Shown: positions 1-32,000 of the stretch, piece after piece
Numbering within the stretch: the stretch's first letter is position 1
Layout of the letters: every line of letters starts with the position of its first letter
Source: Wigglesworthia glossinidia endosymbiont of Glossina morsitans morsitans (Yale colony)
Lineage (GTDB): Bacteria > Pseudomonadota > Gammaproteobacteria > Enterobacterales > Enterobacteriaceae
Direction of reading: 5' to 3'
DNA: 32,000 bases
Assembly: GCF_000247565.1 (NCBI RefSeq)
Contig: NC_016893.1
Coordinates: 180,001 to 212,000 of the forward strand
Notes under the pieces: generated by a model
Told to the model about the DNA's origin: nothing
The model's input: the letters and a program-made list of their open reading frames with translations, nothing else
Database searches by the model: none
Program-made: the position numbers and the translations under genes

Positions 1-787
1 TGTTGATTTTCAAATTTTCCGGTAATTTCTTAATAACATTTTGAGCTTCTTCTAATGAAGAATATGTGCCTGAAACTAACAAATACTGATATTTACTATT
101 TTTAGAAATTTTATGAATCCAATAAGGATTTAGTTTATTATTTTTTGCATAATTTTTTATTGCTTGCAAATTAGATGAGCTACTAAATTGTATTGTATAG
201 TAATTATCCGGAGTTGTTTGTAAAAAATTTTTTTCAGAAGTATTTTTCTTCAAATCATTTATGTGTAATGACGAGCTGTGACTGATTTTATTTAAATTAG
301 AATCATGAGGGGCAACTATATTTTGTTGAGAATTTAATTTTTTATTAATTTCATCTGTACTATGGTGCGTTTTATTATTACTTGATATTACAGATTTTTT
401 ATGATTTGATATTGCAAGATTGCTATCATGCGAATTTTTATGATTCGTTTCTTTTAATTCTTCTTGAACGTCAGAATAAAGCTTATTTTCTTTGTTATTA
501 GAAAATAAATCATCATCTTTTTTAAGATCATTTATGTTTTCTTTATTTTCTTTATTTTTCTGTTCGATAATCATAATTTCTTGGGTGACATCTGATTTTT
601 TAGATAGACGTTTTAAAATTATTCCCATAATTACTATTAATGATATAGAAATAATACTAGCGATAATCATAAATTTATTTTTATTTAGTAATTTTTTATT
701 GTCTGCATAATTTTTACGTGAAATATAGGAAGTTCGATTATTTTGGTTATTTGATTTTAATGTAGTATCAGTAATTTTATGATTCAT
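1..787 (-). CDS. damX: DamX-like cell-division protein with C-terminal SPOR domain (3' end runs off the left edge of the window)
   Basis: Hand translation of the minus strand from ATG 787..785 is stop-free down to position 2. The product starts MNHKITDTTLKSNNQ and has one TM segment, FMIIASIISISLIVIMGIIL, then a K/N/S-rich linker. It continues YYTIQFSSSSNLQAIKNYAKNNKLNPYWIHKISKNSKYQYLLVSGTYSSLEEAQNVIKKLPENL, which parallels the SPOR domain of E. coli DamX. It lies downstream of aroK-aroB, as in the E. coli aroK-aroB-damX operon. It is absent from the ORF track because the window edge truncates it. Confidence 0.75.
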   Translation of the reverse strand, partial: MNHKITDTTLKSNNQNNRTSYISRKNYADNKKLLNKNKFMIIASIISISLIVIMGIILKRLSKKSDVTQEIMIIEQKNKENKENINDLKKDDDLFSNNKENKLYSDVQEELKETNHKNSHDSNLAISNHKKSVISSNNKTHHSTDEINKKLNSQQNIVAPHDSNLNKISHSSSLHINDLKKNTSEKNFLQTTPDNYYTIQFSSSSNLQAIKNYAKNNKLNPYWIHKISKNSKYQYLLVSGTYSSLEEAQNVIKKLPENLKIN

Positions 788-836
788 ATTATCATTGCCT
801 ATTATCAAAAATTATTAATATTATTTAGATTTAATC

Positions 837-1934
837 TTAATTTTGAATATGACATTGTTGTATGGCAGATCGAATAAATGATGTTTCTATATTTTTTTTA
901 ATTGTTGATTTTCCTATTGACCGTATTATAATTTCTGTAAATCCAGAATCTATATCATTTTGTTTTTTATCATATTTTATTAAATTAATATAGTCTTCGG
1001 GAGACATATTTTTTGGTCCATGAATTGGCAATTTTGCTTTAATTAAAATGTTTTGAATTCTTTTAATAGTAAAATTGTCAATATTTGAAAAATATTTAGA
1101 TAAATATATAGATATCATCATTCCTGCTGAAATCGCTTGACCGTGCGACCAGTTCCCATATCCAACAAAGTTCTCAATAGCATGCCCATATGTATGACCA
1201 AAATTCAATATCATTCGCGTTTTTAGGTCATATATATCTTTTGATATTATTTCAGATTTTAATTTACAACATTTATATATACAGTTTTGTAATGTTTTTG
1301 TCTCTAAATTAATTATTTTTTTTATATTTTTTTCTAACCAATAAAAAAATTTTAGATTTAATGTAATTCCATATTTAATAACTTCTGATAATCCTGAAAA
1401 AATTTCTTTTTTTGGTAGTGTATATAAAAATGTAGGATCAATTCCGACAGCTATCGGATGATAAAATGATCCGATCATGTTTTTACCAAATAAATGATTA
1501 ATTCCTGTTTTTCCTCCTATAGAAGAATCTACTTGAGACAATAAAGTTGTTGGAATTTGTATTATTGGAATACCTCTTTGGTAAATAGAGGCAACAAATC
1601 CTGACAAATCTCCAATTACACCGCCTCCTATTGCAATAAGAATTGTATTTCTATTACATTGGTGTTTTAATAGAATGGATATAATTTTTTTTACAGTATT
1701 AAATGATTTTTTATGTTCTCCAGATGAAAGAATTATATGTTGATATTTAAAACATAATTTTAAAAAAAAAGATTTTATTTTTTTTAAATATAATCGTGCT
1801 ATGTTAGTATCCGTTATCACTACAATATTACGAGTATATATCAAAGGGTAAAAAAAAGATTTTTTTTTGAATAAGTTTTTACTAATTACGATAGAATAAT
1901 TATTTCTTTGAGACAGAATACTTATTTTTTTCAT
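837..1934 (-). CDS. aroB: 3-dehydroquinate synthase
   Basis: 365-aa ORF, colinear with E. coli AroB (about 362 aa). It has the glycine-rich nucleotide loop IGGGVIGDLSGFVA and the metal-site region NFGHTYGHAIE. It sits immediately downstream of aroK. Confidence 0.95.
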   Translation of the reverse strand: MKKISILSQRNNYSIVISKNLFKKKSFFYPLIYTRNIVVITDTNIARLYLKKIKSFFLKLCFKYQHIILSSGEHKKSFNTVKKIISILLKHQCNRNTILIAIGGGVIGDLSGFVASIYQRGIPIIQIPTTLLSQVDSSIGGKTGINHLFGKNMIGSFYHPIAVGIDPTFLYTLPKKEIFSGLSEVIKYGITLNLKFFYWLEKNIKKIINLETKTLQNCIYKCCKLKSEIISKDIYDLKTRMILNFGHTYGHAIENFVGYGNWSHGQAISAGMMISIYLSKYFSNIDNFTIKRIQNILIKAKLPIHGPKNMSPEDYINLIKYDKKQNDIDSGFTEIIIRSIGKSTIKKNIETSFIRSAIQQCHIQN

Positions 1935-1950
1935 TTTTTATAAATTATTA

Positions 1951-2472
1951 TTAATTATTAAATAATGTATTAATAATGTTATTTACCACAATTTTTGCGC
2001 TATAGGAGTTAGTTTTTATAATAAAATCTGCAATTTCTGTATATAATGGATTTCTTTCTTTTGCTAAATTTTCTAAAAATAGTCTAGAAGGATTTTTTGT
2101 CAATAATAGTGGGCGATTTCTATCTTTTTTTGTTCTATCAAGTTGTTTATCGATGGTAGTTTCTAGATATACTACTAATCCTCTAGCAGAGAGTCGGTTT
2201 CTTGTTTTTTTAGATTGAATAGATCCTCCGCCTGTTGCTAGTACTATACCTTGTTTTTCGGTAATTTCTTTAATGATATTTTCTTCTCGAATACGAAATT
2301 TATCTTCTCCTTCAACATCGAATACCCAGGAAATATCTGCTCCAGTTCTTTTTTCTATTTCATAATCAGAATCAAAGAATTCCATATGAAGTTTTTGAGA
2401 TAATAGGCGTCCTATTGTGCTTTTTCCGGCGCCCATAGGGCCAATTAAAAAAATATTTCTTTTTTCTGCCAT
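1951..2472 (-). CDS. aroK: shikimate kinase I
   Basis: 173-aa ORF. The N-terminus [22 protein letters not shown] is almost identical to E. coli AroK, including the Walker A motif. Confidence 0.95.
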
Positions 2473-2869
2473 ATTTTAACAAAAAAATAAATCTTTAATT
2501 AATAATTGTTGGTTAATAGAAATTTTTTTGATACATATGTAAGTTTTTTAAAAAAATTTACAAGTTTTGATAAATATATTAACATAATTAGCATAAAAAA
2601 AATTATTTTAATTTATCTATAAAATATAGTCTATTTAAGTTTTTTACGATATAAATTTTAAAATTAATTTAATTAAATAATTTTTATAATTATATTAATC
2701 TTTGAATTTAGACTTGTATTTTTTTTAAAAAATATTTTTATTTCTATAAAGTTATTTTAAATTTATTATATTATTATAAAATAATAATATCAAATTTATT
2801 TGATTCAACGCATAATTTTTTATTAAAACTAGTATTTTAAATTTATTATAAATTTTAGGAAAATACATA

Positions 2870-4486
2870 ATGCAAATAGACAAAATTGCGAATAATCTGA
2901 AAATACACGGAATTAATAAATATGTTGAAATTATTTATAATCCAACGTTTGAAAAATTATTTGAAGAAGAAACTAATCATAATTTAGATGGATTAGAAAG
3001 CTGCACTATAACAAAATTTGGCGCTATTTCAGTAGACACAGGAGAATTTACTGGAAGATCACCAAAAGATAAATATTTTGTACGAGATTCTAACACAATA
3101 AATAAAATTTGGTGGTCAGATCATCCTAAACATCAAAGTCATAATTATCCGATTTCCGAAGACGTATGGAATTCATTATATGAAATTGTTATCAATAAAC
3201 TTAAAAATCAACGTTTATTTGTAATAGATGCTTTTTGTGGTGCAACTATACCAAATAGATTGAAAATACGTTTTATTACTGATATTGCATGGCAAGCTCA
3301 TTTTGTTAAAAATATGTTTATCCGTCCTATTTTTTCAGAAATATCAAATTTTTGTCAAGATTTTACTATACTAAGCGCTCCTAAAGCCGTAAATATGAAT
3401 TGGAAAAAGCAAAAATTAAATTCAGAAAATTTCATTGCAATTAATTTAACTAAACGTATTTTATTAATTGGAGGTACTTGGTACGGAGGGGAAATAAAAA
3501 AAGGTTTGTTTTCGGTGATGAATTACATTTTACCACTCAAACAAGTAGCATCTATGCATTGTGCATCTAATGTAGGCATTAAAAACGATGTAGCTTTATT
3601 TTTCGGTTTATCTGGTACAGGCAAAACTACTTTATCTACCGATTCCAAACGTTTTTTAATAGGTGACGATGAACATGGATGGGACGCAAACGGAATTTTT
3701 AATTTTGAAGGAGGATGTTATGCAAAAACAATTAACTTATCTAAAGAAAAAGAACCAGAAATTTATGGCGCTATTAAAAAAAATGCATTATTAGAAAACG
3801 TCGTAGTTTTTCCTGACAAAACAGTAAATTTTGAAGATAGTAGTAAAACAGAAAATACTCGAGTATCATATCCTATATATCATATAAAAAATATCGTGCA
3901 ACCTATTTCTAGTTCGGGTCATGCAAGTTACATAATTTTTTTAACTGCTGATGCTTTTGGAGTACTTCCATGCGTATCCATGCTATCTAAAAAACAAGGA
4001 TTATATCATTTTTTATCTGGTTTTACCTCTAAAATATCAGGGACTGAACGAGGAATTGTTGATCCTGAACCAACCTTTTCATCATGCTTCGGAGAAGCTT
4101 TTTTATCATTATACCCTACCGTTTACGCTGAAGTTTTGTTTAAATACATTAAAAGTGCACATTCTAAAATATTTTTAATAAATACAGGGTGGAATGGCTA
4201 TGGTATTCGATATTCTTTAAAAAATACTCGAAAAATTATAAAAAATATTCTAGACGGATCTTTAAATTCATGCGTAACATACAATTTACCAATTTTTAAT
4301 TTAAAAATTCCTCAAAATATTCAAGGCATCAATCCAAAAGATTTAGATCCACGTTTTTCTTTTAAATCTCATCAAGAATGGGATATTAAAGCTAAAAAAT
4401 TAGCAAAAAAATTTGTTTCTAATTTTTGCAAATTTGAGCATACAGATTTAGGAAAAATTTTAGTACCATTCGGTCCTCAATATTAA
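2870..4486 (+). CDS. pckA: phosphoenolpyruvate carboxykinase (ATP)
   Basis: 538-aa ORF (E. coli PckA is about 540 aa). It has the kinase-1a P-loop [11 protein letters not shown], and the TGRSPKDKY and IGDDEHGW blocks are conserved. A Shine-Dalgarno AGGAAAA lies about 6 nt upstream of the ATG. Confidence 0.97.
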
Positions 4487-4527
4487 TATATAACAGAATA
4501 TTTAAAAATCTAAAATTTTAAAAAAAA

Positions 4528-5900
4528 TTATTTATCAATAAATTTTATTTTTAATTTGCTTCCAGTTAACTGAAGCTGTTGAATGAAATAATTTTTTAAA
4601 TAAGTAATATAATTAATCGATAAATATTTAGTTTTACTACCGTGTATAACAAGAATTAAAGGATTACATCCACCAACATGTGCATATTTTAATTTTATTT
4701 TTTTATATTTTACAATAGGAATCTGTTTTTTAACGAGTGCTTGATATAATATACGAGTTAGTTGCGATGTTTTAAAGAAAGATGTTCGGCTTTTATAAGT
4801 TCTATCTACGGATTTAATTAAATTATTTATTCCATAAGATTTTTTCGCTGATATACAGCGTATTTCGACAGATTTAAAAAAAGTAATTCGGCGCTGTATA
4901 TTTTGTTTAATTTTTAAATAATGATTTTTAGAAATTAAATCATACTTATTAATTGCGATTATTAAAGATTTACAATTATCTATAACTATTTTTAATAGGC
5001 AAAGATCTTGTTTTGTAATACCAATAAATGGATCAATTATTAATAATACAATGTCTATTTTTTTAATGATATTAAATGTTTTTTCTAAAATTAATTTTTC
5101 TATATTTTTTAATTTATTTTTTTTAGATATTCCTGCGGTGTCAATAAATAAATAACTTTTTTTTTTCTTGTGCACATTGCACACAAGCTATCTCTTGTAG
5201 TACCTGCAATGTTTGATACAGATGCTCTTTGTGCATTTAATAAAGAATTCATTAAAGTAGATTTTCCAGAATTTGGACGTCCAAGAATAATTATTTTAGG
5301 TAAATTAAAATACTTTTTTTTCACATCAAAAATATTTTGTTCAGTATTATAATCATAATTTTTTTTATTTTTATTTTTTTCAGTGCTTGATTTAATTAAA
5401 AAATATTCTGGATATAAAATAAGATTAAATAATTTATTTATTTCTAATTTTTTTTTACAATTTATTAAATAAACTTGATTCTGAATTCCAAGAAAATTAA
5501 TTTTTTTTAAAATTTCATTTTCATATTTTAAAAAACTTAAATTAATAATAACGAAAAACTTTTTTTTAATTTTTTTTAAAAAATGTATAGTTTGCAAAAA
5601 ATTATCAAAAGTAGTGTTAAATTCATATTTAATAATAAAAAAAATAATATGTGATTCTTGAATTGCAAGCACAGATTGTTTATTAAATTTATATTTTTTT
5701 GAAAAAAAATCTCCCGAATCTATTGCAGGAGTATCAATAAAAATGAAATTACATTTTTTTCGCGTACAAACGGCGTACTGACGATCACGTGTAAAATTTG
5801 GAATGCTAGAAATTAATGCAATATTTTTTTGTATCAATTGATTAAAAGTAGTAGATTTTCCCGAATTTTCTTTTCCAATTAAAGCAATAATAAGATTCAT
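4528..5900 (-). pseudogene. der: ribosome-associated GTPase Der/EngA, split into two overlapping ORFs (5109..5900 and 4528..5184) by a frame change inside an A10 tract
   Basis: The upstream ORF (263 aa) carries GTPase domain 1 (GKENSGKST) and the start of domain 2 (GRPNSGKSTLMN ... GTTRDS). The downstream ORF (218 aa) carries FIDTAGISKK (G3), NKYD (G4) and the KH-like C-terminus. Total length is about 480 aa, against about 490 aa for E. coli Der. The position after bamB matches E. coli synteny. The two frames switch at the T10 run 5157..5166. Confidence 0.85.
5157..5166 (-). other. A10 homopolymer (T10 on the + strand) at the der frame switch; candidate transcriptional-slippage site
   Basis: The mRNA sense reads ACA AGA AAA AAA AAA GTT in the upstream frame and CAC AAG AAA AAA AAA AGT TAT in the downstream frame. 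One extra A joins the two frames. Confidence 0.8.
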
Positions 5901-5935
5901 ATTATACCATTAGTTTAAGTATACAATTTTAATTT

Positions 5936-7126
5936 TTATAGATTAAAAGAATATATTTTCCCAGATTTTGCAATTATTAGTAAGTAATTTTTAAATATAT
6001 TCATAAAAAATATATTTCCTGATATATTAATTTTTTCTTTTTTTATATACTTTCTATTATTAATATTAATTTGATATACGTATTTATTTTGATCTAAAAA
6101 AATGAAATATTTATGATATATAGCAAAATGCCTATAATTAGGTCGAATTAGTTTTTGATTATAAATCCATACATTTTCTCCAGTATGTAAATTTATAGCG
6201 ATGATTTTATAGTATTGATCTATTGCATATAAATTATTTTTATCATATAAAATTTTAGATATATATATAGATTTGTTTATCCATAGTATTTTTCCTGATT
6301 CTGAATTTAAACAAAACAAATATCCATTTTTTGAAATAACATAAATTTTATTATCTAAAACAATTACATCTTTTTTTTCATTTATACTATAAAATAAATT
6401 ATTTTTTTTATGGTCAATATAATTAATAGATTGTTCCCATATAGTTTCTCCATTATATACGGATAAAGCTATTACGTTTTTTTTATTATCTATTAAAATC
6501 ACTTTATCTGAAAAAATTTTTACAAAAAATATATCATATTTATATGTATTAAATACTTCATTATTTATTTTTTTTGTCCATTGTATACTGCCGTCTATTT
6601 CATTTAATGCTTGTAAAAACCCATTGTTAGTATAAATTATGAGTACTCCATAATTTGTTGATTGTGGTATAGACAATATTTTTCCTAAAGTTTTTTGTTT
6701 CCAAATTAATTTTCCATTATTTATATCTAAAGCATATATTATTCCATATTCAGATCCCATGTATATATAATTAATGTCACTTGAACTAACACCTATTCCT
6801 CCTGCAAGTTTTATATTTTTTTTATGTGGTATAAATAGATTGTTTAAATTTATTTCCCAAATTTTTGTTCCAGTATATATATTTATTGCTTTCACTGTGC
6901 CGGTATAATTTGCAAAAAATATTTTTTCATTTTTATTTGCTGGAATTAATTGAGAATATTTCATATTTTTGAAATCTAAAAAATTAGTCCAAGATTTTTT
7001 TATTTTATTTGTGTTAAAATTTTTCTGTAAAGATAAATCTTTTTTATGAATATAATTTATTTCAGAAGTAACATGAAAAAAATTTTCAGTGTTTAAGTTG
7101 TCCATAATTATATGACAAAATTTCAA
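5936..7126 (-). CDS. bamB: BamB (YfgL)-like beta-propeller protein, lacking a recognisable lipoprotein signal peptide
   Basis: 396-aa ORF with a repetitive PQQ-like beta-propeller pattern. Examples are GTVKAINIYTGTKIWEINL, GIIYALDINNGKLIWKQK, GFLQALNEIDGSIQWTKK and GYLFCLNSESGKILWINK, colinear with E. coli BamB. It sits between yfgM and der as in E. coli. It has a TTG start at 7126, and a TAA lies two codons upstream. Confidence 0.8.
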   Translation of the reverse strand: MKFCHIIMDNLNTENFFHVTSEINYIHKKDLSLQKNFNTNKIKKSWTNFLDFKNMKYSQLIPANKNEKIFFANYTGTVKAINIYTGTKIWEINLNNLFIPHKKNIKLAGGIGVSSSDINYIYMGSEYGIIYALDINNGKLIWKQKTLGKILSIPQSTNYGVLIIYTNNGFLQALNEIDGSIQWTKKINNEVFNTYKYDIFFVKIFSDKVILIDNKKNVIALSVYNGETIWEQSINYIDHKKNNLFYSINEKKDVIVLDNKIYVISKNGYLFCLNSESGKILWINKSIYISKILYDKNNLYAIDQYYKIIAINLHTGENVWIYNQKLIRPNYRHFAIYHKYFIFLDQNKYVYQININNRKYIKKEKINISGNIFFMNIFKNYLLIIAKSGKIYSFNL

Positions 7127-7620
7127 GTTTTATGTGTTTTTTTAAAATGAACGTCGTGATTTAAAATGTAATGTGCTAACTCTTTCCATCCTGGACGGGT
7201 AATATTTTTTAAAATGTTTTCTGCATTTTCTATATCATTTTGTTGTAACATTAATCTTGCTTTTCTTAAAGCAATTAAAGATTTTAAATTTAAATCTTCT
7301 GCTAATAAAAAAGCCTTATTTAAATATACTAAAGCTTCTTCAAATTTATTGTTTTCTACATTTATTTTTGCAATCCCTAACAAAATAAATACAGTATAGT
7401 TGTTTTTATGTTCTTTTGCTGCGTAAAAATTTGTATATTCAGAATTTTCTAATTTTTTTTTCATATCTTTCCAAATTTGAAAAGATTGATATAGTTCGTC
7501 GTTTTTATTTCTTTGATACTTTTTATAAAAAAAAATAGAAATTAAAATGAATATAAAAAAAAATAATAAAATAAATATATTTTTTTTAAATATGTATTGA
7601 TTTATTTTAAATAAAGACAT
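7123..7620 (-). CDS. yfgM: YfgM-like inner-membrane TPR-type protein (ancillary SecYEG/chaperone-associated), shorter than the E. coli protein
   Basis: 165-aa ORF with an N-terminal TM anchor IFILLFFFIFILISIFFY. The segment YAAKEHKNNYTVFILLGIAKINVENNKFEEALVYLNKA...LIALRKARLMLQQNDIENAENILKNITRPGW parallels E. coli YfgM (FAAENKNTYGALASLELAQQFVDKNELEKAAAQL...LRLARVQVQLKQADAALKTLDTIKGEGW). Synteny between hisS and bamB supports the call. Confidence 0.75.
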   Translation of the reverse strand: MSLFKINQYIFKKNIFILLFFFIFILISIFFYKKYQRNKNDELYQSFQIWKDMKKKLENSEYTNFYAAKEHKNNYTVFILLGIAKINVENNKFEEALVYLNKAFLLAEDLNLKSLIALRKARLMLQQNDIENAENILKNITRPGWKELAHYILNHDVHFKKTHKT

Positions 7621-7632
7621 AATAAGTAATAT

Positions 7633-8928
7633 TTAATTTTTTAAATATTTTTTAATAATATTAATAATACGACTTTGATGCACAGTTTCTTGAATACCGC
7701 TATTTAAATATTTAATAGTAATATTATTTGCTTTTATTTCTTTTTTTCCTAAAATTAATGCAATTTTTGCATTTAATTTATTTGCAGTTTTTAATTTTTT
7801 TTTGCAATTTTTTTGACTAATATCTGTCATAATTTTTAATGTATACGACAAAGAGCTGCGTAAATGCTCTACAAATAATAGCATTTCTATTATTATATCG
7901 TGTGTAATAGTAATTACATATATATCTATATATTCTAAATCTTTTTTTATTTTTTTTTGTTTAAATTCAACTAATAATATGAGACGATCTAATCCGATAG
8001 CACAGCCTAATGCTGGTGTATGCATGCCACCAAGTTGTCTGACTAAATTATCGTATCTGCCTCCACTGCAAATAGCAATATTTGAATAGTTTAATATTTT
8101 TGGCATCCATTCAAATATAATATCATTATAGTAGTCTAATCCTCTAAATAAATTCGAATTAATTTTGTATGGTATATTTGATTTTTTTAATAATTTACAT
8201 AAATTTAAAAATTGATTTTTTGAATTTTCTCCGATGTAATTAAAAATTTTAGGAATTTTTAACGATTCTTCTTCTGTAAGATTAATTGCATTAATTATTT
8301 TTGAAGGATTACTATTGAAATCAAACTGAACTTTTATTTTGTTTTTTTCACTGTAAATAAAAATAAATTTTTTTAGATCTTTTAAATAATTTTCTCTTTC
8401 TTGAAAATTACCGATAGAATTTATTTCTAATATTAAATCTTGATCTATGTTAAGGTTTTTCCATATTCTTGAAGTAAGTAAAATTAATTCAAATTCTGCA
8501 CTGATATGATCAGATCCAAATATTTCTAAACCTATTTGGGAAAATTGTCTATATCTTCCCTTTTGAGGTCTTTCATAGCGAAACATAGGACCTATATACC
8601 ATAATTTATGTATACTATTATTGTGAAATAAATTATTATAAATTGCAGAACGCACACATCCTGCAGTTCCTTCTGGACGTAAAGCTAATCTACAAGAATT
8701 ACGATCTAAAAAAGTATACATCTCTTTTTTGACAACTATATTATTATTGCCAATTGCTCGAGAAAAAACTTGAGAATGTTCCAAAATAGGAAATCGTATT
8801 TCTTGATAATTATAATTAGAAATTATTTTTATAATTTTTTTTTCGATAAATCTCCACAGATTTGTTTGCTCTGGAAGAATATCTTTCATACCTCGTACGA
8901 TATGTGCTGTATTTTTTTTTATATGCAT
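7633..8928 (-). CDS. hisS: histidine--tRNA ligase
   Basis: 431-aa ORF. Class II HisRS blocks are conserved: RGMKDILP, LRPEGTAGCVR, WYIGPMFRYERPQKGRYRQF, RGLDYYN and GGRYDNL. Confidence 0.96.
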   Translation of the reverse strand: MHIKKNTAHIVRGMKDILPEQTNLWRFIEKKIIKIISNYNYQEIRFPILEHSQVFSRAIGNNNIVVKKEMYTFLDRNSCRLALRPEGTAGCVRSAIYNNLFHNNSIHKLWYIGPMFRYERPQKGRYRQFSQIGLEIFGSDHISAEFELILLTSRIWKNLNIDQDLILEINSIGNFQERENYLKDLKKFIFIYSEKNKIKVQFDFNSNPSKIINAINLTEEESLKIPKIFNYIGENSKNQFLNLCKLLKKSNIPYKINSNLFRGLDYYNDIIFEWMPKILNYSNIAICSGGRYDNLVRQLGGMHTPALGCAIGLDRLILLVEFKQKKIKKDLEYIDIYVITITHDIIIEMLLFVEHLRSSLSYTLKIMTDISQKNCKKKLKTANKLNAKIALILGKKEIKANNITIKYLNSGIQETVHQSRIINIIKKYLKN

Positions 8929-8961
8929 CTATTTTTCTCGAAATCAAAATTAAAAAATTTT

Positions 8962-10044
8962 TTACAAATTTTTAGATTTTTTTCTAACATATTTTTCTAT
9001 TGTATCAATTATTTTTGAATTTTTAATTTTTGTTTTTTTTCTCACTCCATTTTCATATAGAATGCTTTTATTACGATATCCTGAAATTCCAATGTCTGAT
9101 TTTTCAGCTTCTCCGATTCCATTAACCATACAACCAATAATAGATACATCCATAGGAGTTGTAATGTCTTCTAATCTACTTTCCAAAGTATTAATTACTT
9201 TAATAACGTCAAATTCTTGACGTGAACAAGTGGGGCATGCTATAAAATTAATACCTCGTTTTCTGATGTTTAAAGCTTGTAAAATATGAAATCCTACTTT
9301 AATCTCATTAACAGGATCTGCAGCTAAAGAAACACGTAAAGTATCTCCTATACCGCTAAATAATAACAAACCAATTCCTATTGCCGATTTGACTGTGCCA
9401 TTTGTTAGACTGCCAGATTCTGTTATACCTAAATGCAATGGTTGTTCGATAGCAGATGCTAACAATTGATATGCCGAAATACAAGTTAATACATCTGAGG
9501 ATTTTACGCTGACTTTAAAATTATTGAAATCTAATTTTTCTAAAATGTTTACATGACGCATTGCAGACTCAAACAAAGCATGCGGATTTTTTATTCCATA
9601 TTTTTCTTGAATATCTTTTTCTAGTGAACCTGAATTTACACCAATACGAATAGGTATTTTTTTTTCTTTAGCAATATGGATTACAGATTGAATACGTTTT
9701 AAATTTCCAATGTTGCCTGGATTAATGCGTAAGCAATCCGCACCATATTCAGCTGATTTTAATGCAATTCGATAATCAAAATGTATGTCTGCTACTATTG
9801 GAGCTGTAACTTTTTGTTTGATTTTTTTAAATGCTTCTGCTGCTTCTAATGTAGGCACAGACACACGAATTATTTCTGCTCCAGCTTGTTGTAATTTATT
9901 AATTTGCTTGATAGTAGCTTTTACATTTGTTGTACAAGTATTTGTCATAGATTGTACAGAAATTGGAGCATCTCCTCCTATTGGAATATTTTTAATATAA
10001 ATTTTTTTTGATTTTCTACGTTTAATAGATATGGTTTGATTCAT
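8962..10044 (-). CDS. ispG: 4-hydroxy-3-methylbut-2-en-1-yl diphosphate synthase (flavodoxin)
   Basis: 360-aa ORF, highly similar to E. coli IspG. Conserved blocks are [52 protein letters not shown] and [16 protein letters not shown]. Confidence 0.97.
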
Positions 10045-10111
10045 ATTAGTTCCATTATTATATAATATGCTAATAAAATAAATATATTATAATTAATTAA
10101 TTGTGTAATAT

Positions 10112-10609
10112 TTAATTTTTATCATTAACTTTTTTAAAATCTCTTTTTATTTTTTTTTCAACTTGTAAAGTTTTAATATTTAAAATATCTTGATAATTAA
10201 TACGATAACTTTGCCACCACCAGGTGCCTATAAGTATAACGATAATAAAAATAGCAAGCCATGTAATTTTAACGAGCCATATATCTTTTTTTTTATATTG
10301 CTTTAATGATTTAATTTGACTAGTAGCTTTTATTCTAGGAAAGGAACTTTGCATTTTATTATTTATTAATGAAAGTTCTGTTTTAGGTAATTTTACTAAA
10401 TTTGCATATGCTCGAATATATCCGTATAGAAACGTTTGTGATACGTGAGGATGTTCTGCATCGTTTTCTATGTTATCTATTATTGATACTTTTAAACGTA
10501 AAATTTTAGCAATTTCTTTTTGACTTAATCCCAAATTTTCACGTGCTTTTTTTAAAGATTTTCCGATAGTATTAGAAGTTATTTGATTTTTTTTTTCTCC
10601 AATATTCAT
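10112..10609 (-). CDS. rodZ: cytoskeleton protein RodZ, truncated form (HTH + TM, almost no periplasmic domain)
   Basis: 165-aa ORF with an N-terminal XRE-type HTH (GKSLKKARENLGLSQKEIAKILRLKVSIIDNIEND) followed by GYIRAYANLV, as in E. coli RodZ. It has one TM segment (IWLVKITWLAIFIIVILIGTWWW). Synteny between rlmN and ispG supports the call. Confidence 0.85.
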   Translation of the reverse strand: MNIGEKKNQITSNTIGKSLKKARENLGLSQKEIAKILRLKVSIIDNIENDAEHPHVSQTFLYGYIRAYANLVKLPKTELSLINNKMQSSFPRIKATSQIKSLKQYKKKDIWLVKITWLAIFIIVILIGTWWWQSYRINYQDILNIKTLQVEKKIKRDFKKVNDKN

Positions 10610-10697
10610 TTTTTTAATAGAATTTTTTTATTTTCAATTATGTTCAAAATTTAATTTTGAAAGTGAGTATTATAATTGCAACTTTATATTGTAATCT

Positions 10698-11789
10698 TTA
10701 AGGCATTTTATGCAACATGTTTGTTCTTTTATACATACGATTAGCTACAATTCCTGATAGTTGTCCGCAAGCCGCATTAATTGAATCGCCTCTTTGTTTT
10801 CTAATAGTAGTAATTATTCCGTTTTTTTTTAAAATTTGTGAAAATTTCTTTATTTGATTTTTATTACTAGGTTTATATTGAGATTTAGGAATACAATTCC
10901 ATGGGATTAAGTTTACCTTACATGGAAAATTTTTTAGGCAATTTTTTAATTGATATGCATGATTATCAGAGTCATTAACTTTATTTAGCATAACATATTC
11001 TATAGAAATTTTTCCTTGATTAGCTTTAGATACAGAGATATATTTTTTTGCAGCTGATAGTAACGAACAAATATTATACTTGCGATTAATAGGCATTATT
11101 TGATTTCTTAAAATATCATTTGGAGCATGTAAAGAAATTGCTAATTTTACGTCTAATACTTTTCCAAGATTTTGAATAATATGAGATATACCTGCGGTAG
11201 ATATCGTAATACGTCTTTTAGATAAATTAAAACCGTGATTATCTAAAATTATATTTATTGTAGAAATTAATTGTTTTAAATTTAACAAAGGTTCTCCCAT
11301 GCCCATAAAAACAATATTTGTAATTTTTTTTAATGTATAATTTTTTGTATGGACAATTTTCATTGCATTCCAAATTTGTCCAATCATTTCAGAAGAATCT
11401 AAATTTCTATTAAATCCTTGCATTGCTGTTGCGCAAAAAGTGCAATTTAAAGCGCATCCTATTTGGCAAGATATGCATAAAGTAGCTCGATTTTTTTCTG
11501 GAATATATACAATTTCAATATTTTGATTAGATATCTGCAATATCCATTTGATTGTACCATCCTGTGAAATATATTCAGATATTATTTTTGGTATTTTAAT
11601 TTCTGATTGTATTAATAGTTTATTACGTAAATTTTTATTAAAATTGAAAATATTATTTATGTTATCACAATAATTTTGATACACTGCTTGCATAAATTGA
11701 TTAGCACGAAACTTTTTTTCTCCTAAATTTAAAAAAAATTCCTGTAATTGTAATTTCGTCATTCCAAATAAATTTATTTTTTTGTTCAT
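10698..11789 (-). CDS. rlmN: 23S rRNA/tRNA adenine-C2 methyltransferase RlmN (radical SAM)
   Basis: 363-aa ORF with the radical-SAM cluster motif CALNCTFCAT. The MGMGEPLLN and ACGQL blocks are conserved. Synteny after ndk supports the call. Confidence 0.95.
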   Translation of the reverse strand: MNKKINLFGMTKLQLQEFFLNLGEKKFRANQFMQAVYQNYCDNINNIFNFNKNLRNKLLIQSEIKIPKIISEYISQDGTIKWILQISNQNIEIVYIPEKNRATLCISCQIGCALNCTFCATAMQGFNRNLDSSEMIGQIWNAMKIVHTKNYTLKKITNIVFMGMGEPLLNLKQLISTINIILDNHGFNLSKRRITISTAGISHIIQNLGKVLDVKLAISLHAPNDILRNQIMPINRKYNICSLLSAAKKYISVSKANQGKISIEYVMLNKVNDSDNHAYQLKNCLKNFPCKVNLIPWNCIPKSQYKPSNKNQIKKFSQILKKNGIITTIRKQRGDSINAACGQLSGIVANRMYKRTNMLHKMP

Positions 11790-11872
11790 TTTTAATTAAC
11801 TTGTTTAATAAAAAATCTACTTTTAAAAATTGTTTGATTGTATTTATTATCATATTAAAATTTCTTGATGCT

Positions 11873-12301
11873 TTATATACGAGAAAAAATTTCTTTTGTT
11901 TTGAAAAAAAAATTTATTTCTTTTTTAGCTGATATTATAGAATCAGAACCATGTATACTATTTTCAACAATACTGTCAGAATAATCTGATCTTAATGTTC
12001 CAGATAAAGCGAGTTTTGGATTTGTATTTCCCATAATTTCTCTATTTCTTTGAACTGCATTATATCCTTCTAGTACTTGTACTATAATAGGACTCGAACT
12101 AATAAAGTGTATTAAATCTTCGAAAAATGATTTATTTTTATGCTCTATATAAAAAGATACTGCTTTTTCCCAATTTAATTTAATCATTTTAGACGCAACA
12201 ATAAATAGCCCTGCTTTTTCTAAACGGCTTATGATAGAACCAATAGAATTTTTAATTATAACATTTGGTTTAATTATTGATAAAGTTTGTTCAATTTGCA
12301 T
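11873..12301 (-). CDS. ndk: nucleoside diphosphate kinase
   Basis: 142-aa ORF. TLSIIKPNVI..., EGYNAVQRNREIMGNTNP and the active-site NSIHGSDS are colinear with E. coli Ndk. A Shine-Dalgarno AGGAA lies upstream. Confidence 0.96.
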   Translation of the reverse strand: MQIEQTLSIIKPNVIIKNSIGSIISRLEKAGLFIVASKMIKLNWEKAVSFYIEHKNKSFFEDLIHFISSSPIIVQVLEGYNAVQRNREIMGNTNPKLALSGTLRSDYSDSIVENSIHGSDSIISAKKEINFFFKTKEIFSRI

Positions 12302-12457
12302 AAAAAATTCCTAAAGTAATTAATTAAATTTACTAATTTAATTTTAAAATATATTTATGTAATTTACTTTATAAAATATTTTCTAAAACTTTCTTGAATG
12401 AACTTATTTAAAATATTAAAAATATATTTATTTTATTTTCAATAAAATTTTATAAAA

Positions 12458-12826
12458 TTATGTATTTTTTTTATAATCGTTTAAAGCTATATATGCCATA
12501 TATGCACTATCTCCCTTTCTGTATCCATTTTTTAATATTCTTAGATATCCTCCTTTTACTTTAATAAAACGAGGCCCTATAGTATTAAATAATTTTGAAA
12601 CAATTTCATTATTTCTAATTTTTGAAAATGCTCCCCTCCGATTCGATAAGGTATCTATTTTTGATAATGTAATTAGAGGTTCAAGAATCTTACGTAGTTC
12701 TTTAGCTTTTGGTAATGTAGTATAAATTATTTCATGACGTATTAATGAAATTATCATATTTCTAAACATAGATTTTCTATGACTAGAATCACGATTTAAG
12801 TGTCTACCTGAATATTTATGACGCAT
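12458..12826 (-). CDS. rplQ: 50S ribosomal protein L17
   Basis: 122-aa ORF starting [24 protein letters not shown], matching the E. coli L17 N-terminus. It is the last gene of the alpha operon, after rpoA. Confidence 0.97.
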
Positions 12827-12854
12827 AATTCACCTTAAACAATTTTTTAGAATA

Positions 12855-13835
12855 TTAAGAAATACTATCTGGAGGCCAATTATCAAGACGCATACCAAGA
12901 GTTAAATTACGAGTTGCTAGAACATCTTTAATTTCTGTAAGAGATTTTTTTCCTAAATTAGGTGTTTTTAATAACTCGACTTCGGTTCTTTGTACTAAAT
13001 CTCCGATGTAATGAATAGATTCCGCTTTAAGACAATTTGCAGATCTTACTGTTAATTCTAAATCGTCTACTGGTCTAAGCAAGATAGGATCAAATTCTGG
13101 TTTTTCTTCTTTTATCTCTGGTTGACGAACATCTCTAAGATCAATAAAAGCTTCTAATTGTTCTGATAAAATAGTTGCTGCACGACGAATCGCAGACTCT
13201 GGATCAATAGTGCCGTTTGTTTCCATATCTATAATTAATTTATCTAAATCTGTACGTTGTTCTACTCGAGCGGCTTGCACATTATATGAAATCCTTTCTA
13301 CTGGACTATAGCATGCATCTAATAATAATCTTCCAATAGGACGATCTTCTACGTGCATACGAGAAACTGCTGGTACATATCCACGACCTCTTTGTACTTT
13401 TATACGCATACTAATTGATGAATTTTCATGCGTTAAATGACATATAATATGTTCTGGACGACATATTTCGATGCTTCCATCGTTTATAATATCTGAAGCA
13501 GTCACTTTGCCGATACCAGATTTAGATAACGATAAAATTGCACTATCTTTGTTACTTTGTATAATGACTGCAAGTTCTTTCAGGTTTAATAATACTTCTA
13601 GTATATCTTCTTTAATTCCTTCTTTAATACTATATTCGTGCAATATTCCATCGATTTCTACTTCTGTAACTGCATATCCTGGCATTGAAGACAATAAAAT
13701 TCGGCGCAGAGCATTTCCTAATGTATGTCCAAAACCACGCTCCAAAGGTTCCAACGTTATTCTGGCATGTGTTCTACTAATTTGTTCAATGTCAACTAGT
13801 CTGGGTTTAAGAAATTCTGTTATAGAATTCTGCAT
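12855..13835 (-). CDS. rpoA: DNA-directed RNA polymerase subunit alpha
   Basis: 326-aa ORF, very similar to E. coli RpoA throughout ([18 protein letters not shown]..., [19 protein letters not shown]-terminal domain [14 protein letters not shown]). Confidence 0.98.
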
Positions 13836-13862
13836 ATTACAATCTCTCTAATATCAAAATTG

Positions 13863-14483
13863 TTATTTTGAATAAAGTTCAACAATTAAATGTTCATTGA
13901 TTTCTGAAGATAACTCTGAACGTTCAGGAAATTTTTTTAATATTCCTTGCATTTTAATTAAGTCAACTTCGATCCAAGATTGTTTTTCTCGTTGTTCCGA
14001 TATTTCTATTGATGCTTGTATACGAGATTGTTTTTTAGAATTAGGATGTATTTGAACAACATCATTGATTTTGAGTTGATACGATGGTATATTGATAATT
14101 TTTTTATTTACTGTAATTGATTTGTGTACTATTAATTGTCGAGATTCTGCTCGAGTTGTTCCAAATCCAATTCTATATACTATATTATCTAATCTATTTT
14201 CTAATATTTTTAATAAATTTTCTCCGGTGTTCCCTTTCATTCTGGAAGCTTTTTTATAGTATCTTTTAAATTGTTTTTCTAATATTCCATATAATCTACG
14301 TACTTTTTGTTTTTCTCTTAATTGTATTCCGTAATCAGATAATCTTGGTTTTTTTATCCCGTGTTGTCCGGGCAATTGATCGATTTTGCATTTTGTTTCT
14401 ATTACCCGAATTCCAGATTTAAAAAATAAATCCGTACCTTCTCTGCGACTTAATTTAAGCATAGGTCCTAAATATCTGGCCAT
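13863..14483 (-). CDS. rpsD: 30S ribosomal protein S4
   Basis: 206-aa ORF starting [20 protein letters not shown], like E. coli S4. Operon position supports the call. Confidence 0.97.
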
Positions 14484-14519
14484 TTATTTGTTTATAACCT
14501 GTATTGAAAAAGTTGAAAA

Positions 14520-14915
14520 TTAAACACGACGTTTTTTTGGCGGACGACATCCGTTATGAGGAATCGGTGTAACATCTGTAATATTAGTAATTCGAAATCC
14601 AGCAGCATTTAAAGCGCGTATTGTAGATTCACGTCCTGGACCTGGTCCTTTAACCATAATTTCTAAATTTTTTATGCCATATTCTTTTGCTATTTCAGAA
14701 CATTTTTCTGCGGCAACTTGTGCGGCAAATGGTGTAGATTTTCTAGATCCACGAAATCCAGATCCTCCAGATGTAGCCCATCCTAATGTATTTCCTTGTC
14801 GATCAGTAATTGTGACAATTGTATTGTTAAAAGATGCATGAATATGCGCTATTCCGTCTAAAATTTGTTTTTTGTTCTTTTTTTTTGCAAATTTAGCGCT
14901 TATTTGTTTAGACAT
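14520..14915 (-). CDS. rpsK: 30S ribosomal protein S11
   Basis: 131-aa [25 protein letters not shown]...[10 protein letters not shown] is nearly identical to E. coli S11. Confidence 0.98.
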
Positions 14916-14932
14916 TTTTTTATAATTCCGAA

Positions 14933-15289
14933 TTATTTTTTAATTGCTTTTCTAGGTCCTTTTCTGGTACGTGCATTAGTTTTCGTTCGCTGACCACGTA
15001 CTGGAAGATTTTTTTTATGCCTTAATCCTCGATAAGTTCCGAGATCTATCAGTCTTTTTATATTTAAAGTAACTTCTCTACGTAAATCTCCTTCGATTTT
15101 AAGTTTTGATATTTCTGTACGAATTGATTCTAATTCTAAATTACTTAAAGAATTTACTTTTGTGTTTAATTTTATTCCTGTTTTTTTGCATATTTTTTTC
15201 GAAAGAATATTTCCTATTCCGTAAATATTTTTTAACGCAATTACTATTTGTTGTTTTTCTGGAATGTTTATTCCTGCTATACGTACCAA
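14933..15289 (-). CDS. rpsM: 30S ribosomal protein S13 (TTG start)
   Basis: 118-aa ORF with (M)VRIAGINIP and C-terminal [17 protein letters not shown], matching E. coli S13. The start codon is TTG at 15289..15287, with AGGAA 7 nt upstream. Confidence 0.97.
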
Positions 15290-15389
15290 TACTGTATTCC
15301 TATACTTGAATGGTTAAAAATTAAATTTATAGACGAGTTTTAATTGTACTAAAAATTAATCTTTTAATCTATAAAATTTATTCATAAAT

Positions 15390-15506
15390 TTATCCTTGAC
15401 GCTGTTTATGTTTTGCGTCAGATATGCATAATACTCGAACTACTCTTTTACGTTTAACAATTTTACAATTACGACAAAACTTTTTTACAGAAGCGCGTAC
15501 TTTCAT
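15390..15506 (-). CDS. rpmJ: 50S ribosomal protein L36
   Basis: Not in the ORF track because it is too short. Hand translation of the minus strand from ATG 15506 gives [38 protein letters not shown] followed by TAA. That is 38 aa, colinear with E. coli L36, and it lies between secY and rpsM. Confidence 0.93.
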
Positions 15507-15518
15507 AAAATCCTCAGA

Positions 15519-16877
15519 TCATTTAGTAAAATTTTTAAGATTTGCTTTTTTTAATACTGAACTATATTGGCTAGACATAATTAAAGTTTGTACTTGTGTC
15601 ATAAATTCTATAATAACAACTACTACTATTAGTAATGATGTTCCTCCGAAATGAAATGGAGCCTGTACAAATACTCTAAAAAATTCTGGCATTAAACAAA
15701 TTAATGTTATATAAGTAGATCCTATTAAAGTGAGACGCATCATAATTTTATTAATATATTGTGCTGTTTTAACGCCAGGACGAATTCCGGAAATAAATGC
15801 TCCGGATTTTTTTAGATTATCTGCAGTATCTTTTGAATTAAAAACTAATGAAGTATAAAAAAAACAAAAAAATATAATAGCGCATGCATATATAATAGAA
15901 TATGATAAATGTCCTGGTTCTAAATATGCTGCAAGAGATGTTAACCAAGACCATCCAATTCCTCCTCCGAACCACGATGCTATAGTAGCTGGAAACAAGA
16001 TTAAACTAGAAGCAAAAATTGCTGGTATTACCCCTGACATATTGATTTTTAATGGCAAATGTGTGATGTGTGCAGCGTAAATTTTTCTTCCTTTTTGTCG
16101 CATAGCATAATTCACTGTAATTTTACGTTGTCCACGTTCAATGAACACAACAAAAAAAGTAATTATAAAAATTAATGTCATAGATACTAAAATAGTTAAA
16201 ATTTTTAAATCTCCTTGTCTTGCTTTTTCAATAGATTGAATTATGTCTATTGGTAATCCAGCAACAATGCCTGAAAAAATAAGTAACGAAATTCCATTTC
16301 CTATTCCACGTGAAGTAATTTGTTCGCCTAACCACATTAAAAAAATCGTACCAGATACTAAACTGGTAATAGTAGTAATATAAAATTCTAAGCCTTTTTG
16401 TATCACTAATTCTTGCATACCAGGCATATTTGGTAGTCCAATTGCAATGCTCATAGATTGTATGATAGCTAATATCAATGTACTATACCTTGTATATTCA
16501 TTAATTTTACGTCTTCCAAATTCTCCATCTTTTTTTATTTCAGATAATTTTGGATGTATTATCGTTAACAATTGTATAATAATTGAAGCTGAAATATGCG
16601 GCATGATACCTAAGGCAAAAATTGAAGCACGACTTAATGCTCCACCGGAAAACATGTTAAATAATTCAATAATTGTGCCTTTTTGTTGTTCAATTAAATT
16701 TGAAAGTATATTTGTATCGATTCCTGGAATTGGAATAAATGAACCAATACGGAATATAATTAATGCAAAAATTACAAAAATTAATCTATTTTTTAACTCA
16801 AATAAATTATTTTTATTTTTTTTTATATTAAATTGAGATTTTTTTTTATAATTTAGTAAATTATTCAATTTTCCCAC
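15519..16877 (-). CDS. secY: protein translocase subunit SecY
   Basis: 452-aa ORF, highly similar to E. coli SecY ([64 protein letters not shown]). The annotated start is GTG 16877, which overlaps rplO by 17 nt. A TTG at 16868, preceded by GGTGGG, is an alternative start. Confidence 0.95.
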
Positions 16878-17295
16878 CCGCTAATTCAATTGCACGTTTA
16901 GCGCCTTTACTTGCATATAAATTTTTTACTTTTATTTTTTTATTAAAATTTCTAGAAAAAATTAGTTTTGCTTTTTTAATTTTTAAACTAACAATTTTAC
17001 GTTTTTTTAATAATTTCAGATCTATGATAGTATCTTGAATTTTTTTTAATTGAGATAAGGGTACTTCTTTAATTAAAAGTGATTTGCGAGATATCGTATG
17101 TCCAAATTTTGGTAAACGTCTATATAAAGGCATTTGCCCCCCTTCAAAACCTCTTCGCACTTTACCTCCAGATCGAGATTTTTGACCTTTATGGCCGCGC
17201 CCTCCTGTTTTTCCTGTTCCTGACCCAATTCCTCTGCCTTTACGTTTTTTAACACGTTTGGAATTTGGTGATGGTGAAATAGTATTTAAGTACAC
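16861..17295 (-). CDS. rplO: 50S ribosomal protein L15 (GTG start)
   Basis: 144-aa ORF. (M)YLNTISP...[25 protein letters not shown]...[17 protein letters not shown] matches E. coli L15. The start codon is GTG. Confidence 0.97.
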
Positions 17296-17297
17296 TT

Positions 17298-17477
17298 TTA
17301 TTCCTCTATTTTGAGCAAATAAGAAATGGAATGTATCATTCCTAGCAATCTTTTAGATTTTTTTCTCTCTACGGTATGTCCAATATGACGCAAACCGATT
17401 CCTATAAGAGTAGATTTATGTTTTTTTGAACAACTAATTACGCTTTTAGTTTGAGTAATTTTGATAAATTTTGTCAT
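17298..17477 (-). CDS. rpmD: 50S ribosomal protein L30
   Basis: Not in the ORF track. Hand translation from ATG 17477 gives [59 protein letters not shown] followed by TAA. That is 59 aa, colinear with E. coli L30 ([40 protein letters not shown]...). Its start overlaps the rpsE stop in an ATGA. Confidence 0.92.
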
Positions 17478-17986
17478 TGAAAATTTTTTCCTAATATTTC
17501 TTCAATAGATTTACCGCGTTTTTCAGCAATATATTTAGGAAATTTCATACTTTTTAATGCATTAATAGTAGCTCGTACAACATTAATAGGATTTGTAGAT
17601 CCATAAACTTTTGCTAATACATTATGTATTCCTGAAACTTCTAAAACTGCTCGCATTGCACCCCCAGCAATAATACCTGTTCCTTCTGATGCTGGTTTCA
17701 TAAATACACGTGATCCTGTGTATATTCCTTGAATTTCATGATGCAAAGTTTTAAAAATGATTGGAATTTTTATCATGTTTTTTTTAGCTTTATCCATTGC
17801 TTTTTGAATAGCAGATGGAACTTCTTTGGATTTTCCATAACCAAATCCAATACGTCCTTGGCAATCTCCTACCACAGTAAGTGCAGTAAAACTAAAAATT
17901 CTTCCTCCTTTTACTGTTTTAGAAACACGATTAACAGAAATTAATTTTTCTTGTAATTCTCCGGAATGTTTTTCGATTTTAGCCAT
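17474..17986 (-). CDS. rpsE: 30S ribosomal protein S5
   Basis: 170-aa [34 protein letters not shown] and [16 protein letters not shown] are conserved with E. coli S5. Confidence 0.97.
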
Positions 17987-18002
17987 ATCAACCTTCTTAA
18001 TA

Positions 18003-18356
18003 TTAAAAATTTAGTCCAAATTTTCTAGCTGCTTCCGCTAAAGCTTTAACACGACCATGATATTTAAATCCAGAACGATCAAATGCTATTTTTGTAATAT
18101 TTTTATTTAAAGCACGTTCTGCAATTTTTTTACCAATTATTTCAGCAGCTTTTTTATTTCCTGAATTTTTCAATATGCTCATAATTTTTTTCTCTAAAGT
18201 TGAAGCGCTTGCTAATACATACGAACAATCAGGAGATATAATTTGCGCATAAATATGTTTAGAAGTACGATGTATTAAAAGTTTTGATATATTTAATGTT
18301 CTAATTTTTTTACGTGTTTTTGTCGCTCTTTTAATGCGCGCTATTTTTTTTTTCAT
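18003..18356 (-). CDS. rplR: 50S ribosomal protein L18
   Basis: 117-aa [18 protein letters not shown]...[26 protein letters not shown] matches E. coli L18. Confidence 0.97.
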
Positions 18357-18357
18357 A

Positions 18358-18897
18358 TTATTTATTTTTTTTAGTTTCTTTTATTTTGAGAATTTCATAT
18401 GAATATCGAATACCTTTTCCTTTATATGGATCTGGGATTTTATAATTTCTAATATTTGCAGCAAATTGTCCCATTTTTTGCTTGTCAATACTAGTTAAAA
18501 TAATTTCATTTGAACTTGTGCATTTTACAGAAATATTTTCTGGTATATTCACATTGATTATATGAGAAAATCCTAAAGACATAACTAGTTGATTATTAGT
18601 AATATTTGCACGATATCCTATTCCTGAAATGATTAATGTTTTGGTAAATTTTTGAGTTACTCCTATAATCATATTATTTATTATTGATCGCATGGTTCCG
18701 GTCAAAATCCATAAAAAATTAGAGTTTAATTGTTTCGGAGCCAATTTAATTGTATTATTAATTTTTGATATATGAACTCCTGAATGCAATTTTTGATTTA
18801 ATTCTCCATGTATTCCACTAATTGTGATATTTTTTTTTAATATATTAACATTAACTTTTTCTGGAATTAAAATTGGCATTTTAGCTATACGAAACAT
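18358..18897 (-). CDS. rplF: 50S ribosomal protein L6
   Basis: 179-aa ORF with the L6 pattern (SRIAK-like start [25 protein letters not shown]). Operon position supports the call. Confidence 0.95.
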
Positions 18898-18910
18898 TTT
18901 TTCTCCGTAT

Positions 18911-19303
18911 TTATTCTACATAACAGATAATTTCTCCGCCCAGATTAAGATTTCGTGCAGCTTTATCAGTCATGATCCCTTTAGAAGTAGAAATAATAGC
19001 AATTCCCATGCCTGATTTTACTTGCGGCAAAGATTTTTTATTTTTATAAATTCTTAATCCTGGAGAACTAATTCTTTTAATTTTTTCTATTACTGGAGTT
19101 CCTTTAAAATATTTAAGTACTAATTTTAATATAGGTTTTATTTCATTTTTTATTTCATATGATTCTATAAATCCTTCATTTTTTAATACATTAGCAATTG
19201 ATATTTTTGAATTAGAAGATGGCATATAAATAAATTTTTTTTTTGAAATTTGTCCATTTCTAATACGAGTAAGCATATCTGCAATTGGATCTTGTAAACT
19301 CAT
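18911..19303 (-). CDS. rpsH: 30S ribosomal protein S8
   Basis: 130-aa [21 protein letters not shown]...GGEIICYVE is almost identical in pattern to E. coli S8. Confidence 0.97.
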
Positions 19304-19326
19304 AATACTCTCCGATAATTATTTAA

Positions 19327-19632
19327 TTACCAACTCGCTTTACGTAATCCGGGAATTTCTCCTCTCATCGCAGATTCTCTTAGCTTGATTCGACTAAGTC
19401 CAAATTTTCTTAAAAATGCATGTGGTCGAGCAGTTTGACTGCATCGATTTCTTTGACGACATGGACTGGAGTCTCTTGGTAAAGATTGTAATTGTAAAAT
19501 TGCTTTCCATCTGATATCGTTAGATAAATTTTTATCTGTAATAATTTTTTTTAATTTTTTTCTTTTCTTAAAAAAAATATTCGCTAACTTTATTCTTTTT
19601 TTTTCACGTTCTTGTACGGATTTTTTTGTCAC
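19327..19632 (-). CDS. rpsN: 30S ribosomal protein S14
   Basis: [51 protein letters not shown] matches E. coli S14. I place the start at GTG 19632, giving 101 aa as in E. coli, preceded by GAGAGGTG with a 5-nt spacer. The ORF-track start ATG 19647, which forms an ATGA overlap with the rplE stop, is the alternative. Confidence 0.9.
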
Positions 19633-19643
19633 GTATACACCTC

Positions 19644-20180
19644 TCATTTACTAAATGGAAAAGTAAAGGAAGATAGTAACATATAGCCTTCTTTTTTTGA
19701 TTTTGCAGAAGTAGTAATTGTTATATCTAATCCTCGAATTCTATCAATTTTGTCATAATCTATTTCTGGAAAAATAATTTGCTCTTTAATTCCTATACTA
19801 TAATTTCCAAATTGATCGAAAGATCTTATAGGAAATCCTCGAAAGTCTCGAATTCTTGGTATAGCAATACAAACTAGTTTTTGAAAAAAATTCCACATAT
19901 GTGCGTTTCGTAATGTTACTTTACATCCTACCGGATGACCTTGACGAATTTTAAAACTAGCTAAAGATTTTTTTGCTTTTGTAATATATGGTTTTTGTCC
20001 AGAAATTAATGTTAAATCATTTACTGCATTTTCTAAAAGTTTTTTATCAGAAATAGCTTGACCTACTCCCATATTTAATGTAATTTTAATAATTTTTGGC
20101 ACTTGCATGATAGACTTGTAATTTAATTTATCTTTTAATTTAAATAATATATGATCTTTATAATATTGCTTAAATTGCAT
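19644..20180 (-). CDS. rplE: 50S ribosomal protein L5
   Basis: 178-aa ORF with [21 protein letters not shown] and [23 protein letters not shown], as in E. coli L5. Confidence 0.97.
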
Positions 20181-20194
20181 GGTATAAAAATTCC

Positions 20195-20509
20195 TTATTT
20201 AATCAATTTTTTGTTAGATTTAAACATTCGGTATTTTATTCCGTTTTTATTAGTAAATCCAATACGATCTAATTTTTGTGTATCGAAATTAAATATTGCT
20301 AAATTTGATAAAGAAATTGGTTGTTCTTTTTCTATAATTCCACCGGATTGTTGCGTGTTGGGATTAGGTTTTTGATTTTTTTTAACTAAATTGATACCTT
20401 CTACTATTGCTTTTTTAGAATCAATTATTTTTTTAACTTTTCCTTTTTTTCCCTTATATTTTCCGCTTCTCACAATAACTTCGTCATTAATTTTAATTTT
20501 TTTTGCCAT
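20195..20509 (-). CDS. rplX: 50S ribosomal protein L24
   Basis: 104-aa [31 protein letters not shown] shows the KOW motif, as in E. coli L24. Confidence 0.96.
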
Positions 20510-20530
20510 ATATAAAAATTTTCCGTTATT

Positions 20531-20902
20531 TTATAATACTTCTGGTGCTAAAGAAATAATTTTCATGAATTTTTCTATTCTTAATTCGCGTGTTACTGGC
20601 CCGAAGATTCTGGTTCCGATCGGTTGTTCAGTAGTATCATTCAGTAAAACGCAAGCATTTCTATCAAATCTTATTACTGAACCGTCTGATCTAACTAGTG
20701 CTTTTCGAGTTCTTACTACTACTGCTTTTAAAACTTCTCCTTTTTTTACTTTTGCACGCGGAATAGCATCTTTTATTGCAATTTTTATAATGTCGGCTAT
20801 TCTTGCATAACGTCGACGAGATCCTCCTAACACTTTAATACACATTACGGAGCGTGCTCCGGAGTTGTCTGCTACTGATAATACAGTCTGTACTTGAATC
20901 AT
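20531..20902 (-). CDS. rplN: 50S ribosomal protein L14
   Basis: 123-aa [36 protein letters not shown] is nearly identical to E. coli L14. A Shine-Dalgarno AAGGTG lies 4 nt upstream. Confidence 0.98.
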
Positions 20903-20974
20903 TGTACACCTTTGAGAAAATAAGTTATTAAAAAACTTTAACTTAAGTTAAATTTTATATGAATTTAGATATAT

Positions 20975-21229
20975 TTAAACATTTTTTTTATTAATTTTTT
21001 TCAATTTCCATGATTTTGTTTTAGCAATTGGTCTACATGATTGTATTTCAACAATATCTCCAATCTTACTTACGTTGAGTTCGTCATGTACATGTAATTT
21101 TGTGGTTTTTCTTATAAATTTACCGTATATAGGATGGCGCATTAGTTTTTTTACTGATACAACAATAGATTTCTGCATTTTATTTTTTATTACTTGTCCT
21201 TTAAGGATTGAAATATTTTTCTTTTTCAT
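20975..21229 (-). CDS. rpsQ: 30S ribosomal protein S17
   Basis: 84-aa [45 protein letters not shown] follows the S17 pattern. It is the last gene of the S10 operon. Confidence 0.96.
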
Positions 21230-21231
21230 TA

Positions 21232-21426
21232 TTATTTTTTTTCCTTTTCTTCATTAAGCAACATTTTTACATGTGCAAGATTACGTCGTACTTCTTTTAA
21301 AAGATGTGTATTTTGCAATTGCCCGCTTCCAGCTTGCATACGTAAATTAAATTGTTCACGCAATAAATTTAATAATTCAGCATTAAGTTCTTTTTTATTT
21401 TTTTTTCTTAGATTTTTTAGATTCAT
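21232..21426 (-). CDS. rpmC: 50S ribosomal protein L29
   Basis: 64-aa [57 protein letters not shown] follows the L29 pattern. Confidence 0.95.
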
Positions 21427-21836
21427 TACATCACCATTTTTGTAACAAATGTAGTTGTAATGGGAAGTTTTGCTGTTGCTAATTTAAATGCTGATCGTGC
21501 TATTTCTTCCGAAACATCATCTATTTCATACAGTATTTTTCCAGGTTGTACTAAAGCTACCCAATATTCTACATTTCCTTTTCCTTTACCCATACGTACT
21601 TCAAGTGGTTTTTTTGTAATCGGTTTATCTGGAAATACACAAATCCAAATTTTTCCTTGCCTTTTAATTGATCTTGCCATCGCTCTACGTGCAGATTCTA
21701 TTTGACGTGATGTTAATCTTCCACGATCAATAGCTTTCAATCCAAATTTTCCAAAATTAATTTTAGAATTTATTGATAATCCTTTGTTGCGACCTTTTTG
21801 CATTTTTCTAAATTTCGTACGTTTTGGTTGTAACAT
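21426..21836 (-). CDS. rplP: 50S ribosomal protein L16
   Basis: 136-aa [22 protein letters not shown]...[24 protein letters not shown] matches E. coli L16. Confidence 0.98.
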
Positions 21837-21849
21837 GAAAACATTCCTT

Positions 21850-22551
21850 TTATTTTCTAACTTTTCGATAAATGTTTTTTTTAGATATATTAGGCATTTC
21901 TTGTTTTTTATATGGTGATATGCTACCTAACACTTCTCCTTTAAAAATTGAAACTTTTATACCAATAATTCCATATGTTGTATGCGCTTCAGATGTGCTA
22001 TAATCAATGTTTGCACGAAAAGTGTGTAGGGGCACTCTACCTTCTCTATACCATTCTGTACGAGCAATTTCTGAACCTCCTAATCTACCGCTAACTTCTA
22101 CTTTAATACCTTTTGCGCCTAATCTCATAGCATTTTGAACAGCACGCTTCATTGCTCTACGAAACATAATTCTTCTTTCTAATTGTGATGCAATACTGTC
22201 AGATACTAATTTTGCATCAAGCTCTGGTCTTTTAATTTCAGTAATACTAATTTGTGCTGGAACTCCGGTTATAGTAGAAATTTTTTTTCTAAGTTTTTCT
22301 ACATCTTCTCCTTTTTTTCCGATTACTATTCCAGGTCTTGCTGTATATATATTTACACGAATACTTTTTGCTGGGCGTTCAATAATTAATTTAGATATGG
22401 ATGCTTTTAACAAAGTTTTGTTAAGAAATGTCCGCACTTTAAAGTCGCTAGCTAGGTTTTTTGCAAATTCTTTAGTATTTGCATACCATGTAGAACGCCA
22501 TGATTGAATAATTCCCAATCTAATTCCATTTGGATTAACTTTTTGACCCAT
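21850..22551 (-). CDS. rpsC: 30S ribosomal protein S3
   Basis: 233-aa [17 protein letters not shown]...[15 protein letters not shown]...[23 protein letters not shown] matches E. coli S3. Confidence 0.98.
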
Positions 22552-22563
22552 AAGTATAATCTC

Positions 22564-22902
22564 CTAAACTTTTTTTTCAGATAAAGCGATTGTAATATGA
22601 CTGGTACGTTTTAAAATTCTGTCTGAACGACCCTTAGCACGTGGCATAACGCGTTTCATACTAGGACCAACATTAACGTATATTTTTTTTATTTTTAAAT
22701 TTTTTATATTTATACCTTCGTTATGTTCCGCATTTGCAATAGCAGATTTTAATACTTTTTTTATCAAATTAGCTGATTTTTTTTTAGAAAATTTTAGTAT
22801 TTTTAAAGCTTTCGAGGCATCGTTTCCTCGAATTAAATTGGCAACTAAGCGTATTTTTTGTGCTGAAGATCTAGCATAACGATGATGAGAATATACTTCC
22901 AT
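22564..22902 (-). CDS. rplV: 50S ribosomal protein L22
   Basis: 112-aa [23 protein letters not shown]...[27 protein letters not shown] matches E. coli L22. Confidence 0.97.
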
Positions 22903-22912
22903 AGATAGCTCC

Positions 22913-23191
22913 TTAGCGCTTTTTTATTTTTTTATCAGCAGAATGCCCACGATAAGTTCTAGTCGGTACAAATTCGCCTAATTTATGTCCTACCATTTCT
23001 TCTCCTATGAAAATAGGGACGTGTTGTTTGCCGTTATGAACTGCAATTGTCATTCCGATCATAGATGGAAATATAGTAGAACGCCGTGACCATGTGCGAA
23101 TCGGATTTTTTTTTTCAGATGTTTGCATTTTTTCTATTTTCTTTAATAAATGAAAATCTATAAATGGTCCTTTTTTTAAAGAACGAGGCAT
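22913..23191 (-). CDS. rpsS: 30S ribosomal protein S19
   Basis: The true start is ATG 23191 ([20 protein letters not shown]...), giving 92 aa as in E. coli S19. The ORF-track start at 23344 would add 51 non-homologous residues that overlap the 3' end of rplB. Confidence 0.95.
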
Positions 23192-23207
23192 ATTTATTAA
23201 ATCCTTG

Positions 23208-24038
23208 TTATTGTTTTTTTGATTTTCTATGATGCAATATGTATTGCTCGGTACGTTTGTTTCTTCTTGTTTTTTTCCCTTTAGTTTGAACTCCCCATGG
23301 AGAGACTGGATGTTTTCCGAAATTTCTTCCTTCTCCTCCACCATGTGGATGATCTACCGGGTTCATAGCTGTTCCTCGAACAGTTGGTCTAATACCTCTC
23401 CAACGTTTTGCTCCTGCTTTTCCGAGAGAAATTAGCATATGTTTATCATTTCCGACTTCTCCGAATGTTGCTCTGCATTTATTGAAAACTTTACGTGTTT
23501 CACCTGATCTTAATCGAATAATAACATAATTTTTTTCGTGCGTAATAATCTGCACATATGATCCTGCTGATCGCGCTATCTGTCCGCCTTTACCTAATTT
23601 TAATTCTACATTGTGTACAATTGATCCTGCTGGAAATAATTTCATTGGTAATGCGTTTCCGATCTTTATTGGTGCATTTATACCGGATTGAACTTTATCC
23701 CCAATATGAAGATCTTTTGCTGCAAGAATATATTTTTTTTCTCCATCTTGATATACAACAAGAGCTATATGTGACGATCGATTTGGATCGTACTCTAATC
23801 GTGCTACTTTTCCAACAATGTTATCTTTAGTACGTTTGAAATCAATTATTCGATATTTTTTTTTATGACCTCCTCCGATGTGTCTTGTAGTAATATGTCC
23901 TTGATTGTTTCGGCCTCCAGATTTATTTAATTTTTTAGTTAATTTAGATATTGATTTACCTTTATATAAATTTGAATTTACTATTTTTACAGTGTGTCGA
24001 CGACTGGGAGTGGTGGGCTTACATTTATTTAATGTCAT
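23208..24038 (-). CDS. rplB: 50S ribosomal protein L2
   Basis: 276-aa [20 protein letters not shown]...[15 protein letters not shown]...[14 protein letters not shown] matches E. coli L2. Confidence 0.98.
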
Positions 24039-24053
24039 TAAAATATACCAAGT

Positions 24054-24356
24054 TTATTCGATATTTTTCATAGTTTTAATATTTTGATTTTTTTCAAAAA
24101 TTATATAAGCTTTTTTCCAATTTTTTCTTTTACCAGAAAAATTTTTATATTTTTTTTGTTTACCTTTAATTGTTAATGTCTTAACAGATTTTGGTTGTAT
24201 ATTAAAAATTTTTTTAATAGAATCTCTTATTTCTGATTTTTTTGCATTTTTTAATACTTTAAAAGTAACAATATTATACTTTTCAGAAAGTATTGATGAT
24301 TTTTCTGAAGAATATGAAGATTTTAGTATTTTGAGAATACGTTCTTGATAATTCAT
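24054..24356 (-). CDS. rplW: 50S ribosomal protein L23
   Basis: 100-aa ORF with the L23 pattern (SEKSSILSEKYNIVTFKVLKNAKKSEIRDSIKKIFNI...WKKAYI). Its start forms an ATGA overlap with the rplD stop. Confidence 0.94.
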   Translation of the reverse strand: MNYQERILKILKSSYSSEKSSILSEKYNIVTFKVLKNAKKSEIRDSIKKIFNIQPKSVKTLTIKGKQKKYKNFSGKRKNWKKAYIIFEKNQNIKTMKNIE

Positions 24357-24958
24357 GTTAGCATTGCCTCAAATTTTTTTACAGCATCTTCTGTAATAAG
24401 AACTTTTTTATGTGTAATTAAGTTAATGAGATTTAATTTTATTGGATCAGAAACATTTATTTTATGTAAGTTACGTGAAGCTAAAATCAAATTTTTATCT
24501 ATTTTATCAGATATAATTAAAACATTTTTTAATCCCATATACTGCAATTTTTTTGATAAATTTTTTGTTTTTTCAGATTCTACAAAAAAATTTTTTACTA
24601 ATATTAGTCTATTTTGTCTTAATAATTCTGACAATATACTTTTTAAAGCGCTTTGATACATTTTTTTATTAATTTTTTGTTTATAGCTTCTTGTTTTTTT
24701 TGCAAATGTAACTCCTCCGGATCTCCAAATTGGACTTTTTGTACTTCCTGCTCTTGCTCGACCAGTTCCTTTTTGACGCCAAGGTTTTTTTCCAGAACCA
24801 GTTATATCGGATCGACTTTTTTGTACACTGGTACCTTGACGTTGAGTATTTTGAGAAGAATTAATTACTTGATGTATAAGTGGTTCATTAAATTTAAGTC
24901 CAAATATTTTTTCGGAAAGATTAATTTTTTCTTTTGTGTCTACGCATATGATCTCCAT
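24353..24958 (-). CDS. rplD: 50S ribosomal protein L4
   Basis: 201-aa ORF. RQGTSVQKSRSDITGSGKKPWRQKGTGRARAGSTKSPIWRSGGVTF matches E. coli L4. Confidence 0.97.
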   Translation of the reverse strand: MEIICVDTKEKINLSEKIFGLKFNEPLIHQVINSSQNTQRQGTSVQKSRSDITGSGKKPWRQKGTGRARAGSTKSPIWRSGGVTFAKKTRSYKQKINKKMYQSALKSILSELLRQNRLILVKNFFVESEKTKNLSKKLQYMGLKNVLIISDKIDKNLILASRNLHKINVSDPIKLNLINLITHKKVLITEDAVKKFEAMLT

Positions 24959-24975
24959 TACATAATCCTTTGATC

Positions 24976-25632
24976 CTACAATTTAATATCATGATCATTC
25001 GAAAAATATTTTACAGCTGGTTTAATAATTAAATCTGACTTATTAAAACCAGGAACAGATCCTCTAACTAATAATAATTCATTTTTTACGTCTATTTTTA
25101 TGATAACTATGTTTTGAATTGTAATTTTATTACATCCAAGTTGTCCGGACATTTTTTTGCCTTTAAATACTTTTCCTGGTGTTTGATTTTGTCCGATAGA
25201 TCCTGGAGCTCTATGAGACAAAGAATTTCCATGAGAAGCGTCTTGTCCGCTAAAGTTCCATCGCTTCATTGTACCAGAGAATCCTTTACCTTTAGATATA
25301 CCTGTAATGTCAACTTTTTTTGTTTTGTTTAAATTTTCTATAGAAAATTTTTGTCCTACATGTAAGTCATGATTTTTATTTATTCGAAATTCCCACAATC
25401 CTCTCCCTAAAGATATATTCGCCTTTTTAAAATGACCGATAATTGATTTATTAATATTTTTAGAATTTTTTATTCCTGTAGTAATCTGAATCGCTGAATA
25501 TTTGTCATTTTGCATGTTTTTGATTTGTACTATTCGATTTTCATGAATTTGAATTACTGTTACTGGAATGATTTGACCCTGCGCATTAAATATTTGAGTC
25601 ATACCTATTTTACGTCCAACTAGACCGTACAT
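24976..25632 (-). CDS. rplC: 50S ribosomal protein L3
   Basis: 218-aa [16 protein letters not shown]...[54 protein letters not shown] matches E. coli L3. Confidence 0.98.
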
Positions 25633-25665
25633 ATTGAATTATCCTTTGTAATTTTAATATTTTAT

Positions 25666-26067
<402 letters not shown>

Positions 26068-26074
26068 TTATAAA

Positions 26075-26099
26075 ATGTTAATTTTATCAAAATTAACAT
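26075..26099 (-). terminator. candidate leader hairpin (11-bp stem, 3-nt loop) in the putative S10-operon leader; possible attenuator
   Basis: The minus-strand RNA would be AUGUUAAUUUU-GAU-AAAAUUAACAU followed by UUUAUAAAAAUCGUUUUUU, about 100 nt upstream of the rpsJ ATG. There is only one G-C pair and a short U tract. AT-only inverted repeats arise easily by chance in this composition. Confidence 0.2.
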
Positions 26100-26145
26100 G
26101 TATTTAATGCAAAAAGTTAGTTAATCAAAATATAAAAATTTTATT

Positions 26146-26174
26146 TTTATAATTAAATGTAACTGCAATCTCAA
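26146..26174 (-). promoter_or_regulatory. candidate sigma-70 promoter for the S10 operon
   Basis: The minus strand reads TTGAGA (26174..26169), a 17-nt spacer, then TATAAA (26151..26146). This would give a leader of about 160 nt, similar in length to the E. coli S10 leader. -10-like hexamers are very common in this AT-rich DNA, so support is weak. Confidence 0.25.
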
Positions 26175-26604
26175 TAAGAATCAAGATCTATTTAAAGATT
26201 TTATTTTTTTGTTTACTAAGTAAAAATTTATTTATTTTTTTAATTAAAAGATGTCTTTTTTTGTTACAATATCAATTGTTATTTATTAATCTATTATTTA
26301 ATATTGTTTTAAATAAATTTTACATTATGATACCTTTATTTCATTAAAGTATTTATTAAATTTTTTGTAAAATATAAAATAAACAAAAAATTTCATTTTT
26401 TTTAATAAGTTTTTACATAAAATTAATAAAAATTAAAACATTTTACCTTGTGTTTCTATACGTATAAGTATTTGTACGATAAAATTTTATGCAATAAAAA
26501 ATTTAATTTTTTAAGCGACAGTCAATTCGATTTTTTATGTAATTAAGTATATAATGAATAATTATTTAATACTTTATATATTTTATAGTACTTGAGATAT
26601 TTTT

Positions 26605-27036
26605 ATGCAAAAATTGATTTATTTCATAGAACATCATACTATACTTTTTTTAGTCTGGCTATCCTTTCTTATCTTATTATTATTCAATTTTATACAAAAC
26701 AAAATAAATAAAATGCATGTAATATCCAAACATTCCGCTATTACTTTAATGAATCGTCGTCATGCAATTGTAATTGATTTAAGAAATCCAGAAGACTATT
26801 CTAATGGACATATTATAAATAGTTTAAATTTAAATTTTGATCATATTAAAACAAAAATTCTTGATAAAAAAAATAGTAGCAAAAAAACATTAATTTTAGT
26901 TTGTGAAAATGGAAAACTATCAAAAAAAATTTTCAAAAAAATTAACAAAATTCTTCAATCAAAAAATTTTAAAATATACATTTTAGAAGATGGTATAAAT
27001 GGATGGAAATTAGATAATTTACCGTTAATAAAATAA
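26605..27036 (+). CDS. yibN: rhodanese-domain inner-membrane protein YibN
   Basis: 143-aa ORF with an N-terminal TM (ILFLVWLSFLILLLFNFI). The rhodanese fold pattern (AIVIDLRNPEDYSNGHIINSLNL ... LILVCENGKLS ... ILEDGINGWKLDNLPL) is colinear with E. coli YibN. It lies upstream of grxC, as in E. coli. Confidence 0.85.
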   Translation: MQKLIYFIEHHTILFLVWLSFLILLLFNFIQNKINKMHVISKHSAITLMNRRHAIVIDLRNPEDYSNGHIINSLNLNFDHIKTKILDKKNSSKKTLILVCENGKLSKKIFKKINKILQSKNFKIYILEDGINGWKLDNLPLIK

Positions 27037-27061
27037 TAAAATGATACGAGATATTTAAATT

Positions 27062-27304
27062 ATGTATATAGCTCAAATATATTTAAAACACTCCTGTCCT
27101 TATTGTAAGGAAGCTAAATTACTTTTAAAAAAACATAATATTTTTTATAAAGAAATTGATATTGAATTAAACAAAATTTATCTATTAGAAATGATTAAAA
27201 AAAGTAATCGAAAAACTGTTCCTCAAATTTTTATTAATAAAAAACATATTGGAGGTTATGATGATTTATGTATTCTTTTAAAAGAAAACAATTTATTTAA
27301 ATAA
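27062..27304 (+). CDS. grxC: glutaredoxin 3
   Basis: 80-aa ORF with the CPYC active site (KHSCPYCKEAK). RKTVPQIFINKKHIGGYDDL is nearly identical to E. coli Grx3. Confidence 0.95.
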   Translation: MYIAQIYLKHSCPYCKEAKLLLKKHNIFYKEIDIELNKIYLLEMIKKSNRKTVPQIFINKKHIGGYDDLCILLKENNLFK

Positions 27305-27484
27305 ATTATAATTACTAAATTTCAACTATAGAATGTCGTAATTTTTTCTATATAAAAATTTTATCTAAAATTATTTAATAAACAAATATAATATATCTAT
27401 AAGAAAATTATACAATAAAAATGTGTATTTAAATAATATAAATTAAAAATTTTACTTAATTTTTTGATATAAAAGGAATAAATT

Positions 27485-28486
27485 TTGAGTAATTGTGCAA
27501 TTACTGTTATCGGATCTGGAGCATATGGAACAGCTTTAGCAATTATTTTGTCTAAAAATAAAAATACAGTTTTTTTATGGGGTAGAAATCAAAAACATAT
27601 GCAATCTTTAAAATTAAACCGTTGTAATAAAAAATTTCTACCTAAAATATTTTTTCCTCCGACATTAAATATTATATTTTCATTAAAACATGCTCTGTTA
27701 TCGAGCGATACAATTTTAATTGCAGTACCGAGTAGTGCCTTTAAAGATACTTTAATTAAAATAAAACCATTTCTGCGTATCAACGCATGCGTAATTTGGG
27801 GAACAAAAGGTTTAGAACCAAAAACAGGTAGATTGTTGCAAGAAGTAGCTCAAGAAATTTTAGGAAAAAAAATTTGCTTATCTGTGATATCAGGACCAAC
27901 GTTTGCATATTATTTAGCTATTGGATTACCTACAGCGATGGTTTTAGCCAGCAATTGTGAAAAAAAATGTAAAAATTTAATTAGTAAATTAAATTGTAAT
28001 AAACATTTAAAAATATGCAGCAGCTCCGATTTAATTGGAGTTCAGTTAGGAGGAGTGATTAAAAATGTTATTGCTATTGCATCAGGAATGTCAGATGGTA
28101 TTGGAATGGGACCAAATGCAAGAACTGCATTAATTACTCAAGGATTATTAGAAATGTCTAATTTAGGAAAAATAATGGGTGCCCAAAAATGTACGTTTAT
28201 GGGTATGTCTGGAGTAGGTGATTTAATACTTACTTGCACAGAAAATCAATCACGAAACCGTCGTTTTGGTATGCTATTAGCTCAAGGATATACTATAGAA
28301 GCAGCAAAATTAAAAATTGGACAAGTTATAGAAGGATATGAAAACATTCGAGAAATTTTAATGCTATCTTCTAGATATAGCATAGAAATGCCTATTGTAG
28401 AACAAGTTTATCAAGTATTATATTTAAATAAAACAGTAAAAAAATCAGCTTTAAAGTTACTTTCAAGAATTAGAGTATATAAATAG
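27485..28486 (+). CDS. gpsA: NAD(P)H-dependent glycerol-3-phosphate dehydrogenase (TTG start)
   Basis: 333-aa ORF. ITVIGSGAYGTALA (Rossmann fold), GVQLGGVIKNVIAIASGMSDG and LTCTENQSRNRRFG are colinear with E. coli GpsA. It has a TTG start with AGGA 7 nt upstream. Confidence 0.96.
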   Translation: MSNCAITVIGSGAYGTALAIILSKNKNTVFLWGRNQKHMQSLKLNRCNKKFLPKIFFPPTLNIIFSLKHALLSSDTILIAVPSSAFKDTLIKIKPFLRINACVIWGTKGLEPKTGRLLQEVAQEILGKKICLSVISGPTFAYYLAIGLPTAMVLASNCEKKCKNLISKLNCNKHLKICSSSDLIGVQLGGVIKNVIAIASGMSDGIGMGPNARTALITQGLLEMSNLGKIMGAQKCTFMGMSGVGDLILTCTENQSRNRRFGMLLAQGYTIEAAKLKIGQVIEGYENIREILMLSSRYSIEMPIVEQVYQVLYLNKTVKKSALKLLSRIRVYK

Positions 28487-28550
28487 AATTGCATTTAAAT
28501 TAATAATTTTAAAAATTAGACATAAAGTTCTTAAGCAGATTGTTTTTTAA

Positions 28551-29525
28551 TTAAAGATTATGTTTCAGAGTTTTTTTATGTATTGTTGGGATAGAAATAA
28601 TTAATCTTAATCCTTTCAAAGGACCTTTGTCAATTTGAATATTTCCATTATGTTGAAGAATAACTTTTTTTGAAATTGTTAATCCTAAACCTATACCTCT
28701 ATTTTCAGAACGATTATTATCAATTGTGTAGAAAGGCTGAAAAACTTTTTCTCGTATATTTTTTTTAATTCCCGGACCATCATCGTCTACGATAATAACA
28801 ACCTGACTGTTTCGCATATAAAAAGCAACAGAGACTTTTTTATTAGAATATTCTATTGCATTTCTAATAATATTTTCTAGTGCACTTTCTAATGCATCTA
28901 AATCTCCTATTATATAACCTTGTTTAGGCAAAGAAATAATTTTTAAAATTTTTCCTTGTTTATCCGCTTCAAATTGCGAATTTACTAAAACATTATTCCA
29001 TAATGTACAAAGTTGTAATAAATTTTTAGAATTTTCTATTTGAATATGATTTCTTGATAAAATAAACAAATTTTTAATTATGTAGTCTAATCTATTTATT
29101 TCAATTTCAATGCGAGATGCTTCGAATACATCTCCGTATCGTCTTCTTATTAATGCTGTAATTAATTTTAATCGTGTCAGAGGTATACATAGCTCGTGCG
29201 AGATATCAGATAATAAGCATTTTTGCATATTTTCAGTGCAATCTAATGCATATATCATATTGTTAAATTTAATACCAATAGATAATATTGATTTTGGTCC
29301 ACGTTCTAATTCTGGAAATTTTTTACGATTACCTTTTGCAACTAAATTGATAGCATATTTAAATTTTTTTGTTATCTTAGATAAATTCCAATATATCCAG
29401 AATATTACAAGAACGTGTACTGCAATAATAAAAATAAAAAATTCAGTTGGATAATTTAAGATTAAATTAAAAAAGTTTGAAGAAATACTTTTAGTATTAA
29501 TAAAATATATTTGATTTTTTTGCAT
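28551..29525 (-). CDS. cpxA: sensor histidine kinase CpxA, N-terminally truncated (TM2-HAMP-DHp-CA only)
   Basis: 324-aa ORF. It has one TM (FFIFIIAVHVLVIFWIYWNL), a HAMP region (FPELERGPKSILSIGIKFNNMIYAL, compare E. coli HPELEAGPQEFLAAGASFNQMVTAL) and the H-box LLSDISHELCIPLTRL. It also has the N-box LESALENIIRNAIEYS, G1 DDDGPGI and G2 GIGLGL. It is colinear with E. coli CpxA from about residue 138 onward. Confidence 0.9.
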   Translation of the reverse strand: MQKNQIYFINTKSISSNFFNLILNYPTEFFIFIIAVHVLVIFWIYWNLSKITKKFKYAINLVAKGNRKKFPELERGPKSILSIGIKFNNMIYALDCTENMQKCLLSDISHELCIPLTRLKLITALIRRRYGDVFEASRIEIEINRLDYIIKNLFILSRNHIQIENSKNLLQLCTLWNNVLVNSQFEADKQGKILKIISLPKQGYIIGDLDALESALENIIRNAIEYSNKKVSVAFYMRNSQVVIIVDDDGPGIKKNIREKVFQPFYTIDNNRSENRGIGLGLTISKKVILQHNGNIQIDKGPLKGLRLIISIPTIHKKTLKHNL

Positions 29526-29873
29526 ATCATGTATTATATATACAAAATTAGATTTAATTCTACAATTTAAGTTATTTTTTGATATATAAATGTAAATTAT
29601 ACTTACAATATAACATTTAATTATGTTTATACTATAATAGTATACTTTTTTATATAAAATAAAAAAATAATTTTGTGCATAATATTTTTTATAATATTAA
29701 ATATTTTTTTTAAAAAATTTTGAATTTCTCATAAAAATGTATGCGAAAAAATTTATAAAAATAATTTATAAAAATCTAAAACTTCTAATAAATTTTACAT
29801 TTTAAGTATTAACTTAAATTTATCATTTTATAACATAAATAACATATATAAACAAAAAATTAAACATGATTAA
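29526..29873 (-). pseudogene. cpxA: eroded 5' portion of cpxA (TM1 and periplasmic sensor region), in frame with the downstream cpxA ORF but interrupted by six stop codons
   Basis: In the same frame as cpxA, an ATG at 29867..29865 lies 6 nt after the cpxR stop. It opens MFNFLFIYVIYVIK and then TGA. Further in-frame stops occur at 29820, 29814, 29802, 29766 and 29697. A hydrophobic relic IIFINFFAYIF lies around 29733..29765, and the last 57 codons (29526..29696) are stop-free. Confidence 0.55.
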
Positions 29874-30569
29874 TTAAGTGGCAGATACCATTAAATATCC
29901 TTTGCCTCTAAGTGTTTTAAACCAAGGTCTTAAATCTTTTCTTGGAGGAAGTTTTTTTCTTAAATTAGAAATGTGCATATCAATTGCTCTATCAAAAGGA
30001 GTTAATTTTTTTCCCAAAACTTCTTGACTTAAATATTCTCTAGATACTACTTGACCTAAATTTTGTGCTAATAAGAATAATAACGAAAATTCTGTACCTG
30101 TTAAATCTAAATTAATATTTCCAAAGCACGCTTCTTGTCTTCCTGGATTGAGATTTAATAAATCAACAAATACAGATGATTGTTTACCGATAGTTTTTTG
30201 AGCAAACCAATATGAACGTCTTAAAATTGCCCTAATACGTGCTATTAGCTCGCGATCGTTAAATGGTTTTGTTAAATAGTCATCTGCTCCCAGTTCTAAT
30301 CCTAGAATACGATCTAATTCGCTGCCACGTGCAGTTAACATAATAATAGGTATATGATGCTTTTTTTGGCGAATTTCTTTTAAAGTATCTATTCCATTTT
30401 TCTTTGGCATCATGATATCTAAAAGTAACAAATCGATTGCATTATTCAATTTAGAAAGTGCTTGTTCTCCATCATATGCTACCTGTATTTCAAATCCTTC
30501 TAATTCTAATAGTTCTTTTAATAAATCAATCAATTCATGATCGTCATCTACCAAAAGTAGTTTATTCAT
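29874..30569 (-). CDS. cpxR: envelope-stress response regulator CpxR (OmpR family)
   Basis: MNKLLLVDDDHELIDLLKELLELEGF...LLLLDIMMPKKNGIDTLK...IMLTARGSELDRILGLELGADDYLTKPFNDRELIARIRAILRR...LTGTEFSLLFLLAQNLGQVVSREYLSQEVLGKKLTPFDRAIDMHISNLRKKL...PWFKTLRGKGYLMVSA is nearly identical to E. coli CpxR. I prefer ATG 30569, which matches the E. coli N-terminus MNKILLVDDD and has AGGGA about 8 nt upstream. The ORF-track ATG 30575 adds 2 residues. Confidence 0.95.
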   Translation of the reverse strand: MNKLLLVDDDHELIDLLKELLELEGFEIQVAYDGEQALSKLNNAIDLLLLDIMMPKKNGIDTLKEIRQKKHHIPIIMLTARGSELDRILGLELGADDYLTKPFNDRELIARIRAILRRSYWFAQKTIGKQSSVFVDLLNLNPGRQEACFGNINLDLTGTEFSLLFLLAQNLGQVVSREYLSQEVLGKKLTPFDRAIDMHISNLRKKLPPRKDLRPWFKTLRGKGYLMVSAT

Positions 30570-30813
30570 ATACATTTTCCCTATTATACATAATTAACGC
30601 ATTATAATATTTTATTTTCTTTAATATTGAAAATTTATATCAAATTAATAATTTTTTATAATTTACATAAATTAATTAAATATATAAAATATAGAACGTA
30701 TAAAAGTATGAGAATTTACAGGTTTAAAAAAAAATAAAATAAATATTAAATATAATAAAAAATATATTATATATAATAATATATTTTATTCAAAATTTTA
30801 ATTAAGTAAAAAA

Positions 30814-31386
30814 TTATTTATTAATTACTATTTCTGATTGATACAGATACTTAGAATGTTTTTTTTTATTATAAGGTCGAATAGCAGAACCTGTCAGTAA
30901 TTCAAAACTTACTGCTCCAATTAACATATTGGGACGTAGTCCTATTGGTAGCTTACCAGAATTGTAAAACTCTAATACAATTTGACCTGACCACCCAGGA
31001 TCAATTCTATGAGAAGTAGCATGTACCATTAATCCTAAGCGAGCTAATGAAGATTTTCCATCCAACCATCCAACTAAATTATCCGGCAAAGTAATATGTT
31101 CCACAGTTAACGCTAATACTAGTTCTTTTGGATGTAAAAAAAATATTTCTCCTTCATTAATTTCAATTTGATGAGTAATTTTTTGTTGCAACATATCGTG
31201 ATTATTTTTTGATGAAATAAGTTCAACATCAATATAATCTATTTTATATCCCGTAAAAATTTGAAATTTATTTGATAATTTTAAATCTACCGTAGCTCCA
31301 TTAATTCTATTTTTTGAAGGTCTTGGAATTATAACTAACTGATTTTTATTTAACCATTTTTCTATATCATGATCGCATAATCGCAT
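30814..31386 (-). CDS. dcd: dCTP deaminase
   Basis: 190-aa [15 protein letters not shown]..., [10 protein letters not shown] and [44 protein letters not shown] are colinear with E. coli Dcd (193 aa). Confidence 0.96.
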
Positions 31387-31611
31387 AATTATCCTTAATC
31401 TTTATAATCAAAAAAAACAAATTTTAAACATATAATTTTATATATAAACATTAAACAATAATATTTTTAATATATTTTCAACTTAGATATTAACATGTCT
31501 TTATATAAAATATATACTGTATTAATAAATGTTATAAAATTTAAGCATATTAAATAAAAAATACACATCGTTTATTATTATAGTAAATAATTTTTAAATA
31601 ATTTTAATATT

Positions 31612-32000
31612 ATGAATACGAATAAAAAAATTTTGATCACTTGTGCTTTACCGTATGCTAACGGAGAATTACATATCGGACATATTTTAGAACATGTACA
31701 AGCTGATATTTGCGTAAGATATCATCGTATGAAAGGTCATGAAGTCTATTTCATTTCCGCTGATGACAGTCATGGTACTCCGATTATGTTGAAAGCTCAA
31801 AAAAATGGAATAGTTCCAGAAAAAATGATTTTAAAAATGTATAATAAACATAAAAAAGATCTACTAAAATTTAATATTTGTTATGATAAATATTATTTAA
31901 CACATAGTAAAGAAAATTATCGACTATGCATCCTAATATATAAAATTTTAAAAAAGAAAAAATTAATTATTGAGAAAGAAATTTTTCAATTGTATGACAT
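31612..32000 (+). CDS. metG: methionine--tRNA ligase (5' part; continues beyond the right edge)
   Basis: Hand translation from ATG 31612 gives [63 protein letters not shown]... This matches the E. coli MetRS N-terminus, including the HIGH-type motif. It is not in the ORF track because the window edge truncates it. Confidence 0.93.

Follow-up and report, generated by a model that had tools for sequence, protein, structure and literature searches.

The closest described systems to the locus reported here are the poly(A) frameshifts of Buchnera and Blochmannia. As far as these cases are summarised in citing papers, genes such as dnaX, dnaG, pth and others of these AT-rich obligate insect endosymbionts carry a single-base indel within an uninterrupted A/T run of about nine or more and are otherwise intact on both flanks; the frameshift is common to several lineages without downstream decay, and information-processing genes are among those hit (Tamas et al, 2008; Wernegreen et al, 2010; Williams & Wernegreen, 2010). 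The corrected transcripts of the frameshifted genes are quoted as 12–50% (PMC5009743 citing Tamas et al, 2008; PMC3017870). Single-base insertions are the main error of transcription at A/T runs and become exponentially more frequent as runs lengthen, in E. coli as well as in Buchnera, and no reading-frame-restoring transcription error was found in Buchnera (Traverse & Ochman, 2017; PMC5574713). In Wigglesworthia glossinidia, A/T runs were reported to be equally frequent in coding and non-coding DNA, and from these equal frequencies it was argued that this bacterium may lack transcriptional slippage (Baranov et al, 2005; PMC1088944). Rio et al (2012), working on the same W. morsitans genome as the one analysed here, noted that six of its 11 pseudogenes carry only 1–2 indels and suggested that function may be regained at homopolymeric tracts during transcription or translation. 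Outside the endosymbionts, RNA polymerase realignment on a homopolymeric A run gives a functional longer product in Citrobacter rodentium tssM, Shigella mxiE, and Thermus dnaX, and the E. coli dnaX gene uses −1 frameshifting at A_AAA_AAG with an upstream Shine-Dalgarno (SD) sequence and a downstream hairpin. The der gene was not found named in the searched literature on endosymbiont poly(A) frameshift rescue, in which Tamas et al (2008) and Wernegreen et al (2010) were represented by the papers citing them.

The window, which is the whole 32,000-nucleotide stretch analysed from the Sanger-sequenced genome of the symbiont of Glossina morsitans (WGM), contains the der (engA) locus at 4528..5900 on the minus strand, where all the der features given below are also located. 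The length of this locus is 1373 nt, a multiple of three minus one base. A preliminary description of this DNA had read two ORFs, 5109..5900 and 4528..5184, as the halves of one der gene whose frames cross inside a T10 run at 5157..5166; both the ORFs (263 aa and 218 aa, respectively) and the crossing were found in the sequence. The N-frame ORF (5109..5900; 263 codons plus TAA) encodes GTPase domain 1 (GD1), the linker, and the G1 and G2 motifs of GTPase domain 2 (GD2). This domain content was as described earlier, but the ORF does not end at TTRDS as had been stated; it continues past that point, across TRKKK and a tail of 15 out-of-frame residues (VIYLLTPQEYLKKIN), until it meets the TAA at 5109..5111. 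The C-frame ORF is listed as 218 aa at 4528..5184, and its coding part 3′ of the tract (4528..5156) contains G3, G4, the KH-like domain and the der stop codon (4528..4530). The frame-break site and proposed recoding site is the run that reads A10 in mRNA sense (5157..5166), and the N frame crosses it as ACA AGA AAA AAA AAA GTT. Both frames are open together only between 5112 and 5187, a zone bounded by the C-frame TAG at 5188..5190 and the N-frame TAA at 5109..5111, and therefore any change of frame must fall there. That both halves are long and stop-free, as claimed before, holds: the C frame is open over 219 codons and the remaining reading frames are full of stops. A stop would arise from about 6% of random single-base changes to the C half, yet 219 codons contain none, which makes chance an unlikely cause of the open C frame.

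The event needed to join the two frames is +1 at the A tract. When one A was added to the tract in silico, a 457-aa product reading ...TTRDSLCAMCTRKKKSYLFIDTAG... was obtained, and removal of two As also restored the frame with a product of 456 aa, both as predicted in the preliminary description. The repaired 457-aa protein scored 356 bits on the NCBIfam Der profile TIGR03594, above its cut-off of 306.7, and the unrepaired halves scored 169 and 183 bits, both below the cut-off, on profile positions 2–227 and 218–431, respectively, in agreement with two halves of a single gene. Its top PDB match was E. coli Der (3j8g_X, E = 1.4e-74), with which it is colinear over residues 4–455. The alignment to E. 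coli Der is gap-free across the junction, where the Wigglesworthia segment is GTTRDSLCAMCTRKKKSYLFIDTAG, and so the spacing of 15 residues between G2 and G3, which had been given for E. coli Der, was correct. Pfam detected MMR_HSR1 twice, followed by KH_dom-like (PF14714) at residues 377–454 (about 4540..4773). By its predicted sequence, the repaired product thus has the Der domain plan of tandem GTPase domains with a C-terminal KH-like domain. The motifs of GD2 are canonical, namely GRPNSGKS (G1, 5259..5282), TTRD (G2, 5190..5201), DTAG (G3, 5131..5142), and NKYD (G4, 4939..4950). In GD1, the G1 GKENSGKS (5853..5876) and the G2 FTRD are present and the positions of G3 and G4 are occupied by DTPA and NLSF, which are not DxxG and NKxD; this G3/G4 degeneracy is common to all five Wigglesworthia sequences. 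In the AlphaFold model of the repaired protein (mean pLDDT 83.5, pTM 0.71), the tract lysines K246–K248 are located at the turn of the GD2 beta2–beta3 hairpin, the strands of which span residues 239–245 and 248–254. Because these lysines are modelled in a beta-hairpin turn, a variable number of them should be tolerated. A second copy of der was not found in the protein search. Promoter-like matches around der were fewer than in shuffled sequences (30 versus 37 ± 6), and no terminator was found around der in the same promoter and terminator scan, which is uninformative on whether the C half has an internal promoter.

The comparison of tract length in orthologous der genes, which had been proposed as a check, was made across Wigglesworthia lineages. 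The same −1 frame break was found at the same site in four independently assembled lineages including that of the window, and all of them need one additional nucleotide. The window tract, CAAG-A10-GTT, is the shortest of the four. The tract is A11 in a lineage with about 90% aa identity (L009; SRR14633898, 417-kb contig), A11 again in a lineage represented by two runs of identical sequence (L001, SRR5590064 and L010, SRR5590063), the contigs of which may be RNA-seq assemblies, and A13 in the symbiont of G. palpalis gambiensis (Wgp, or L002; Illumina, >1400x). In each of these relatives, the locus has no other A/T run as long as the der tract (A11 versus a maximum of 9, and A13 versus a maximum of 10). 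The changes in tract length have kept the frame broken, by a G/A substitution after the tract and by a 3-nt difference in Wgp, where in addition a C-frame TAA abuts the start of the tract and narrows the overlap zone. The der gene of the G. brevipalpis symbiont is intact (456 aa), and it reads AAT AAA GAA AAA ACT at the tract site, in frame and without a long tract. These sequences together indicate that der of the window genome carries a real one-base deletion within its poly(A) tract, which most likely postdates the divergence of the G. brevipalpis symbiont and was inherited by the morsitans-type and palpalis lineages. An uninterrupted A run was also considered as evidence of selection on the tract and was rejected, as the AAA:AAG ratio in neighbouring genes is 248:7.

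The downstream half was then compared among the four frameshifted lineages, and its dN/dS was found to be 0.15–0.25 (Fisher P 3e-9 to 6e-14); stops and internal indels were absent. The neighbouring pckA, taken as the comparison gene, gave 0.13–0.16, with dS in the range of 0.24–0.97, and purifying selection on the C half is thus about as strong as on pckA. In Wgp, the C frame has no ATG, GTG or TTG over the 89 codons that follow the tract-abutting TAA, and these codons include DTAG and NKYD. Without a start codon of their own, the 89 codons are reachable only through a frame change inside the tract, and their dN/dS was 0.33–0.43 (P ≤ 0.012).

These comparisons show that the der frameshift is real and conserved, and we consider it probable that full-length Der is made by gain of register at the tract, for which slippage of RNA polymerase would be the likeliest route. 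Unedited decoding would give a 263-aa truncated product with GD1 but nothing of GD2 beyond its P-loop and switch I, and full-length Der (GD1-GD2-KH) would come from those expression events, a fraction of the total, in which one register is gained at the tract. RNA polymerase slipping backward on the T-run template would produce A11 (or A14) and less often A8 messages, and the corrected messages would read ...TRKKKSYLFIDTAG... with the number of lysines varying in a surface hairpin turn. We infer that recoding occurs at all and that it is transcriptional, and the same applies to its efficiency. The two products differ in their predicted peptides: the junction-spanning tryptic peptide of full-length Der is SYLFIDTAGISK, an example from the C half is SYGINNLIK, and the peptide specific to the truncated N-frame product is VIYLLTPQEYLK.

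A sequencing or assembly artefact, with a true tract one base longer, or a plain pseudogene is one rival explanation, and the preliminary description had left the choice between slippage rescue and a homopolymer error. Homopolymers are classic error sites, but four assemblies from two platforms agree on the break, one lineage gave identical sequence in both of its runs, and the window's control A10 runs are in frame. In total, 27 of the 28 other genic A/T runs of at least nine in the window were found in frame, including four A10 runs in rodZ, rplR (18344..18353), rpsH (19235..19244), and rpsS (23106..23115). Sequencing error is rejected because the same frame break recurs in independently assembled lineages with tracts of 10, 11, 11, and 13, which settles that choice against error, and the slippage mechanism itself is what we infer. 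A pseudogene would not be out of place in a genome for which Rio et al (2012) counted six pseudogenes with frameshifts of 1–2 indels; it is rejected on the dN/dS of the downstream half, which has kept clear of stops and indels at dS up to about 1 under selection near the level of pckA. Der is, moreover, described as essential in 50S maturation in the account of PMC4245960, and the protein search found no second der. Taken together, we regard artefact or pseudogene as highly improbable. Hardly any more room is left for a Der made of two polypeptides, in which the C half would be started independently at a GTG or ATG just 5′ of the tract and the halves would reassemble non-covalently. C-frame starts do precede the tract by 3–6 codons in the window (GTG at der nt 717 and 726), L009 and L001, but Wgp conserves DTAG and NKYD with no such start, and the split would separate switch I of GD2 from its beta3/G3 strand. 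The split-protein arrangement was ruled out by this absent start codon, and we give it an extremely small probability. Correction at the level of DNA, in which replication slippage in a polyploid symbiont would keep a minority of A11 genome copies while assemblies show the majority length, agrees with the hypermutability of long homopolymers through replication slippage (PMC3017870) and with tract lengths of 10, 11, and 13 in different lineages. Against it, all four consensus sequences, Sanger and Illumina, share one wrong frame, frequent and fitter in-frame copies would be expected to have become fixed in one lineage or more, and the length changes observed left the frame break in place, which together make this explanation very unlikely.

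Correction of a real frameshift by the ribosome is possible, although we hold it to be on the unlikely side. Here, a −1 slip of two tRNA-Lys on A_AAA_AAA, or poly(A) sliding, would give the same ...TRKKKSYLFIDTAG... product as an A11 message, and since a −1 ribosomal slip yields an identical protein, the sequence cannot separate the transcriptional from the ribosomal route. The zero frame AGA AAA AAA AAA GTT places an X_XXY_YYZ heptamer in register in all four lineages, and as in E. coli dnaX, it is a Lys-Lys slippery heptamer from which −1 gives the needed frame. Ribosomes of E. coli slide on iterated AAA codons, weakly at A9–A10 and robustly at A11, with runs of at least 11 promoting sliding (Koutmou et al, 2015; PMC4363877), and three of the four lineages have tracts of A11–A13. 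The argument of Baranov et al (2005) against RNA polymerase slippage in Wigglesworthia (PMC1088944) also favours the ribosome. On the other side, neither a stem-loop nor a pseudoknot was found downstream of the tract (MFE −1.9 to −6.2 kcal/mol; z-scores +0.8, +1.3, +0.8, and −1.1), and the alifold energy of −1.6 kcal/mol with zero compensatory pairs gave no covariation. In the aligned 30 nt upstream, by inspection, SD-like GGAG/AGGA was absent at the expected distance and nothing was conserved between Wgp and the others, and the Rfam search returned no frameshift element. Thus, unlike the E. coli dnaX site, that of der has neither a stimulatory structure nor an SD-like element, and slips without stimulators are usually inefficient. 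The endosymbiont precedents on record are transcriptional. The dnaX shift, moreover, yields a shorter second product, whereas the der shift would be needed for the only functional one. Slippage by RNA polymerase, the preferred reading, has its own difficulties: the WGM tract, at A10, is shorter than the other three, and efficient slippage would harm all 27 in-frame genic runs of 9–10 A/T, ribosomal protein genes included, which supports the concern of Baranov et al (2005). The same cost falls on the ribosomal route, as these 27 runs would be hit too.

When set beside the known systems, der shares with the Buchnera and Blochmannia cases the AT-rich obligate endosymbiont host, a single-base indel within a long uninterrupted A/T run of a gene intact on both flanks, a frameshift common to several lineages without downstream decay, and an information-processing role, within the limits of the summaries available for those cases. 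It differs in lying in another genus, one earlier argued to lack slippage (PMC1088944), and the Buchnera and Blochmannia precedents rest on cDNA whereas der is known here from sequence comparison. Rio et al (2012) gave neither cross-lineage conservation nor a dN/dS argument for der, and the 263-aa N half has been deposited as a protein and may be absent from their pseudogene list. Unlike tssM, mxiE, and Thermus dnaX, which are accessory or regulated genes of single species, der is an essential housekeeping gene with a break conserved across a symbiont radiation. It is conceivable, though we find it doubtful, that the frame break has itself been selected, the tract being a programmed recoding site that was kept and lengthened to A11–A13 across the morsitans-plus-palpalis radiation to give a low, fidelity-dependent dose of full-length Der, whether by polymerase or ribosome, beside an abundant GD1-only product.

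Where annotation pipelines enter the 263-aa fragment as a protein, or der as a pseudogene, they give a wrong account of the genes of a symbiont targeted in tsetse control. With an intact outgroup and tracts of 10, 11, and 13, the der locus offers a natural system for transcriptional versus translational recoding. The case either contradicts what had earlier been inferred from bioinformatics, namely an absence of slippage in Wigglesworthia, or else points to a ribosomal route, and it adds Wigglesworthia, and a core gene of ribosome biogenesis, to the conserved poly(A) frameshifts known from Blochmannia and Buchnera. In at least four tsetse-symbiont lineages, the only copy of der found is not readable straight through and yet bears clear marks of continued use.

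The gene order in the window is aroB-aroK, pckA and der-bamB-yfgM-hisS-ispG-rodZ-rlmN-ndk, followed by the alpha, spc and S10 ribosomal-protein operons. The der (engA) gene of the Glossina morsitans morsitans symbiont (WGM) consists of two overlapping open reading frames in different frames on the minus strand, one of 263 aa (5900..5109; N frame) and one of 218 aa (5184..4528; C frame), which cross in an uninterrupted poly(A) tract (5157..5166; T10 on the plus strand, A10 in mRNA sense) reading ACA AGA AAA AAA AAA GTT. The N frame encodes GTPase domain 1 (GD1), the linker, and the P-loop GRPNSGKS (5259..5282, minus) and switch-I TTRD (5190..5201, minus) of GTPase domain 2 (GD2), and the C frame encodes the DTAG (5131..5142, minus) and NKYD (4939..4950, minus) motifs and the KH-like domain. 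The preliminary description had taken these for halves of one gene that an A11 message would restore, and this was borne out: one inserted A gave a 457-aa protein scoring 356 bits on NCBIfam TIGR03594 “ribosome biogenesis GTPase Der” (cut-off 306.7 bits), and deletion of two As also restored the frame (456 aa). The unrepaired halves scored 169 and 183 bits and covered profile positions 2-227 and 218-431, respectively. The colinearity with E. coli Der also held, the repaired protein aligning to PDB 3j8g_X (E=1.4e-74) gap-free across the junction segment GTTRDSLCAMCTRKKKSYLFIDTAG. The best full-length homolog in the protein search was from W. glossinidia of G. brevipalpis (456 aa, 50% identity). 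AlphaFold modelled the repaired protein with confidence (mean pLDDT 83.5, pTM 0.71), and the model places the tract-encoded K246-K248 at the turn of the GD2 beta2-beta3 hairpin, between strands 239-245 and 248-254. By sequence and model, the hairpins of GD1 (VCTRKKC, residues 44-50; about 5751..5771, minus) and GD2 (MCTRKKKS, residues 242-249; about 5155..5177, minus) are near-identical; the GD1 copy has two Lys only and no long A run.

The der loci of relatives were found from two other N-half-only products of 263/264 aa in the protein search and one more by cluster look-up, and the comparison of tract lengths proposed earlier returned the same break in all of them. The WGM genome (Sanger shotgun, 9.4x) reads CAAG-A10-GTTATTT; locus L009 (SRR14633898, 417-kb contig, ~90% aa identity to WGM) reads CAAG-A11-TTATTT; L001 (SRR5590064, about 75-79% aa identity) has A11, as does L010 (SRR5590063), which represents that lineage in another run and matches L001 at 100% identity across 2686 bp; and the G. 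palpalis gambiensis symbiont (Wgp, locus L002; SRR21669497, Illumina, >1400x) reads ATCTAT-A13-TTATTT. All frameshifted loci are one base short, and one added A fuses the halves (...KKKNYLF[I/V]DTAG). In the G. brevipalpis symbiont (L003) the der frame is unbroken, the site being AAT AAA GAA AAA ACT TAT without a long run, and the DNA alignment sets one 1-nt gap at the tract in the other four sequences. The changes between frameshifted lineages, a G/A substitution after the tract and a 3-nt length difference in Wgp, preserve the break. Read parsimoniously, the break would go back to one deletion in a common ancestor, later than the divergence from the brevipalpis lineage. L001 (3389 bp) and L010 (2712 bp) are short contigs from consecutive runs, identical where they overlap, and cover der together with the convergently oriented pckA; both may have been assembled from RNA-seq reads, perhaps those of the G. 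pallidipes bacteriome project PRJNA387614. If so, both der halves are transcribed and the majority message retains the frameshifted A11.

A homopolymer sequencing error, the alternative raised earlier, was rejected, as four assemblies on two platforms were concordant and the two runs of one lineage identical. Of 30 A/T runs of at least 9 in the 32-kb window, 28 are genic and 27 of these, several in ribosomal protein genes, are in frame at 9-10 A/T; they include four A10 controls, in rodZ (10587..10596), rplR (18344..18353), rpsH (19235..19244) and rpsS (23106..23115), so long runs are not systematically under-called. The second alternative, a plain decaying pseudogene, did not survive pairwise Nei-Gojobori comparison of the four frameshifted lineages, in which dN/dS of the C half was 0.15-0.25 (Fisher P 3e-9 to 6e-14, dS 0.24-0.97), with no stop or internal indel. 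A stop would arise from about 6% of random single-base changes in the C half, where ~166 positions distinguish WGM from Wgp. The neighbouring pckA gave 0.13-0.16. The N half evolves faster than the C half (0.23-0.41). An independently initiated C-half protein was also rejected, at least in Wgp, where a TAA abuts the tract start and the C frame has no ATG, GTG or TTG over the next 89 codons, the first start being at der nt 1005. This startless stretch, with DTAG and NKYD in it, is conserved (dN/dS 0.33-0.43, P<=0.012) and is reachable by translation only via a frame change inside the tract.

Passing from the N to the C frame would take one base more (or two fewer) in the message, or a ribosome moving by -1. 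The extra base and the -1 move predict the same product, ...TRKKKSYLFIDTAG..., and the two routes are indistinguishable by sequence and proteomics alone. The split gene and the repaired frame of the earlier slippage interpretation stand; RNA-polymerase slippage is probably the main route. At A/T runs, +1 insertions prevail among transcription errors, and their frequency climbs exponentially as the run lengthens (PMC5574713); reported shares of corrected transcripts are 12-50% for genes with frameshifts in Buchnera and Blochmannia (PMC5009743; PMC3017870). In the locus of each relative, the der tract exceeds every other run, and no conserved downstream structure, Rfam match or upstream SD-like element was found at der as a stimulator of ribosomal frameshifting, both of which count for polymerase slippage. 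Against it stand the run statistics of Baranov et al (2005), by which W. glossinidia may lack slippage, the report of Traverse and Ochman of no frame-restoring events in Buchnera, and the in-frame long runs of the window, whose genes would suffer as well if slippage were efficient. The ribosomal route, a -1 move on the der message, appears rather unlikely; for it count an A_AAA_AAA heptamer in register at the tract and the sliding of E. coli ribosomes on A runs, robust at A11 (PMC4363877). Both routes may contribute. The small remaining probability is shared by DNA-level heteroplasmy, a split protein, a pseudogene and an artefact.

In GD1 of the window Der, G3 is DTPA (5724..5735, minus) vs DxxG and G4 is NLSF (5532..5543, minus) vs NKxD; an alignment of 37 Der sequences shows the Lys of NKxD conserved at 90% or more. 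These degenerate motifs (DTPA/DTPS; NLS/NLN/NLD) are common to 5/5 Wigglesworthia sequences; a loss of guanine specificity or of catalysis in GD1 is possible. The bamB gene (yfgL; 5936..7126, compare L003 2504..3001) separates yfgM from der in the window, L009 and Wgp and is absent there in the G. brevipalpis symbiont, in agreement with Rio et al (2012), where yfgL is unique to WGM. The rodZ gene is reduced (10112..10609, minus; 165 aa), its match to the RodZ profile being confined to positions 1-147 of 334, and a comparable rodZ of 164 aa is present in the G. palpalis symbiont (L002 296..790). The same symbiont has an A10 run near the ispG 3' end (L002 1928..1937), and its ispG ORF (377 aa) exceeds that of the window (360 aa) by 17 residues and overlaps the hisS start, which could be another tract-length-dependent reading-frame change at a gene end. 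The cpxA gene is N-terminally truncated (28551..29525, minus), its 324-aa ORF corresponding to CpxA profile positions 146-461 of 463; cpxR (29874..30575) is full length, and the 349 bp between them (29526..29873) have no ORF of at least 20 aa in any frame for the missing periplasmic sensor region.

The der case matches the phenomenon of conserved poly(A) frameshifts in Blochmannia and Buchnera and should not astonish a specialist. According to Rio et al (2012), frameshifts from 1-2 indels affect 6 of the 11 WGM pseudogenes and might be bypassed at homopolymeric tracts, and a pseudogene is “less than half the homolog”; the der N half is deposited as a protein and at 263 aa lies above this criterion. 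In the literature searched, which did not include the pseudogene table of Rio et al, der/engA was not mentioned in this connection for Wigglesworthia. Two things set der apart: a break common to four or more lineages, the outgroup gene being intact, and a conflict with the previous suggestion that slippage does not operate in the genus. If slippage of polymerase or ribosome rescues der efficiently, genes with in-frame runs would bear a substantial error cost. An essential ribosome-assembly gene dependent on recoding throughout the symbiont radiation would be a clean, testable case.

Follow-up and report, generated by a model that had tools for sequence, protein, structure and literature searches.

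A sensor-less CpxA kinase core, kept by selection in the cpxRA operon of Wigglesworthia, is likely signal-blind and kinase-biased

Introduction

The histidine kinase CpxA is controlled by inhibitory contacts between its sensor domains, and cpxA24, an allele that lacks residues 92-123, signals constitutively and does not respond to inducing cues (PMC11078701). The cpxA101 allele (T253P) is phosphatase-deficient and also constitutively active (PMC3158067), and in HisKA kinases the threonine four residues after the phospho-acceptor histidine (His+4) is the predicted phosphatase residue (PMC10237652). Moranella endobia carries cpxR together with a cpxA pseudogene, for which constitutive activation of the regulator was proposed (PMC3620526).

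CpxRA is among the very few regulatory systems remaining in Wigglesworthia, an obligate mutualist of a disease vector with a 0.7-Mb genome. A transcriptome study, in which the G. pallidipes symbiont yields RNA-seq reads that map to cpxA, treats this Wigglesworthia gene as one for "recognition of environmental stimuli" (PMC5601960), and the text of the WGm genome paper makes no mention of cpx. We analyzed the locus in a 32,000-nucleotide stretch of the genome of Wigglesworthia glossinidia (WGm), the symbiont of the tsetse fly Glossina morsitans (the window; NC_016893.1, positions 180,001 to 212,000), following up an original prediction that the kinase half of CpxA is intact and that the sensing half has decayed in place. 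The gene itself is already annotated; no description of its truncation, its motif changes, or the comparative series reported here was found in the searchable literature.

Results

The truncated cpxA open reading frame (ORF) lies at 28551..29525 on the minus strand and encodes 324 aa plus the stop from an ATG start, reproducing the predicted coordinates. An exact cluster look-up identified the product as AFA41058.1/WP_014353997.1, which PGAP names "ATP-binding protein." It is a genuine CpxA and not another histidine kinase. Against the 463-position NCBIfam CpxA profile NF007007 the protein scored 331 bits, matching positions 146-461, compared to 137 bits for RstB and 131 bits for EnvZ, the runner-up histidine-kinase families. 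The closest homologues beyond Wigglesworthia were CpxA in every case, the top solved-structure match was 4BIU (E. coli CpxA HAMP-DHp-CA; E = 4.7e-67), and cpxR is directly upstream. The score is below the NF007007 equivalog cutoff of 486 bits because profile positions 1-145 are missing, and PGAP does not give the CpxA name because the score falls under this curated cutoff. Reading through the upstream stops extended the profile match by 6 positions only. No Shine-Dalgarno-like motif precedes ATG 29525, as is also the case for 12 of the 39 genes in the window, and this codon is therefore a putative start.

The regulator gene cpxR (29874..30569, minus strand) is full length at 231 aa (NCBIfam CpxR, 424 bits; cutoff, 341 bits). 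Its end at 29874, on which the prediction had relied, was verified; cpxA follows directly downstream on the same strand, and the same order was found in L001 and L002. The cpxR gene is very strongly conserved (dN/dS, 0.02-0.04), with D51 and the other receiver residues intact in all four lineages.

The retained protein begins, as predicted, shortly before TM2, with 27 residues ahead of its sole predicted transmembrane helix. Residues 1-27 (29445..29525, minus strand) are a C-terminal stub of the periplasmic domain that aligns with E. coli residues ~137-163, the HMM alignments beginning at CpxA profile position 136-140. Residues 28-50 (29376..29444, minus strand) form the only hydropathy peak above 1.6 and are the homologue of E. 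coli TM2, giving one transmembrane helix compared to two in E. coli. The charge distribution, +2/0 on the stub side of this helix versus +8/-2 on its cytoplasmic flank, favours an N-out topology. An AF2 model of the protein (mean pLDDT, 75.5) has the order TM-HAMP-DHp-CA, with an unbroken helix predicted over residues 26-63 that runs on into HAMP. The HAMP domain (residues 51-103; 29217..29375, minus strand) aligns with the HAMP domain of 4BIU; Pfam HAMP gave no match to the ORF at E <= 1, and the invariant-site table shows the conserved HAMP Pro189 replaced by Ile. The DHp domain (residues 104-170; 29016..29216, minus strand), which contains the H-box SDISHELCIPLTRL, matched HisKA weakly (20.9 bits versus a 26.9-bit cutoff); AF2 gives helices at 78-130 and 134-164. 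The CA domain (residues 171-324; 28554..29015, minus strand) matched Pfam HATPase_c with 77 bits, and its N, G1 (DDDGPG), F, and G2 (GIGLGL) columns are invariant in alignment A2. There was no Pfam match in the ORF to TM1 and the PAS-like sensor domain (CpxA_peri, PF16527; E. coli residues 31-163). The whole periplasmic sensor domain is missing except for its last ~27 residues, which is the lesion of the cpxA* class.

The phospho-acceptor histidine, His110 (codon CAC, 29196..29198, minus strand), is equivalent to E. coli H248 and lies within SDISHEL. The window and L002 retain this His, the adjoining Glu, and all ATP-binding boxes; in MAG-1 the codon is TAT (Tyr). The adjacent codons TGT ATA (29184..29189, minus strand) encode Cys113-Ile114 in place of R251-T252 of the H-E-x-x-T phosphatase motif, both of which are invariant in 107/107 full-length CpxA sequences. 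The motif in the window reads HELCI, and the three Wigglesworthia lineages (window, L002, and MAG-1) all carry Ile at His+4. The prediction that every catalytic signature is retained is therefore correct for the His and the N, G1, F, and G2 boxes but not for the H-box, in which R251 has become Cys and T252 has become Ile. The envZ11 allele (EnvZ T247R) likewise has its His+4 Thr replaced. By our count the CpxA residue is T252, an offset of one from the published numbering of cpxA101 (T253).

The kinase half is under selection, as had been proposed. The dN/dS of the cpxA core was 0.161 for WGm-L002, 0.144 for WGm-MAG-1, and 0.179 for L002-MAG-1, similar to neighbouring housekeeping genes (0.02-0.35 for six neighbouring genes across the same three pairs). 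The core carries 42.7 synonymous differences over 199 sites versus 30.3 nonsynonymous differences over 767 sites. By domain, dN/dS was 0.15-0.19 for HAMP, 0.04-0.16 for DHp, and 0.11-0.16 for CA. The outside tail and the transmembrane helix are the least constrained regions of the protein, with dN/dS of 0.34-0.53 for residues 1-27 and a range of 0.34-0.56 for tail and helix. The ORF, at 322-392 codons, is open in three lineages that are up to 0.75 dS apart, and its GC content is 25% in the core compared to 11% in the upstream 348 bp. Purifying selection maintains the 324-aa kinase-core ORF, and the gene is not dead.

Within the upstream 348 bp, a coding signature is confined to the 69 codons nearest the ORF. 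This proximal segment (29526..29732, minus strand), which runs from ATG 29732-29730, has a single in-frame stop (TAA, 29697-29699) in the cpxA frame, whereas the two alternative frames contain 7 and 10 and dinucleotide shuffles give 7.8 +/- 2.6 (P = 0.0012). The 57 codons without a stop ahead of ATG 29525, which the original prediction had called improbable in DNA this rich in AT, were recounted and belong to this segment. Its homologue in MAG-1 has no in-frame stops (P = 0.0004), and stop depletion was seen in three lineages. The MAG-1 ORF has 392 aa, with a GTG start homologous to ATG 29732, an N-terminal extension homologous to the proximal segment, and ATA at the site of ATG 29525. Since the segment is open in MAG-1, it was coding until recently. 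In the window it appears as a recently abandoned coding sequence, with 11% GC, spacer-like divergence, frame-breaking indels relative to L002, and a dN/dS of ~0.47.

The distal 141 bp (29733..29873, minus strand), which separate this segment from the cpxR stop, are indistinguishable from ordinary AT-rich spacer. If decay took place in situ, TM1 and the start of the sensor domain would once have been encoded there. They contain 5 in-frame stops where 4.5 are expected, have no frame bias and a GC content of 11%, and differ from L002 and MAG-1 with p-distances of 0.20 and 0.40, respectively. The features listed for the upstream region in the original prediction are present, namely, an ATG at 29867-29865, six in-frame stops (one TGA, whose low coordinate is 29823, and five TAA, at 29820, 29814, 29802, 29766, and 29697), and a span of 439 codons between ATG 29867 and the stop. 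However, the hydrophobic peptide that it took for a TM1 relic, MFNFLFIYVIYVIK, is unremarkable, as 6.5% of the stop-free 14-mers from spacers in the window are at least as hydrophobic. The ATG that opens this peptide is out of frame in a 93%-identical sister locus and missing in MAG-1. We therefore rejected a TM1 relic on hydropathy statistics and nonconservation. An internal promoter or terminator upstream of cpxA was likewise rejected: promoter-like sites were not in significant excess (31 versus 24.9 +/- 4.2 expected), and no terminator was found in the distal segment. A structured RNA in the spacer was also discarded, with a marginal fold z-score of -1.89 (3/100 shuffles as good) and an empty Rfam search.

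Homology to the sensor half was not detected by any of several searches. An HMM of CpxA residues 1-138 scored upstream translations no better than 500 shuffles, hhalign of the upstream 348 bp against the CpxA sensor half gave no match, and homology to the N-terminal half was not found in the read-through translation with NCBIfam or with a local HMM of full-length CpxA (107 sequences). Eye-matches in MAFFT alignments of the upstream region (IIRNYI with IIRNFI and FFKK with WWRR) were not significant. The likeness that had been claimed between the stop-free run and the last part of the periplasmic domain reaches just 2-6 residues past ATG 29525, in keeping with the starting points of the HMM alignments. 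The locus is colinear in length with that of E. coli, as predicted, the stop codons of cpxR and cpxA being 1323, 1311, and 1339 nt apart in Wigglesworthia lineages versus 1370 nt in E. coli. The proposed decay of the sensing half in place by point mutation is thus borne out in that TM1 and the sensor are absent and the locus length is kept; it is not borne out as a visible relic, since no homology survives, or as the work of point mutations alone, since frame-breaking indels occurred too. Because sensor-half homology is undetectable, we infer by parsimony, from the conserved locus length, that the upstream spacer derived in place from the sensor half.

Full-length cpxA was absent from the sister Wigglesworthia genomes. 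A scan of genome contigs for further Wigglesworthia lineages gave the MAG-1 contig only; the other matches were unrelated histidine kinases. The MAG-1 substitution H248Y is a two-base change (CAC to TAT) present in an identical protein in three contigs, and the MAG-1 ORF and its ATP-binding motifs are intact despite it. The MAG-1 protein has 13 unique changes versus 14 in WGm, so there is no rate acceleration, and it keeps 108 of 189 invariant sites, compared to 109 in WGm. W. brevipalpis has lost cpxA entirely and retains a phosphorylatable CpxR. A candidate cpxA remnant in its spacer was rejected, as tblastn was empty and the blastn matches, which fell on both strands, were all low-complexity AT sequence.

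Discussion

We consider it likely that this cpxRA operon, through the selected 324-aa product of a cpxA without TM1 and sensor, specifies a signal-blind, kinase-biased CpxA and a constitutively phosphorylated CpxR. Translation from ATG 29525 would yield a single-pass protein with a 27-aa outside tail followed by TM2, HAMP, DHp, and CA. The loss appears to have been stepwise: the first ~140 bp after cpxR would have decayed long ago, and the next 207 bp would have remained an ORF until recently, being still open in a sister lineage that has no ATG further downstream. Because CpxA is normally kept off by its sensor domain, removal of that domain would make the protein signal-blind. The phosphatase Thr beside the phospho-acceptor His is now Ile, which would favour kinase over phosphatase activity, and such a bias would keep CpxR constitutively phosphorylated. 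With the sensor domain gone and this Thr replaced, a signal-blind, kinase-biased CpxA is most likely, and it is a plausible state by analogy. The constitutive-on output would correspond to that of cpxA24 and cpxA101. However, R251C, T252I, and the missing HAMP Pro could lower kinase activity along with phosphatase activity. For the hard-wired regulon suggested by the original prediction, T252I counts in favour, and the loss of His in MAG-1 and of cpxA in W. brevipalpis counts against; as W. brevipalpis retains CpxR without cpxA, the kinase is evidently dispensable over evolutionary time. The window shows no enrichment of CpxR-box-like sites (GTAAA-N5-GTAAA; 13 versus 9.9 expected), and none is near cpxR.

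The comparative series admits a further and more tentative reading, to which we give perhaps a minority chance, that the clade displays the stepwise dismantling of a two-component system. The sensor would have gone first, then the phosphatase Thr, then the His (MAG-1), and then the gene (W. brevipalpis), around an indispensable and strongly constrained CpxR. On this reading, CpxR may have been freed from cognate-kinase signalling, being driven by acetyl phosphate or acting independently of phosphorylation, with the His-less CpxA of MAG-1 kept for a nonkinase function.

A related explanation, which we regard as unlikely, is that the core is selected for a role without autophosphorylation and not as a constitutive kinase: it might bind or sequester CpxR, act as a phosphate sink or retain some phosphatase activity, or serve structurally in the membrane. 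Evidence for it comes from MAG-1, where the same Tyr-bearing protein recurs in three contigs with an intact ORF and ATP-binding motifs; because that protein evolves no faster than that of WGm and retains invariant sites equally, the selected function may not be kinase activity. The His-to-Tyr change may nevertheless have arisen too recently for substitution rates to reflect it, the window and L002 retain the complete set of His, Glu, and ATP-binding boxes, and the absence of the phosphatase Thr in all three lineages speaks against a phosphatase role.

It is less probable still that the truncated CpxA remains regulated, responding to membrane or cytoplasmic cues through the transmembrane helix, the outside tail, or HAMP, so that Cpx would be rewired rather than hard-wired. 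The helix and tail are kept in three lineages with dN/dS below 1, HAMP is well conserved, and the transcriptome paper places cpxA among the genes that differ more than 1.5-fold in TPM between host sexes. However, lesions of the sensor domain in E. coli yield signal-blind alleles, helix and tail are the parts of the protein under the weakest constraint, and no cpxP-like partner adjoins the operon, with dcd upstream where E. coli has cpxP.

The idea that all of cpxA is a recent pseudogene in neutral drift, with the 324-aa ORF a leftover, is contradicted by the data and is very improbable. It would explain the stops in the 5' part and the name withheld by PGAP, and it has parallels in W. brevipalpis and in the cpxA pseudogene reported for Moranella (PMC3620526). 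In contrast, dN/dS is 0.14-0.18 and not near 1, the ORF has stayed open across the dS separating the three lineages, its GC content is far above the 11% of the truly decaying flanks, and the gene is transcribed. An assembly or sequencing error that masks an intact full-length cpxA can be dismissed as next to impossible, since beyond the general difficulty of AT-rich homopolymer runs nothing suggests it, the same truncated architecture recurs in the independent assemblies (the complete WGm genome, the Logan assembly of SRR14633898, and an NCBI MAG), and six stops with 11% GC are beyond a few corrections.

The sequence has no known sensing module left and carries a changed phosphatase motif, so the description of cpxA as a gene for environmental recognition probably needs revision. 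The locus is a rare natural counterpart of the laboratory cpxA* alleles, and the graded series from sensor-less to His-less to gene-less offers a test of how a response regulator stays functional as genome reduction wears away its kinase.

Full-length enterobacterial CpxA (NF007007; 4BIU and related) and the Wigglesworthia protein are orthologous over residues ~137-457, with 43-47% identity, and share cpxR synteny and the HAMP-DHp-CA architecture; the Wigglesworthia protein lacks TM1 and CpxA_peri (PF16527) and has changed 80 of 189 near-invariant positions. As in E. coli cpxA24 and other periplasmic cpxA* alleles, the inhibitory sensor is lesioned and TM2-HAMP-DHp-CA is intact (PMC11078701). 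However, cpxA24 loses 32 residues, whereas Wigglesworthia CpxA is without TM1 and roughly the first 136 residues and has one membrane pass instead of two; cpxA24 is a laboratory mutant, whereas the Wigglesworthia allele is natural, lineage-fixed, and kept by selection. The cpxA101 allele (T253P) of E. coli/Yersinia is likewise altered at the His+4 Thr, a residue linked to phosphatase activity (PMC3158067, PMC10237652). The replacement is Pro in cpxA101 and Arg in EnvZ T247R, compared to Ile in Wigglesworthia, which additionally has R251 changed to Cys. The mealybug endosymbiont Moranella endobia resembles Wigglesworthia in its reduced genome, retained cpxR, and degenerating cpxA (PMC3620526). 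Unlike Moranella, in which cpxA is reported as a pseudogene, Wigglesworthia has a kinase core that is an intact ORF under purifying selection, and its clade displays several stages of loss side by side.

Identity of the truncated CpxA and its locus

The window is AT-rich, with a GC content of roughly 16 to 34% per kb. The 324-aa ORF at 28551-29525 on the reverse strand is identical to AFA41058.1/WP_014353997.1 of Wigglesworthia glossinidia from Glossina morsitans (genome, 719,535 bp; here WGm), named "two-component regulatory system sensory histidine kinase" in GenBank and merely "ATP-binding protein" by PGAP. Against the CpxA equivalog NF007007 it scored 331 bits over profile positions 146 to 461 of 463, with RstB (137 bits) and EnvZ (131 bits) far behind; the lack of the N-terminal third keeps it under the 486-bit cutoff. 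Pfam returned HATPase_c (77 bits) and a weak HisKA but no match to CpxA_peri or HAMP. The nearest solved structure is 4BIU, the E. coli CpxA HAMP-DHp-CA fragment (E = 4.7e-67, query residues 49 to 315). The ORF has a single hydrophobic peak, 27 residues after the start, compared to two in E. coli CpxA. In the AlphaFold2 model (mean pLDDT, 75.5), residues 26 to 63 form one long helix continuing into HAMP, followed by two DHp helices and an alpha/beta CA domain. ATG 29525 lacks a Shine-Dalgarno-like motif, as do the starts of 12 of 39 genes in the window. A 114-aa ORF antisense to the HAMP/DHp region (29110-29454, forward strand) is probably a by-product of coding-strand composition and not a gene.

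Upstream of cpxA, the ORF at 29874-30569 encodes full-length CpxR (424 bits against NCBIfam NF008199; cutoff, 341). Mechanical ORF calling places the cpxR start at ATG 30575 (MYMNKL...); both the database protein and the alignment to E. coli begin at ATG 30569 (MNKLLL...), which is preceded by an AGGGA motif. The original prediction described 439 codons from ATG 29867, with six in-frame stops and 57 stop-free codons before ATG 29525. Its coordinates were all correct, and its reading of what is lost and what is kept was largely right.

Sister loci and selection on the kinase core

Three further Wigglesworthia loci were compared, with the common gene order metG, dcd, cpxR, (cpxA), gpsA, and grx. 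The cpxA ORF encodes 322 aa (93% identical) in a Logan assembly of SRR14633898 (L002/L084) and 392 aa (79% identical) in NCBI MAG-1 (GCA_030827005.1; L001). The third locus is that of W. glossinidia brevipalpis (BA000021.3; L083), and none of the three carries a full-length cpxA. Independent assemblies show the same truncated layout, which rules out an assembly error hiding a complete gene. In W. brevipalpis, all that lies between cpxR and gpsA is a 458-bp spacer of 4.8% GC (L083:4697-5154); a search of it found no cpxA remnant, and the gene has therefore been lost outright there. The cpxR gene is kept as an orphan response regulator, 83% identical, with D51 and the other receiver residues intact. 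Its non-synonymous divergence from WGm is 0.117, versus 0.035 for MAG-1 (3.3-fold; window 29874-30575, L083 4001-4696); the same ratio is 1.9 to 2.7 for neighboring genes. To judge from these divergences, CpxR may be mildly relaxed in the lineage without cpxA.

The core dN/dS values (Nei-Gojobori) were 0.161 for WGm-L002, 0.144 for WGm-MAG-1, and 0.179 for L002-MAG-1, with 42.7 synonymous differences on 199 sites and 30.3 non-synonymous differences on 767 sites between WGm and L002. These fall inside the range of six neighboring genes over the same lineage pairs (0.02 to 0.35). By region, dN/dS was 0.15 to 0.19 for HAMP, 0.04 to 0.16 for DHp, 0.11 to 0.16 for CA, and 0.34 to 0.56 for the outside tail and TM helix; cpxR is under extreme constraint (0.02 to 0.04). 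RNA-seq reads of the G. pallidipes symbiont map to cpxA (PMC5601960). Given the low core dN/dS and the mapped reads, we reject the alternative that the whole gene is a recent pseudogene, and the predicted selection on the kinase half is upheld.

Changes in the H-box

Across 107 full-length CpxA sequences, 189 alignment columns reach at least 97% invariance, and Wigglesworthia retains 106 to 109 of them. The ATP-binding boxes are retained, as is the phospho-acceptor His in WGm and L002, so to that extent the catalytic signatures are intact as predicted. That account was incomplete for the H-box, which reads SHELCI in place of the SHELRT of orthologues. All three lineages with cpxA have Ile in place of T252 (His+4), and this change is therefore older than their split; WGm and L002 also have Cys in place of R251. 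MAG-1 has exchanged the phospho-acceptor His for Tyr (CAC to TAT, L001:4538-4540) within an otherwise intact 392-aa ORF, and three contigs encode this identical protein. MAG-1 CpxA is not accelerated relative to WGm (Tajima counts, 13 versus 14) and keeps the invariant sites as well, indicating that the His-to-Tyr change is either very recent or accompanied by a selected function other than autophosphorylation. The 96 residues before its TM helix include 19 Lys/Arg and are unlikely to be exported, so the topology of the MAG-1 form is uncertain.

The region between cpxR and cpxA

The 348 bp between the cpxR stop and ATG 29525 has a GC content of 11%, like other spacers (9 to 16%) and unlike the core (25%). 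Its p-distances (0.14 to 0.20 to L002 and 0.36 to 0.40 to MAG-1) are within the range of other spacers, and frame-breaking indels of 2, 1, and 2 separate it from L002. Taken whole, the region behaves like a spacer, yet it is not uniform.

The distal 141 bp (29733-29873) contain five in-frame stops (4.5 expected) and no frame bias. The TM1 relic proposed here did not hold up: 6.5% of spacer 14-mers are equally hydrophobic, which is unremarkable for translated AT-rich DNA, and the peptide lies in another frame in L002 and is missing from MAG-1.

In the proximal 207 bp (29526-29732), the cpxA frame has one stop and the other frames have 7 and 10 (7.8 expected; P = 0.0012). Its first codon, ATG, corresponds by homology to the GTG at which the MAG-1 ORF starts, and the MAG-1 counterpart has 85 open codons with no stops (P < 0.0004). 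The predicted start ATG of WGm and L002 is ATA in MAG-1, and no other canonical start was found there before the TM helix; initiation in MAG-1 is therefore inside or at the head of this segment. The L002 counterpart has two stops and frameshifts, with one TAA 15 codons ahead of the shared ATG. The segment has a dN/dS of about 0.47 and 22 of 72 identical residues. The simplest reading of these sequences is a former, weakly constrained coding leader, from which stops would have been excluded because the essential core lay downstream, and which would have been released when translation in the morsitans-group lineage shifted to the internal ATG.

Promoter-like sites in the interval were not in excess, and no terminator was found. 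The spacer RNA (29516-29873, reverse strand) has a marginal fold (z = -1.89; 3 of 100 shuffles as good) that may reflect just AT palindromes. Elsewhere, an unusually long spacer of about 14% GC (26020-26604, ~585 to 627 bp) runs from a rhodanese-like gene to rpsJ, where the ribosomal-protein cluster begins; Rfam gave no match to this spacer, and its length is conserved in L001 and L002. Scans of the whole 32 kb (1-32000) found no tRNA gene and no Rfam family at the gathering threshold, despite large ribosomal-protein operons of the kind that carry leader RNAs in E. coli.

Homology to CpxA residues 1 to 138 was not detectable in any Wigglesworthia lineage. Full-length CpxA HMM alignments start at profile position 136 to 140, an N-terminal HMM did no better than shuffles (MAG-1 extension, 1.1 bits, equalled by 57 of 500), and hhalign aligned the MAG-1 protein from residue 76 onwards only. 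The case for decay in place, as originally predicted, consequently draws on locus geometry and the proximal coding relic. In E. coli, cpxA and cpxR overlap by 4 nt, giving 1370 nt from stop to stop; the Wigglesworthia distances are 1323, 1311, and 1339 nt. Decay of the sensor half in place is thus a reasonable parsimony inference, drawn from conserved length and the coding relic but not from sensor-half homology.

Signaling output and comparison with known systems

The main control point of CpxA is thought to be inhibitory sensor-domain contacts, and sensor-domain deletions such as cpxA24 (residues 92 to 123) are signal-blind and constitutively active (PMC11078701). In HisKA kinases, Thr at His+4 is tied to phosphatase activity (PMC10237652), and cpxA101 (T253P) is constitutively active and phosphatase deficient (PMC3158067); by our count this is the same Thr as T252, residue 253 being Pro. 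By analogy, sensor loss and T252I both point toward a signal-blind, kinase-on, phosphatase-poor enzyme. The two lesions strengthen the predicted hard-wired output, which we still infer; the loss of the His in MAG-1 and of cpxA in W. brevipalpis counts against it. In Yersinia cpxA nulls, CpxR~P builds up via acetyl phosphate (PMC3158067), a known way of activating CpxR without its kinase. CpxR-box matches were at chance level.

A published study refers to Wigglesworthia cpxA as a "sensor histidine kinase" with a role in "recognition of environmental stimuli" (PMC5601960). The WGm genome paper called pseudogenes only at truncations of at least 50% and does not mention cpx, and in the searchable literature we did not find the missing sensor, T252I, or the cross-lineage series described. 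The nearest endosymbiont precedent is Moranella endobia, which retains cpxR and reportedly carries cpxA as a pseudogene; the authors of that work similarly speculated on constitutive activation (PMC3620526). By analogy with the constitutively active, signal-blind cpxA* alleles of E. coli, Wigglesworthia cpxA may be a natural cpxA*-like allele fixed by evolution, and the graded series among sister lineages adds somewhat to its significance.
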